A model generated the notes under the pieces. The model did no database searches. It was not told the origin of the DNA and worked only from the letters and a program-made list of their open reading frames with translations. The position numbers and the translations under genes were made by a program. A stretch of 64,000 nucleotides of DNA from Nostoc sp. DedSLP01. GTDB lineage: Bacteria; Cyanobacteriota; Cyanobacteriia; Cyanobacteriales; Nostocaceae. Shown here piece after piece: positions 1 to 64,000 of the stretch. How positions within the stretch are numbered: position 1 is the stretch's first letter; each line of letters begins with the position of its first letter. Where the stretch lies: assembly GCA_034530875.2 (NCBI GenBank), contig JAVRCJ020000005.1, positions 160,001 through 224,000 on the forward strand, read 5' to 3'.

Positions 1-1789
1 CCGCCAAAAATTCATCTTTGATGCGGTTTGCGGCTTCTGCTTGTTCGCGTGCCGCTTGTTCTCGTAACAGCAATTGTTCTCGTTCGGCTTCTGCTTTTCT
101 GCGTTCGCTAATGTCAGTATGAGTTCCCAACATCCGCAGGGGTTGCCCGTTATTATCCCACGAGACAATCTTGCCCACCGAGAGAATCCATTTCCAATCT
201 CCAGCTTTCGTGCGCTGCCTAAACTCGACTCGGTACTCCTCAAGTTTCCCCGCAGCGTAATCTTCAAACACCTGAGAAACTAGTGCTACATCATCGGGAT
301 GCAGGCGATCGCGCCACTTGGCATTAGTTTCCTGAAATTCATCCGCTTCGTAACCCAGCATCCACATATACTCTGGAGTCACAATTGCATCACCAGTTTG
401 CATATTCAGGTCATAAAGTCCCTGATTTGCTGCTGCTAAAGCTAAACGCAGACGTTCTTCGCTATCTCGCAGGGCTGCCTGTGCTTGCTGGCGTTGAGTA
501 ATGTCCTGAAGAATCAGTAAAATTCCGTTGACTCTGCCGCAGTCGTCATAAACGGGAGCCGCTGAAATATTGAGAAATACATTTGAACCATCGCGCCTGC
601 AACGATAGGTTTCTACACTAGAGAAAACTTCTCCTCTAATCACAGCCTCTCGTATTTGTTGGCATTCTTCGAGCTTTTCTTCTGGAACAATGGACAATTG
701 TTGACCTAAAATTTCTGCCTCACTCCAGCCAAATAATTCTTCTGCGGCTGCATTCCATAATTTCACCTTCAGATTTAATTCAATAACAACAATTGCCAGT
801 GGCGAAGCTTGAATCAGGGTACTCAAGGTTTGTAGGGTTTGTTGGAGTTCTTGTTGGACTTCTTTATATTCGGTAACGTCCATATTCACGCCAATCAAAC
901 GATTTGGCTGACTTCCGCCATCAAAAATTTTGGCCTTGGCAGCCAACCAGCGAATTTTGCCATTAGGAAGGATGATTCGCCATTCAGTGTCGAAGTCAAC
1001 TCCTTCGTTAACAGTTCTTTGGGCCGCCAGATCTGCCGCAGGGCGATCGTCTGGGTGCAAACGTTTTAACCAATGCTCGTAGCTGCCCTCAAAACTTCCT
1101 GGTGTCAGCCCAAATAAGGCTTCCATTTCTTCTGTCCAAATCAATTCTCCGGTTTGGATATTCCATTCACAAGTGCCGATTTTGCCGACTTGTTGTGCCA
1201 AAACTAAGCGTTCGCGACTCACCCGCAGAGCAATTTCCACCCGCTGTCGCTCATCAATTTCCTGCTGTAATTGCTGGTTAACTTGCATCAGTTCGGCAGT
1301 TCTGGACTCGACGCGCTGCTCTAGTTCTTCTTGCAGGCGTCGGAGTTGGTTTTCAACTTGCAAGCGTTCTTCAATTTGGGCGTGTAATGCTTTGTTTGCT
1401 TCCCTTAATTCCAACGGACTAGGCAAGGCTAGCGCTTGAGGAACAAGCGGTATGAGTTCGATCGCTGTAAATAAGGAAACGATCGCAGTTGCGGCTTTAA
1501 TCACCCCAGATAGCCAATAGGTAGGATGCCACAGCGTCCAGATTTCAGCAATGTGGGTCGTACCGCAGAAGATAATAAAAGCGCCAAATAATAAAAATAT
1601 CCAAGAGAAAGGTAAATCTTGCCGCCGACGAACAAAATAAAACAAAGTCAAAGGAATCGAATAATAAGCCAGCGCAATGATGGCATCAGAAATTATATGC
1701 AGCCAAACTAACCCTGGGTTCCAGAGGTAGCAGTGACCATGAGGAATAAATGAGCCTGCGCTAAATAAATTAACTACAAAGTCTTGCAT
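1..1789 (-). CDS. Hybrid PAS sensor histidine kinase with N-terminal ethylene-receptor-like membrane domain (C-terminus runs off window edge)
   Basis: Manual translation from ATG at 1789: MQDFVVNLFSAGSFIPHGHCYLW...SDAIIALAYYSIP...FGAFIIFCGTTH, then PAS repeats and AEAANRIKDEFLA (start of HisKA) at the window edge. Missing from the ORF track because it is truncated. Confidence 0.9.
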   Translation of the reverse strand, partial: MQDFVVNLFSAGSFIPHGHCYLWNPGLVWLHIISDAIIALAYYSIPLTLFYFVRRRQDLPFSWIFLLFGAFIIFCGTTHIAEIWTLWHPTYWLSGVIKAATAIVSLFTAIELIPLVPQALALPSPLELREANKALHAQIEERLQVENQLRRLQEELEQRVESRTAELMQVNQQLQQEIDERQRVEIALRVSRERLVLAQQVGKIGTCEWNIQTGELIWTEEMEALFGLTPGSFEGSYEHWLKRLHPDDRPAADLAAQRTVNEGVDFDTEWRIILPNGKIRWLAAKAKIFDGGSQPNRLIGVNMDVTEYKEVQQELQQTLQTLSTLIQASPLAIVVIELNLKVKLWNAAAEELFGWSEAEILGQQLSIVPEEKLEECQQIREAVIRGEVFSSVETYRCRRDGSNVFLNISAAPVYDDCGRVNGILLILQDITQRQQAQAALRDSEERLRLALAAANQGLYDLNMQTGDAIVTPEYMWMLGYEADEFQETNAKWRDRLHPDDVALVSQVFEDYAAGKLEEYRVEFRQRTKAGDWKWILSVGKIVSWDNNGQPLRMLGTHTDISERRKAEAEREQLLLREQAAREQAEAANRIKDEFLA

Positions 1790-1840
1790 ACCACTGAAAA
1801 CTAGGCTGATAGAAAAAATTAAAGAATAACAGTCCGAGTT

Positions 1841-2136
1841 ATACCAATTCAAAATTCAAAATTTAAAATTCAAAATTAATAAAACTAGATATTATACCAA
1901 GTTGACAAAGACAGTATGTTTGGCAAGCAGACTAATACCATTTCACTTTAATGATACGCATAGGCAAGCAGAGGAGCAGAGGAAGTAATTATTATCAATA
2001 ATTTCGTGAATTGCTATAAAGTCTTGGAAACAAACTTTATAAATATTTTCACAGTGTATATTAATTACGAATTACGAATTAGTATCGCAACGGTTTGACT
2101 ATATGTATCGGAAGCATTCTTTTTTCAAATTGGTAT
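1841..2136. mobile_element. Three nested MITE-like elements with ATACC...GGTAT-type ends
   Basis: Outer element matches the uninterrupted copy at 54880-54983 (inverted). It is split by 1894-2085 (ATACCAA...TTAGTAT), which is split by 1935-2017 (ATACCATTTCAC...GTGAATTGCTAT). Confidence 0.65.
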
Positions 2137-2181
2137 TAGATATTAAATATACTGTTGGTAGAAATTATCAATGAAGTCAGG

Positions 2182-2284
2182 AGGCAGCCCCGATGAAACA
2201 AGTTTCACAAGCCTTAAATGAAAGTGTCTTTCTCCCCCTGCTCTTTTTCTAGCTAGTAGGCAGTCCCGATGAAACAAGTTTCAC
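2182..2284. repeat. 27-bp direct repeat pair AGGCAGYCCCGATGAAACAAGTTTCAC
   Basis: Copies at 2182-2208 and 2258-2284, one mismatch; each contains a TGAAAC-AA-GTTTCA hairpin. Confidence 0.8.
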
Positions 2285-2435
2285 CGCCATGCATGAAAAA
2301 GGAATATCCCCTACACCCCACACCCCGCACCCTACACCCTTTTTGAAGGCAGGAAGAAAACTAACCCCTAACTCCTGCTGATACTGTCAGAACAAGGTGA
2401 AACACCTCACCAAATTAAAATTTGGTGGCTCTTAT

Positions 2436-5400
2436 TCAGGAGGGGTCTGAATCCCCTTCTGAATAAAAACCTCCTGCCTTCTGCCTTCTGCCTCTTGCCT
2501 CCTTCAACAGTTCTGAAATGGCATTGATTAATACTTCCGGTTCGACAGGTTTGGCAATATGTTTGTGAAAGCCGACTTTGAGGGCTTGCTGTTGGTCATA
2601 TTCTCCAGCATAGGCCGAAAGAGCGATCGCTGGGATCTTTGCGCCTTGTTGTGGCGATCGGCTGCGAATTTGCTGCATCAGGGTATAGCCATCCATATCT
2701 GGCATTCCCAGGTCGCTAATCAAAATATGTGGCGCTTGGCGCTCAAACAGCATCAACGCCTCAGCAGCAGAAGCCGCAATGGTAACTTGCGCTCCCTGTT
2801 GTTCGAGAATGAACCGGACTAAATCGCGCATATCTGCTTCGTCATCCACGACTAAAATTTGTAGCTGACTGAAGTCAATCAATTGAGTAGTCGCAGAAAT
2901 TTCTGGCTCTGGGGCTGTGGCAACAACCATCAAAGGTAATTTCACGGTGAATGTGGCTCCTTGTCCTTCACCTTGGCTCTGTGCGTGAATTGTGCCGCCA
3001 TGCAGTTCGGTCAAATGGCGAACAATCGCTAACCCTAAGCCCAGCCCACCAAACTTGCGAGTAATTTTGCTGTCTTCTTGGCGAAAGTAGTCAAAAACGA
3101 ATGGTAAAAAGTCTGGAGTGATACCAATACCTGTATCCTTGACTTGAATTTGAGCATAGTTATTAACTTGCTCTAAGCGAATTTCTACCTTGCCGCTATT
3201 CGGTGTAAATTTAATGGCATTGGAAAGTAAATTCCAGACAATTTGTTGCAGTCTTGCTGAATCTCCCGAGATTTTTGCGTTATTCAAGGCGATCGCAGTT
3301 TCGATTTGAATCTGTTTTGCCTCTGCTGCTAACTGTACCGTCTCTAGAGCCGATTCAATAATCTGAACTGGATTGACGGGATAAATCTTCAAAGCTATTT
3401 TGCCGCGTAAAATCCGAGAGACATCAAGCAAATCGTCTATGAGTTGGGTTTGCAGCTTGGCATTGCGTTCGATTGTCTCTAGGGCGCGTTGTCTTGAGGG
3501 TGCATCTAACTTACCCGACTGGAGTAGTTTTGCCCAGCCCAAAATCGGGTTGAGAGGCGATCGCAATTCATGAGATAGTACCGCTAGAAACTCATCTTTA
3601 ATTCTGTTGGCGGCTTCTGCTTGTTCGCGGGCGGCTTGTTCCCTGGCTAGGAGTTGTTCTCGTTCGGCTTCTGCCTGTTTGCGTTGGGTGATGTCGCTAA
3701 AGGAGATTGCTACGCCATCTTCTAACTTGACTGCCATATTGCGGAACCAGCTAACGATTCCGTCTGCGTTGTAAAATAATTCAATATCGTGGGCAACTCC
3801 TGTTTCTACAACTTTTACATAGCGTTCAAATAATTCACTTTTGGTTTTATGACCGGGAAGTACTTGCAGCAACCGTTGACCGATCGAGTCTTGAACGGGA
3901 CGCTGAATAATCTCGGCTGCTTTGGGATTGAGGTAAATGCAGACAAAATCAACGATCGCTCCGGTTTCATCTCGGACACTTTCCAAAATGGTAAATGCAT
4001 CTAGGGATAACTCTTGACTGATGCGGAAGCGTTCTTTACTCCGTCGCAGCGCCTCTTGGGTGCGTCTGCGATCGCTAATGTCAATCAAGTTTGCCACCGC
4101 CCCGACAATTTGTCCGTCTTTGAGCAAAGGTGCGGCACTAGCCAGGATGTCATAGTAGCTACCATCGGCGCGTACCATGCGCGACTCCAAGGCGTTATTT
4201 ACTTCTCCCCTTAAAGCTCTCGATATTGCATAATTTTCTAAGGGAATGACGCTTCCCTCGACATCGTAGGCAGTTCCCCAGCTGGAAACATCCAGGTCAA
4301 GGGCGGTGCTATTTGGGTCTTGCTGCGCTAGTCGCCTCGCTTGGGGATTGGCAAATGTGACTTTTCCGGAAGCATCGCACACCAGAATGGCATCAGCAGC
4401 ATTGTTCAAGATGATTTCTAACAAGTGCCGTTGTTCGCTTAGTTCTGCTTCGGCTTGCTTGCGTTCGGTAATATCAAAAAACAAACCATCCCAAGCTTCT
4501 CCGTATTCGGTTTGTTCTGGGCGGGAACGTCCCTGAATCCATTTGAGTTTTCCCGATGGTGTAATAATTCGCCCTTCCCATTGCCAAACAAGCGAATTTT
4601 TCACAGCGTTGGCCACTGAATATTCAAAAGACGGCAAGTCATCAGGATGAATCAAGCTCAAGAAAGAATTGGCATCTTGCAAAATCGTTTCTGGTTCCAA
4701 TTCAGCCAGTTCGCGGGAACCAGAACTGACATAAGTAAAGGCAGGCGTACCATTGCCATCGCCAAAGGGAGCATAACGATAGACGATTCCTGGCATATTG
4801 CTAACCAGCACTTGAAACCTGGCTTCGCTTTGGCGCAGTGCTGATTCTGCTTGCTTGCGTTCGTGAATGTCGGTATCCATACCAATCCACTCGCGCACTG
4901 AACCGTCGGCATTGAATAAAGGAACCGCACGGGCAATAATATGGCGATACTCACCGCTAGGAGCGTGCCACAGCCGCCCCTCAACTTCATAAAATGCCCG
5001 TTTTGTCAAGGAATGTTCCCAGCGTGCTTTTAATTCTTCCCGATCTTGGGGATGAATCATTTCTAGCCAACCCCATCCAGCGTATTGTTCCCAACTTTGC
5101 CCGGTGTAAGCTTCCCACGCAGGCTGAGAATTAATAAAGGCACCATTGGCGTCAGTTGTCCAGACAAGTGCTGCCGTTGTTAACACCAGCAAACGATACC
5201 GTTCCTCGCTGGTTCGCAGTGCTGTTTCTACTTGCTTGCGTTCGCTGATATCCCAAGCAATACCCAGACAACCGGAATTTCCTTCGACATCGTGGGTTAA
5301 ATTCGCCCAAATCTCTAAATCCACCATCCGCCCATCTTTAGCTTGATGCTGGACTTCAAATCCGTTGAGCGATCGCCCGCTTAATACTGTTTCCAGGCTG

Positions 5401-7091
5401 GCAAGAAATTCTTTTTGTCGATGCGGCACCGTTGGCATAAATCGCCCGATGGCTTCTTGGGCACTCCAGCCAAAGATTCCCTCGGCGGCACGATTCCATA
5501 ACCTGACAATTCCTTGCGGATCGAAAAAAGCAATGGCGACGGGACACACATCAATCAGAGTTTGTAGCGTTTGATTGGTGCGCCTCAGTGTTTCCTCTGT
5601 ACGTTTGCGCTCGGTAATATCTAAAAATGCAGCTACCGAGCCTCTTACGGCTCCCTGCTTATTTAGTAGGGGTTTGGCGTAACCAAACAAATTAAATACA
5701 CTGCCATCGCCCCGGACAATATCCACTTCAGTACCTTTAATTTCTGTTTTGTGAATGGCGGCGTAGCGCAGGGGAAATTCATTCAGGGTGAGTTCCCGAT
5801 CGCCCTGGAAGAGTTTGTAGGCTGGAGGCGGTGCATTCGCTGGAGTGTAGGAAACATTGGCATCAACAGCCAGACCTAAAATTGCAGCAAACGCTGGGTT
5901 AGATTTAACGTGTTTAAATTCTGGGTCTTGGCTGAGTAGCACGCCAATGGGAATCACCTCAAACAGCGTTTGCATGTCTTGATTTAGGGAGGCGATCGCC
6001 TGTTCTCTGGCTTCGAGGGCAGCTGCCATCTCATTAAAGGCTCTCCCCAGTTGCCCTAGTTCTCCCGCTTCCCCAGCAAGTTCGCTGCGGGCGGTGAAAT
6101 CGCCGCTTTGGATTTTCTGGGTCGTCTGTACCAGAGACTTCACCTTGCGAGTCAAGAAGACATCCCCCCCGACCCAGGCAACCGTTAGCGCCAAAACAGT
6201 AACACATCCCAGCACCATCAGGTTTTGTCCCAGAAGCCGGTCGGCTTGGGTAAAAACAACCAGCTTGGGAACGCCAATTCTGATATGTACATCTCGATCG
6301 CTGGCGTTAGTGCCTAAGGTTGTAAAAGCGTAGAATCGCTGGATGCCATCCAAACTCATGGCTTCGGCGGTACCTTCTATTTGGGATAACACCACTTTGG
6401 TCATGGGAGCATTGGGAACGGATTTTCCCATCCACTTTTGCGAATCTGGGTAGCGTATCAGAATAGTTCCCTGGCGATCGGTTACTGTAACTGTCGATCC
6501 CTGTGGCAACTTCATCTCGCCTGCCAGCCGATCGAACCAAGCCAAATCCAATGCTGCCACTACAACTGCCTGGACTTGCCCCGACCGATTCAATATCGGA
6601 TAAGCAAAATTCAGCGTTGGTTTGCCCGTTATCCGACCGATTTGAAATTCCCCAATGGCAAAGTCATGAGTCTCCTTAGCCAAGCGGAAGTAAGGGCGAT
6701 CGCTGACATTTATCGGCTTTTTCGCTACGGGAGCGCTACAAATTAAGTTACCTGCCCCATCAACCACCCCGAAACCTGCGTAGAAGTGGTATTGTTTGAG
6801 CAGATTTACTAGCAGGCGATCGCACTCATCAACATTTCTTTGGCGAATATCAGGCATTTGAGCCAAAGCAATTAGCAATTGCCGTGCCGCTTCAGTGGTT
6901 TGTCGCTGATTGGCGGCTGCCACTTTCACCAAGCGCAGCAGGTTCTCCTGTGCTTCTATGGCTGCACTCTGTCGTTGAGCCGTGGCAGTGTAAAGGATCG
7001 ATCCCAATGCCGGAATCACTGCCAGGAAGAAGAGCAACATCAGGCGAGTCCGGAGGCTGCATAAGCTGGGGTGACGGAACCAGGAGTGCAT
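2436..7091 (-). CDS. Hybrid sensor histidine kinase (TM-dCache-TM-HAMP-multi-PAS-HisKA-HATPase-REC)
   Basis: Two TM segments around a Cache-like domain (DRPYF), HAMP (GELGQLGRAFNEM), PAS repeats, H-box SHELRSPL, G-boxes GLGLGL, C-terminal receiver. Confidence 0.92.
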   Translation of the reverse strand: MHSWFRHPSLCSLRTRLMLLFFLAVIPALGSILYTATAQRQSAAIEAQENLLRLVKVAAANQRQTTEAARQLLIALAQMPDIRQRNVDECDRLLVNLLKQYHFYAGFGVVDGAGNLICSAPVAKKPINVSDRPYFRLAKETHDFAIGEFQIGRITGKPTLNFAYPILNRSGQVQAVVVAALDLAWFDRLAGEMKLPQGSTVTVTDRQGTILIRYPDSQKWMGKSVPNAPMTKVVLSQIEGTAEAMSLDGIQRFYAFTTLGTNASDRDVHIRIGVPKLVVFTQADRLLGQNLMVLGCVTVLALTVAWVGGDVFLTRKVKSLVQTTQKIQSGDFTARSELAGEAGELGQLGRAFNEMAAALEAREQAIASLNQDMQTLFEVIPIGVLLSQDPEFKHVKSNPAFAAILGLAVDANVSYTPANAPPPAYKLFQGDRELTLNEFPLRYAAIHKTEIKGTEVDIVRGDGSVFNLFGYAKPLLNKQGAVRGSVAAFLDITERKRTEETLRRTNQTLQTLIDVCPVAIAFFDPQGIVRLWNRAAEGIFGWSAQEAIGRFMPTVPHRQKEFLASLETVLSGRSLNGFEVQHQAKDGRMVDLEIWANLTHDVEGNSGCLGIAWDISERKQVETALRTSEERYRLLVLTTAALVWTTDANGAFINSQPAWEAYTGQSWEQYAGWGWLEMIHPQDREELKARWEHSLTKRAFYEVEGRLWHAPSGEYRHIIARAVPLFNADGSVREWIGMDTDIHERKQAESALRQSEARFQVLVSNMPGIVYRYAPFGDGNGTPAFTYVSSGSRELAELEPETILQDANSFLSLIHPDDLPSFEYSVANAVKNSLVWQWEGRIITPSGKLKWIQGRSRPEQTEYGEAWDGLFFDITERKQAEAELSEQRHLLEIILNNAADAILVCDASGKVTFANPQARRLAQQDPNSTALDLDVSSWGTAYDVEGSVIPLENYAISRALRGEVNNALESRMVRADGSYYDILASAAPLLKDGQIVGAVANLIDISDRRRTQEALRRSKERFRISQELSLDAFTILESVRDETGAIVDFVCIYLNPKAAEIIQRPVQDSIGQRLLQVLPGHKTKSELFERYVKVVETGVAHDIELFYNADGIVSWFRNMAVKLEDGVAISFSDITQRKQAEAEREQLLAREQAAREQAEAANRIKDEFLAVLSHELRSPLNPILGWAKLLQSGKLDAPSRQRALETIERNAKLQTQLIDDLLDVSRILRGKIALKIYPVNPVQIIESALETVQLAAEAKQIQIETAIALNNAKISGDSARLQQIVWNLLSNAIKFTPNSGKVEIRLEQVNNYAQIQVKDTGIGITPDFLPFVFDYFRQEDSKITRKFGGLGLGLAIVRHLTELHGGTIHAQSQGEGQGATFTVKLPLMVVATAPEPEISATTQLIDFSQLQILVVDDEADMRDLVRFILEQQGAQVTIAASAAEALMLFERQAPHILISDLGMPDMDGYTLMQQIRSRSPQQGAKIPAIALSAYAGEYDQQQALKVGFHKHIAKPVEPEVLINAISELLKEARGRRQKAGGFYSEGDSDPS

Positions 7092-10000
7092 TACGGTTTC
7101 GTTTGACCTCCAACTTGTTGAACTAAGTCTGTTATCGCTTTGACTAAAACTTCTGGCTCTACGGGTTTGGGTACGTGCCGTTGGAAGCCTGCCAACATCG
7201 CTTGTTGGTAGTCGATTTCTCCGGCATAAGCAGTCAGGGCAATGGCTTTGATTTGTCCCCCTTGTGCTGGCGCTAAGGCTCTGACTTGCCGCATTAGCAT
7301 ATAACCGTCCATCTGGGGCATCCCAATATCGCTGACTAGCACATCTGACTGGGACTGAGTTAAAGTGGCGATCGCTTCTACGGCTGAGGCTACGGCAGTT
7401 ACCTCTGCTTGGTAGTGTTTCAGCATGAAGGCGAGGAACTCTCGCGTATCGGTATCATCATCGACTACCAAAACTTTAATGCCCTGCAAGCTCAAAGATG
7501 GCTGAGATTGTCGATTGTCTGAGTTTATTGGGGACGGATTGAGCAAACTCGGCAGTCTGACGATAAAAGTTGCCCCTTGCCCAACGCCACGACTTTGTGC
7601 TTGGACTGTGCCGCCATGCAGTTCTACTAAGTGACGGACAATGGCCAATCCTAACCCCAGTCCGCCAAATTTGCGAGTTGTCGCGCCATCTTCTTGGCGG
7701 AAGTAGTCAAAGACGAATGGCAGAAAGTCTGGGTCAATTCCCCTACCTGTATCGCTGATGCTAATCTGGGCAAAACCACCAACTCGTTCTAAGCGAATGT
7801 CTACTCGTCCCCCGACATCGGTGAACTTAACGGCATTGGAAAGGAGATTCCAAATTACTTGTTGTAGTCGGTTAGGATCGCCGGATACCTGAAACTTGGG
7901 ATTTGGCGAATTACCGTAGGTAAAGGTTAGCGAATCCGACGCACCAGAAGGGCTGTCAAGACCAGTGGTATATGGAGGAAACCCCCAAAGCTGGGCTGTC
8001 TCCTGTGCGACCGACTCTGGCTGACGAATTTTTGATTTTGGTTTTTCGGCTGGTTCTTGAGAGTCTCGATCGAGAAAGGCAGAGGGCAGAGGGCAGGAGG
8101 CAGAAGGAATACTGCCTTCTGTACTCTGCTGCGGCCAAGGGGAGCAAGGGTTTAAGACCCCCATTGAACTCTCGTTCAGTGGCTCTCCTTCAGGAGGGGT
8201 TGAATCTCCTTGAAGCTTACTCCTTCTGCCCTCTGCCGACGCTCGCGGACTCGCTAACGCTGCGCTATCCTGCCTTCTGCCTTCTTCAATTTCCAGTCCC
8301 AAATCTAAAATCGGAAATCCTAAGTTGATGGACTTAGCTCGAGCTGCTAATCTTACCGTTTCCATTGCTGCTTGAATCGTCCTGACTAAATCGACGCGGG
8401 AAACCTTGAGGCTGAGTTTACCTCGGAGAATCCGAGAGACATCGAGCAAGTCTTCAATCAGTTCCGATTGCAACTTGGCATTGCGTTCGATGACATCTAA
8501 GGCTTGAGCCGTCTTAGCTTCGTCAAGCTTGGCTGTTTTCAAAAGCTGCGACCAGCCTAAGATGGGGTTGAGGGGCGATCGCAATTCGTGTGACAGAACG
8601 GCTAAAAACTCATCTTTAATGCGGTTGGCTTGTTGCAATTGTTCGGCTTGTTGCTGGATGGAACTCAGCAATTCTGCCCGTTCTAGGGCGATGGCTATTT
8701 GGTCGCAGGTCGATTGTAATAGGTTAGTTTCTTCTAAAGTAAAACGCTCTCTGATTAAACTGCAAAATGACAGCGACCCCAACAACCGCCCGCGGACGAT
8801 TAATGGTTGACCGGCATAAGCGGTAATTTTCATGGAGTTGAGCATTTTTGCGTGCGGTTCGCGGGCAATTTGCGCTGCATCGAGAACAATTTGCCGCTGC
8901 TGTTGTGCCACCAATCCACACATGTACTGACCAAAGTCAACCCATTCGATTGAACGAGCTACATCATCAGCAAGCCCGCCATAGTTTGTCAGATGCAGCA
9001 TCAAGCGGTTGTCTTTTTCCTCAACCATGTAATTGTAGTAGCAATGCAACTCCAGCTGCTCTGAAAGTTTGCTGAATAAATTTGTCATCAACTGCATGGG
9101 GTGTGCGGCAGCGAGTAAATCGCGGGTCGTCTCATAAAGCAGATGCAAGCGTTGGTCTGCTTGCCGTTTTGCAGTTTTGTCTTGCAAAATTTTCACAAAC
9201 CCATGTATGTCACCTGCTTCATTTTGCAACGGCATCATTAAACCACTCGCCCAAAATCGCGTTCCGTCTTGACGCACATGCCAACGTTCGTTGTCGGCGC
9301 GTTCTTGAGTCAAGGCTGTTTGCATTTCCCATTCGGCGCGTCCTTGCTCGTTATCTTCTGGGGTGAAAATAATGCGAACGTTGCGGCCTAAAGCTTCTGT
9401 CTCGGTGTAGCCCAAGAGCTTTTGAGCGCCAAAATTCCAACTGGCAATTGTGCCGTTGAGGTCGAGGGTGAAAATGGCATAATCTTTGGCGCTTTCCACC
9501 ATCAGCCGGAAACGGGATTCACTCTCGGCGATCGCTATCCGCGCTAATACTTGGGCGGAAATGTCCCGGAAGTAGCAAACTACACCGTAGCGTCCCTCTG
9601 GCAGGGGAATGCGGTTGATTTGCCACTCATAATATTCGATGGCGTTGCGATCGCGCCGTTGCTTGATTTGCTCTGGGACAAAATACGGCTCCCCTGTTTC
9701 TAGGGTGTGGCGAAAACGCTGGACGACTTCATCTGCATACTCTTGCGGCCACAGAATGTGGATGACCTCAGCGAAGTCTCGACCGATTAAACCCGGAATA
9801 TCTGCAAAAGCTGGCAATGCTGTAGGATTCACCTGTCGGATGCGAAAGTCGCCATCAATCGAGTAGACGCCAAGGGGGGCTGCATTAAAGAGCGTTTGCA
9901 ACTGTGCCTGACTCGATTGCAAAGCTTCCTGTGCCTGCTGGCGCTCGGTGATATCTTGAAACAAAAGTACCATCGTATTGTTGCTATCTAATAGCGCAGC

Positions 10001-12730
10001 CGAGATACTGACAATTACTCTTGAGCCGTCGCGTTTGCAGCGGTACGTTTCTATCCCAAAAAAGCTTTCCCCCTTCATCACTGCTTCTCTGGTTTGGCGG
10101 CATTCCTCTTGTTTTTCTGGCGGCACAATGGGAATCGGTTTGCCTAAGACTTCTGCTGCACTCCAATCAAAAAGCTTTTCGGCTGCTGGGTTCCACAGTT
10201 GCACGATACAATCGCGTTCGATAATCGCGATCGCTAAGGGCGAGGCTGCAATCAAAGTTTGCAATGTATGCAGAGTGCGTTGCATTTGCTGTTCTGAGAG
10301 TTTGCGGCCGGTAATATCGAGGGTAACACCAATCGTCTGCTGGGGTTGACCGTTAGCATCGTAGAGCGCTCGACCTCGGTCAATAATCCAATGCAGGCTG
10401 CCGTCTGGCCAGAAGATGCGATATTCCGCATCGTAATCAATGCCATCGGCGATCGCTTCTTGCACCTTCTGTTGAACGGATTGGCGATCGTCAGGATGAA
10501 TGAATTCAAACAGCCGTTGGTAAGATAACTCCGCCTCTGGGGGCAGCCCAAAGTTTAGTTTACAGCGATCGGAAGTATCCAGGACTCCCGTTACCAGATT
10601 TAGCTGCCAAGAGCCAAGCTTGCCAGTTTGCAGCGCAATTTTCAACCGTTCTTCATTTTCACGCAGATTAGCTTCGTCCAGAACGCGCTGAGTAATATCG
10701 ACAAATGCCGCCAGAACGCCCCTTACTTTGCGATGTTCGTCTAATAATGGCGAGGCATAACAAAGCAGTTTAATGACTGTGCCATCAGCATGTACGATGT
10801 CTACCACTTCATCCTGCACTGATGTGTTGTGCAGCGCTGCATACTGCATCGGTAAGTCTGCAATGGCAATGTCTTCGCCGTCTCGACATAAGCGATAGGC
10901 AGGGCGTTCGTTGGTAGGAGCGCCTAAAGAAGCATTTCCTCCTATGGGAACTCGAATCAGTTGCGACAGGTAAGGATTGACGCGAATCGTTTTGCACTCT
11001 GGGTCTTGTGCGATCGCCACGCCAATGGGCAGCAATTCAAATAGAGTTTGTAGTTCGTTGACGCGCTGGATGAGTTGCTGATTGAGCTGTTGAATTTCGA
11101 CTTCGGCTTGTTTGCGATCGGTGATGTCTACAGCAGCGCCGTAAAGCACTTGTTCTTCTAGGTTGGGCTTTGCCTTCCAAAGCAACCAACGGTAGGAACC
11201 ATCTTTGTGTCGATAACGGTTCTCAAACCTCATGGTTTCATTGCCAGAAAATAGACTGCCAGTTTCCGAGACCGAGGCGCTGATGTCCTCCGGGTGGACA
11301 AAATCTGTCCAAGGACGGGATGTCATTTCTTGTGCTGTCCAGCCGAGTATGCGCTCAAAGGTCGGGCTGACCCATTTAAAGTACCCATTTATACTAGTAA
11401 TGACTTGTAAATCGGAACCAACAGCGAGAAATCGTTCGCGATCGCCTTCGACTTGTTTGCGATTGCTGATGTCGGCAAATAGAATCGCAAATTTGTGGCT
11501 TTGGGCTGCATCGATGCCAAACGCTTTCACATCAAACCAGCGATTATTCATGGCAACGGATTGAGCCTCAAACCGAATCGGTTGACCTGTCAGTACTACT
11601 TGGCCGTAAATCTCCAACCAAGAAGCTTCGAGATTGGGCATGAGTTCTCGTGCCGTCTTCCCCGTAGCTTGTTTCAACCCCGTCATTGTTTCAAAAGCCG
11701 GATTGACTTTCAGCAGTCGGTAATCAATTGGTCTGCCGTTTTCGTCAAACAGCATTTGGCAGATGCAGAAGCCTTCATCTATGGATTCAAACAATGTGCG
11801 ATATTCGGCTTCGGATTTCTGTAAGGCCAGATGAGAGCGATCGCGCTCGAAGACAATACTAGCAACTTGCGTGCCAAAGTCTGCCAGTTGATACTCCCAA
11901 TCAGTCGGCGTCCGCGATCGGTCAAAGCAAAGCATCAACGACCCCAGGGGTTGCCCATCCGCGCCCATCACTGGCTGGGAATGACACGCCAGAATGCCGT
12001 GAGCCACACATAAATCTCGCCATTCCTTCGACCAGCGATCGTCATTGGCAATATCTGCACAGTTAATCGGCTTGCCCCGATACACTGCCTCGCCGCAGGT
12101 ACCAATGCACAAATCGTTAATGGGAGCATCCTTGAGTCCTTCCCCAAAGGACGAAGCAAAGTCTGGTGTAATAGAACTTTTAAATGTAGCTCCTTGAGCG
12201 TCAGCCAGCAAAAAGCAGGCGCGCGTACCTGGATGCAGCCCAGACACCGACGCGCATATAGCAGCAAGGCATTCATTCAAAGGATGCCCGGAGGCAATTA
12301 ACTCCAGCAGTCGCTTTTGCTCGAATAATATCAGTTCGGTTTGTTTGCGTTGCCGACGTTCTTGGGTTTCTCGCAACGCCCGCTGCACCGCTGGTACTAG
12401 CCGCCCCAGCCGTTGCTTCAACACATAATCTGTAGCTCCACGTTTGAGCGTTTCAATTGCCAATTCCTCACCCAAACTCCGAGACACGAAAATGAATGGC
12501 ACATCAGGACGCAAATCGCAAGCAATTTCTAAAGCTGCAATGCCATCAAACTTTGGTAGCGCATAGTCTGCTAGGATGACATCGAACTCATCCCTCAAAA
12601 GTGCTGTAACAAAATCAGCACGAGTTTCTACTTGGACTAGTTCGCAGTCGATACCGCCACCCCTGAGGGTGACTTCAAGAATATCCGCATCTAAGCGATT
12701 ATCTTCGAGCAAGAGAAACCGGAGTGCCAT
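7091..12730 (-). CDS. Hybrid sensor histidine kinase (REC-GAF-multi-PAS-GAF-HisKA-HATPase-REC)
   Basis: N-terminal receiver, GAF (TCGEAVY), PAS repeats, SHELRSPL, NAVKFT, GLGLGL, C-terminal receiver; stop overlaps start of next kinase. Confidence 0.92.
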   Translation of the reverse strand: MALRFLLLEDNRLDADILEVTLRGGGIDCELVQVETRADFVTALLRDEFDVILADYALPKFDGIAALEIACDLRPDVPFIFVSRSLGEELAIETLKRGATDYVLKQRLGRLVPAVQRALRETQERRQRKQTELILFEQKRLLELIASGHPLNECLAAICASVSGLHPGTRACFLLADAQGATFKSSITPDFASSFGEGLKDAPINDLCIGTCGEAVYRGKPINCADIANDDRWSKEWRDLCVAHGILACHSQPVMGADGQPLGSLMLCFDRSRTPTDWEYQLADFGTQVASIVFERDRSHLALQKSEAEYRTLFESIDEGFCICQMLFDENGRPIDYRLLKVNPAFETMTGLKQATGKTARELMPNLEASWLEIYGQVVLTGQPIRFEAQSVAMNNRWFDVKAFGIDAAQSHKFAILFADISNRKQVEGDRERFLAVGSDLQVITSINGYFKWVSPTFERILGWTAQEMTSRPWTDFVHPEDISASVSETGSLFSGNETMRFENRYRHKDGSYRWLLWKAKPNLEEQVLYGAAVDITDRKQAEVEIQQLNQQLIQRVNELQTLFELLPIGVAIAQDPECKTIRVNPYLSQLIRVPIGGNASLGAPTNERPAYRLCRDGEDIAIADLPMQYAALHNTSVQDEVVDIVHADGTVIKLLCYASPLLDEHRKVRGVLAAFVDITQRVLDEANLRENEERLKIALQTGKLGSWQLNLVTGVLDTSDRCKLNFGLPPEAELSYQRLFEFIHPDDRQSVQQKVQEAIADGIDYDAEYRIFWPDGSLHWIIDRGRALYDANGQPQQTIGVTLDITGRKLSEQQMQRTLHTLQTLIAASPLAIAIIERDCIVQLWNPAAEKLFDWSAAEVLGKPIPIVPPEKQEECRQTREAVMKGESFFGIETYRCKRDGSRVIVSISAALLDSNNTMVLLFQDITERQQAQEALQSSQAQLQTLFNAAPLGVYSIDGDFRIRQVNPTALPAFADIPGLIGRDFAEVIHILWPQEYADEVVQRFRHTLETGEPYFVPEQIKQRRDRNAIEYYEWQINRIPLPEGRYGVVCYFRDISAQVLARIAIAESESRFRLMVESAKDYAIFTLDLNGTIASWNFGAQKLLGYTETEALGRNVRIIFTPEDNEQGRAEWEMQTALTQERADNERWHVRQDGTRFWASGLMMPLQNEAGDIHGFVKILQDKTAKRQADQRLHLLYETTRDLLAAAHPMQLMTNLFSKLSEQLELHCYYNYMVEEKDNRLMLHLTNYGGLADDVARSIEWVDFGQYMCGLVAQQQRQIVLDAAQIAREPHAKMLNSMKITAYAGQPLIVRGRLLGSLSFCSLIRERFTLEETNLLQSTCDQIAIALERAELLSSIQQQAEQLQQANRIKDEFLAVLSHELRSPLNPILGWSQLLKTAKLDEAKTAQALDVIERNAKLQSELIEDLLDVSRILRGKLSLKVSRVDLVRTIQAAMETVRLAARAKSINLGFPILDLGLEIEEGRRQDSAALASPRASAEGRRSKLQGDSTPPEGEPLNESSMGVLNPCSPWPQQSTEGSIPSASCPLPSAFLDRDSQEPAEKPKSKIRQPESVAQETAQLWGFPPYTTGLDSPSGASDSLTFTYGNSPNPKFQVSGDPNRLQQVIWNLLSNAVKFTDVGGRVDIRLERVGGFAQISISDTGRGIDPDFLPFVFDYFRQEDGATTRKFGGLGLGLAIVRHLVELHGGTVQAQSRGVGQGATFIVRLPSLLNPSPINSDNRQSQPSLSLQGIKVLVVDDDTDTREFLAFMLKHYQAEVTAVASAVEAIATLTQSQSDVLVSDIGMPQMDGYMLMRQVRALAPAQGGQIKAIALTAYAGEIDYQQAMLAGFQRHVPKPVEPEVLVKAITDLVQQVGGQTKP
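7893..8325. repeat. In-frame composite repeat insertion in kinase HATPase region
   Basis: Long low-complexity peptide between AAxAK and GDxxRLQQ, where the paralog has only a short linker; built from nested inverted heptamer arms (GGCAGAG/CTGCCTT; GATTTT/AAAATC). Confidence 0.75.
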
Positions 12731-12933
12731 TATTATTCCTCCTGCTGGAATTTAGGTAACAAAAAGTAGAACTGTGCGTTATTATAACGATTTGCAACAG
12801 TGCGATTAAGTTACAGGTAAATTCTAAAAAGCACCCTTGAAATCCCTGCCCAAATTCTTTAGGATGCTTTACACCAATGCTGGGGCGGCTAGCATCGTTA
12901 TATACTGGTGTCTTCAGGTCAGGGGGCACAATC

Positions 12934-13176
12934 TCAACTCCTCCCAGAGGAAAAATACTTGGCTAGTAAATCTTCACCGCGATCGCCCAAGGAGTACAAT
13001 ACTGCTTCAATTTGTTTCAATGCCAGTGGTAAAGGCTTTGTCCGTCCGTTCTCCCATCGATTCACGCTATGGAACGAAACTCCCAGTTTCTCTGCAAATT
13101 TGACCTGTGAGAGTTCAAGGCGGACTCTTGTCTCACGGATCAACTCTGCAAGCTCTGTTTTCTCCATTGCACCCAT
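12934..13176 (-). CDS. XRE-family helix-turn-helix regulator
   Basis: IRETRVRLELSQVKFAEKLGVSFHSVNRWENGRTKP is a classic HTH_3 motif. Confidence 0.9.
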   Translation of the reverse strand: MGAMEKTELAELIRETRVRLELSQVKFAEKLGVSFHSVNRWENGRTKPLPLALKQIEAVLYSLGDRGEDLLAKYFSSGRS

Positions 13177-13580
13177 GAATGCGGATACCTTTGATTGTTA
13201 TAAATGAGCAAGCTATAGCAGGTGCGATAGTTTGCTGTTAAATATACCATATTGATTTGTTTTTATAGTTTCTACTGCAAGAAACAGAACGTCTGTTTTA
13301 CAAAACTTTGTTGAGTACAAAACTTCGTAACAATTTGCTCTTCGATAAAAGTGTAAGTAGTTAGTACAGATTGGTGTAAAATCGTACAAAATTGACGGTT
13401 GAAATTTAAACGCAAAGGAGTGCAGAGTTAAGCGCAAAGTTACGCAGAGATTCGCTAAAAACTAATTAAATAATAGCAATTTTCATTAATATTAATTCTA
13501 TTTTTAAATCTCTAGTTTTACTTTTTATCTATAAAATTAATTAAAATATATTTTTATTCCTAGCCGTTCGCTTAATCTGT

Positions 13581-14340
13581 ATTTCAATCCCTAATAGGGA
13601 TTTTAGTTAATTGCAATGTGGTTTTTGGCGAAGTGCAATATTTACCGCGAAGTTTCAATCCCTAATAGGGATTTTAGTTAATTGCAATAGTAACAGGTCT
13701 AGGCGTTGCCATAGTTTCGCGCGTTTCAATCCCTAATAGGGATTTTAGTTAATTGCAATACGCGATCGCCTAATTTCAGATCCAGCTACCAACACGTTTC
13801 AATCCCTAATAGGGATTTTAGTTAATTGCAATGGGCATCGTGGGGATAAGATAGGCGATCGCTTCGGTTTCAATCCCTAATAGGGATTTTAGTTAATTGC
13901 AATTTTCGGTAATTTTTTCTTTAAGCCAAGATGCTATGTGTTTCAATCCCTAATAGGGATTTTAGTTAATTGCAATTTTGATGAGTTGGTGAATGTGGGC
14001 GTCGGCTAATTTGTTTCAATCCCTAATAGGGATTTTAGTTAATTGCAATTATCTCAATCGCTGGGGCGAAATCCTACAATAGCGGGTTTCAATCCCTAAT
14101 AGGGATTTTAGTTAATTGCAATTTTCTGATACTGGCAGCCTTTGGGTACTATTCAGGGTTTCAATCCCTAATAGGGATTTTAGTTAATTGCAATTTTTAT
14201 TAGCCTTAATACCTTCAATATCCCTGTGCTGGTTTCAATCCCTAATAGGGATTTTAGTTAATTGCAATTTTTTGGTTACGTTTTTTGACGCCGTTAACCG
14301 GTTGTTTCAATCCCTAATAGGGATTTTAGTTAATTGCAAT
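13581..14340 (-). CRISPR. Orphan CRISPR array, 11 repeats of 37 bp and 10 spacers of 34-37 bp; repeat (minus strand) ATTGCAATTAACTAAAATCCCTATTAGGGATTGAAAC, type I-D-like
   Basis: Repeats start at 13581 (one terminal mismatch, trailer end), 13652, 13723, 13796, 13867, 13940, 14013, 14086, 14158, 14232, 14304; internal AATCCCTA/TAGGGATT palindrome; GAAAC 3' end on minus strand. Subtype is inferred from the repeat only. Confidence 0.97.
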
Positions 14341-14570
14341 TGGCTGACGCCTGAAAGTGCTGCTATATTTAGTTTTCAAGGTTCTGTTGCGCGGATGGGC
14401 AAATCATAACACAACCGATGGTGATTTGACTAGACAAAAATCGTTGAAAGCTAGGCCAGATAAGGTGCGCGGATGGTTTTGAGAAGAAACCGCAGTCAAA
14501 TGCTTACATAGAGGGCAATTCAGCGATTTTTGTAGTTACCTGTTTACGAACACCTACCCATCCGCGCATT
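14341..14570 (-). promoter_or_regulatory. CRISPR leader with repeated TGCGCGGATGG motifs
   Basis: Adjacent to the non-degenerate end; TGCGCGGATGG at 14388 and 14466, inverted CCCATCCGCGCA at 14557-14568. Confidence 0.65.
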
Positions 14571-14847
14571 CTGCACAGAAGTTAGTCTAATTAGAAAGCT
14601 GTTAGCTATCAATAGACCTGCCTTGAAAATAGGGACTGGGGACTGGGGACTAGGGAAGAGATATTTTTATTGTTGCTTGTGAGTTCCACTCATGGAGTAA
14701 GAGTGCAAAAGTCTTTTTGCATTCTTGGGGTAAAGGGATGTATCTAAAAGGGAAAGGGTTTTTTCTTATCCCTTTCTCCTTTCCCCCTTACCCTTTTCCC
14801 GACTTCTGCAAGAAGGCTAATGACTTTAACTAATTTAAGGCAATCGG

Positions 14848-15600
14848 CTAAACTAACATTTGTAAAATTTTTTCCATACGATCCAAGTCTCCAACGATGC
14901 GCCGAATTGGGTGAGGCCAAACCTTGACAAGGGTAGGAGTAGCAGAAACTTGATCGATTTCTGCTTGTTCTGGATTAGTTAAAACATCAACCACTTTTAA
15001 AGTATAGGGGTGTCTGAGCGATCGCTCTAACAATTCGTGTAGATTTTGCAGGATGCGTTCGGTAGTTCCGCTATGTCCAGCAACAAACAAGCGCAAGACA
15101 TAGCCTTGTGTTGTTAATTGCTCTTTTTGTGCTACTACTGGTTGGTGGTATTTTGGCACGGGTTCAGAAAGATCTAAGCGTACAATTAAATCGTGATCCT
15201 CCCAAAGCTGAGGAAATGTGGAACGATAAGTTGTAAGTACCATGCGATCGCACAATCCTTCTTGCCAAGGAGCTGCTTGCCATACTAACTCCTCTGTACC
15301 AAAAATGGCATTCAGCAAAGCCTGATATCTAATTACAGCCGGATAAGCTTCAGCAAAAGTTCGCACCTGTTGAGTCCGCGGATCTAACCAGTGATCAATA
15401 GTTGCAGTATAACAAGGCACTAAAAAGTGCGGTGGCTCTGGTAAATCTAAAATTTCCTGCAAAGCAGAACACAAATGCAAATGCCATCGACCCTGCTTGC
15501 TAGGGTCGATGCAATAAATCAAATCTCCTCCAGGCGTAAATAGCGCAATGCCTTTAAACAACTGGGGTGTAGATAGTTTGTTGGTGGTCAAGTTATTCAT
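14848..15600 (-). CDS. KaiB-domain-containing protein
   Basis: C-terminal YVLRLFVAG...LKVVDVLTNPEQAE...ATPTLVKVWPHPIRRIVGDL matches the KaiB fold; long N-terminal extension. Confidence 0.85.
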   Translation of the reverse strand: MNNLTTNKLSTPQLFKGIALFTPGGDLIYCIDPSKQGRWHLHLCSALQEILDLPEPPHFLVPCYTATIDHWLDPRTQQVRTFAEAYPAVIRYQALLNAIFGTEELVWQAAPWQEGLCDRMVLTTYRSTFPQLWEDHDLIVRLDLSEPVPKYHQPVVAQKEQLTTQGYVLRLFVAGHSGTTERILQNLHELLERSLRHPYTLKVVDVLTNPEQAEIDQVSATPTLVKVWPHPIRRIVGDLDRMEKILQMLV

Positions 15601-15684
15601 AAAAGCTAAGTAAAAAGTAAAAAATTCCTCTTTTACCTTTTACCTTAACGATAACCGCAACCAGGAGTGCAAAGATATTTGAGG

Positions 15685-15805
15685 ATTGGGAACTGGGGAC
15701 TGGTGACTGGGGATTAGGTACTAGTCAATAATTATTAGTTATTGTCCCACTACTTCCGATTTCCCCCAGTCCCCAGTCCCTAGTCACCAGTCACCAGTCA
15801 CCAAC
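15685..15805. repeat. Inverted pair of heptamer tandem repeats (GGGGACT / AGTCMCC)
   Basis: G-rich arm near 15685-15723 and complementary C-rich arm near 15762-15805, abutting the pilT stop. Confidence 0.85.
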
Positions 15806-15806
15806 C

Positions 15807-17093
15807 CTAAACCCGACCTCGGAGAAACTGTGCCATTTCGTTGGGAGTTGGTGACATTTCTAGAGCAGTTTCTTCAGTAATGCGACCTTCTTGATAAAGA
15901 TTCAGCAACGACTGGTTCATAGTCACCATGCCGTCAAAGCTGGCTTGTTTCATCAATTCGGTAATTTCATCATACTTACCGTCTTTGATCCATTCCTTAA
16001 TTGCTTCAGTATTGATCAAGATATCGTGGAAAGCAGCACGTTTGCCGTCAGTTGTACGGCACAAACCTTGGGCAATTACTGCGACTAAAGACTCAGAAAT
16101 TGCCACGCGCATAGCATCTTGTTCTTCACCAGAGTAGAGGTTGAGTATCCGTTCAATGGTTTTAACAGCGCTATTGGTGTGCAAGGTTCCCATTACCAAG
16201 TGACCAGTTTGAGCAGCTTTCAGGGCGGTGTTGACTGTTTCTTTATCCCGCATTTCCCCCACTAGAATCAAATCTGGGTCTTCCCGCAAAGCTGCTTTCA
16301 AAGCGTTGTCAAATTTCCGGGTGTGCATTCCCACTTCCCGCTGTTTGACTAAGGACTTACGACTTTGATGGACAAATTCTATCGGATCTTCAATGGTGAT
16401 GATATGTTTAGCCATCTCTTTATTGATGTAGTCAATCATCGCTGCCATTGTTGTAGACTTACCAGAACCAGTAGGCCCGGTTACTAAAATTAAGCCTTTA
16501 TGGTGGTGACAAATATCCCGAAAAACTGGAGGTAATCTCAACTGTTCCATAGTTAAGATTTTCAACGGAATCAACCGCAATACCATTGCAGGCCCTTTGA
16601 GAGAGCCAAAGACGTTAATCCGCACGCGAGCAAAATCGTACTGAGTCGCGCCGTCAAATTCTAAGGATTCTTCAAAGCGTTGAATTTCTGCCTCAGTCAT
16701 CACCTCCCTCAACCAACCCATCAAAGCTTCTTTATCCGTTTCTGGATACTCGGTTGATTGAATTTCTCCTCGGTTGCGGAAACGAGGTACTTCGCCTACG
16801 CCCAGGTGAATATCAGAATATCCGCGATCGTAAGCTTCTTTAATAATCTGCGCTAAAGTCAGCTTTGGAGTGCTATTTTTCGGTTGCGCTGAACTGGGTA
16901 TTGGGGGTGGCGTACCCGGACGATGAGCAGGAGCAGGCGCAGGGTTCGCAACAGGAGGGTTGCCACTCATATCCAATGTTTGTGTCATCTGACGTTGCGT
17001 ACTAAACGTTGGCGGTGGTGGCGGCATTGGTGGCATTGGTGGCGCACCGTTACGTCCAGCAGCAGAGTTTAATGGAGACTGTGATTCTGTCAT
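15807..17093 (-). CDS. pilT: Type IV pilus retraction ATPase PilT (proline-rich N-terminus, PilT2-like)
   Basis: GPTGSGKSTT Walker A, TIEDPIE, LREDPDLILVGEMRD, TGHLVMGTLH. Confidence 0.93.
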   Translation of the reverse strand: MTESQSPLNSAAGRNGAPPMPPMPPPPPTFSTQRQMTQTLDMSGNPPVANPAPAPAHRPGTPPPIPSSAQPKNSTPKLTLAQIIKEAYDRGYSDIHLGVGEVPRFRNRGEIQSTEYPETDKEALMGWLREVMTEAEIQRFEESLEFDGATQYDFARVRINVFGSLKGPAMVLRLIPLKILTMEQLRLPPVFRDICHHHKGLILVTGPTGSGKSTTMAAMIDYINKEMAKHIITIEDPIEFVHQSRKSLVKQREVGMHTRKFDNALKAALREDPDLILVGEMRDKETVNTALKAAQTGHLVMGTLHTNSAVKTIERILNLYSGEEQDAMRVAISESLVAVIAQGLCRTTDGKRAAFHDILINTEAIKEWIKDGKYDEITELMKQASFDGMVTMNQSLLNLYQEGRITEETALEMSPTPNEMAQFLRGRV

Positions 17094-17822
17094 ATATCTT
17101 CACATTTGCTGTTAAAAATTTGAATTTGTAAGAAGTCAAGTCACTTTCTGAGAGTGGCTATGAAAAATGCTGCCGTGCCAGTCATAGCAGTAATGCAGGG
17201 CGATTGAAACTCTAGAATCACCGTCAATACATTAGATCTCCCTCCATTTGTATCTTTATTTGCCGTTAATTTAATTAATCAGAAGTTGTATAAAAGCAAT
17301 TTAGCCTGTATAACCTGGTTTAACATATATAAGACCTCCTTTTACCTCAGGAAATACCCTGTAATAGCAGGTAATTTAAATCACTCTTTTCTTTGTATTA
17401 AACATTCAAACTTTATTAAATGAGAAATTTATCTCCACTCTGGAGTTTAATTGCTAGCAGTTAACAACACAAACATTAGTAATTAATGAATTCAGCCAAT
17501 CTTGAGAATTATGAGAAACAGTCCAAATAATTATAAGAAATGTTAAGCGAACGCGAATCATCGGCTGGGGATCGAGTCTAAAAGCTGATGTCTTTTACCT
17601 TCTATTCCTCAAGACAGATGCTACAGACAACCTTTTTGAATAAAAAGCAACTGTAGTTTACATTCATAATTACAAAAAATTAACTGTAAAGTTTAGTAAA
17701 AAAATGCTCATTTTACTAATTAGGTTTTATATACTGAACTTCACTAAATGATTCAGTTTAATCGCAAAAGCGCTAAAAAACTGGAAGTTAAAAGTTGTTG
17801 TGTATTTTTGGGAGGAAAAGTC

Positions 17823-18197
17823 ATGGTTTCGGCTCAGAGCTCTAATCTAGGAAAGACCTACTCCTTGATGATGATTAAAAGCTTTTTAATATGGACTTTC
17901 ACATTGGCAGTATGCTTGCTGGTTGTCGGTTTTCCACTTGTTGTTTTGATGGCTACGGTCGGATGTCTGTTATCGATGATTTTGCAATCGGTAATGCCTG
18001 TTAGTGCTGTTTTGCTAGTAGCAGGTGGTTTAATCTTGTTTAATGTAATGGCAGTTGTATTTGCAGCAGGTGTCTTAACTGTTAAAGGAGTTCATCCTAA
18101 AGAGGTGAAATGGTTAAGTTGGCTGCATGGAGAGGCAGACCAAATGCAGACTACTGTTTACGCTGCTTGTCCTTTAACTTGTGAGATTAAAATGTAG
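17823..18197 (+). CDS. Hypothetical membrane protein
   Basis: ORF with two long hydrophobic segments; start at 17823 chosen for the GGAGG SD upstream; followed by a terminator. Confidence 0.75.
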   Translation: MVSAQSSNLGKTYSLMMIKSFLIWTFTLAVCLLVVGFPLVVLMATVGCLLSMILQSVMPVSAVLLVAGGLILFNVMAVVFAAGVLTVKGVHPKEVKWLSWLHGEADQMQTTVYAACPLTCEIKM

Positions 18198-18230
18198 TCA
18201 TTACAATTAAATACGACAAACAGTGCGTCT

Positions 18231-18252
18231 GCCCGGTTAAGCCGGGTTTTTT
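18231..18252 (+). terminator. Rho-independent terminator
   Basis: CCCGG-TTAAG-CCGGG stem followed by a T-run. Confidence 0.85.
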
Positions 18253-18276
18253 CATGTTTTTATAAAAATTTTTGAC

Positions 18277-18601
18277 CAAAATAATGGGATACAAGCCCCG
18301 TCCTAAAGAAGCGGCTTTTGTTGGTTTTTAATGTACTGCTTTAAAACTTCTATTGGCACACCGCCTACGGAGACAGCAACTAGGACTCCATAGTGCTGGT
18401 TCGTGGAGCTTTTTGTACCCAGCCTGCCCATATCTGCGACTTGATACACCTGTTTAATGCGTTTACGATTTGGGAGACGGACAGCTTGGGCGGATACTCA
18501 ATCAACGCCTGAACGTGGTTGTCCTCACCATTAAATTCAAGCACCGATCTGTCAGCGAAGCGTCAAGAATCACCTCGCCTAAAGGCAGATGAGTATGTCA
18601 A
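18277..18601 (+). mobile_element. Non-autonomous IS200/IS605-family element (left and right end hairpins, no transposase)
   Basis: TTGAC then CAAAATAATGGG...AAGCCCCGTCCTAAAGAAGCGGCTTT left-end hairpin; right end AAGAATCACCTCGCCTAAAGGCAGATGAGTATGTCAA ends in TCAA. Confidence 0.65.
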
Positions 18602-18790
18602 AAATGGGACGAGCCAAAAAATCAGCGATCGCGATCGTTAATAATGTTGGTAAATTAATATTCATAGCAAAAGCTAACTCAAATCCTGGGCTGGACGCCA
18701 AAATATCTGGTACATTTGCAAAATTGTACTTTTTTGACACGGCTGGGTAAAGAAACAGAACTATATAATTGTTCTTTACACATCACAAGC

Positions 18791-19711
18791 ATGGCAGCGT
18801 TGAACGGACGAGATTTATTAAGTCTGGCGGACATTAGTCCAACGGAAATTCAAGAACTTCTGCAATTGGCAACTCAACTTAAATCCAAACAGCTGAAGTT
18901 GCAGTGTAATAAAGTTTTGGGGTTGTTGTTCTCTAAAGCTTCGACTCGCACGCGAGTAAGTTTTACTGTGGCGATGTATCAACTCGGGGGACAGGTAATC
19001 GATCTTAACCCTAATGTTACTCAAGTTAGTCGCGGGGAACCCGTGCAAGATACGGCGCGAGTGTTAGATAGATATCTCGATATTTTGGCAATTCGCACTT
19101 TTGCACAGCAAGAATTGGAAACTTTTGCCAACTATGCCAAGATTCCAGTAATTAATGCCCTAACTGATGCAGAACATCCTTGTCAAGTATTAGCTGATTT
19201 ATTGACGATTCAAGAAGCTTTTAGCACTCTTGCTGGGTTAACTTTAACTTACGTGGGTGATGGAAATAATGTGGCTAATTCTTTGATGTTGGGCTGTGCT
19301 TTGGTGGGAATGAATGTCAGAATTGCCACTCCTAGTGGATTTGAGCCAGATCCTAAAATTGTAGAACAAGCAAGAGCGATCGCTAATAATAAAACTGAAG
19401 TCTTACTCACTCACGACCCAGAATTAGCCGCCAAAGGAAGTACCGTACTTTATACTGATGTTTGGGCAAGTATGGGACAAGAAGCAGAAGCAGACGATCG
19501 CTTACCAATTTTCCAACCTTACCAAATTTCCGAGCAGTTATTGAGCCTTGCTGAACCAGAGGCAATTGTTTTACACTGCTTACCAGCTCATCGTGGTGAA
19601 GAAATTACGGAAGCAGTTATTGAAGGTTCTCAATCACGAGTTTGGGAACAAGCAGAAAATCGCCTCCACGCGCAAAAGGCTTTGCTTGCTAGTATCTTAG
19701 GGGGAGAATGA
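18791..19711 (+). CDS. argF: Ornithine carbamoyltransferase
   Basis: STRTR, HPCQ and HCLP motifs; start reassigned to ATG at 18791. Confidence 0.96.
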   Translation: MAALNGRDLLSLADISPTEIQELLQLATQLKSKQLKLQCNKVLGLLFSKASTRTRVSFTVAMYQLGGQVIDLNPNVTQVSRGEPVQDTARVLDRYLDILAIRTFAQQELETFANYAKIPVINALTDAEHPCQVLADLLTIQEAFSTLAGLTLTYVGDGNNVANSLMLGCALVGMNVRIATPSGFEPDPKIVEQARAIANNKTEVLLTHDPELAAKGSTVLYTDVWASMGQEAEADDRLPIFQPYQISEQLLSLAEPEAIVLHCLPAHRGEEITEAVIEGSQSRVWEQAENRLHAQKALLASILGGE

Positions 19712-19917
19712 AGGGAGTTAGGAGTAGAGAAGCGATTAACCCAAGTCTGCCCAAGAGTTAGGAGTTAGGAGTTAAGAGTCAGAATAATGACGTGCGGCTG
19801 ACTCTTGACGATTTATTGGTAAAAAATGAAGAATAAATAAATGAAAGAAAAGAAAAAATATTCTTACTTTTATCTTTAGTATTTTTACTTTTCTATTGCT
19901 TATGGGGAGTTTTTTGT

Positions 19918-19931
19918 AGTACTAATGTTCT
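19918..19931. promoter_or_regulatory. Cyanobacterial LexA box AGTACTAATGTTCT
   Basis: Fits the RGTAC-N3-DGTWCB consensus, 31 bp upstream of lexA. Confidence 0.85.
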
Positions 19932-19962
19932 AGAGACATTTATAATTACTTCCCGAAAATTT

Positions 19963-20568
19963 ATGGAACGTCTAACAGAAGCTCAACAAGAACTTTACGA
20001 ATGGTTGGTAGAATATATCCGAACGCATCAGCATTCGCCTTCAATTAGGCAAATGATGCAAGCGATGAATTTGAAGTCACCGGCACCAATTCAAAGTCGT
20101 TTAGAACATTTACGTACAAAAGGATATATAGAATGGACTGGAGGCCAAGCAAGAACGATTAGAATTTTGCGTTCTGTTAAACAAGGCATACCAATTTTGG
20201 GGACGATCGCTGCTGGTGGTTTAATAGAACCATTTACTGATGCTGTAGATCATTTAGACTTTTCTAATTTCTCGTTACCTCCCCAAACCTACGCTTTGCG
20301 GGTAGCTGGCGATAGCATGATTGAAGATTTAATTGCTGATGGCGATGTGGTATTCTTGCGTCCAGTACCAGAACCAAATCAGTTGAAAAATGGTACTATC
20401 GTCGCCGCGAGAGTTGATGGATTCGGTACAACATTAAAACGTTTTTATCGTCAAGGCGATCGCGTTACTCTCAAACCAGCAAATTCTAAGTACAATCCCA
20501 TTGAAGTCAGCGCCATGCAAGTGCAGGTGCAGGGTTCTTTGATTGGTGTTTGGCGGGGTTACAACTGA
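19963..20568 (+). CDS. lexA: Transcriptional repressor LexA
   Basis: N-terminal winged HTH (SPSIRQM), AG cleavage site in GTIAAG, catalytic GDSM and TLKR. Confidence 0.96.
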   Translation: MERLTEAQQELYEWLVEYIRTHQHSPSIRQMMQAMNLKSPAPIQSRLEHLRTKGYIEWTGGQARTIRILRSVKQGIPILGTIAAGGLIEPFTDAVDHLDFSNFSLPPQTYALRVAGDSMIEDLIADGDVVFLRPVPEPNQLKNGTIVAARVDGFGTTLKRFYRQGDRVTLKPANSKYNPIEVSAMQVQVQGSLIGVWRGYN

Positions 20569-20572
20569 ATAA

Positions 20573-20660
20573 GTGGGGAGTGGGGAGTGGGGAATAGGGA
20601 ATTGGGGAGATAAGGGAGAATAATAACTCCTAACTCTTAACTCCTCACTTAGCACTCCCA
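20573..20660. repeat. Inverted heptamer repeat pair between lexA and helicase
   Basis: (GTGGGGA)n arm followed by (ACTCCTA)-like arm. Confidence 0.8.
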
Positions 20661-20696
20661 ATAATTAAGGTTCATCACCACTTTTGTGCTTAATAT

Positions 20697-22178
20697 ATGT
20701 ACTTGACGGCAAATCCAGTGCGGCAACTGCCCACTTTCCGCTTAAAACCACCATTTGCGAGGGAAAGTAAGGGCAGTTATCAAACATCGCAACCATTACC
20801 AGGATGTCCATTAAAGCCTGCATCTTTGCAATTGCGGCAATATCAGCGAGAAGCTATCGCCAGCTGGTTTGCTAATAATGGTAGAGGGACGCTCAAAATG
20901 GCTACTGGTAGTGGTAAGACTATTACGGCATTAGCGATCGCTTGTGAATTATATCAGCAGATTAATTTACAAGTGTTGTTGGTGGTGTGTCCTTATCGCC
21001 ATCTTGTCACCCAATGGGCAAGAGAATGTGAAAAATTTAATTTGCAACCGATTTTAGCTTTTGAGAATTTACGCACTTGGCAAAGTCAACTTTCAGGGCA
21101 AATTTATAATCTGCGTTCTGGTTCTCAACGGTTTGTTACTGTCATCACTACAAACTCGACTTTAATTGGAGATGGGTTTCAATCTCAACTCAAATATTTT
21201 CCCGCCAAAACTTTAATTATTGGCGATGAAGCACATAATTTAGGCGCACCGAAGTTAGAAGAAAGTTTGCCGCGCCGGGTGGGGTTAAGATTAGCTTTAT
21301 CTGCCACACCGGAGAGGTATTTTGATGATTTGGGTACGCAATCTTTATTTGATTATTTTGGCCCGGTTCTCCAGCCAGAGTTCGCTTTAAGGGATGCGAT
21401 CGCCTGCGGTGCTTTGGTACATTATCTGTATTATCCGGTGTTGGTGGAGTTAACCGAAGCAGAAAGTATTGCTTATTTAAGGTTAACTAAAAAAATTGGG
21501 CGATCGCTTTTATTTCGAGAACGAGAAAATGGACAAGCAGGAGATTTTGAAGACAATGAAGATTTAAAGCCTTTATTGATGCAAAGAGCAAGGTTAATTG
21601 GTGCAGCCGAAAATAAATTAAATGCTTTGCGCGATTTAATGGCAACTCGCCGCGAAACTACTCACACTCTTTTTTATTGTAGTGACGGTTCGCCAGAAAC
21701 AGGACAGCGTTCATCGCTACGCCAACTCAAAGCTGTTGCCAAAATTCTCGGAGTAGAAATAGGTTACAAAGTTAGCACCTATACGGCTCAAACTTCTTTA
21801 GAAGAAAGGGAAATATTACGCCGTCAATTTGAAAGTGGTGAATTGCAAGGTTTGGTAGCGATTCGTTGCTTAGATGAAGGTGTCGATATTCCGGCAATTA
21901 AAACTGCGGTGATTTTATCAAGTTCTGGTAATCCCCGCCAGTTTATCCAGCGACGGGGGCGAGTTTTACGCCCTCATCCAAGTAAAGAACGTGCAACTAT
22001 ATTCGACATGATTGTTTTGCCACCAGATTTAGATAGAGAAACAATAGAAGTTGAACGCAATTTATTAAGAAAGGAGTTACGCCGCTTTGTTGAATTTGCC
22101 GATTTGGCTGATAATGCTGGTGAAGCCAGAATGAAATTACTGGATTTACAAAAGCGATATGGTTTATTAGATATTTAA
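20697..22178 (+). CDS. Dnd-associated SF2 (DEAH/ResIII-like) helicase, PbeA-like
   Basis: LRQYQ Q-motif, MATGSGKT, DEAH, LSATP, LDEGVDIP, QFIQRRGRVLR; located in the dnd island. Confidence 0.85.
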   Translation: MYLTANPVRQLPTFRLKPPFARESKGSYQTSQPLPGCPLKPASLQLRQYQREAIASWFANNGRGTLKMATGSGKTITALAIACELYQQINLQVLLVVCPYRHLVTQWARECEKFNLQPILAFENLRTWQSQLSGQIYNLRSGSQRFVTVITTNSTLIGDGFQSQLKYFPAKTLIIGDEAHNLGAPKLEESLPRRVGLRLALSATPERYFDDLGTQSLFDYFGPVLQPEFALRDAIACGALVHYLYYPVLVELTEAESIAYLRLTKKIGRSLLFRERENGQAGDFEDNEDLKPLLMQRARLIGAAENKLNALRDLMATRRETTHTLFYCSDGSPETGQRSSLRQLKAVAKILGVEIGYKVSTYTAQTSLEEREILRRQFESGELQGLVAIRCLDEGVDIPAIKTAVILSSSGNPRQFIQRRGRVLRPHPSKERATIFDMIVLPPDLDRETIEVERNLLRKELRRFVEFADLADNAGEARMKLLDLQKRYGLLDI

Positions 22179-22507
22179 TAATGAATCAGATTGTATTTGT
22201 ATTTTTTTGTAAAAATTTTTCTGGGTTTGTAGAAACAAGCATTAAGTATGAAATAATGAAAATATGAATTAAATTATAATGGGATATAAGCAAAATTTTT
22301 AGAGCAGCTTACATCCCATTATAATATGGTTTATTAAGACTAATTTTATCAGAAAAATATTAAAGGATAAAGCATTTTTTCAAAAAAATTCAGATTTAAA
22401 TATTATAGTTTTTCAAAATTTAAAGATAATGCTAACCGTAGCTTTACAGTGACAAATGCACCAGTAGAGAGGGTTAAAATATAGAAAAAATTATTTTAGA
22501 ATCAAAG

Positions 22508-22681
22508 ATGCCACAAGAGGCGAATATCGATGATGTGCAGGAGCCAATAACCAACGCTCCACCAGAAGTACGACAAATTATTGAGCGAGTGTGGAAGCTG
22601 GAAAAAAGTAGGCTCGATCGCAAAAGTAAAGGGCATATTAACGATGATATTCTAGATATTATCAAGGAAGCAGTGCAATGA
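22508..22681 (+). CDS. Small 57-aa protein coupled to the ATPase (not in the ORF track)
   Basis: MPQEANIDDVQEPITNAPPEVRQIIERVWKLEKSRLDRKSKGHINDDILDIIKEAVQ; TGA overlaps the ATPase ATG (ATGA). Confidence 0.75.
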   Translation: MPQEANIDDVQEPITNAPPEVRQIIERVWKLEKSRLDRKSKGHINDDILDIIKEAVQ

Positions 22682-24750
22682 AGCTGACTTCAATTAAGCT
22701 GTGCAATTTTCGCTCGTTTTATGGTACAACGCCAGAGATGAATCTCGCTGGAGGAGAAATTCACAACACGACGATTATTCATGGTAATAACGGTGCTGGT
22801 AAAACGAGTTTGTTGAATGCATTTACGTGGGTATTATATGAGAAATTTAGTGCGGCGTTTGCATCGACAGAACAGTTAGTAAATAAAAGAGCGATCGCCG
22901 AAGCCCAAAGAGGGCAAACTATAGAATGTTGGGTAGAAGTTGGTTGGGAACATGATGTCACCCGCTATCGAGTTAAACGTTCTTGTCGGGTTTACAAAAA
23001 CGCCAGCGAAATGGAAGCAGGTAAAACTCAATTAACCATGTGGGTGAGTGGTGACGATGGCAAATGGAATTTACCGACTCAGCCACCAGAAGATATTATT
23101 AATCAGATTTTACCTGCTAGTTTACATCAATATTTTTTCTTTGACGGCGAACGAATTGAAGAGATAGTCCGTTCTGATAAAAAAGCCGAAATCGCCGAAG
23201 CAACAAAGATTTTTTTAGGCGTGGAAATCATCGAACGTTCAATTACACATTTGAAAGGAGCTAAAAAAAGTTTAGAAACTGAATTAACAGCTATTGGGGA
23301 TGCAGAAACTAAACAACTTTTACGACAACAAGAAAAAATAGAACGTGAAATTGATAGTATCACCAAACGCCAAAGTGAAATTCAGCAAGAATTAGAATAT
23401 CAACAAACCTTCAAAAAAGAGACAAGCAACCGTTTACGAGAACTCAGTGCTGCTAAAGAACTGCAAGAAAGACGGCAGAGTTTAGAATCACAAAAAGAAG
23501 CAAACCGAGAAGAACTCAGAAAAACTAGAGACGCGCTGAAAAAAGTAATTTCAGCGCGGGGTTATACAGTATTGCTATCAGATACTACAAGCCAATTTCG
23601 CAAAATATTTGATGATTTTAAGCAACGCGGCGAGTTAACCTCAGGAATTTCGCGGGAATTTATCAATGAATTACTGAAATCTAAACGTTGTATTTGTGGT
23701 GCAGATTTAAAGGCAGGGACTCATCATCATAGTAATGTACAAGTCTGGCTAGAAAGAGCAGGTTCATCGACAGTAGAAGAAACTGCAATTCGTATGAGCG
23801 CCCAAGTAGATGAAATTGATAAGCAAGCAATAGCATTTTGGGAAGAAGTTGATAGAGAACAACTGAGAATCGAACAGTTAAGACAGACGATATCTCAAAT
23901 TGAAAGCGAATTAGATAGTATTCAAGAACGATTACGCAAAGATGCTAACGAAGAAATTAGCAGTTTACAAAAACGCCTAGACGAAATTGAAAACAAAATT
24001 GATGAATTAAATCGAGAACAAGGTGCAAATCAGCAGCGAATTGCTCATTTAAAAACAGAAATTGATGTTTTGGTTAAACAAATTGCTAAGCAGAAATTGA
24101 ATGAAGCGAAACAAGTTTTGGCGCAACGGCGTATCAATGCCACCCAAGATGCAATTGAACGGTTAACGGAAGTCAAAAATCGTCAAGAAAAACAATTTCG
24201 TCTGCAACTTGAAAAGCGAGTGCAAGAGATATTCACAGAGATTTCTGTTGCACCATATATCCCAAAAATCAGCGATAAGTATGAATTGACGCTGATAGAA
24301 AATACAGCAGGTATCGAAGCGCCAGTTGCAGCTTCCACAGGAGAAAATCAAATTCTTAGTTTGTCCTTTATTGCCAGTATCATCGATAGAGTGCGGGAGT
24401 GGAGCGAGAAGCGAAAAATGATGATGCTTCCCGATAGCAGTACTTTCCCAATTGTCATGGATTCGCCATTTGGAAGTTTAGATGAAATTTCACGGCGACA
24501 CATTGCTAAGACAATTCCTAAATTAGCCAATCAATTAATAGTGTTAGTCACTAAGACTCAATGGCGTGGTGAAGTAGAAGAAGAAATCACAGACAGAATT
24601 GGTAGAGAATACGTGCTGACTTATTATTCATCAAAGCCACATTGCGAGCAAGATTATATTGAATTGGGTGGTGAAAGATATCCTTTAGTGCGGCAAAGTC
24701 CTAATGAATTTGAGTATACCGAGATTATTGAAGTGGAACGCGATCGCTAA
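22678..24750 (+). CDS. SMC/Rad50-like coiled-coil ABC ATPase with CxC motif (DndD paralog, PbeC-like)
   Basis: NFRSF, GNNGAGKTS, FFFDGE, central CICG, signature STGE, Walker B VMDSPFGSLD. Confidence 0.88.
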   Translation: MKLTSIKLCNFRSFYGTTPEMNLAGGEIHNTTIIHGNNGAGKTSLLNAFTWVLYEKFSAAFASTEQLVNKRAIAEAQRGQTIECWVEVGWEHDVTRYRVKRSCRVYKNASEMEAGKTQLTMWVSGDDGKWNLPTQPPEDIINQILPASLHQYFFFDGERIEEIVRSDKKAEIAEATKIFLGVEIIERSITHLKGAKKSLETELTAIGDAETKQLLRQQEKIEREIDSITKRQSEIQQELEYQQTFKKETSNRLRELSAAKELQERRQSLESQKEANREELRKTRDALKKVISARGYTVLLSDTTSQFRKIFDDFKQRGELTSGISREFINELLKSKRCICGADLKAGTHHHSNVQVWLERAGSSTVEETAIRMSAQVDEIDKQAIAFWEEVDREQLRIEQLRQTISQIESELDSIQERLRKDANEEISSLQKRLDEIENKIDELNREQGANQQRIAHLKTEIDVLVKQIAKQKLNEAKQVLAQRRINATQDAIERLTEVKNRQEKQFRLQLEKRVQEIFTEISVAPYIPKISDKYELTLIENTAGIEAPVAASTGENQILSLSFIASIIDRVREWSEKRKMMMLPDSSTFPIVMDSPFGSLDEISRRHIAKTIPKLANQLIVLVTKTQWRGEVEEEITDRIGREYVLTYYSSKPHCEQDYIELGGERYPLVRQSPNEFEYTEIIEVERDR

Positions 24751-24812
24751 ATTAATTGCATACAATTATATTTAATATTATTTGTCGCTTTGTGTGGGCG
24801 ATCGCCATCATC

Positions 24813-25421
24813 ATGAGCAGAGCCAAAATTCTCGATCCATCCGAGATTTATACCTTCGCCAGCTATGCCGAATTAGCCTACGATAGTGCCGATATTCTAG
24901 CTGAATTTGGTGTTACTCTCAACAATAGTTCACTCCAACTTCCACAACAGTTACCAATAGATCCCGAACCACTGAGAACAGAACTACAAGAAAATCTCAC
25001 TTTGGTAGATCCTGTTTCCGAAATAGCTAGACGCGAAGCACTAATCTTTCCGATTCTCAAAACAGTTTGCAAGTTCATTCAAGTACCACTCAAAATTGAA
25101 TATCCCGTGCGAGTTAGCAATTGGCTCAAAGGCAGTTTTGATTATTTCATTCCTACACCACAAAACTTATTAGTAATTGAAGCTAAAAATGCGGACTTAG
25201 CAAGAGGTTTTACCCAGTTAGCAGTAGAATTAATTGCGCTCGATCGATGGACTGAATCAACAGTTCCCATGCTTTATGGTACTGTGACAACAGGAGATAC
25301 CTGGAAATTTGGAATTTTTCACCGCCAAGAAAAAATAATTGACAAAGATATTAATACATACGCCGTTCCTAGCGATTTGAATTTGGTGCTTTCTGCTCTG
25401 TTTGGTATTAGTTTGAGCTAG
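24813..25421 (+). CDS. Putative PD-(D/E)XK nuclease-fold protein
   Basis: E-x11-D-x11-EAK pattern (IEY...FDY...VIEAK), Q-helix, YGTVTTGDTWKF similar to HsdR N-terminal-like domains. Confidence 0.6.
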   Translation: MSRAKILDPSEIYTFASYAELAYDSADILAEFGVTLNNSSLQLPQQLPIDPEPLRTELQENLTLVDPVSEIARREALIFPILKTVCKFIQVPLKIEYPVRVSNWLKGSFDYFIPTPQNLLVIEAKNADLARGFTQLAVELIALDRWTESTVPMLYGTVTTGDTWKFGIFHRQEKIIDKDINTYAVPSDLNLVLSALFGISLS

Positions 25422-25532
25422 GTGAGGTGTTTTAAGAGAAGATGTTGCATTTAACTAAAAAATTAGAATAACAGTTGACTAAAAGTGAGAAAATAGAAGC
25501 ATAAATTAGCTGGAATTTTCAGGATTTAGATT

Positions 25533-25874
25533 ATGGGAATTAAGGAATTATTACTACCATTTCGGGAAGAGATATTAAAAATTGCCGCTAAATATGGCGC
25601 ATATAACGTGCGGGTGTTTGGTTCAGTTGCTAGAGGAGAAGCAAGATCTGATAGTGATGTAGATTTTTTGGTAGAACTTGAACCGGGACGTAATTTGTTA
25701 GACCGTATTGCTTTAATGCAAGATTTGGAGGAGTTGCTAAACCGTAAAGTTGATGTAGCCAAGCCTAATAATTTACATGAATTAATTAGGGAAAAAGTGT
25801 TAAGTGAAGCTGTAACACTACGAGAGAATAAAAGCGTTATTTACTGGATATTGCAGAATGTATTGAGAGGATAG
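25533..25874 (+). CDS. MNT nucleotidyltransferase antitoxin (C-terminally extended by stop loss)
   Basis: FGSVARGE...DSDVD motif; expected end EAVTL is followed by CGA rather than TGA. Confidence 0.88.
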
Positions 25875-26158
25875 AAGAATACACCCGTGATGGTAGAGAG
25901 GCTTTTATCCAAACAAAGATGATTCAGGATGCTGTGGTCAGAAATTTTGAGATTATTGGTGAAGCAACTAAAAGAATATCTCAGGATTTAAGGCAAACTT
26001 ATCCTGATGTGCAATGGAAACGTATAGCTGGATTTAGAGATGTGCTAATTCACGACTATCTACGAGTTGATTATGATGATGTTTGGGGAATTATTGAGCG
26101 TGATTTACCAGCTTTGAAAGCAAATATTCAGATGATTTTAAAAGATTTAGGTATGTAG
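25820..26158 (+). pseudogene. HEPN (DUF86) RNase toxin with damaged 5' end
   Basis: Frame reads ACG AGA GAA TAA then [18 protein letters not shown]...[16 protein letters not shown]...FRDVLIHDY; start lost and in-frame stop at 25829. Confidence 0.75.
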
Positions 26159-26226
26159 CGCAAAAAGCTTGTAGGCATCGCTTATAGCTTTCGGTTAATA
26201 TAGCTACACAGTAGATATTAAAGTCA

Positions 26227-26697
26227 ATGGCTGCAAATAGAATCAAGGTTGCTAAAGATAAAGCTGAGTTAGTGAAATCCTTAGTCGCATCAAAAGACAC
26301 AACAGGGCCTTTTCAAACTTATGTAGAAGTGATGGTATTTGCTGCTGCTTTAGGCGTTAGATATAAAAAGCGTATACCTTTAGGCGAAACTACAAAAAGA
26401 GAACCTTCTCCCATTCCACAAGAAAACTTTGTCTCGTTGGGACATGAGCTAATAATTAAATTATTGGGAATTAATGAAACACAAGATATAGAAATTATTT
26501 CTTCGCAACAAGAAGAATATGAAGATAAACGCACCCAAATTTTTGAAGAATACGCCAATGGAGGTCTAGAAATTTTACAAACCGAATTACGCGGAGCCGT
26601 AGATTATTCAGAGCGTATTCTTTTATTCTTAATTGCAGAAAAAGATAATAAAGAATCGATAGATGAAGAATTTGACCTGAGCAGATTTTTAAGTTAA
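26227..26697 (+). CDS. DNA phosphorothioation-associated protein 4 (PbeD-like)
   Basis: NRIKVAKDKAELVK...FAAALG...IFEEYANGGLEIL recognised family motifs; dnd context. Confidence 0.8.
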   Translation: MAANRIKVAKDKAELVKSLVASKDTTGPFQTYVEVMVFAAALGVRYKKRIPLGETTKREPSPIPQENFVSLGHELIIKLLGINETQDIEIISSQQEEYEDKRTQIFEEYANGGLEILQTELRGAVDYSERILLFLIAEKDNKESIDEEFDLSRFLS

Positions 26698-26721
26698 TTT
26701 TTAAGACTCATTTAAAGAATT

Positions 26722-27663
26722 ATGAAAACATTAGATTATTACTATAAATCTTTTTCTCAATTAAATGTAAGTAGTAGCAGTAAGCGTGGTAATGCTCACT
26801 ATAAACCAATATTGGTTTTAACTGTAATTGATTTGATAACACGAGGACTTATTAATGATAATCAAATTCCAGTCTCAGAAGAATTAATTGATACATTTGA
26901 GAGATACTGGAGTATTTTAGGCTCTAAATCTTATAAAGGTGGTTTGCATTATCCATTCTTACATCTACAAAGTGATAGTTTTTGGCACTTAATATTTAAA
27001 CCAGAGTTTAAGGGACTACAGCCAAAAACCACTAACAAGTTGAAAGAAGCTGTTGAATATGCTTATCTTGATGATGAACTATTTAATTTTTTACAAGATG
27101 AATCTTCCAGACAAGAATTAATTGATTCACTCGTAACAACTTTTTTTCAGGAACAGCAAGACGAATTTGAAGAGATTTTGCAAATTAACCGATCTTTTCA
27201 AGAAGATGACTTAGCTACAGAGAAATTAGCTGCCTCGACTAACTTAGATAATAATCCAAGGTGGGGTATTAGAAAGGCAGTGATTAGAAATGCTTTTTTT
27301 AGAAAAACTATCGTTCGTGTATATGATTCCAAATGTGCTTTTTGTGGCATTAGAGTAACTAAAGGTGCAAATCAAAATATTGTAGATGGCGCACACATCA
27401 AGCCTTTTGCACAATTCTATGACAGCAGAATCAATAATGGTATTGCTATTTGCAAAAATCACCATTGGGCTTTTGACCGTGGTTGGTTTACTGCTGATGA
27501 GCAGTATAAAATTATTGTTAGTAAAGAATTAGAAGAAATATCTCCTTACACTAAACGTATGAAAGATTTTCATGGCGAAAGCTTACTGTTGCCAAATAAA
27601 GAGCAATACTTTCCAGAAGTAGAAGCACTGAAATGGCATCGGCAAAATATATTTCAAAGGTAA
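26722..27663 (+). CDS. HNH endonuclease with putative N-terminal sulfur-binding (SBD-like) domain
   Basis: C-terminal CAFC...AHIKPF...NGIAICKNHHWAFD (HNH_2); N-terminal YKPILVL...YPFLHL...FWHL resembles SBD. Confidence 0.8.
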   Translation: MKTLDYYYKSFSQLNVSSSSKRGNAHYKPILVLTVIDLITRGLINDNQIPVSEELIDTFERYWSILGSKSYKGGLHYPFLHLQSDSFWHLIFKPEFKGLQPKTTNKLKEAVEYAYLDDELFNFLQDESSRQELIDSLVTTFFQEQQDEFEEILQINRSFQEDDLATEKLAASTNLDNNPRWGIRKAVIRNAFFRKTIVRVYDSKCAFCGIRVTKGANQNIVDGAHIKPFAQFYDSRINNGIAICKNHHWAFDRGWFTADEQYKIIVSKELEEISPYTKRMKDFHGESLLLPNKEQYFPEVEALKWHRQNIFQR

Positions 27664-29262
27664 TTACAACACAGGTGGAAGTCCTACTTCTTTTAGTTCC
27701 ACGAATTCACCATCAAAACCAATTGTTTTATTTTCCACAGTCCTAGCATTAGCCAAAGCCTTACGCAGTTCAGCACGTTCCATTGAATCTTCAATTCCGC
27801 CAAGGATGTAAATTAATAACTTTGTTGCTAATTCTTTTCCCGAAACCTGCACTCGCTTTTTATTAGCGTCATACAAAACCCCATACCAAAGAGACTGAGG
27901 ATATTCCATACCAGCAAAACCGCCTTGCTGGTCAAACTTTCGCAACTTCTTAAAAATACTGGTTATAGAAAAACCTTTTTTAAATACTAAAAATCCTAAA
28001 GCTTGTGCTAAAGCAACTTGCGCTACAGGACGGAAAAGTATATTTGCTTCGCCTCCACCTTTCTCAAAACTAAATCTTCGCAAAACAGGCGTATCTTCAT
28101 GTTCTAAAATTTTATAACTAGGCAAATTAGCCAAATTATCAAAAAGCTTTTTAAATTCCTCAATTCCTTGCTCAATTTCTTCATTTTCTGGACGCATGGG
28201 AATTAAACCTTTTTCCACTGGTTTCCAGTGTGGGAATTTTTGACCTAAATATCGCTCAGACATATCTTGTAGTGCTTGCAGTGTCGTCAAAACTGTAGAG
28301 TTTGCTGCTACAGTTGCACTATTCCAATTAACACGCGGGTTACGATTTAAACGTTGTTCTAAAAGTGGATGAGTCACTGCAATTTTTCTAGCCACAATAG
28401 AAAAACCATCATCTTCATTTAACTGTGCTAACTGGCCTTTAGTTAAAGGCGCAGCCATAAGGTTGACATGGACAAAAATCGACCTCACCCTTCTTCTAGC
28501 TTGGTTGCGAGTCTCTCCAGAATTTACTGCACAAATGAACTCAATACCAATTTTTTCTTTAGGTAAGCTTTGTAAATAAGCAGGATCTACTTGATACTGG
28601 TTTATCAAATCTGACACCGTAATAAAACTATCATCAGCAGTTTTATCTTTTTTATATCGCTGGAGTTTGCCAGTTTTTATTAACTCCATCAAACCCTGAA
28701 CTCCCATCAGCCGATGTTGACCATCTAGGGCATAAATGGTTACATTTTCTTCAGAAACATTGAGTAAGCCGACCTTACCATCTTTATCTAGAGGTGTAAA
28801 ATCTGTAGTAGATTTTGTGGCGCGTTCTTCACTGTCCCACTCAGATGCTTTAGGGTTATCCACCCAAGGTTGATTAATTACTACTAGCACTGCTGGAAAC
28901 TTATGATTTTTTCTAGCAGCTAAATACTGAACTAAGGGCGCTTGACGCGACCAGTCAACGGGACGTTGTTGAATTTCATCAATACTATCCGCATCAATTT
29001 CGATGTTATCTGTTTCTGGATTGTATTTTTTTTGTAGCAAAGGTAAACCAGAAGCAAAATGAACTCGGCCTGCGAACCATTCTAGGGTGACAGAACCAAC
29101 ATAAGCTTCACTTCCACCCATCTCAGTTTTTTGAACGAGAATTTGGTCTTTCTTTTCTAAAAATTTCTCTAGAAGTAAAGCTAGTACCTCTTTTTCCTTG
29201 TTTTCTCTCTCTAGGTACTCTCTAGCAATATCAGCAGTTAAGTCAGATGCAATGTCTCTCAT
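27664..29262 (-). CDS. DGQHR-domain (DndB-like) protein
   Basis: QRPVD, ALDGQHRL and FVHVN motifs; divergent from dndC. Confidence 0.88.
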   Translation of the reverse strand: MRDIASDLTADIAREYLERENKEKEVLALLLEKFLEKKDQILVQKTEMGGSEAYVGSVTLEWFAGRVHFASGLPLLQKKYNPETDNIEIDADSIDEIQQRPVDWSRQAPLVQYLAARKNHKFPAVLVVINQPWVDNPKASEWDSEERATKSTTDFTPLDKDGKVGLLNVSEENVTIYALDGQHRLMGVQGLMELIKTGKLQRYKKDKTADDSFITVSDLINQYQVDPAYLQSLPKEKIGIEFICAVNSGETRNQARRRVRSIFVHVNLMAAPLTKGQLAQLNEDDGFSIVARKIAVTHPLLEQRLNRNPRVNWNSATVAANSTVLTTLQALQDMSERYLGQKFPHWKPVEKGLIPMRPENEEIEQGIEEFKKLFDNLANLPSYKILEHEDTPVLRRFSFEKGGGEANILFRPVAQVALAQALGFLVFKKGFSITSIFKKLRKFDQQGGFAGMEYPQSLWYGVLYDANKKRVQVSGKELATKLLIYILGGIEDSMERAELRKALANARTVENKTIGFDGEFVELKEVGLPPVL

Positions 29263-29416
29263 ATTAATTTTTAAAAACTTAGTCTTGTGAGGTAGCTATA
29301 TTGCCCAAAAAGTTAGATACTAATACTTTAGTTTTTAAAAACTTTTTGGGAACCCGCGCATTCCATACGCTGAGGTAAAAAAGCGGTAACGCCCAAATGT
29401 CCAGAGGTAGGAAGCA

Positions 29417-31075
29417 ATGACTGAAGCACAACAACCAGAAAATAAAGGTCAGCAGACACGTACTGTAGCAGAGTTGGTAGAGTATATCCAAGTTCTTACC
29501 ACTGAAATTCAAGAATTGTATTGTTTAGATGCGATACCTTGGGTTGTTGGTTATTCGGGCGGCAAGGACAGCACGGCGACTTTACAGCTTGTTTGGAATG
29601 CAATACTGGGACTGCCACTAGAAAAGCGAACTAAGCCAATTCATGTCATTACAACTGATACAGGTGTAGAAAATCCTTATGTAGCTGCTTGGGTACGCAA
29701 CTCATTAGAGCAAATGAAAATAGCAGCTCAAGACCAAAAGATGCCAGTGGAACCGCATTTATTACAACCAGAGATTAAACAAACATACTGGGTGGGTTTA
29801 ATTGGGAAAGGCTACCCAGCACCACGTCATAAATTCCGTTGGTGTACTGGACGATTAAAAATTGACCCATCTAACCTTTTTATTCGTAATGTTATTAGAG
29901 CTAGCGGCGAAACAATTGTTTTATTAGGAACTCGCAAAACTGAAAGTGTCAATCGTGCTACTATCATGTCAAAACGTGAAGTAGGTAGAGTGCGGGAGCG
30001 TCTTAGCCCTCATCCCAGCCTTGTTAACTCATTGCTTTATACTCCTATAGAAGATTGGCGAACTGATGAAGTTTGGCTGTATTTAATGCAATGGAATAAT
30101 CCTTGGGAATATAGCAATAAAGATTTATTTGCTATGTATCGAGGTGCAACAGCAGATAATGAATGTCCTTTAGTTGTTGATACTTCTACCCCTAGTTGTG
30201 GTAGCTCTCGTTTTGGATGCTGGGTCTGCACACTAGTTAATAGTGATAGGTCTATGCAAGCGATGATTCAAAATGATGAGGAAAAAGAATGGCTACAACC
30301 TTTAATTGATATTCGTTTAGAGGAATTAGATATTGATAACGACCGTGAGAAACGAGACTTCCGCCGCATTTGGGGAGAAGTCCAACTATTTGAGCGTAAC
30401 TTGGATGGAGAAATTTCTATTGAACCAATACCAGGCCCTTACGTTAAATCTTGGCGCGAACATTTATTAAGACGACTTTTAGAAGCGCAAACAAAAATTC
30501 GTCAAACAGCACCAGAAAATATGCGCGATATTAACCTTATCTCTCTGGAAGAATTGAGCGAAATTCGCCGTATTTGGTTAGAAGAAAAACACGAGTTTGA
30601 CGATAGCTTACCCCGCATTTATCAAGAGGTCACAGGTGAAGAATTTAAAGACCCACGTCCAGGTGCAGACCTTAGCTTATTAGGTAGCGATGAATGGGCT
30701 GTGTTAGAAGAAGTCTGTGCAGATGATGAAATGCATTTAGAACTGATGGCGAAACTGTTAGACACAGAACGCCAATTTCGGAAAATGTCGCGTCGTATAG
30801 GAATTTACGAAAGCTTGGAAAAATGCTTTACTACCAGTTCTCGTTCTAAAGATGAAGCAGTGAGAAATGCTCATCTAAAACGAGATTTGAAAACAGCAGT
30901 TGAACAAGGTGATATTGAAAAAGTCAAACAATTAACTTTAGCAGATTTTGTTGCACCAGAGGAACAAACAACTACACCAGATACACAAATTGAGACAACA
31001 AATACTACAAAATCTGCTGACAATGACAAGACTTGGGCAAATGTGAAATTTAAAAATAAACAGGCAAAGCCTTAA
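29417..31075 (+). CDS. dndC: DNA phosphorothioation sulfurtransferase DndC
   Basis: GYSGGKDS PP-loop, GKGYPAP, RWCT, ECPLVVD...CGSSRFGCWVC. Confidence 0.95.
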   Translation: MTEAQQPENKGQQTRTVAELVEYIQVLTTEIQELYCLDAIPWVVGYSGGKDSTATLQLVWNAILGLPLEKRTKPIHVITTDTGVENPYVAAWVRNSLEQMKIAAQDQKMPVEPHLLQPEIKQTYWVGLIGKGYPAPRHKFRWCTGRLKIDPSNLFIRNVIRASGETIVLLGTRKTESVNRATIMSKREVGRVRERLSPHPSLVNSLLYTPIEDWRTDEVWLYLMQWNNPWEYSNKDLFAMYRGATADNECPLVVDTSTPSCGSSRFGCWVCTLVNSDRSMQAMIQNDEEKEWLQPLIDIRLEELDIDNDREKRDFRRIWGEVQLFERNLDGEISIEPIPGPYVKSWREHLLRRLLEAQTKIRQTAPENMRDINLISLEELSEIRRIWLEEKHEFDDSLPRIYQEVTGEEFKDPRPGADLSLLGSDEWAVLEEVCADDEMHLELMAKLLDTERQFRKMSRRIGIYESLEKCFTTSSRSKDEAVRNAHLKRDLKTAVEQGDIEKVKQLTLADFVAPEEQTTTPDTQIETTNTTKSADNDKTWANVKFKNKQAKP

Positions 31076-31317
31076 GCTTGCTCATTATCATCGTCAGCAT
31101 CTCCCAAGTACAGCCTGATAAAATCTTCGGCTGCGGCGGGATTAATTTTCTTGAGTGCGTCACGAATTTCTAACAGCGTATCAGCAACAGGATCTCTAAT
31201 TTCATTCACCCAACGGTGAACATTTGGCCGTCCCGTTCCCATTGCCACTGCTAACTTGTTTTGGCTGATGCTGTATGTTTCTAACACCTGTTTGAGTGCT
31301 TTTCCTGCTTTTCCCAT
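31072..31317 (-). CDS. XRE-family HTH regulator
   Basis: LKQVLETYSISQNKLAVAMGTGRPNVHRWVNEIRDP; start reassigned to ATG at 31317. Confidence 0.85.
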   Translation of the reverse strand: MGKAGKALKQVLETYSISQNKLAVAMGTGRPNVHRWVNEIRDPVADTLLEIRDALKKINPAAAEDFIRLYLGDADDDNEQA

Positions 31318-31354
31318 GCCTTTGATTGTGTCAAAGGCTTCTGACAGAGTAAAT

Positions 31355-31407
31355 GTTACCCATCGGTAACTAAAGGTGTAAGATAGTGTTGTTGCCAATA
31401 GGTAACA
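31355..31407. promoter_or_regulatory. Tandem palindromic operators GTTRCC-N4-GGTAAC
   Basis: GTTACC-CATC-GGTAAC (31355-31370) and GTTGCC-AATA-GGTAAC (31391-31406) between divergent genes. Confidence 0.65.
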
Positions 31408-31438
31408 GCGCAGCTTATCAACAAACAGGTAAATTTCA

Positions 31439-31693
31439 ATGAGTACAAGCTTTCTAGCAGACACTTGTCAAACCACCACGCCGCTTGTTTCCATCAAGGA
31501 TTTTACAGAAACAACACCAGATAGAGAGTCTGTAAAAGTAGTAATTTATGGTTCTAAAAGAGGAGTTAACAACACAATCTTGACTTTATACAAACTTGGT
31601 TTCGCCCAAGTTAACGAGTGGAGTCCTTTATTACCTAGTTCTAACCCTGGTGAAGTTATGAGTATTTTAACTAGACACATTCTGACAAACTAA
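31439..31693 (+). CDS. Small hypothetical protein divergent from XRE gene
   Basis: 84-aa ORF with protein-like composition (LYKLGFAQVNEWSPLLP...GEVMSIL). Confidence 0.7.
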   Translation: MSTSFLADTCQTTTPLVSIKDFTETTPDRESVKVVIYGSKRGVNNTILTLYKLGFAQVNEWSPLLPSSNPGEVMSILTRHILTN

Positions 31694-31734
31694 TTAGTGG
31701 TTCATCGCATTAATTTTAAGAAGTGGGAGTGGTC

Positions 31735-31767
31735 AGATCCCTGACTTGTTGAAGAAGTCGGGGATCT
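31735..31767. repeat. Palindromic small dispersed repeat
   Basis: AGATCCCTGACTTGTT-G-AAGAAGTCGGGGATCT near-perfect hairpin. Confidence 0.75.
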
Positions 31768-31806
31768 CGTAGCCCATCTCGACCTATATTTCATCTATAA
31801 CGACCA

Positions 31807-33792
31807 ATGATATTTCTAGAACTCGTATTACAAAATTTTGGCCCTTACTCAGGCAGACAAGTAATCAATCTTGACCCAAGAACTGAAGAAAATCCTCGCC
31901 CAATTCTCTTATTAGGCGGTATGAATGGCGGCGGTAAAACTACTCTCATGGATGCTATTCGTCTTGCCCTATATGGACAACGCGCCCAATGCTCAACGCG
32001 TGGAAATTTGAGCTATAGTGATTTTTTAAATCAATGTGTTAATAGTAAAGCTAATCCTGCTGAAAAGACGCGAGTTGAGTTACTATTTGAACACATTGAA
32101 GAGGATAAGCCAATAAAATATCGTATTGTTAGAACTTGGGAAAAAAATCCTAAAGATGGTAAAGATGCTCTAGGAATTTTAGGCGATGACGATACTTGGC
32201 CTGTTGAATCTTTGGTGAATACTTGGGATGACTATATAGAAAATCTACTGCCTTTAGGGATTTCTAATTTATTTTTATTTGATGGCGAACAAGTTAAAGA
32301 ATTGGCAGAACAAGAAACACCACCACAACTTGTTATTGAAGCTATTCGCGGACTATTAGGGCTAGAGTTGGCAGACAAATTAGCACTTGATTTGGAGGTT
32401 TTAGTCAACCGCAAGCGTAGAGAAATGGCTGATACTAAAGATTTAGCCAACCTAGAAGAAATTGAAAAAAGGTTATTACAACAGCAAGAAGATTATCAAG
32501 AGGTAGAACAAAAATTAGTTAGTTTCAAAAATCAAATTGAAGAATTAGAGGCTATTCAACGAGAAGCCTTAGATAAATTTGTATCTGAAGGTGGTAAAAT
32601 CGCTGGAGAACGCAGTCAGTTAGAAGAAAAACAAAAAGAAAAAACTACTGCATTAGAAACAATTCGGCAGTCGTTGTGTGAATTAGCTGCTGATATTTTG
32701 CCTTTAGCCTTAATTCCTAATTTATTAAGTCAGGTAGAAGTACAGGGAGCAAATGAATTTCGCAATCAGCAGGTGCAACTTGCCAGAGATGTTTTGCTTG
32801 AGCGAGATAAACGCTTACTTGAATGGCTAAGTCAGTTAGCGATCGCCTCAACACAAATGGACAAAATTCAATCATTTTTAGCTGAGGATGTTGATAATTT
32901 ATATGCAAGTTCGCTCCAAGCTGAAGTACCTTGGTTATTAGCTGACGAGGAAAGTTTGAGTCAACTAGATAATGTGAGATATCATTTACAAAATGCTCGT
33001 AATTTAGCAAAACAGCAGTTAGGTAATCTCAGGAATCTAGAAGAGGAAATTATTACGTTAGAAAGACAAGTGCAGACAGCCGCAGAACCAGAAGCTTATC
33101 AAATATTGCGGGATGCTGTGGACGCAGCACAAAATGAAGTTGTACAAGCTAAAGCAAATTACGAAACAACTCGCCAAAGATTAGCAGTATTAACAGATGC
33201 AATTGATATAACTAAAAAAGAATTAAAAGATTATACTGATAAAAATATAGACCATAAAAATAGGGAACATATCATTACCTCAGCCTCTAAAGTTCAAGAA
33301 ACACTTAAGGTTTTTCGAGAAAAATTAACACTGCGAAAACTCAATAAATTAGAGGAAGAAGTGAAGAATTGTTTCCTCTATCTACTGCATAAATCGGATT
33401 TAGTATTTCGTATTGCTATTGATACTAAAACCTTTGCCTTATCTTTATTCGATTTCGATGGGAAACCAGTTCCCAAACATCGCCTTTCGGCTGGTGAAAA
33501 ACAACTTCTGGCGATCGCCTTTCTCTGGGGACTTGCCAAAGTCTCTGGCCTGCGCTTACCCGTAGCCATCGACACGCCTCTTGGCAGACTCGACTCTTCC
33601 CACCGGAACAACCTAGTAGAAAAATACTTCCCTGCCGCTAGCCATCAAGTAATTCTGCTTTCTACTGATACTGAAATTGGTAAAAAGGAAGTGGAAACAT
33701 TAAGGAAAAATGAAGCGATCGCTCGTGAATATCTCCTCAAATACGACTCCGCTACCCGCCAAACAACTATACAAGCAGGCTATTTTTGGTAA
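31807..33792 (+). CDS. dndD: DNA sulfur modification ATPase DndD
   Basis: GGMNGGGKTT, LFLFDGEQ, LSAGEKQ, IDTPLGRLDSSHR, ILLSTDTEI. Confidence 0.95.
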   Translation: MIFLELVLQNFGPYSGRQVINLDPRTEENPRPILLLGGMNGGGKTTLMDAIRLALYGQRAQCSTRGNLSYSDFLNQCVNSKANPAEKTRVELLFEHIEEDKPIKYRIVRTWEKNPKDGKDALGILGDDDTWPVESLVNTWDDYIENLLPLGISNLFLFDGEQVKELAEQETPPQLVIEAIRGLLGLELADKLALDLEVLVNRKRREMADTKDLANLEEIEKRLLQQQEDYQEVEQKLVSFKNQIEELEAIQREALDKFVSEGGKIAGERSQLEEKQKEKTTALETIRQSLCELAADILPLALIPNLLSQVEVQGANEFRNQQVQLARDVLLERDKRLLEWLSQLAIASTQMDKIQSFLAEDVDNLYASSLQAEVPWLLADEESLSQLDNVRYHLQNARNLAKQQLGNLRNLEEEIITLERQVQTAAEPEAYQILRDAVDAAQNEVVQAKANYETTRQRLAVLTDAIDITKKELKDYTDKNIDHKNREHIITSASKVQETLKVFREKLTLRKLNKLEEEVKNCFLYLLHKSDLVFRIAIDTKTFALSLFDFDGKPVPKHRLSAGEKQLLAIAFLWGLAKVSGLRLPVAIDTPLGRLDSSHRNNLVEKYFPAASHQVILLSTDTEIGKKEVETLRKNEAIAREYLLKYDSATRQTTIQAGYFW

Positions 33793-33823
33793 TTCGTAAT
33801 TCGTAATTCGTAATTCGTAATTA
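33790..33823. repeat. Left heptamer arm (TAATTCG)4 TAATTA
   Basis: First unit contains the dndD TAA; last partial unit contains the antisense gene stop. Confidence 0.95.
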
Positions 33824-34177
33824 TTTGGCTTTGAGTCGTTTGGTGGAAGCAACTAGAATTTTGCCAATTTCGTTTGCTTCTTGAAGGAGTCCTTGAAATT
33901 TGTGTCTATCTACTAGTTCGGATTCCATTAATATTTCTAACCAGTATTGTGTTTCTCTTGCTTCTTTTAAAGCAATTTCTAATTTATTGATAAAATCTTT
34001 ACTAGATTGGGCAGACTGTGATTCTCGGACATTTGCACCAATCGAAGTACCGGAACGCAGTAATTGTTTAGACAGGATTCGATGAACTCCAGGTTTTTCA
34101 TCTAAAAAGCAACAAGCTTTAACAATTCTTACCGCAAAATTTTTTGTTCTGTCAGTAATACTACTATTAGTTCCCAT
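33821..34177 (-). CDS. Four-helix bundle protein (23S rRNA IVS protein / Avd-like family)
   Basis: KQLLRSGTSIGANVRE...DFINKLEIALKEARETQYWL family motif. Confidence 0.9.
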   Translation of the reverse strand: MGTNSSITDRTKNFAVRIVKACCFLDEKPGVHRILSKQLLRSGTSIGANVRESQSAQSSKDFINKLEIALKEARETQYWLEILMESELVDRHKFQGLLQEANEIGKILVASTKRLKAK

Positions 34178-34247
34178 ATTTTTCTTTTAAATCATAATAT
34201 CTATGCTTCCCACATCTAAAACAAAAACTAGAATCTCAGCCTAAACC

Positions 34248-34294
34248 AATTACGAATCACGAATTACAAATTACGAATTACGAATTACGAATTA
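34248..34294. repeat. Right heptamer arm (AATTACG)6 AATTA, inverse complement of the left arm
   Basis: Six units (two variant); ends 1 nt before the dndE ATG. Confidence 0.95.
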
Positions 34295-34295
34295 T

Positions 34296-34682
34296 ATGGA
34301 ATCGCCAATCGAAAGAATAAAACTTTCCCAAACAGCCAAAGACCAACTTCTCAAACTCAGACGCACTACCAAAATAGACCAATGGAATATCCTCTGTCGT
34401 TGGGCATTTTGTCGTTCCCTCGCAGAACCAACTCCACCCTCGCCCGTACCAATTCCCCAAGATAGCAACGTCGAAATGACTTGGCGCGTCTTTGGCGGCG
34501 AAATGTCCGATATTCTCCTCCTCGCCCTCAAACAACGCTGTCACAATGACGGCTATGACACTGACAAAGAAACCCTCGCCACCCAATTCCGCCTGCATTT
34601 GCATCGCGGTATCGGGTACTTAGCAGGCGATCAAAATATCAAGAAAATTGAAGATTTAATAGAACTAGCTATCAAAGATTGA
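34296..34682 (+). CDS. dndE: DNA sulfur modification protein DndE
   Basis: IKLSQTAKDQLLKL...WNILCRWAFCRSL...FRLHLHRGIGYL; follows dndD. Confidence 0.93.
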   Translation: MESPIERIKLSQTAKDQLLKLRRTTKIDQWNILCRWAFCRSLAEPTPPSPVPIPQDSNVEMTWRVFGGEMSDILLLALKQRCHNDGYDTDKETLATQFRLHLHRGIGYLAGDQNIKKIEDLIELAIKD

Positions 34683-34685
34683 AAG

Positions 34686-34880
34686 GATATTAGTTAACTG
34701 TTAACCGTGCCAATTTTAGATTTTAGATTTTAGATTATTTCAGTTCATGCCCTGCCCTTTGTGGGCAGAACAATCCAAAATCCAAAATTTAAAATCCTCA
34801 AACCCACACCCAGAGTGGTCTGCTTCAATCCAAAATCCAAAATTTAAAATCCAAAATCGATTGACTGTTAACTGATATTA
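34686..34880. repeat. Nested inverted-repeat spacer flanked by direct repeat GATATTA
   Basis: Outer arms 34687-34704 and 34861-34878; inner (TTTTAGA)n and (AAAATCC)n arms; GATATTA at 34686 and 34874. Confidence 0.8.
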
Positions 34881-36337
34881 TGCCTGAAGCATTAGAAATC
34901 GATCGCCATCGAGCTGCGATCGCTCGCAATGATATCTCCCGCCCCGTGCGATTGGCAATAGAATGGGCAATTCTGCATCAAGACACCACTTTTTTTGACT
35001 ACGGTTGCGGCTACGGTGGTGATGTGCAGCGAGTAGCAAACTTGGGCTACACCAGCGCAGGCTGGGATCCTTACTACTATCCTGATGTCCCACGCACTCC
35101 CGCCGATGTCGTCAATTTGGGCTACGTTCTCAACGTTATCGAAGATGCAGAGGAACGCCGTCAAAGCCTCATCCAAGCTTGGGAACTCACGCAGCAAGTT
35201 TTAATTGTCGCAGCTCAAGTTTTAGTTAATGCTCCCAGTAAAACTCAGGTGGCTTACAACGATGGCATTGTCACCCGTCGCAACACTTTTCAGAAATATT
35301 ACGAACAAGAAGAACTTAAAACATACATTGATGAAGTGCTCAATGTGGATGCGGTGCCCGTAGCGTTGGGTGTGTACTTTGTTTTTCGAGATGAAGCTCA
35401 AAAAGAAAGTTACAAAGCTATCCGCTTCTTTTCTACTTCTTCTACACCGCGAGTCCGTATTCCTACCAAGCGGTTTGAAGATTACCAAGAACAACTGCAA
35501 CCACTCATGGCTTTTTTTACCAAGCGCGGTAGGTTGCCTGTAAAAGGCGAATTGGAAAACGAACAAGAATTACTCAAGGAATTTGGTAACTTCCGCCGTG
35601 CCTTTGGCGTAGTTTTACAAGCTACCGATGAAGCAGAATGGGATGCGATCGCCTATCGTCGTTCTCTAGATATCCAAGTATATCTCGCCCTCACCCACTT
35701 CGATCGCCGCCCTGCATGGCAGAAGCTATCGCCCGAAATGCGCCACGACATCAAAGCCTTTTTTAGTAGCTACGAAGAAGCCTGCCAAGTCGCCGACCAA
35801 AAACTTTTCAGCTTAGGCAAAACTGGGGTGATTCAAACTGCTTGTGAAAAAAGCAAAATTGGTAAACGTACGCGCGGTGCCCTTTACGTGCATGTTTCGG
35901 CGCTTGCAGCACTCGATCCTTTGCTGCGAATTTACGAGGGCTGCGCTAGCCGCACTATTGGGCGTGTAGATGGAGCCACGTTGATAAAATATCACATTGA
36001 TAAACCGCAAATATCCTATCTTTTTTACCCAGAATTTGATACTGACCCCCATCCAGCTTTACAAGCAAGTATAGGTATTGACTTAAAAACCCTAGCTGTT
36101 ACTCACCGAGAATATGAAACTAGAGCAAATCCACCAATTTTGCACCGGAAAGAAACATTTGTTACTAGTACATACCCGCGTTACGAAGAATTTGTTAAAC
36201 TCACCCAACAAGAAGAGGAATTAGGATTGCTCAAAGGCAAAAGCGATATCGGCACTCGTGATGGTTGGGAAAAATGCCTTGCCGCACACAAAGTAGAAAT
36301 CAGAGGGCATGAGGTTTATTCAATTAAGGAAAATTAA
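34880..36337 (+). CDS. DNA phosphorothioation-associated putative methyltransferase
   Basis: DYGCGYGGD SAM motif, WDPYY, NLGYVLNVIE, TFQKYY, NPPILHRKE; follows dndE. Confidence 0.88.
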   Translation: MPEALEIDRHRAAIARNDISRPVRLAIEWAILHQDTTFFDYGCGYGGDVQRVANLGYTSAGWDPYYYPDVPRTPADVVNLGYVLNVIEDAEERRQSLIQAWELTQQVLIVAAQVLVNAPSKTQVAYNDGIVTRRNTFQKYYEQEELKTYIDEVLNVDAVPVALGVYFVFRDEAQKESYKAIRFFSTSSTPRVRIPTKRFEDYQEQLQPLMAFFTKRGRLPVKGELENEQELLKEFGNFRRAFGVVLQATDEAEWDAIAYRRSLDIQVYLALTHFDRRPAWQKLSPEMRHDIKAFFSSYEEACQVADQKLFSLGKTGVIQTACEKSKIGKRTRGALYVHVSALAALDPLLRIYEGCASRTIGRVDGATLIKYHIDKPQISYLFYPEFDTDPHPALQASIGIDLKTLAVTHREYETRANPPILHRKETFVTSTYPRYEEFVKLTQQEEELGLLKGKSDIGTRDGWEKCLAAHKVEIRGHEVYSIKEN

Positions 36338-36479
36338 GGAATAATCATACTGTTAGAACATTACTGATATGTATCTTAGTAAAGAAAATCTTAGTATGTT
36401 TGTCTGTTTACACGACATTAGACAGCAGCTATGGCAAGATAGCTGCTATTCAATCAGATAAAAAGGAATCTTCAAGATT

Positions 36480-37781
36480 GTGGAAGTTAATAAATCGCTG
36501 CTACGAATTTTTGGCAGCCCAAAGATGGGATTTTTGTTATTGCTTGGGTTTTCATCAGGGTTGCCATTGTATTTAACCAGCCAAACATTACAAGCATGGT
36601 TGACCAAAGAAGGAATTAGCTTGGCAGCGATCGCAGCTTTTAGTCTAGTAAAGCTACCCTATTCTTTGAAATTTCTCTGGTCGCCTTTACTAGATAGATT
36701 TGTACCGCCTTTTTTGGGACGCCGCCGTGGTTGGTTGTTAATTATACAAATAGCATTGCTGTTAAGTATAGCCGCAATGGCTCTAATTAAACCATCCCAA
36801 GGGCTACAACCTTTAATAGTTGCTGCCGTAGCCGTTGCTTTTTTTAGCGCCAGTCAAGACATTCTAGTTGATGCTTACCGTACTGATGTAGTGGAAGTAC
36901 AAGAAAGAGGTGCAGGAGCATCTATTTACTTATTGGGTTATCGCATTGCCATTTTAGTAACTGGTTACGTCAGCCTATTTTTGGCAGACAGAATGCCTTG
37001 GCAAGCTGTTTACTTGCTGATGTCGCTGTTGATGCTACTAGGCATAGTAAGTTCTATTTTTGCACCAGAACCAGTCCTACGCGATCGCCCGCCTCAGACT
37101 TTATCCGCTGCTGTTAAATTACCGTTCATTGAATTTTTTCAGCGTTATGGCTGGCTGCAAGCAATTTTAATTCTGATATTCATTATCATTTACAAGTTGG
37201 GGGATTCTTTACTCAAGAATGTATCCACTCCATTTTTGTTAGATAAAGGCTTACATTTCACTCAAACTGACATAGCATTTCCTGGCGCACTGGGAATTTT
37301 TGCCACTATTGTTGGTACCTTGGCAGCAGGAGCAATCATGACCAAAATTGGTGTTAATCGCTCGCTCTGGATCTTCGCTATCCTGCAAGCTGTCGGCAAC
37401 TTAGCTTTCTTTGCCTTGGCAGTAGTCGGTAAAAACTTCTATCTCATGTTAGCTGCCGTGAATATAGAACAATTCTGTGCTGGTTTAGAAACCGCTGCTT
37501 TTGTAGCATTTTTGATGAGTCTTTGTAACCAAAGCTTTTCAGCTACACAGTACGCCTTACTTTCTAGTTTGCAGGCTTTTAGTAGAGATATTCTTACGGC
37601 TCCAGCAGGTACATGGGCACAAGCCACTGGCTGGTCTACATTCTTCCTACTGACAGCAATAGCAGCTTTGCCGGGATTACTATTATTGCCATTCTTTGCC
37701 CCTTGGAATCAACAGCCAGTGGTAGTATTATCCAGACCAGGAATTGAGGACGAAGAAGAGGATATATGGGGAATCAAGTAG
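36480..37781 (+). CDS. ampG: AmpG-family muropeptide MFS permease
   Basis: LGFSSGLP, KFLWSPLLDR, GRRRGW, SASQDILVDAYR, ATQYALLSS. Confidence 0.9.
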   Translation: MEVNKSLLRIFGSPKMGFLLLLGFSSGLPLYLTSQTLQAWLTKEGISLAAIAAFSLVKLPYSLKFLWSPLLDRFVPPFLGRRRGWLLIIQIALLLSIAAMALIKPSQGLQPLIVAAVAVAFFSASQDILVDAYRTDVVEVQERGAGASIYLLGYRIAILVTGYVSLFLADRMPWQAVYLLMSLLMLLGIVSSIFAPEPVLRDRPPQTLSAAVKLPFIEFFQRYGWLQAILILIFIIIYKLGDSLLKNVSTPFLLDKGLHFTQTDIAFPGALGIFATIVGTLAAGAIMTKIGVNRSLWIFAILQAVGNLAFFALAVVGKNFYLMLAAVNIEQFCAGLETAAFVAFLMSLCNQSFSATQYALLSSLQAFSRDILTAPAGTWAQATGWSTFFLLTAIAALPGLLLLPFFAPWNQQPVVVLSRPGIEDEEEDIWGIK

Positions 37782-38185
37782 TTATTGCTGTCGGCACATT
37801 CATCCTCTTAGTTACTGGTTTATTACTGGGGTATGTTCTCTCGCAGTTAGTTCTAGGATTTCTCGCGTTTAACCTCCTAACTTTTTTTGGAACGCTCAGT
37901 CTAATTTTAATTTTTGGTACGCTTTATTACGTTTTATTTTGGCAATTGCGGAGACAACAGTCTCAGTCATCACCATCACTGAATCCCCCAATACCAAACC
38001 AACCACAAGAGGATATAGATGTATCTGATAGCTATCTCAAAAATAGGCTAATTGCGAGGTTATCCGGCGATACCGCCGCTGCTGAAAGGTTAATTGAACA
38101 AGCAAAAGAGACTTATCCTGGAATGCCCGAAAATTGGTATTGCGAGAGAGTACTTGATGACTTAGAGGGCGATGGGCAATCGTAG
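37766..38185 (+). CDS. Hypothetical membrane protein
   Basis: Two TM helices and a small soluble domain; overlaps the ampG end. Confidence 0.7.
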   Translation: MGNQVVIAVGTFILLVTGLLLGYVLSQLVLGFLAFNLLTFFGTLSLILIFGTLYYVLFWQLRRQQSQSSPSLNPPIPNQPQEDIDVSDSYLKNRLIARLSGDTAAAERLIEQAKETYPGMPENWYCERVLDDLEGDGQS

Positions 38186-38378
38186 CGATCGTGGGGCAGG
38201 GGAGATGGGGGGATGGGGAAGTGTGGGGAGTGTGGGGGGAAAGATTGCTTCCCCATCCTCCCACACCTACTCGCTTGCCCCATTCCCCATTGACAGAAAA
38301 TCGCTAAAATAAACAAGAATACTTTACAAATCTTCAGCTAGATTCTCATAAAAACTGTTAACTGTTTGCAATTAAAAT

Positions 38379-38567
38379 ATGGCTATTTTTCGTCAATACA
38401 TCGCTCCACTGCTTGTTGTTTTGGTATTTGTCTTTGCCCTAGTTGCTGTCAGCGCGCGCATCTTTTTACCCTCCGATATGGCAGCACCAGCACCAATTGA
38501 ACAGGTGGGCGTCAGTTCTCAATCTAATCCTGCTGATTTACTACCAGCACGTAACTCAGCTAGCTAA
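38379..38567 (+). CDS. Small hypothetical membrane protein
   Basis: Single TM helix, SARIFLPSDMAAPAP; upstream of and co-oriented with GNAT gene. Confidence 0.7.
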   Translation: MAIFRQYIAPLLVVLVFVFALVAVSARIFLPSDMAAPAPIEQVGVSSQSNPADLLPARNSAS

Positions 38568-38584
38568 GCCAATCAACTTTACAA

Positions 38585-39124
38585 GTGTCTGAGCAATTAC
38601 TACCTGGGTATTTTATTCGCCGTGGCTCAACTTTAGATCGATCGCTGCTGCTAAAATTCATGCAGCGCACTTACCAGGATCTTTTTCCTAACCAGGATTT
38701 TTCTCACCTAGAACAAACAGTCAAGCAATATTTCTCCAGCGACACACCCTTGTGGTGGGTCGAGGAAGACGCGGAGAGTGGGAGACACGGGGACGCCGAG
38801 ATTAATTTCCCCGCGTCCCCGCCTCCCCCTGTCTTTGCGTCCTCTTCCCCCATCGCCTGCGTCTGGGTGGGCAATGCCATAGACCAAGTACAGGGTAACC
38901 GTCATGCCCATATCTTTGTCCTGTATGTTGCGCCAGAACATCGGCGGCGAGGTATTGGTACAGCCTTGATGCAATATGTGGAAAATTGGGCGATGCAAAG
39001 AGGCGATCGCCAGATTGGGTTACAAGTTTTTCAATCAAACGCGCCTGCATTAAATCTTTACAATCAGTTAGGTTATCAAACCCAATCGCTGTGGATGGTA
39101 AAATTCCTGAGTGCAGAAAAATAA
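38585..39124 (+). CDS. GNAT N-acetyltransferase (with in-frame repeat insertion)
   Basis: LYVAPEHRRRGIGTAL acetyl-CoA motif; NAPALNLYNQLGY. Confidence 0.9.
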   Translation: MSEQLLPGYFIRRGSTLDRSLLLKFMQRTYQDLFPNQDFSHLEQTVKQYFSSDTPLWWVEEDAESGRHGDAEINFPASPPPPVFASSSPIACVWVGNAIDQVQGNRHAHIFVLYVAPEHRRRGIGTALMQYVENWAMQRGDRQIGLQVFQSNAPALNLYNQLGYQTQSLWMVKFLSAEK

Positions 39125-39142
39125 ACTAGTAATCACCAGTAT

Positions 39143-39275
39143 TCACAACGAGTTTTTCAATGTGATAACTGTAACTTCGAGTCTGGCGGAGATTTCAACG
39201 CTGGGATAAATTTGCAGCAGGCGGCCAGATTGGTCGTCTGAGCTTGTGGACTAGATAGTGCCTGCCGACACTATT
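39143..39275 (+). pseudogene. tnpB: tnpB 3'-end remnant (zinc ribbon/RuvC-III and start of right-end RNA)
   Basis: Translates SQRVFQCDNCNFESGGDFNAGINLQQAARLVV*ACGLDSA, similar to TnpB RxFxCxxC...DRDxNAAxNL. Confidence 0.65.
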
Positions 39276-39318
39276 AGCATACTTGCGGGATTTTTTTGGA
39301 TCGGATTGAAATGAAATT

Positions 39319-40077
39319 ATGTATGACGAAGACGATCTCAGCCTACTTGATGCAGAGGAGGACTTAGAAAGCCCTTTAGATAAAATAGAGCCGCTAAGCG
39401 ACTTAAGAGAAGTGCCTAAGCCCGATCCAGAAGTCATGCTAGCCCTGCTGGAAAATCCCCAACCCCAGCAAAGAATGTTAGCAGCGCGTGCCTTTTGCGA
39501 TCTTGAAGAACCTCGGGCGACTCCTCTACTGATTCGGTTATTAACTGATACCTGTCCCTTAGTTCGGGTGAGTGCAGCTTATGGCATCGGACGCAATCCC
39601 AGTTCTGAGGCAGTAAGTCCTTTAATTGCTCAATTGAATCAAGATTGGAATGGCTATGTGCGTAAAGGCATCGTTTGGGCTTTAGGAAACTGTCGCGATC
39701 GCCGTTGTTTAGCACCTCTGGCAGACGCCCTAAGAACTGACATTTCCGCAGTGCGTTTGTGGGCTGCTAGCGCCCTAGCACAAATGGCAGAAGTGGGTTA
39801 TGAAGCAATTATTGGAGCAATACCACCCTTGATAGGAGCCTTAGTCAATGACCCAGTAGCAGCAGTACGCAGTAACTCTGCTTGGGCAATCGGTCAATTG
39901 TGCCGCGAGTTGCCTTCTAACGTAGTTTATGCTACAGCGATCGATGCTTTAATTCAAGCCTTTGCCGAAGACCAAGATTTGGGAGTAAGGGAAGACGCCA
40001 AAGCCTCCCTCTTAGGAGTAGGCGATCCGCGTGGCTTGCAGTTGATTGAAACCCTGGAACAAGAGGGGTGGTTTTGA
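39319..40077 (+). CDS. HEAT-repeat (PBS lyase HEAT-like) protein
   Basis: Repeated VRxxAAxALG units. Confidence 0.88.
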   Translation: MYDEDDLSLLDAEEDLESPLDKIEPLSDLREVPKPDPEVMLALLENPQPQQRMLAARAFCDLEEPRATPLLIRLLTDTCPLVRVSAAYGIGRNPSSEAVSPLIAQLNQDWNGYVRKGIVWALGNCRDRRCLAPLADALRTDISAVRLWAASALAQMAEVGYEAIIGAIPPLIGALVNDPVAAVRSNSAWAIGQLCRELPSNVVYATAIDALIQAFAEDQDLGVREDAKASLLGVGDPRGLQLIETLEQEGWF

Positions 40078-40186
40078 TTTATTTGGGCATAGGGCAAGTG
40101 ACGAGTGTGGGAGGTGTGGGAGGATGGGGAAGAAATCTTTCCCCCCTAGTCCGCACACTTCCCTATCTCCCCATCTCCCTCTGCCC

Positions 40187-40594
40187 TTATTCATTTTCAC
40201 CTACAGGTTTGACCAAATTGAGGTCATAGGGGCGTTCTGTATCGTCCTCACCCAAATATTCGCCATTTTGAATCTCTAGAATCACTAAGGGAATATGACC
40301 GGGATTTTCTACCTTATGCAGCGTTGCAGCGGGAACATAAGTTGACTGGTTGCGATTGAGTAGTACTTCATCCTCACCACAAGTAACTTTCGCTACGCCT
40401 GAGACTACAACCCAGTGTTCGTTGCGATGATAATGAATTTGTGGTTTAATGCCATGCCTGGGCTTGATTTCAACGCGGCTAATTCTATAGGTATCTCCCT
40501 CCTCAATCACTTCCACGTTACCCCAGTATCGGGCACCGGAATGTGAAGACGCTTCATTAATATTTGACTGAGTATTATTTTCATTCAGACTCAT
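40187..40594 (-). CDS. Cupin protein (phosphomannose isomerase type II C-terminal-like)
   Basis: HYHRNEHWVVVSG...HKVENPG...EIQNGEYLGEDD; start uncertain (40594 or 40633). Confidence 0.85.
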   Translation of the reverse strand: MSLNENNTQSNINEASSHSGARYWGNVEVIEEGDTYRISRVEIKPRHGIKPQIHYHRNEHWVVVSGVAKVTCGEDEVLLNRNQSTYVPAATLHKVENPGHIPLVILEIQNGEYLGEDDTERPYDLNLVKPVGENE

Positions 40595-40763
40595 AACTAA
40601 TTTTTCAACCCAATGATTATTAATATTTGTCAATAATCTATCTTAAAGAGACTAAATTTGGATAAACATTCTGATGAAAAAAGGCAATATACATCAATAG
40701 GTTTTGGGAAAGGGGAAAGGGTGGATTTCAACCTTTACCCTGGGAAGTTCCCTTGGGAGACTG

Positions 40764-42113
40764 CTAGCTTCCCGTATACTGAATTCTATAGATGCGGTTA
40801 TTGGCTTCGTCTGTAACTAGGAGGCTGCCGTCTGGTAACGTTAGTAAACCGACGGGTCGTCCCCAAGTAGTTGGTACAGAAGCATCGAGCAAAAATCCGG
40901 AAAGAAAATCTTCATAATAGCCTTGTGGTTGTCCTTTGGCATTGAACGGAACAAACACAACTTTGTAACCGGTGCCGCGATCGCGGTTCCAAGAACCACG
41001 AAAAGCAACAAAAGCACCGTTACGGTACTTTTGTGGAAATGTTTTCCCATCATAAAACTGCAAACCCAAAGCTGCTGAGTGCGCCTGAAACAGTACGTTC
41101 GGCGTTTTGGTTTTAGCTGCTAAATCTGGACGTTTGCTTTGGTCGTTAGTTTTTTGACGCGGATCGAGATTGTCTCCTGTCAAGTAAGTATAAGGCCAGC
41201 CGTAGAATTCCCCCTGGCGGATGCGTGTTAAATAATCTGGTACTAAATCATCCCCAATTCCGTCTCGTTCGTTAACTGTAGTGTAAAGTTCCTTAGTTAC
41301 AGGATGAAAATCTAGACCAACAGGGTTACGCAGACCAAAAGCGAAAGTCTGCTGCTGGGAACCATCCAAATTCATCACCTGCACTGAAGCCCGTGGTAAG
41401 GGTTCTTCATCGACGTTGGTTCCCGAACCAACTGAAACGTATAATTTATTTCCATCAGGTGAGACAACAACATTGCGCGTCCAATGATTGTTATAGCCTT
41501 CAGCAGGCAAGTCAGCAATTTTTTGCCCTTTGTCTGTAATCTGGTTTTGACCTTGAGTATAAGGAAAACGCAATACGGCATCGGTGTTTCCGAGAAAGAA
41601 GGAATCGCCTGCAAAAGCCATACCAAAGGGTCGATTGAGTCCGTTGTCTCTAGTAGCAAAGGTTTCTCGAACTTCCGCTACACCATCACCGTCGCGATCG
41701 CCCAACAAACGAATGCGATTTTGACTGGTTTCAGTCACCAATACATCACCAGTAGGAGTTAAAGCTAGCCAGCGTGGGGCATTTAAACCTTCGGCAAAGA
41801 CGTTAACTCTAAAACCTTGTGGGACGCGTAATAGCGGATTTTCCGGAATGGACACAACTTCAGGTCGCTTGGAGGCACTTTCTGTTGCGAAGGGCGCTGG
41901 TAAGTTTTTCACATTGATGCGAATAGGTTGAGGTGAAAATACTTCAGTCCGAATGATATTTTTCGATTCCGATTGTGTAGGATTTTGTGCCAGATCGACA
42001 GAAGGTGCAGATGTTTGCGGTGGTGGATTATCAGAGGAAGCGCGAGTCTGATTACAGGCTGCTACCAAGGTGAGTAAAAAAACTGGCAGCATCAAACGCG
42101 CAAAAACTTTCAT
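40764..42113 (-). CDS. Sorbosone/PQQ-dependent sugar dehydrogenase family lipoprotein
   Basis: Lipobox VAAC, NHWTR, GLRNPVG, NERD, GSWNR, GRPVG. Confidence 0.88.
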   Translation of the reverse strand: MKVFARLMLPVFLLTLVAACNQTRASSDNPPPQTSAPSVDLAQNPTQSESKNIIRTEVFSPQPIRINVKNLPAPFATESASKRPEVVSIPENPLLRVPQGFRVNVFAEGLNAPRWLALTPTGDVLVTETSQNRIRLLGDRDGDGVAEVRETFATRDNGLNRPFGMAFAGDSFFLGNTDAVLRFPYTQGQNQITDKGQKIADLPAEGYNNHWTRNVVVSPDGNKLYVSVGSGTNVDEEPLPRASVQVMNLDGSQQQTFAFGLRNPVGLDFHPVTKELYTTVNERDGIGDDLVPDYLTRIRQGEFYGWPYTYLTGDNLDPRQKTNDQSKRPDLAAKTKTPNVLFQAHSAALGLQFYDGKTFPQKYRNGAFVAFRGSWNRDRGTGYKVVFVPFNAKGQPQGYYEDFLSGFLLDASVPTTWGRPVGLLTLPDGSLLVTDEANNRIYRIQYTGS

Positions 42114-42284
42114 GGCAATAAATACGATACACTTCTTTATACTTTAGGCTTGAAACTTAACCCTCGTCGCCAGTCTAAAGTCCGATTTTTCTTGAAGGAA
42201 CTAGGGACTGAGGAACAAAATTAGAAATGCTATTTTCCGATACCCACTCACTAATCCCAATCCCCAGCCACCAGTCACCAATTC

Positions 42285-43508
42285 TTAAGCGTATAAATAT
42301 TTATTTGTTAATAAAAAATTTTCAAATTCCGAAGCTGGTAAAGGACGACTAAATAGAAAACCTTGCATGTGATCGCAGTTGTGTTGCCGTAAAAAAGCCA
42401 GTTCTGCCTCGGTTTCCACACCTTCAGCAACTGTATGTAGGTTGAGATTGTGGGCCATTTGAATTAATGCTTTGGTAATCGCAGATTTTTGGGGATCGTT
42501 GGCAACATTATGAATAAAGTAACGGTCAATTTTTAAAATATTAATTGGTAAATTTTTCAGATATATTAAAGAAGAATAACCTGTACCAAAATCATCGATC
42601 GCTATTTTCACGCCCAGATAACGCAATTTATTCATAGTAGCGATCGCACTATTTACATCTTGCATAATCATACTTTCAGTCAGCTCTAATTCTAAGAAAT
42701 CTCCTTGCAAACCATTGCTTTCTATAAAATTCACTATTTTCTGAAGAAAATCTGGTTGATTAAATTCCAGAACTGATAAATTTACCGCAATATTTAACGA
42801 ATCAATTCCGATATCTCGCCATTGTCTCATTTGTTCGCAGACTTTTTTCAATACCCATTTTCCAATAGGAACAATTAAACCTGTAGACTCTGCCAAAGGA
42901 ATAAATTCTGTGGGATAAATTATTCCTAATTCTGGGCTTTGCCAGCGCAATAAACTTTCAGCGGCTACTATCTTCCCAGAGGCAATATCGACTATTGGCT
43001 GATAATAAATCTCAAATTCTTGAAAATTATGTTGTTTTATAGCTCGATGCAAGCTAATTTCTAATAACTGCATTTTAGGAGACAAGTTCTGAATTGTAGT
43101 CTGAGTAGATAAATATCTTTTTAAAGTAGCGTATTTTTCCAACCTGTTCATAATGGCACTTAATAACTCCGCCCGAGTGAATGGCTTAGTTATATAGTCA
43201 TCCGCACCCAGATCCATACCTCGACGGAAGTCAGATTTGGCAGATTTGGCAGTGAGAAAAATGAAGGGAATTGTTGCGGTTGTTGGGTCTTGACGTAATA
43301 CTGTTAGCACCCCATAACCGTCAATTTCTGGCATCATCATGTCACACAAAATTAAATCCGGAACTTCGGAAATAGCCAAATTTAACCCGATTCTGCCATT
43401 GGCAGCAGCAAGAGTTTCAAAATCTTCAGCTTCTAGTAAATCTAAAATGTTTTCTCTAACTGATTCTTCATCTTCAATTATTAATATTTTTGGCATAAAC
43501 AATTCCAA
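42285..43508 (-). CDS. Response regulator with EAL phosphodiesterase domain
   Basis: Receiver domain, YYQPIVD, ESLLRW, DDFGTGYSS, AEGVET. Confidence 0.92.
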   Translation of the reverse strand: MELFMPKILIIEDEESVRENILDLLEAEDFETLAAANGRIGLNLAISEVPDLILCDMMMPEIDGYGVLTVLRQDPTTATIPFIFLTAKSAKSDFRRGMDLGADDYITKPFTRAELLSAIMNRLEKYATLKRYLSTQTTIQNLSPKMQLLEISLHRAIKQHNFQEFEIYYQPIVDIASGKIVAAESLLRWQSPELGIIYPTEFIPLAESTGLIVPIGKWVLKKVCEQMRQWRDIGIDSLNIAVNLSVLEFNQPDFLQKIVNFIESNGLQGDFLELELTESMIMQDVNSAIATMNKLRYLGVKIAIDDFGTGYSSLIYLKNLPINILKIDRYFIHNVANDPQKSAITKALIQMAHNLNLHTVAEGVETEAELAFLRQHNCDHMQGFLFSRPLPASEFENFLLTNKYLYA

Positions 43509-43509
43509 T

Positions 43510-46194
43510 CTATATTTTATTATTTAATGATATTTTGACAGTAAACTTTGTACCCAAGCTGACTGTACTTTTAACAAATATTTCACCTTGATGTAGTTCT
43601 AAACACTTTTTGACAATTGTCATTCCTAATCCAGTACCTAGTATATTGCCTACATTTCTGGCACGATGAAACGATTCAAATAAAAAAGGTAAATCTTCTT
43701 CTGGAATGCCAATTCCCCAATCTTGAATTTCAAATACTGCTTGTCCATTTTTGCAACTGAGACTGAACTTAACAATGCTATCATCGGCAGAATATTTGAT
43801 TGCATTTGATAATAAGTTATTCAAAATGTGTGCTAACAATTGAGCATCCATACAGCAAGGTATAGATTCATATTGACTGATGAAAGAAATCAAGCGTTGA
43901 TTGTTGAGATTCATCTGTATTTCTTCCACCAGTTTTTGACAGTATTTGACTAAATCAAAGGATGTTGGTTTATACTCGAACTTTCCGGTTCCTGCTTTGC
44001 CGATAACTAACACATCATTCAACATTTCCGTCATCCGTTTGACGGCGGTTTGAATGCGATGTAAATGAGTGAGTTGTTTTTCTTGGGTCCATTTGTGGCG
44101 GTAGTGTTCCAATAACTCACAAGAAGAAAGTATAGTACTCAAGGGGGTGCGGAATTCATGAGAAGTCATGGAGACAAAGCGAGATTTAAGTTCGCTAAGT
44201 TGTTTTTCTTTTTCTAGCGCTATTCTGAGTTCTTGTTCTAATTGCTTGCGTTCTGTAATATCTACTAAATAACCCACAATTTCTATAGGGTTACCAGTTC
44301 GATCGCGAACTAGCTTACCTTGGTCGTATATCCAACGATAAGTACCGTCTTGGTGTAAAAATCGGTATTCGATTGTGTACTGTTCGTGCTCTAATATCTT
44401 TGAAAGTTGAGCAAACACTGGGTTGATGTCTTCTGGATGAATATGAGTAGCCCAAAAATTAGAATTTTCTACAAATCTTCGTGCTTGATAGCCCGTAACT
44501 GTCGTGACATTTTCGCTAATAAATGTTATGCCAAAGTCTCCATAAATCTTGCAAGTATAGATGACTGCTGGGCTAAAAGAAACTAAATATTGCAGCTGTT
44601 GTTGACTTAAAAATAGTGCAGCTTCTTGTTGCTTGCGCTTTGTAATATCTCGAACCATACCGTGATATCCACAAAATTTACCTTCAGCGTCAAAGATTGG
44701 AACTCCGCTGGTTTCGAGAACAACTAAATAACCATCTTGATGGATATTAATATTTTCAAGGCATTTAAAGGGTTGTTGTGCAGCAGCAATGGGTGCAAAA
44801 ATCTGAATCACCCGTTCAGCTTCTTTAGGTAACATCAAATCGAAGGGTGTTTTACCCAAAATCTCTGTTGCTTCATAACCTAAAATTTCACGTATGTTCG
44901 GGCTTATATATGTATAGACTGTATTTTCATCAACTTCCCATACCCAATCGCTGCTAGCTTCAACTAAGTTACGGAATCTTTCTTCCCTGTGTTTGAGTAC
45001 CTGTTGGGCAAGTTTGCATTTTAAGAGTGCTTGTTGTTTAACAATACTAAAAATCTCATAAATATTACTCAGATAAATTAAAAATTTCCCTTGACGATCG
45101 CATATTAGCAAAGCACGTAAAAAATACCAGCCATAGCTTTTTTGAGTTTCTCTCAGCCAAGCTTCAGCGATGGTGAGAAATATTTGGCCAAAGTTGCAAT
45201 TACAACCCATGAAAATGGAGTTTCGATCCTTCGGGCAAACAGCCTCCTCAATAGTATCCATAACTAACTGCAACATTTGTTGGGATTGCCGCAGTTGTTC
45301 CTTTTTTGCCTGTACACGGGAGGTAGTAATATCCACAGAAACTCCAATGAAGCGGGCTAGTTGGGCTGTAGTATTTTTACGTACTATAACGCGCCTTAGT
45401 AACCATTTGTACTCAGACAAGTGCCTCTCAAAGAAAATCCGATATTCTAATTGATATGAAGTAATACTAGCGATCGCGCAGGAGTTGCTATCAGCAAATT
45501 TTTGGCAATTCTCTGGATCTAGCAAGGTCTCTAGGCTAGATTTACAAACAAAATTTCCCAAAGCCTTAGTATCTCGGCTCCTATCTACCAGTAATGCCGT
45601 ATCATCAATGATACAAAAGCACTGTTCGCTCTCACATGGTATCTCAAAAGCTGTGGTATCGCGATCGCTGTGGGTGAATTCGTAAATTTTTTCAGACTCA
45701 TTGGCAGCAAAAGCCGCATTCGCTACCCCTGACTCAAGCAAATCCCGTTGTTCCTGAGGTTGCTGATAGCGATCTGTAGGTTTTTCTATTCCTGGCGTTA
45801 GCCCTTGACAAATACTCTCAGGAGTGATTATACCAATTACTTGACCTTGGTTATCTACAACTGGCAGTAAATGCAACTGCTGTTGGCACAATAGTGACAG
45901 GACACAGGAAATTTCCTGAAATTCTGACATCTTGAATGTTTTCACCGAAGTATGCATCACCTCAGAAATCTTCGCTGTTTTCAAGTCAGTTCCTGAAGCG
46001 ATAAGCTTTACGATATCTTGCTTTGTCAAGCATCCCACTAAGTGCGAACAAGACCCCACCAAGACACTTTTGTTCTGTGCTGCCATCAGAGCGATCGTAT
46101 CCGATAGCGATGTTTCCGGCACAACCATTAGTGGCGACCAGTCAATAATTGACTCTAAGCTTTCTAGCTCGATAAACTGAGATAAAGCTTGCAT
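43510..46194 (-). CDS. CBS-PAS sensor histidine kinase
   Basis: N-terminal CBS pair, PAS domains, SHEFRTPL, NAIKYS, GTGLG. Confidence 0.88.
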   Translation of the reverse strand: MQALSQFIELESLESIIDWSPLMVVPETSLSDTIALMAAQNKSVLVGSCSHLVGCLTKQDIVKLIASGTDLKTAKISEVMHTSVKTFKMSEFQEISCVLSLLCQQQLHLLPVVDNQGQVIGIITPESICQGLTPGIEKPTDRYQQPQEQRDLLESGVANAAFAANESEKIYEFTHSDRDTTAFEIPCESEQCFCIIDDTALLVDRSRDTKALGNFVCKSSLETLLDPENCQKFADSNSCAIASITSYQLEYRIFFERHLSEYKWLLRRVIVRKNTTAQLARFIGVSVDITTSRVQAKKEQLRQSQQMLQLVMDTIEEAVCPKDRNSIFMGCNCNFGQIFLTIAEAWLRETQKSYGWYFLRALLICDRQGKFLIYLSNIYEIFSIVKQQALLKCKLAQQVLKHREERFRNLVEASSDWVWEVDENTVYTYISPNIREILGYEATEILGKTPFDLMLPKEAERVIQIFAPIAAAQQPFKCLENINIHQDGYLVVLETSGVPIFDAEGKFCGYHGMVRDITKRKQQEAALFLSQQQLQYLVSFSPAVIYTCKIYGDFGITFISENVTTVTGYQARRFVENSNFWATHIHPEDINPVFAQLSKILEHEQYTIEYRFLHQDGTYRWIYDQGKLVRDRTGNPIEIVGYLVDITERKQLEQELRIALEKEKQLSELKSRFVSMTSHEFRTPLSTILSSCELLEHYRHKWTQEKQLTHLHRIQTAVKRMTEMLNDVLVIGKAGTGKFEYKPTSFDLVKYCQKLVEEIQMNLNNQRLISFISQYESIPCCMDAQLLAHILNNLLSNAIKYSADDSIVKFSLSCKNGQAVFEIQDWGIGIPEEDLPFLFESFHRARNVGNILGTGLGMTIVKKCLELHQGEIFVKSTVSLGTKFTVKISLNNKI

Positions 46195-46578
46195 AGATTA
46201 TTACTATAGCTATTATCAAGAGATAGTTATCTAAAGCTGTTCACTTAAGCATTTTCTAATATTTTGGCGTGAAACAATTAGTAATTTTTGAAGTATAAAC
46301 ACTGTAAAAATAGTGTTAAGAAATACAAAGCAGCTGTTATGCAGCTACTTGGGAGCTGCGGACTCGGAACAGACAAAGGAGCAGAGGTCTAGGGAAAGGC
46401 TTGCTCTAACAAAATTTATGGGGTGTTGCAGGAGGCAGGAGGCAGGAGGCAGAAGGTAAAACTATTGCTATTCCTAGCATTCACCCTTGTCATTATGTCC
46501 TAACCTCTATGACTACGGCTATAGTTATTAATTGTTCTCCCCATTCCCCATTCCCCATTCCCCATTCCCCAGTCTCTA

Positions 46579-49428
46579 CTAACGCAACCCCACCCGTCTT
46601 TCGCCGTAACGCAGTAACCTTTCTATAGTTGCAAGCCGATTTTCCCAGACTTTGACCTGATAGGTATTTGATTTGAGTTCTTGCTGCATCAATACGCGAA
46701 ATTGAGACTGGAAGCGAGTCAGGGAAGCTCTTGCCACTAGTAATTTACTTTCAGAAGGTGCGGCGGCCAGCTGATTTAAAGCAGTACGTAAAACTTCTGC
46801 CTGGTTGTTAAAATCGGAAATTGTTTGAGCAGGCATTGACAATTGCTGGTTTTGCAAAACTAATTTCCATTCTCGTTGTAGCGCGCTGTAACGAATAGCA
46901 GCGCTTTGGAAAGGCTGACGATGAGGAATAGGTTCATTTGTTGCCGATTTAACTCTACCTTGGGTGTTAATAAAAAGTTTTTGCAAGTCGTTGTTAAAAT
47001 TCTCTGCTGCGAAAAGTGCATAACCACTAACTGGCAAATCCCTAACTAATTGCAGCTGGTCGAATGTTCCAATTGTGGGCAAAGAAAGTAAGCGAATTCC
47101 TGGTACTAATAAGGTGGCTCCTAACTGTTTAGAAGCAATCCAAGGTTGAGCCAGTCGTTGAAAGCGGGATGTATCTAAGGCATAAGTCATGGGAACGATT
47201 AAATCTACATCTCCTTGCCTTGCCCAAGTTTCCCAGTTTTGCTGAATTTTCTGAATTCGCTCTCCTTGCGGTAAGGGAAAGACTGCAACTGACAAAATCA
47301 AATTTGGCCGCTTTTGCCGCAACTGCTTTGATAGTTGAGCAACAAAGCTATCAACTTGTTCGGTACGGAATGTTGTCCATTTTTGCCACAGTTCTGGTTG
47401 GCTAGGAGAAATATTCTGCGGATCTACACCAGTGAGTTGCTGAAACTGCGCTCTTGCAGCTTTACCATAACCGTAGGTTCGGCCTGCAAGTGGGTCTTGG
47501 AAGGGATAACGAATGTAATCGAGTTGTAGACCGTCTACATCATAGCGAGTGACGATTTCTTCGTAGAGCTTGAGCAAATATTGTCGTACTTCGGGGTTGG
47601 CTGGGTCGAAGAATGGTTTAGTTTGACCGACAGGAATCATGTTGCCCAGATTATCGTAGTTTGCCCAATCGGGATGAGCAGCCAATACTGGCCCTGGGTA
47701 ATCACGATTAACGTTGATAATCTCATTGTGACGTTGGTTGCCGGCGGCAAAAGTCCAAACCCAAGCGTGTAATTCCATATTTCGTTCGTGGGCTAGCTTG
47801 ACTGCATCTGCTAAAGGATCCCAACCGCGAATTAATGGGTTTTGTTCTTTGGCGACTTGGCTAGGATAAATTGTATAGCCAGCGTTAACGGTTTCAAAAA
47901 AGACGGTATTAATCCCGCTTGCTGAGAGTCTGTCAAAAATTTCGGCGAGTCCCGCTTTGCTACCTGCGCGGACAATGGTTCCTCGGTCTAACCAAACAGC
48001 GCGGATTTCTGGTTGAGCTAGTCTGCGATCGACAGGAAACTGCTGCCACAAAATTCTTTTAGCAATTAGCCATTGCTGACGAGCCAAAGCGTAATTTTTT
48101 TGGGCAATCAATTGGGGTAAATTTTTAGCAATTACTTTGGCTTGTTCTAAAGCTTGCTCTTTACTAGTGACTAATGCCCCTGGTCTGGTGGAGGCTACTA
48201 CAGTCTGTTGTTTGGACTGGGCGTTTACGCTGTCGATATCTCCAGAAGCTTCGTCTAGATTAGCTGCACTAGCTAACACTGCTAAATGGGCACTTTCTAC
48301 GCGACCAATGAGATTTTGTAATTCTTGTTGCAGAGCGATCGCTTCATTTTGATTAATCGGCTCATTGGAGTTGGGTAAAACATCCAAACGCACTGCTTCT
48401 TCCAATTGGTCGATGGGTTCTTTGGATGTTGGCGGTTTAACTACAGGAAGCGCTCTCGGTTGGGGAGCAGTGGCAGTTTTAGGAGGAGAGACGCGGGGAG
48501 GGGAAGACGCTCTGACGCGGGGAAGTTCTCCTTGTCCGCGTCCTGCTGTCTCCTGGCGTTCTGGTGTTTTGATGTCTTGGTTTCCCCGCGTCGCCATGTC
48601 GCCGCGTCCCTGCGTCCTTGCATCAGAGCGTCCCGCTACTGTTGGCACTGTAGTAGAACAATTTGGGGAACCTCCTTCTATTTTCTTCATACGATTTGAT
48701 GGAGCTGGTGCCATCAAATAGTAATTAACGGCAGCTTGCAACCAAGCACTATCTAATTCTGCTGCTGAGGCTGTATCTGTTCCCCAGCGCCAGCCCAAAA
48801 ATGTGGAACGTTCGGTTGTAATGACTGCGGCAGGATTATCTTTGGAGTTCCAAATAGCAGGAGATTGAGTGCCCATATCATTGGGAATTACAACACCACC
48901 GCGCACTTTGCCAAAGAGTTCAGTTTGATTTGCCCATCCTGGGATTTTAGTTTGTGCGGGTTTGATTTCTGTTGTACTACTGAGGCTGAATCCCCAATAA
49001 CCTCCTAAGAGCGATCGCAATAACTGGCGAACTCCAGGCGCTGATAAACTACCTGCGGGGCCGCTGGCAATTAAGCGCCCTCCCTTACTCATCCATTCTT
49101 CTAGAGCGATCGCTTGGGTTGGGGTTAATGTCTCGACGTTTGGCAAAAATAATATCCGGCGATCGCCCCAATCTCCCAAACTCTTGACATTATCTAGAGG
49201 AATTACACAATATTTCGCCCCTATACTTTGTAGGCGATCGGTGATACCTGCCCATTGATTCGCGTTTTCTTGGCTATGTACTACGCTCAATACGGGTTCT
49301 TCAATTACCGCCTTTGCTGGTAAAGCATTCAATAAATTTAAAATTAAAATTTCTAACCCTAAAATAAATAATCTTCTAGTTTTTTTTATTTCTAAATTAA
49401 TATTTTCTTCCTTCTCTTGGTGCTTCAC
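46579..49428 (-). CDS. Glycosyl hydrolase-like family 10 (GHL10) protein
   Basis: EIRAVWLD, ELHAW, DGLQLDYIRYP, PMTY motifs; signal-like N-terminus. Confidence 0.85.
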   Translation of the reverse strand: MKHQEKEENINLEIKKTRRLFILGLEILILNLLNALPAKAVIEEPVLSVVHSQENANQWAGITDRLQSIGAKYCVIPLDNVKSLGDWGDRRILFLPNVETLTPTQAIALEEWMSKGGRLIASGPAGSLSAPGVRQLLRSLLGGYWGFSLSSTTEIKPAQTKIPGWANQTELFGKVRGGVVIPNDMGTQSPAIWNSKDNPAAVITTERSTFLGWRWGTDTASAAELDSAWLQAAVNYYLMAPAPSNRMKKIEGGSPNCSTTVPTVAGRSDARTQGRGDMATRGNQDIKTPERQETAGRGQGELPRVRASSPPRVSPPKTATAPQPRALPVVKPPTSKEPIDQLEEAVRLDVLPNSNEPINQNEAIALQQELQNLIGRVESAHLAVLASAANLDEASGDIDSVNAQSKQQTVVASTRPGALVTSKEQALEQAKVIAKNLPQLIAQKNYALARQQWLIAKRILWQQFPVDRRLAQPEIRAVWLDRGTIVRAGSKAGLAEIFDRLSASGINTVFFETVNAGYTIYPSQVAKEQNPLIRGWDPLADAVKLAHERNMELHAWVWTFAAGNQRHNEIINVNRDYPGPVLAAHPDWANYDNLGNMIPVGQTKPFFDPANPEVRQYLLKLYEEIVTRYDVDGLQLDYIRYPFQDPLAGRTYGYGKAARAQFQQLTGVDPQNISPSQPELWQKWTTFRTEQVDSFVAQLSKQLRQKRPNLILSVAVFPLPQGERIQKIQQNWETWARQGDVDLIVPMTYALDTSRFQRLAQPWIASKQLGATLLVPGIRLLSLPTIGTFDQLQLVRDLPVSGYALFAAENFNNDLQKLFINTQGRVKSATNEPIPHRQPFQSAAIRYSALQREWKLVLQNQQLSMPAQTISDFNNQAEVLRTALNQLAAAPSESKLLVARASLTRFQSQFRVLMQQELKSNTYQVKVWENRLATIERLLRYGERRVGLR

Positions 49429-49820
49429 TAGCTACTCCTTATTTAATTATTAATTAATTTACTCATTCATGATAATTGATAAGTACGTAACAGACTATTC
49501 GTAAACGTACTTAGTCGATATAATTAACCAATCTAGCCTATCCACAACGATAAAAAATGCCAAGATTGATACTCAAATTCTCACGGGCTATTACACATAG
49601 ATTATCTATTTTTAGATTCTAAATTTAATTTTGTTTGCAATTAAATGTTTAGGAAAATTTTATTTTCCCATCACAATAAGCATTTAGTTAATTAGAAATA
49701 ATTACTAAATCCTCAAGTTACTAATATTATTTTTGGAGTTATTTGTTTTTGTTCGCTGCAATATAAAAAAGTCATACGAATCCATCAGAGTAGTTTAGAC
49801 TCCAATTCTTTCTTGAGCTA

Positions 49821-49933
49821 TAGAACTCATATTTGATTTTTGAAGAACTCGTAGAGAGAGGCAACTCTTAACAGGGAACGGGGAACAGGTGAAAAAGTGT
49901 ACCTAGCCTCGCAAAAACCAAATATGAATCCTA
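49821..49933. mobile_element. MITE with about 22-bp terminal inverted repeats
   Basis: TAGAACTCATATTTGATTTTTG ... CAAAAACCAAATATGAATCCTA. Confidence 0.7.
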
Positions 49934-50180
49934 ATTGATAGTCAGTATTGAGAATTCAGCAGATTTTGAGGCTCAAACTTAATAATAAACAATAAAAGGA
50001 ATAATTCATAGCACCATTATTTTTCAACATTCTAGATTTTGAATGCTGACTTTGCTTTGAGAAGTCTTAGATAAGTTGTAACTATCAAATTAATGATTTT
50101 AATTACGAGCAAACTCTATCCACAGGTAAGTGTTATATAGTTAGCTTACCGCTATAATGCCAAGGTTAACAGAAAGTTAA

Positions 50181-50284
50181 GAGTTAACGAAGGTAGGGGT
50201 CAGGAGGCAGGAGGCCGTTTTTGTAACGAGGATTTATACCCCGTGATAAAAACTTTTCGCCTTATAAGGCGAAGTTTTAGACCT
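50181..50284. repeat. About 100-bp dispersed repeat, copy 1
   Basis: Near-identical inverse complement of 52786-52932. Confidence 0.88.
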
Positions 50285-50295
50285 GATTGTTTCGA

Positions 50296-51621
50296 TTAAG
50301 CGATACAGGAATTAATCAAATCTTCAACGCCTGCCACTGGTAAGATATTTGTCTGCAATTTACTTGCTAATTCTTCAACACTCATATCATCCAAAAATAC
50401 CAATTCACCATGCTTTAACATCACCTTTGGTAGCAAAATCCCATCGCCTAAATCTTCCCCTGCTAGATGCAAAAGCAAGTCATGACCAGTTAATAATCCT
50501 GTGACGCTAATCTCCTGTCCCCAGTAATCACTAGATAAAGCACGCATATTTACTTCCAAACCTTCAACCGAATTTAAGCGCTGTAAAATCGGTTGAAATG
50601 CTTTTTCGACAGTGTTACCGACTACCCAAGTAAATTGTCTCTGAGGATAGACTTTTGGTGGTAGTAATTCTGCCGCAGCGGTGGCAAATTGTTTGATAAA
50701 TAATTGAATCGAACCAACGCCGTTATCTATTTGAGGATATTCTTCATATTCAGATTCGCTTGGTAATTCTTCACCTGCAATTAAAAACCACTCATCGGCT
50801 AACCAAGCAACGTTAGAGCCGAATTTTTGGCGAAATTGTTGCGAAAGCATTTTGACTTGGGAAATCACTTCTTTAGCTTTTTCTCTAGTTACGGGTGTGA
50901 GTTCATCTTCTTGGGGACGAAATCGTGTTAACCCAACGGGTACAACTGCAACTGACGCAACTGTAGGCACTTCACCAGTATGGAAGGAGGCTAAATCTTT
51001 AAGAGTTTGTTCCAGATGTTTGCCATCATTGATGCCAGGACAAACAACTACTTGGGCATGAATTTGTAGCCGTCTTTGTTGAAACCACTTGAGTTGTTGT
51101 AAAATTTGACCCGCACGTGGATTTTTTAGCAATCTAATTCTCAGTTCAGGTTCCGTAGCATGAACGGAAACATACAATGGAGACAAACGCATCTGTTCGA
51201 TGCGCCGCCATTCTCTTTCTGGTAGATTGGTCAGAGTAAGATAAGAGCCGTACAAAAAGCTCAAACGATAATCATCGTCTTTCAAATACAAGCTAGAACG
51301 CTTACCTGGTGGCTGTTGGTCGATAAAGCAAAACGGACAGCGGTTATTGCACTGAATTAAGCCATCAAAGAGAGCAGTTTCAAATTCTAAACCTAAATCT
51401 TGGTCGTAGTCTTTTTCGATTTCAATGTGATGGGTTTTACCAGCAGCGTCTAAAACTTCTAATTCTAAAACTTCATCAGCACATAAAAATTGATAATCAA
51501 TTAAATCGCGGGGACGCGTACCATTAATAGCAACGATCGCATCCCCCGCCTCAAAGCCAATCTCTGCGGCTATAGAATCAGGTAAAACTCTAGTAATACG
51601 GGCAGGTTGAATGGTAGACAT
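50296..51621 (-). CDS. PDZ-domain radical-SAM-like Fe-S protein (TIGR03279/DUF512-like)
   Basis: N-terminal PDZ, CNNRCPFC motif, KDDDYRLSFLYG; start reassigned to ATG at 51621 because the upstream extension is repeat-derived. Confidence 0.88.
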   Translation of the reverse strand: MSTIQPARITRVLPDSIAAEIGFEAGDAIVAINGTRPRDLIDYQFLCADEVLELEVLDAAGKTHHIEIEKDYDQDLGLEFETALFDGLIQCNNRCPFCFIDQQPPGKRSSLYLKDDDYRLSFLYGSYLTLTNLPEREWRRIEQMRLSPLYVSVHATEPELRIRLLKNPRAGQILQQLKWFQQRRLQIHAQVVVCPGINDGKHLEQTLKDLASFHTGEVPTVASVAVVPVGLTRFRPQEDELTPVTREKAKEVISQVKMLSQQFRQKFGSNVAWLADEWFLIAGEELPSESEYEEYPQIDNGVGSIQLFIKQFATAAAELLPPKVYPQRQFTWVVGNTVEKAFQPILQRLNSVEGLEVNMRALSSDYWGQEISVTGLLTGHDLLLHLAGEDLGDGILLPKVMLKHGELVFLDDMSVEELASKLQTNILPVAGVEDLINSCIA

Positions 51622-51704
51622 GGGAATAGGGCATGGGGCATTGGGCATTGGCGATTCATTAATGACCAATGACTAATGACTAGTGACTAATAACTATTAT
51701 GTAA

Positions 51705-52529
51705 TTATCCTTGCCAGCCTGCTGCGATCGCTAATAAGATAACAGTGCCGAAGGCTAATCTATACCACACAAAAATCAAAGTATTTTTAGTTGCTAAGTA
51801 TTTAATCAAGAAGGCTATTGACAGGTAGGAAAAAATAAAGGTTGAAATAATTCCTACAATTAAGAGTGCAACAATGTTATCTGGTAACTGTTGGGCTTGA
51901 AATAATTTGAAGATTTTCAGACTTTTATATAGGGTTGCAATAGTAAGCGTGGGAAACCCTAATAAAAATGAAAATTTTGCTGCTGTAGCGCGTTCTAATC
52001 CTAAAAATAACCCAGTTGTCAGCGTTGACCCAGAACGAGAAACACCAGGAATCAAAGCAAGTGTTTGTCCTAAGCCCACTAAAATACCATCGCGAATCTG
52101 CAATGACTCGAAACCCCGCTTCCGAGTGCCAATTTTTTCTGCCAACCCTAGTAAAAGTGCCATGATAATTGACATGATAGCAATAATTAAGGCACTCTCA
52201 GGAATAACATCTTTCAAAAGAAAGCCGACAATTAAAGCAGGCAGCGTTCCCACTGCAATGCCTACAAGAATTTTCCATTCTTCGCGTTCCCAGTCTTTCT
52301 GTTTTAGCGCTTCAATTCCACCTTTGAGGACATTAGAAATCAGCGACCAAAAGTATCCCACAATTGCGATAACGCTACCAAATTGAATTGCATCGACAAA
52401 ATCTTTAGAACCTAGCTCTTTCCAACCAAATACTTTGGTCACAATTAGCAAATGTGCAGTGCTGCTGATTGGTAAAAACTCTGTAATACCTTGAACGATA
52501 CCTAAAATAAAAGCTTGAATAAACTCCAT
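51705..52529 (-). CDS. uppP: Undecaprenyl-diphosphate phosphatase
   Basis: QGITEFLPISSTAH and PGVSRSGST motifs. Confidence 0.95.
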   Translation of the reverse strand: MEFIQAFILGIVQGITEFLPISSTAHLLIVTKVFGWKELGSKDFVDAIQFGSVIAIVGYFWSLISNVLKGGIEALKQKDWEREEWKILVGIAVGTLPALIVGFLLKDVIPESALIIAIMSIIMALLLGLAEKIGTRKRGFESLQIRDGILVGLGQTLALIPGVSRSGSTLTTGLFLGLERATAAKFSFLLGFPTLTIATLYKSLKIFKLFQAQQLPDNIVALLIVGIISTFIFSYLSIAFLIKYLATKNTLIFVWYRLAFGTVILLAIAAGWQG

Positions 52530-52785
52530 AATACTTTGTTCCTATTGTCAAAAAAAAGAACGAACATTGTTTCAGTAATGATGTTATTTTATATACTTTT
52601 GCCTGCACCCAATCTAATAGAGAATTCAATTTTAGCGATCGATAACATCATCTAAGACGCTGACCATGTTCTTACACCCATGTCAATAAGTCAACGCAAT
52701 TTTGCCAATTCATCAAACTTTAATATTTAGCAAACCAGAACAGAACAAAGACAGGTGGAACAAAATTCTCCTTTATCGAAACAAT

Positions 52786-52932
52786 AGGGTCTAAAACCGT
52801 ACTTCGTCCCGCTACGGAAAGCGGAGTGTCTCATAGAGAAGAGAAGACAGCCTTTTAAGGCGAAAAGTTTTTGTCACGGGGTATAAATCCTCGTTACAAA
52901 AACGGCCTCCTGCCTCCTGCCTTCGTTAACTC
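52786..52932. repeat. Dispersed repeat copy 2 (inverted) with extra internal insert
   Basis: Matches copy 1 except for about 50 extra bp at 52798-52849. Confidence 0.88.
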
Positions 52933-53061
52933 CTTGTCCCCTTATCCTCTTCAAGGATGCTGCTTTTCACCAAATTTGAGTATAATAACAATGCCCCAGG
53001 GGGGGATTTTAAAGTGTGATATCTTAAATAAGATAAAGTTTAGTAACGATTATTAAAAGCT

Positions 53062-53841
53062 TTGATTAATACTACCTTGCCCTCCTACACAGCTCCTATT
53101 CCTTCTCTAGATACTGAATTGGATATTTCTAATACCAAGACTACGGATATCAAAAAATTGGAATCTACCCTCTCTTCTTCTCCTTCGCTGCCTTTGTCCA
53201 TCTCTTCTCGACAAACATGGTTAGTATTTGCAGCGGCAGTATTTTTAGTATCAGTACCCGTATTTATAGAAGCACCAATAGTGCGATCGCTACCAAGTTT
53301 GAGCGTAGTGCTAACAGGATTTTGGGTATGGCTAAGTTTGAGATTAATGTCACGTCCTGCAACATATCTCTGGGGAGATTTGCTTTTCGGGTTTAGTTGG
53401 AGTTGGTTGGCAGGAGCAATTTACTGGGGTTGGTTGCGTTGGGAACCTTTATGGCATTTACCAGTGGAATCTATCGGCTTACCATTTGCTTGCTGGTGTT
53501 TGGTAAAAAATTGGGGCAAAGTCGGTAACTGGTTTTATTTAGGTTCTTTATTCGGTACAGCATTAACTGATGTATATTTTTATATTGTGGATTTGATGCC
53601 GTCTTGGCGACAAATCATGAAAGCAGATGTCAATAGCACGTCACAAATTTTACATAATGCTTTAATACAGGTACAAACACCTTGGGGTCAAGCTTGGGCA
53701 ATAATTCTCGCTCTAGTGCTGTTAACAGTGGGAATTTTATCTTTACAAGGAACCCAAAGACATTGGTATGCCTTTGGTGGCGCAGTTTTAAGCACAATTT
53801 TGGTAGATAGCTTATTTTTGTTTGCTGCGATCGCAGCCTGA
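53062..53841 (+). CDS. DUF3120-like membrane protein
   Basis: FLVSVPVFIEAP, WHLPVE, FYLGSLFGTALTD; multiple TM helices. Confidence 0.8.
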   Translation: MINTTLPSYTAPIPSLDTELDISNTKTTDIKKLESTLSSSPSLPLSISSRQTWLVFAAAVFLVSVPVFIEAPIVRSLPSLSVVLTGFWVWLSLRLMSRPATYLWGDLLFGFSWSWLAGAIYWGWLRWEPLWHLPVESIGLPFACWCLVKNWGKVGNWFYLGSLFGTALTDVYFYIVDLMPSWRQIMKADVNSTSQILHNALIQVQTPWGQAWAIILALVLLTVGILSLQGTQRHWYAFGGAVLSTILVDSLFLFAAIAA

Positions 53842-54300
53842 AAATAACAATTCCTAGATGAATCTACGCCACGCTAGCGATGATACTGTAGATAATGTTT
53901 AGTTAAGAAATATTACAATAGTTATCCCATAATATAAACCTCCTTTTAGCAGAGTTTACGGTACTGGATATCGCACAATTGCCTGCTTGGGAGTTAGAAT
54001 CAGCTAACCCAGAAAGATTTACTCTAACTGGGAATAATACCGTAATCTATAGATTGGAAAGGTGTTTCGGCTAAAGCAAACACTCTTAACCATTGGGAAA
54101 AATTTTTTACTAAAAGTACAGTCAAACCCAGTAACAGTAAATATTGTGGATATTAATACGCTGTATATTAGTTTCTGATGACTGCTGTGTTGATTAAGCT
54201 ATCAAGTTTTGTCCATTGTCTTCTAACGAATGACCGTGAACAATGAAAGTTGTTAGCTTAAAACTTTTATTTCTGTTTGATGGAAAGAGGTAAAAAAATC

Positions 54301-54729
54301 GTGAAAGGATTGGTGCGTTTATTAACAGTGTTTAGTTTGCTACTTGGTTGCTGGGGCTGGTTGGGAACAACTCAGATAGCCCAAGCTGCTAGTTTCAACA
54401 GTTTTGCTTTGCCCCAAGTCCCAGTTTTGGCAATTGAGCGCCAAAATAGTGCAGACAGGAAGCTAGCAACGGATTTTGGTAAAAAAATTGATTTGAATAA
54501 TACCAACGTCCGCGCTTTTCAACAGTATCCAGGGCTTTATCCCACCCTTGCAAGGCTCATCATCAAGAATGCTCCCTACAAAAACGTAGAGGATGTCTTG
54601 AATATTGAAGGATTGAGCGATCGCCAAAAAGAAGTCTTGCAAGCTAACTTCGATCGCTTCGCCGTAACAGAACCAGAGTCTGCCTTTATTGAGGGAGACG
54701 ATCGCTTTAACAACGGCATCTACAGATAA
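54301..54729 (+). CDS. psbU: Photosystem II 12 kDa extrinsic protein PsbU
   Basis: Signal peptide, [23 protein letters not shown]; start GTG 54301 or up to 24 nt upstream. Confidence 0.95.
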
Positions 54730-54879
54730 CTGCACATTGCAGCTAATGTAGCAAATAGCAGCCCACTTCTAATTCTCAGGAGTGGGACACAATTATGAGT
54801 TAGGAGTTAGGAGTTAGGAGTTATGAGTTATGAGTTAAAAATACAAAACTCCTAATTCCTCACTTCTACCTTCCCTCTT

Positions 54880-54983
54880 ATCCCAATTTGAAAAAAAAAT
54901 GAGACAGATACACACCCTCAAACCCTTGTAATATCTAGTTTTATTAAATTTTGAATTTTGAATTTTGAATTTTGAATTGGTAT
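54880..54983. mobile_element. MITE-like element carrying (TTTTGAA)n, same family as 1841-2136
   Basis: Ends ATCCCAATTTGAA ... TGAATTGGTAT; aligns with both halves of the split element at 1841-2136. Confidence 0.7.
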
Positions 54984-54987
54984 TACC

Positions 54988-56745
54988 TTGCCTCAAATAG
55001 ATATTCCTAGCCAATTTGACGTTTTAGTAGTCGGTGCTGGCGCTGCTGGACTGTACACAGCGCTGTGTCTACCACAGTCTTTGCGAGTCGGCTTGATTAC
55101 CAAAGAAACCGTGGCTTTGTCCGCCAGTGATTGGGCACAAGGTGGTATTGCCGCAGCGGTTGCTCCGGAAGATTCTCCAACGCTGCACATTGAAGATACA
55201 ATCCGGGCAGGTGCAGGTTTATGCGATCGCACTGCTGTAGAATTTCTCGCCCAACATGCCCCTAGCTGCATCCAGTCTCTAGTTAACTTGGGGGTTGCTT
55301 TTGACCGTCACGGTCAAGCTTTAGCTTTAACCTTGGAAGCCGCCCATTCTCGCCACCGCGTTCTCCACGCCGCCGACACCACAGGGCGAGAAGTTACCAC
55401 CACCCTTACCGCCCAAGTTCTGCGCCGTCAAAATATTCAAGTCATCCAACAAGCTTTGGCTTTGAGTTTGTGGATTGAACCCCAAACTCATCAGCCTCTT
55501 GAAAAGTTCAGATCGGCGGAAGCCGCCGCTCCGACTTTTCGCTGTCAGGGAATTAGTCTGTTTTATCAAGGTAAAATTACATGGGTCAGAGCTCGTGCTG
55601 TGGTACTAGCAACCGGTGGCGGCGGCCAGGTATTTGCCCAAACCACCAACCCAGCAGTGAGTACAGGTGATGGCGTAGCGATCGCAGCTCGAGCTGGCGC
55701 TATCCTCCGCGATTTAGAATTTGTGCAATTTCATCCCACAGCCCTCACTAAACCTGGCGCCGATCGCTTTTTGATTAGCGAAGCTGTACGCGGCGAAGGG
55801 GCACACCTGATTGATAACGAAGGGCGGCGTTTTGCCTTTGACTACCACCCGGCTGGCGAACTGGCACCCAGAGATGTAGTTAGTAGAGCGATTTTTAGCC
55901 ATTTACAACGTACTGCCCTCGATCCCGCCACAGCCCATGTGTGGTTAGATATGCGCCCCATTCCCGCCGATAAAATTCGTCATCGCTTTCCCAACATCAT
56001 CAAAGTTTGTCAGCATTGGAATGTGGATGTCTTCAACGAACCAATTCCCGTAGCGCCTGCCGCCCATTACTGGATGGGCGGAATTGTGGCGGATTTAATG
56101 AATCGCACGAATATTCCTGGTTTATACGCAGTCGGTGAAACTGCTAGTACCGGCGTACATGGAGCAAATCGCCTTGCCAGTAATTCCCTACTAGAATGCA
56201 TCGTGTTTGGTGCCCAGATGGGTAATATTGATTTGTCAGATATTGAATTACCCATAGAAACGCCAGTACTACCATTGCGGCAATTTACTGCTGATGCCAG
56301 CGAGTGGCAGACTCAGCAAACCCAGCTAGAAACGCTCAGGGAAAAGTTGCCGCGCCTAGTATGGCAATATGCTGGTATTTGCCGAGAACAATCGGGATTA
56401 GAAACTGCGATCGCCACTGTAGAATCTTGGCAGCAAGATTTGGCTGCCTTGCCTTTAACTCAATTCTTGCTAGCTTTACATCCAGCAGAACCAGCTAGTT
56501 TAGACCTACCAGATGTTGAAGCCCAATTGCGACTGTGGGCAGAAACCCGAAATTTATTAGATGTAGCCGATTTAATTCTCAAAAGTGCCGCCTTTAGAAC
56601 CGAAAGCCGCGGCGGACACTACCGTTTAGACTATCCTCAAACAGATTCAGACTGGCAAGCCCATACACTTGTTCAAACAAACCGCTGGTGGAAATCTCCA
56701 CTATTGTCACCAGACGCGACCAAGGGCATTGAGCATTGCCCATAA
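54988..56745 (+). CDS. nadB: L-aspartate oxidase
   Basis: GAGAAG FAD motif, WAQGGIAA, QFHPT, HYWMGG, HGANRLASNSLLE, ESRGGH. Confidence 0.95.
   Translation: MPQIDIPSQFDVLVVGAGAAGLYTALCLPQSLRVGLITKETVALSASDWAQGGIAAAVAPEDSPTLHIEDTIRAGAGLCDRTAVEFLAQHAPSCIQSLVNLGVAFDRHGQALALTLEAAHSRHRVLHAADTTGREVTTTLTAQVLRRQNIQVIQQALALSLWIEPQTHQPLEKFRSAEAAAPTFRCQGISLFYQGKITWVRARAVVLATGGGGQVFAQTTNPAVSTGDGVAIAARAGAILRDLEFVQFHPTALTKPGADRFLISEAVRGEGAHLIDNEGRRFAFDYHPAGELAPRDVVSRAIFSHLQRTALDPATAHVWLDMRPIPADKIRHRFPNIIKVCQHWNVDVFNEPIPVAPAAHYWMGGIVADLMNRTNIPGLYAVGETASTGVHGANRLASNSLLECIVFGAQMGNIDLSDIELPIETPVLPLRQFTADASEWQTQQTQLETLREKLPRLVWQYAGICREQSGLETAIATVESWQQDLAALPLTQFLLALHPAEPASLDLPDVEAQLRLWAETRNLLDVADLILKSAAFRTESRGGHYRLDYPQTDSDWQAHTLVQTNRWWKSPLLSPDATKGIEHCP
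55501..55540. repeat. Palindromic small repeat inserted in frame in nadB
   Basis: GAAAAGT...CGGCGG-AAG-CCGCCG...ACTTTTC hairpin encoding EKFRSAEAAAPTF. Confidence 0.7.
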
Positions 56746-56813
56746 GAGGCACAGAGGCACAAGAGTGGAGTTGGAAGTTGCAGTAGGTTTTTACTTCTGC
56801 CCTCATTCGCCAT

Positions 56814-57050
56814 TTAACGAGTACCGCTACCATGCTGGCTGTCAGGGCCGCCATAATTTGGCGGGATATATATATCTTTTAAATTTTCCGAATTGACTTT
56901 ACCGGCGATTAAGGTGTCGTTGGCATTAGGGGGAAAACTACTAGCACTTGCAGTACTGAAAACACCTGTGTAAGCCACAATTTTTGGCATGATTATGTAT
57001 AAGCCTATACATAATATTAAAAACTTTGTGATTTCCAAGTTGATTTTCAT
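56814..57050 (-). CDS. Small putatively secreted peptide ending PPNYGGPDSQHGSGTR
   Basis: Basic and hydrophobic N-terminus, ASA cleavage-like site, Pro/Gly-rich C-terminus. Confidence 0.6.
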   Translation of the reverse strand: MKINLEITKFLILCIGLYIIMPKIVAYTGVFSTASASSFPPNANDTLIAGKVNSENLKDIYIPPNYGGPDSQHGSGTR

Positions 57051-57801
57051 GAGCTTCAGTAAATTTACTAGTTTTTGTCTAAAAAAGTATTTTTTTTATA
57101 AGATTACGTAAATATACGTAATTTGATTTAAACGATTCCAAAATTATTAATTTTTGCTGTTATATGGACAGGTAATTGCACTATTTAGATTGCAAATCAG
57201 CCCTATATATTGGCATTAAATACATGTAACATTTAAGAAATATTCCTAAATGTACTGTTTCTGCATCAGTCAAAAGTTAGATATGTTGATGAATTGCCAT
57301 CAGCCACTTGTCTACTTCATTGTTTATTAATAATATCTTAAGACTTTTAAGTATAAACCCTTAGTCAAAAAAAATATACCCCTAAAAAGCTATAAAATAA
57401 TACTTTAACTTTAGTGTACAATAATTAAACAAAAAAAATATATCTAAAATTTAAGTTATAAAACTTTTATCTGGTAAGGCTTATAGAAGTTATCTAACTA
57501 TCAAGCAAGTAAAAAATACTTAAGTACAGGTATAATTTTTTATGTAAAAAATATTTTTTTGAAAAAATATTTTTTTTTATTACTGAAACGACTAATTTTT
57601 GTTTACCTCTTCCATCGGGTTTAGTCTTTGGATATAAAAGCCAAGCTGTGTTGGGATTTTGGCTAAAATACTACCCCTACAAGTCTATGCAATGCCTTGC
57701 CAAAAGAGTGCTTTGGACGCGTCTCAAGTCTAGATTAAAAATTTAATAGTAAAAACGTTTACTTAATACATTCGGAATATGAAGGTTTAATTCTCGATTT
57801 A

Positions 57802-60006
57802 TTAAGCAAATTCGTAGCGATTTTTACCCAAACGTTTTGCACGGTACATTGCTGCATCTGCTTGTTTCATCAAAGTTTCACTGTCTTGGCTGTTGTATGG
57901 ATAGACACTAATGCCAATACTGGCAGAGACTCTGATTGCATATCCATCCAAAATAATTGGTCTGGTAATGCTGGTGAGAATTTTTTCAGCGACTTTAGCA
58001 GCTACCTGTACATTGGGAATTGCTCGTAAAATCACAGTAAATTCATCGCCACCCAAGCGAGAAACCGTATCGCTAGCGCGTAAAGAGTTGCTCAGCCGCC
58101 CAGCAATAGTCATCAGCAGGCGATCGCCCATCTCATGCCCGAGAGTATCATTGACTTGTTTAAAGCCATCTAAATCAATAAACAGCAGTCCCAACAACAA
58201 GTTATTGTGTTGCGCCCAGTGTAGGGACTCGTAAAGTTGTTCTGCAAAAAATTTGCGATTCGATAAACCAGTGAGGGGATCGTGATATGCCAAATAGCGC
58301 AAATGGTCTTCTTTGAGTTTTAATTCATTGTTAGAGCGAAATAACTCAGCAGCAGTGCGCTTGAGTTCTTCCTCCATCAACTTCCGTTGAGTAATATCTC
58401 GAATTACGCCAACTAAAAAGAAATTGCCAGCTGAGTCTTTGTGGAGCGATCGCTTAGTGGCAATTTGATGAGTTTGGCCATCTGCATCAGTAAATTCTTC
58501 TTCGTGTTCGTGGGGTTGCTGAGTCCGAAAAACTAGCTCATCTTGTTCTCGAAATACATCGGCTTCATGTTTAGGAAAAAAGTCATAATCTGACTTTTCA
58601 ATTAACACCTTATTCGGATAACCAATGAATCTACAATACGCCTCATTTAAAACAATCCACTGATGTTGTTCGTTTTTGACAAAAATTGGATCGGGGATCG
58701 TGTTAATGACGCGATGTAAAAACTCTTTCGAGCGTTTCCATTCTTCCTGTATATGGGCAATATGGCTGGTCATCCAAATAGCTGAAATTCCAAAAGTAAA
58801 CAGCCCAGGAATCAGCGGTATCCACCAACCATATAAAAAAGCTACATACCCGCTAAAAGTTAATATAAAGCAAGAAACTACGATACTGAAGAAGCTTTTA
58901 GTTGCATCTCTTATCCGCCATGTCGTACTAGCTCCCACATAAGACCAGCCTAAAATCCACAAAAATTCTAGTAATTCAGACCAGGTTTTGAGTAACGGTC
59001 TTCTTTGGAGAGCAGATGAGATTAACTCACTAATAAAATAAGCTTGTAACTGAATCCCAGGCACAGGCTTTGCTGTACCCATGAGACTGCTAGAATAGGG
59101 AATAAAAACAAAATCTTGGAGGCTGGGTGCAGTAGAACCAATAAGTATAATCCGGTCTTTAATTAAATCTTCTGGGACTCGATTAGCGAGTACATCACTA
59201 ATCGATACCTGACGAAAATGAGAAAATTCTACAGATGGATTTTGAGGTTTAGGTTTGGGAAAATTAGACAAAATTTGGTAGCCTCTAGCATCAGCTCCAA
59301 CATAAGCCCCATCATTAGATTTAAAACGAGTAAATACTGCCTTATTTAATTGCAAATATTCAGGGTTGCTTTTTGCTTTAGTCGGAGTAACGTTCTCTGA
59401 CTTTAAATACAATAAAGCCAACTTGAGGGCAAAACTTTCGTGTACGCGATCGTCAACATGCCAATACAACAAACTGCGACGTACTTTTCCATCAGGATCG
59501 TACAGCACATTGTTAAACCCCACTTGATTTTGATTGAGTCCGAGTGGAGGTGAAACACTAAAGCTTTTGTTTTTCTCATTTGCCAGCAGTTCAATACCAA
59601 TCAAGTTTGGCATTAACTGATAAACACTACGTAGTTCCCGATTACCAGGTTCTACTGGTAAATTTCGGTAGATATCCAAGCCAATAGCACGGGGTTTGTA
59701 GACATTTAGTTTTTGCAGCAACTCGGCAATATTCCGATCTGGAATTGGCCACGAACGTACTTCGTCTAAATAGACTTCATCAATCACAACAATGGTGATG
59801 CGTTCTTCTGGCGGTTCATTTGGACGTAAGCGAAAAAATTGATCTAAACCTGCCAATTCTAAGGATTGTAATAATCCGATAGAGCGCAAGAAGAGCACGC
59901 AGACTGCAACGCCAGCAGCAGTCATCAATTCTCTGTGTTCTCGACTAAGCGATTGTTTCAGCCCAAAGATGAAGCTGACAAAACGCTTGCCTAGCTGATG
60001 GTTCAT
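57802..60006 (-). CDS. CHASE2-TM-PAS-GGDEF diguanylate cyclase
   Basis: WPIPD, AIGLDIYR, DGKVRR, three TM helices, PAS, HDPLTGL, RLGGDEF. Confidence 0.93.
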   Translation of the reverse strand: MNHQLGKRFVSFIFGLKQSLSREHRELMTAAGVAVCVLFLRSIGLLQSLELAGLDQFFRLRPNEPPEERITIVVIDEVYLDEVRSWPIPDRNIAELLQKLNVYKPRAIGLDIYRNLPVEPGNRELRSVYQLMPNLIGIELLANEKNKSFSVSPPLGLNQNQVGFNNVLYDPDGKVRRSLLYWHVDDRVHESFALKLALLYLKSENVTPTKAKSNPEYLQLNKAVFTRFKSNDGAYVGADARGYQILSNFPKPKPQNPSVEFSHFRQVSISDVLANRVPEDLIKDRIILIGSTAPSLQDFVFIPYSSSLMGTAKPVPGIQLQAYFISELISSALQRRPLLKTWSELLEFLWILGWSYVGASTTWRIRDATKSFFSIVVSCFILTFSGYVAFLYGWWIPLIPGLFTFGISAIWMTSHIAHIQEEWKRSKEFLHRVINTIPDPIFVKNEQHQWIVLNEAYCRFIGYPNKVLIEKSDYDFFPKHEADVFREQDELVFRTQQPHEHEEEFTDADGQTHQIATKRSLHKDSAGNFFLVGVIRDITQRKLMEEELKRTAAELFRSNNELKLKEDHLRYLAYHDPLTGLSNRKFFAEQLYESLHWAQHNNLLLGLLFIDLDGFKQVNDTLGHEMGDRLLMTIAGRLSNSLRASDTVSRLGGDEFTVILRAIPNVQVAAKVAEKILTSITRPIILDGYAIRVSASIGISVYPYNSQDSETLMKQADAAMYRAKRLGKNRYEFA

Positions 60007-60560
60007 TCAGCCACTCCCAAAGTTCCGAAACTCGGCTTTCGATCCTCCTTCAGGAAAATATCCCAAGCATCTGGGGAATTTTCTTTGTATCTACACAAAT
60101 ATTGAGGAGGGCGATTTTCCTCAGGCGACTTGCATTTTTTCACTAATAACAAAAGCATATTGAGAGTAAGTTCAACAAACACACTTTCACGCTTGGCGCT
60201 GACATAATTACACCCCAAGGTGAATTAAATATGCTGCAAAAATAAATCAAAGTACACATTCATCAGACTCACTATACTTAATCAACTTCCTTCAATTTTC
60301 ACGGTATATACTTAAAAAAATACAAAATTTGATACAATGTATTTTCCGAAAAGAGAGGTATGCAAACTATTTCTTAAAGCTAGGTATCGAGCGTGTTTTA
60401 CTTGCCGCTTCTGAATTCAGAATTGGGTGTGAAACAATACTTATTACCTAACACCAATATTACCAAAAACAAAAAAGTTAACCGGAAATAGACTTGCTGT
60501 CTTTATCCAGTTAACTATGAGTCTAAAAGTCAACTTACCAAAAACGGTTTGTGTAGGGAA

Positions 60561-61550
60561 TTACTTGAAATATTTGAAGTTACGAGGGCCTGTGTAACCA
60601 GAAGCGTTTGCCAGTTCCTCTGGGTTTTGCACTCCACTATAGCTTTTCCCATTGATAATCCAAGTCGGGTAGCCTTCAATTTTTGCAGCTTGACACAGTT
60701 CTGGTTGAGCTTTGAGACCTGGAGGCACGCACTCGACCTTAACATTCTCGTTGAGTATTTGATAGGCTTCTTTGCCAAAGATCGTCTTTTGTTCGTGGCA
60801 GTGAGGACACCAAAAAGCAACGTATTCCTTAGCGCCTATCTTCAGCAGATGTCGTGCCAGGGCTATTTCCGCCTCACCAGAGGTAGTAGTGATTTCCCAT
60901 CCACCTATTGCCGGGTTAGGATCTCCCTTGCCATTAAAAGTAATTTTTACAGGTTGTCCGGGAGTTCCAGGTGTGACTTCTGATGAGTTTACACCAGCAT
61001 AAATACCTAAAGTACCAATCAGCGTTACCATCCCAACAATAATGGCGGTGAAAAAGATTTGCCCGAGATCCTCCCAGTTACGACCGATAATTGTCAGTAC
61101 CAAAAGACTGACAGAGAACAAAGCAGAGCCGATACAGTAAGGACAAACGGCCTTGATTTGGAATGCCAGCAGGTACATTAAGTAGCCGCTGAACACAGAC
61201 ATAGCGATCGCACTCACTAAGAGTAGCCACCAGGTCAAATTTTCCAGTTGGTTGCGACTATTATTATTCTCCCCTGAGTTCAATACCAAGGGAGCTAAAG
61301 CTAATATCACCATACTGGTGTATGCCAAAAACCCAAACAAAGCTAATGGCTGGCCAAAAATTGTTGCCCAAGGGCTGGAAAGCACATCATTGCAGCCTTT
61401 GACGCCAGCCTGTGCCACACAAGCTGCACTGCCTCCTGTTAACTTTTCTATGGTGAGATAACCTGTTGTCAAGGCACCACATCCAGCGATCGCGGCAATC
61501 AATGGACGCGACCATCTATGAATCCAAGGAGTAGAACGACGGCGAATCAT
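60561..61550 (-). CDS. Vitamin K epoxide reductase family protein with thioredoxin domain
   Basis: CNDVLSSPWA, CPYC, C-terminal WCPHC and GYPTW. Confidence 0.92.
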   Translation of the reverse strand: MIRRRSTPWIHRWSRPLIAAIAGCGALTTGYLTIEKLTGGSAACVAQAGVKGCNDVLSSPWATIFGQPLALFGFLAYTSMVILALAPLVLNSGENNNSRNQLENLTWWLLLVSAIAMSVFSGYLMYLLAFQIKAVCPYCIGSALFSVSLLVLTIIGRNWEDLGQIFFTAIIVGMVTLIGTLGIYAGVNSSEVTPGTPGQPVKITFNGKGDPNPAIGGWEITTTSGEAEIALARHLLKIGAKEYVAFWCPHCHEQKTIFGKEAYQILNENVKVECVPPGLKAQPELCQAAKIEGYPTWIINGKSYSGVQNPEELANASGYTGPRNFKYFK

Positions 61551-61556
61551 AAATAT

Positions 61557-61722
61557 TGGGGAATGGGGAATGGGGAATGGGGAATGGGGAATGGAGAATG
61601 GGGCATGGGGAATGGGGCATGGGGAATGGGTGCTAGAAAGTAATTGTAAATATTTAGTTCCTAGTCCCCAGTCACCAGTCCCTAGTCCCTAATCCCCATT
61701 CCCTACTCCCTACTCCCCACTC
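61557..61722. repeat. Inverted heptamer repeat pair filling the btpA-VKOR spacer
   Basis: (TGGGGAA)n arm at 61557-61630 and (AGTCCCT/ACTCCCT)n arm at 61657-61722. Confidence 0.9.
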
Positions 61723-62571
61723 CTAAGAATGTAATTTCACTTGTCCTGCTGACTTGCTTTCACTTTTAGAGTTCCAACTGCGACGTGCGGCTTCCACAAA
61801 TTGACTGACGCGAATCGGGTCAATTGGTTGGTCTATCCGTCCGTGACGTTTCAAGGAACTGGAGACTATGACACCATCTGCTGCTTGCATCAGGGTATCA
61901 ATATTTTCCCAATTTGCTCCACTACCAATAAAAACAGGCACTCCAGCTGCGGCACCGCAAGCTAATTCCAAATCTTCTAAGTTAGGAGGGCTACCAGTAG
62001 CCCAACCAGACAAAATTACCCCGTCTGCTAAACCTCTTTCGATGGTGTCTTTTACGGCGACTGTGAGATTTGGAGAACTCAAAGGACGGGCGTGTTTTAC
62101 CAACACATCGGCTAGGATTTTAACATCGCTGCCTAACTCCCGTCGATAGCGCAGTAATTGATGGGCTTCTCCTTCAATTAATCCCTGGTCGGTTGCCATC
62201 ACGCCTGTGAGGACGTTGACGCGGATAAATTGTGCTTGGACGCAGCTAGCGATCGCCAATGCACTTTTGGCGTCGTTTCGCAACACATTTAACCCTATTG
62301 GCAATGTCACTAAGTTCTGTATCCGCTGTACCACAATGGTCATGGCACTCACAACCACTGGATCTACTTGGTTTTTAGTAAACGGCGCATCGAAAAAATT
62401 CTCTACAATTATGCCGTCAACCCCTCCACTTGCCAAGGCTACGGCTTCTTGTTCGGCGCGGTCAATTACCGCTTTTAGGCTACCTCCCCAACGAGGTGAG
62501 GTTGGCAGTGGTAAAAGGTGAACCACGCCAATAATCGGTGAGCGAGTTTTAAATAGCTGATATAAGTCCAC
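61723..62571 (-). CDS. btpA: Photosystem I biogenesis protein BtpA
   Basis: IGVVHLLPLP, VENFFDAPF, NVLRND, ADVLVKH. Confidence 0.92.
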   Translation of the reverse strand: MDLYQLFKTRSPIIGVVHLLPLPTSPRWGGSLKAVIDRAEQEAVALASGGVDGIIVENFFDAPFTKNQVDPVVVSAMTIVVQRIQNLVTLPIGLNVLRNDAKSALAIASCVQAQFIRVNVLTGVMATDQGLIEGEAHQLLRYRRELGSDVKILADVLVKHARPLSSPNLTVAVKDTIERGLADGVILSGWATGSPPNLEDLELACGAAAGVPVFIGSGANWENIDTLMQAADGVIVSSSLKRHGRIDQPIDPIRVSQFVEAARRSWNSKSESKSAGQVKLHS

Positions 62572-63402
62572 GTCTTTAATTCTTGCGAGGGATTAGGGAT
62601 TAGAACTAGAGGCTAGTACCACAAGACCCAAATATACCTACAATTCAAAATACCTGAAAAGCTTGACTCATCAGCTTTTTTAATTTTGAATAATTTTGCA
62701 CTCTCCACTCCTAATACCCCATTCCCTTCATATAACCTTGCGGCATCGGAAAAAAAACAAGTTTTTAGATTCACAAATTTAAATGAAAAACTTGTTACAA
62801 CCTGTGTTTTTGTCCCTTTTTAAACTTGGTCGGTTACCCGCTTCCTTCCAGAGATGGAAATTGGCGTGAAACATGTCATAAGATATGTTAAGATAAAACC
62901 TGGCTACAAGAGGAGTTTGCCACTCACAACACGCGAGGCAGCTTTCCGTGGTTTGGACGTCTCGTCCGCGCACAGTCGTAGGATCGGCCAATCGTTAGGT
63001 TAGCATTACTGCTTTATGGGCGTAGTCGCGAAGGCGATTTCCCTGAGGGTAGCGACTTCTCACAACAAGCCCTTTGGGCGGCTTCCCGATGGGTAGATTA
63101 ACAACGCACACGCTATGGTAATGTAAAATACCAATAGGCGAATTGTTAAAGAACATTACAAGTGTCAAATGTACCCAAAGACACTTCAATTTACCCTGGG
63201 GAACAGATTGATAGGAATATCATAACATGGCCTCTATTTTTATTCTTGATAGGGGTGGAGTTTAGCGGGCATTTGCTGACAATGGAAATTTGCCATTGTT
63301 AATGTTCTCATGACGAAGCCGATAGCAAAAACAAGCAAAGCAAAGTTAGTTAGCGCTGGAATGATTTGATTACAAGAAAAAAATTGAAGATTTTTTCAAA
63401 AT

Positions 63403-64000
63403 ATGGGTGACAAGCCAACAATTGCCATTTCTCACTTGGGCTGCGAGAAAAATCGAATAGATACAGAACACATGTTGGGAATGCTGGTAGAAGCAGGCTA
63501 TGGTGTAGATACAAATGAAGAGTTAGCAGATTACGTTATTGTTAATACCTGTAGTTTTATTGAAGCAGCAAGACAAGAATCTGTCAGAACTTTAGTAGAG
63601 CTGGCAGAGGCAAACAAAAGAATCGTAATTACTGGCTGTATGGCGCAACATTTCCAAGAACAACTTTTGGAGGAGTTGCCGGAAGCAGTAGCGGTAGTAG
63701 GTACAGGCGATTATCACAAAATTGTAAATGTAATTGAGCGTGTAGAACAAGGCGAACGCGTTAAACAGGTTAGTATCGAACCAACTTATATAGCTGACGA
63801 GACTACACCACGCTATCGCACTACAACAGAGGGCGTAGCTTACCTCAGGATTGCCGAAGGATGTGATTATCGTTGTGCGTTTTGTATAATTCCTCATTTA
63901 AGAGGTAACCAGCGATCGCGTACTATAGAATCAATAGTTGCTGAAGCCGAGCAGTTAGTTAGTCAAGGAGTACAGGAAATTATTTTAATTTCCCAAATCA
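63403..64000 (+). CDS. rimO: Ribosomal protein S12 methylthiotransferase RimO (partial)
   Basis: Manual translation: [24 protein letters not shown]...VNTCSFI...[19 protein letters not shown]; runs off the window. Confidence 0.93.

Follow-up and report, generated by a model that had tools for sequence, protein, structure and literature searches.

The phosphorothioation (dnd) cluster of Nostoc sp. DedSLP01 lies within a 64,000-nucleotide stretch of contig JAVRCJ020000005.1 (positions 160,001 to 224,000, assembly GCA_034530875.2), hereafter the window, whose first letter is position 1. Between dndD and dndE, a gene for a four-helix-bundle protein runs antisense to its neighbors, enclosed by inverted TAATTCG arrays that begin at the dndD stop and leave a single nucleotide before the dndE start (Table 1). 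The left arm opens with the dndD stop (33790-33792), its last two bases fall within the stop of the antisense gene (33821-33823), and 33790-33822 is complementary to 34262-34294 over 33 nt with one mismatch. A sequence-only reading of this DNA had described these arms, overlapping stops and near-perfect pairing, and repeat and inverted-match analysis confirmed the layout. The ends of the cassette are thus complementary and able to form a stem, as in intervening sequences (IVS), and equally constitute terminal inverted repeats of the kind found in IS and MITE elements. Folding of the 551-nt region gives −132.6 kcal/mol (z −5.65), a value matched by none of 100 shuffles.

Table 1. Features at and around the dndD-dndE junction of the window.
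Feature	Positions	Strand	Remarks
DGQHR/DndB-like gene	27664..29262	-	context; PF14072, TIGR03187
dndC	29417..31075	+	context; TIGR03183
dndD	31807..33792	+	host gene; TIGR03185, E 7e-235; its TAA opens the left arm
Left arm	33790..33822	+	(TAATTCG)4 TAATT
Four-helix-bundle gene	33821..34177	-	118 aa; PF05635/TIGR02436; intact; under purifying selection
AT-rich leader, right arm to gene start	34178..34247	-	promoter-like sites not above chance (4 vs 2.5 ± 1.6 in shuffles)
Right arm	34248..34294	+	6.7 copies of AATTACG (90%), including two variant units; separated from the dndE ATG by 1 nt
dndE	34296..34682	+	host gene; PF08870, TIGR03184
Gene-less inverted heptamer arrays 3′ of dndE	34713..34858	+	ATTTTAG, then two AATCCAA runs
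dnd-associated methyltransferase	34880..36337	+	context; TIGR04096

Several other features of the window were recorded. The dndC-dndD gap (31072-31693) holds a second insert in the dnd operon, a divergent pair consisting of a 130-aa HTH gene on the minus strand and an 84-aa ORF on the plus strand without a family match. Upstream of the dnd genes (25919-27663) are a HepT-like RNase, dnd-associated protein 4, and a phosphorothioate-binding HNH endonuclease. A CRISPR-like array with a repeat of about 37 nt and a period of 71-73 occupies 13582-14341, and gene-less heptamer array pairs of several units are found at 15683-15803, 20572-20649, 51621-51696, and 61557-61723, in addition to those at 34713-34858.

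The product of the antisense gene matches PF05635 (E 9.6e-25, 87.3 bits; curated cut-off 33.8) and TIGR02436 (E 3.4e-30, 104.5 bits; curated cut-off 24) and is 50% identical to PDB 2RLD. Its predicted model contains four helices (pLDDT 93) and superposes on 2RLD with a TM of 0.84 and an rmsd of 1.5, displaying the fold shared by 2RLD and 2GSC, two entries with five chains each. The model also weakly matches Avd of diversity-generating retroelements (DGR; 4DWL, TM 0.71, 15% identity), and 7 of 25 family members match the PHROG "Avd protein of DGR", the window protein itself giving no such match. The resemblance of PF05635 to Avd has been noted before (PMC10053308), and Avd has been described as an RNA-binding protein required by its RT (bioRxiv 2023.10.23.563531). 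The family identity proposed from sequence alone, and with it the kinship to Avd and to the IVS protein, was therefore upheld by the family matches and the fold. Residues Q38, S45, N49, E52, and E75 are invariant across the 25 aligned members; we know of no catalytic activity for the four-helix-bundle fold. Among codons with a single difference, pairwise counts at window-type loci gave 956 synonymous and 322 non-synonymous changes, the former three times as common, and the gene is under purifying selection.

Comparison with relatives reveals how variable the junction is. dndE is present in 195 of 201 family genomes, and the region preceding it was read in 150, the dndD end being in reach in 116 and outside the stretch read in 34 (some cut by contig ends). 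Fixation of the gene at this site, which would have spoken against the sequence-only reading, was not observed: ten of the 116 Nostocaceae genomes carry a family gene there, from two distant subfamilies that occupy the same dndD stop. Five carriers, in five genera, are of the window type, antisense with TAATTCG arms; the other five belong to the distant subfamily with TAATTGG-like arms, four in sense and one in antisense orientation. The sister genomes G090 and G032 share one gene, with a single substitution between the two copies, which are oppositely oriented. Another 36 of the 116 display different inserts longer than 400 nt, often a MazF-like toxin pair, and eight have gaps of at most 20 nt, two of which are a one-unit scar (TAA TTCGT ATG). 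Many relatives possess gene-less heptamer hairpins of other units, again extending from stop to start, and the related strains of RNA runs X1, X5, and X6 have about 10 kb between dndD and dndE (window 33767-34296). The junction is a general insertion hot spot.

Its other occupants were also noted. A MazF-like toxin with a small upstream ORF, often decayed, is found at L014:1915-2507 and many other dndD-dndE junctions. Repeats of about 9 nt (CTCTGCGCC-like) fill the junction in about 30 genomes by rough label, including L020, L034, L039, L085, L093, L104-L106, and L276. At L294 (G022), the junction carries a hybrid hairpin with a left arm of the TAATTCG type and a right arm of the CCAATCA type.

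On the dndD tree, window-type carriers are interspersed with non-carriers, and their cassette genes form one group (quick tree, support 87). Identity to the window ranges from 82 to 95% for the gene and from 84 to 93% for dndE, the two diverging in step. Because gene identity follows dndE identity and the carriers' genes group together, the cassette at this junction is one old insertion retained patchily; some lineages have inherited it vertically, while most have lost it or had it replaced.

The association of gene and arms extends well beyond dnd. The source genome encodes six PF05635-family genes, five of which, judged by eye, are flanked on both sides by heptamer runs, each of a different unit, while the upstream side of the sixth is cut by an ISL3 fragment. 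Arms were scored as the best inverted match between the 250-nt flanks, with a threshold of at least 14, at 128 family loci remaining after identical genes were collapsed and short-flank loci dropped. The threshold was reached at 99 of these: 4/6 in the source genome, 25/28 in Nostocaceae, 24/24 in named cyanobacteria, 24/42 in other phyla, and 22/28 in a phylum sample. Of 1,105 small ORFs from the source genome, 12 reached it, three being family genes, which leaves 9 of 1,101 others; the family loci are best hits and their kin (14 from the dndD-dndE site), such that the counts overstate independence, and the control represents one genome. The prediction that family members would be arm-flanked far more often than other genes was accordingly borne out.

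The arm unit, moreover, follows the gene tree, with 4 changes among 49 close genes compared with at least 12 in 200 shuffles. Of 201 genomes, 20 contain a rare AAGTCGG triple, and three of them (G158, G171, and G189) have it nowhere but at the cassette locus. The 53 close-clade loci fall into 28 flank clusters, and the gene-arm link recurs at loci of Bacteroidota, Balneolota, and Chlamydiota; arms and gene evidently travel together. Many of 58 cassette sites are joints of housekeeping or defense operons, the former including atpA-atpG, groES-groEL, rimP-nusA, dnaK-dnaJ, and tmk-holB. Neither a transposase nor an RT travels with the cassette, as had been proposed for the transposase: no RT was found among 115 neighbors of the 58 sites, and a transposase or integrase adjoins five, from four different families, with no recurrent cognate transposase. 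Other small repeat elements are inserted inside cassette arms or leaders at L047, L050, L059, L069, and L138.

Gene-less arrays of heptamers, repeats termed STRR in cyanobacteria, share the polarity of the arms. Nearby TAATTCG arrays form 10 inward and 0 outward pairs, and GGGACTG arrays 8 and 0; such inverted doublets are over-represented in extragenic DNA, as REPINs are. Across 814 arrays of 12 units, each unit assigned a direction on the basis of cassettes or hairpins, the left-arm reading occurs after stops in 150 cases versus 14 and the right-arm reading before starts in 69 versus 8; a single unit entered in the wrong direction accounts for 9 and 2 of these exceptions, respectively. Given this polarity, ordinary genes lie outside hairpins and the PF05635 family inside. 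TAATTCG arrays begin at TAATTCG in 65 of 90 cases, wherever located, and end in TAATT in 62 of 90; the leading TAA therefore belongs to the arm. Hairpins occur in 65 of 623 convergent gaps (10%), 149 of 1,841 co-directional gaps (8%), and 8 of 389 divergent gaps, the similar share in the first two indicating that they follow gene ends and not operon joints. TAATTCG triples have a median of 49 per genome with a cognate cassette versus 3 without, and at least 19 matches are present in 15 of 16 genomes with a cognate cassette versus 40 of 185 others, counts that include the cassette's own arms and come from related, non-independent genomes.

One could argue that these arrays merely decorate a host-function gene spread by ordinary horizontal transfer, having arisen by slippage near gene ends, and that their inverted pairs flip and delete through general recombination. 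Nostoc genomes are full of heptamer arrays, including genomes that lack the cognate gene (the richest in TAATTCG, with 739 matches, has no close gene at E 1e-20), the X-Y-X shape of the arrays is that expected from slippage, and the dndD-dndE copy combines long vertical retention with purifying selection. We consider passive decoration unlikely, however, in light of the rarity of arm-enclosed small genes outside the family, the opposite placement of ordinary and PF05635-family genes relative to hairpins, and an arm unit that follows the gene tree in a link found again in three other phyla.

The sequence-only reading had regarded the unit as a transposase-free mobile or IVS-like element that loops itself out of the mRNA. 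On this account, the arms would pair in the dndD-dndE transcript, joining stop and start and coupling dndE translation, or would permit RNase III excision as in rRNA intervening sequences. The strong stem is consistent with such a role, as are its nearly perfect state at 14 genomes over up to 18% divergence, the many cassettes between co-directional genes of housekeeping operons, the genome-wide position of arrays after stops and before starts, and the eight relatives with short gaps. A stem acting in mRNA should nevertheless display its mismatches as G·U on the mRNA strand, and the window arm duplex is weaker on the plus strand (−40.8 kcal/mol) than on the minus strand (−47.5 kcal/mol), the two variant units of the right arm giving G·U only on the latter. 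Among the 149 gene-less co-directional hairpins, the mRNA strand contains 179 G·U versus 236 A·C, a deviation in the wrong direction (p 0.006). On the gene's strand, 94 cyanobacterial cassettes have no G·U bias (70 versus 82); at non-cyanobacterial loci, mismatches lean to G·U (30 versus 17), which fits an RNA stem. Hairpins are also as common in convergent as in co-directional gaps, 36 of 116 relatives tolerate other long, armless inserts at this junction, the strains of the RNA runs lack the window allele and have about 10 kb there, and cassettes additionally reside inside broken genes. Looping out to keep dndD and dndE coupled is therefore improbable, and of the original proposal the mobile unit finds support and the loop-out coupling does not; a local effect on dndE may exist. 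The absence of a Shine-Dalgarno-like word before dndE, cited in its favor, is true of the window but not special, since 130 of 140 cassette-free relatives likewise lack one.

Events at other sites illustrate how the cassette changes. Both orientations were found at four sites. At the PBP1A/DUF4335 site, between convergent genes, four of 15 copies are flipped, and a flank tree of the 11 long-flank copies implies four separate flips, a single clade being rejected (p-AU 3e-6); the interior thus inverts repeatedly. Before obgE, the 30 loci include four with a near-full gene between arms, two with a partial gene, and three with arms only, their gene stubs fused at a short repeat. This decay series shows that empty hairpins can derive from cassettes, lending support to the earlier suggestion that the cassette is their gene-carrying form. 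At L356-L385, also before obgE, the stop of the upstream gene is TAG or TGA according to the heptamer family that follows.

Five copies reside inside recD2 (L056, L058, L142, L144, and L154), three of them 95-96% identical. All nine of their recD2 junctions lie no more than about 6 nt from an arm end, the codons differing from copy to copy (about 407|452, 119|639, 27|541, 95|507, and 269|unrelated DNA), and comparison with intact copies of 70-95% identity shows that host DNA is missing or replaced there. No target-site duplication of the kind left by IS and MITE elements was detected at the recD2 junctions; at dndD-dndE, a short AATT duplication would be indistinguishable from the arm unit. 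Codons 407-452 belong to every missing interval, as expected if nested deletions had proceeded outward from a single insertion, although separate DNA-replacing insertions would look alike; under either history, the arm ends mark the breakpoints. Arm ends thus abut replaced or deleted host DNA without target duplication. L159 retains 47 nt more flank than its sister copies. In L065 (G014:C229), the cassette sits at the center of a perfect inverted extension of at least 224 nt outside the arms, as fold-back copying would be expected to give. G014 has seven family matches, several of them near contig ends.

The explanation we lean toward, as somewhat better than an even bet, is that the window contains an old copy of a many-site cassette of gene and arms that flips, decays to empty hairpins, and, while encoding no transposase, likely moves and rearranges at the DNA level by way of its arm ends; whatever influence it has on dndE translation would then be incidental. 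That the unit is present, flipped, swapped, or gutted in relatives is what points to a transposase-free mobile DNA element, and the cassette is a likely source of unexplained bacterial 7-base repeats. We envision that the arms fold back in single-stranded DNA and are linked to target DNA by host repair or recombination at the cost of some bases, while recombination between the arms would flip the interior. Outward deletions would trim the flanks until halted at a needed host codon, which would account for arms that touch stop and start; the arm's own TAA can serve as a stop. The presumably pentameric, Avd-like protein may bind arm nucleic acid as an accessory factor for spread, a role suggested by its constant presence inside the arms, the clade-specific unit, purifying selection, and kinship to nucleic-acid-binding Avd.

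Several observations sit less comfortably with mobile DNA. The copy at dndD-dndE is old and not recently mobile, 40 of 185 genomes are rich in TAATTCG arrays with no cognate cassette identified, and inversion and deletion beside inverted repeats can be passive. The G·U lean on the gene's strand in non-cyanobacterial loci would fit RNA better, and the sites compared yielded neither a transposition event nor an excised circle, nor any clean pair of filled and empty sites in near-identical strains.

A retro-type element has also been considered, in which cassette RNA closed by its arms is bound by the Avd-like pentamer and a borrowed RT, encoded elsewhere, makes cDNA that inserts at heptamer-like sites and seeds arrays. 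The structural match to Avd 4DWL, the family members matching the Avd PHROG, and the requirement of the DGR RT for RNA-binding Avd are in keeping with this idea, as are two RT genes in the source genome (one on C12 and one 167 kb away on C5) and an arm unit that, at both cassette types, resembles the 3′ end of dndD (TTGGTAA). We give it little credence, given that no RT is among the neighbors scanned, the window protein has no Avd PHROG match, the cyanobacterial cassettes have no G·U bias on the gene's strand, and flips and flank deletions are DNA events.

Returning to mobile DNA, we tentatively advance a bolder version, which we would sooner expect to fail than to hold: PF05635 would be the missing trans-acting factor of heptamer repeats, with its own heptamer per lineage, and the pentamer, perhaps through Q38, S45, N49, E52, and E75, would drive cutting, joining, or copying at the arm ends. 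The cassette would then represent a new class of mobile DNA in its autonomous form. If so, empty hairpins and single arms, numbering hundreds per genome, would belong to that class; rRNA intervening sequences would be one landing site, with the gene-arm link explaining the source of those that bear ORFs; and interior flipping would switch the gene's expression. Heptamers beside stops and starts are abundant in cyanobacteria, Xanthomonas, Beggiatoaceae, and Bacteroidota, and PF05635 is common, with solved structures and no assigned function. Linking the two offers a gene with invariant residues and a cognate sequence, as well as three events that can be scored (flip, flank deletion, and new insertion), thereby rendering the origin of the heptamers and the function of PF05635 both testable in laboratory Nostoc or E. 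coli.

Several known systems share features with the cassette. ORF-bearing IVS of 23S rRNA (S23p; Coxiella, Leptospira) contain the same family inside a complementary-ended unit. According to Warrier et al. (2016, PMC4990558), IVS are cut by RNase III, S23p is of unknown function, and the elements are, like the cassette, sporadic and horizontally acquired with an ORF that often decays. The cassette differs in residing between or inside protein genes in either orientation, in its heptamer-array arms, and in its flips and flank deletions; the window copy lies between dndD and dndE instead of in rRNA and gives no Rfam match at the gathering level. REPIN/RAYT systems (Bertels and Rainey 2011, PMC3116915) similarly comprise many gene-less inverted extragenic doublets and few gene copies tied to the repeat, with a repeat type for each gene lineage. 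Cassette arms, however, are tandem heptamers and not palindromic REPs, and the gene encodes an all-helical PF05635 protein without the tyrosine (HUH) transposase domain of RAYTs. Avd has the same fold, with pentameric relatives in 2RLD and 2GSC; unlike a DGR, the cassette has no RT beside it in the window or among the 115 flanking ORFs, and no template/variable repeat pair was found within 33000-35000, where the longest direct repeat is 27 nt of heptamers. A literature search that excluded subscription papers retrieved no title or abstract joining the PF05635 family to heptamer arms, and a cassette that carries an IVS-family gene, lies outside rRNA, and ends in heptamer arrays is real and recurrent, and apparently undescribed in print. 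Heptamers themselves have been reported to end about 1 nt before starts or near stops on one strand, and to form inverted pairs, their origin and mechanism being left unexplained and no helix-bundle gene being named in the portions of Rehm et al. (PMC4692102) and MacGregor (PMC4679880) consulted, whereas in the present case the arrays terminate a unit that carries a gene.
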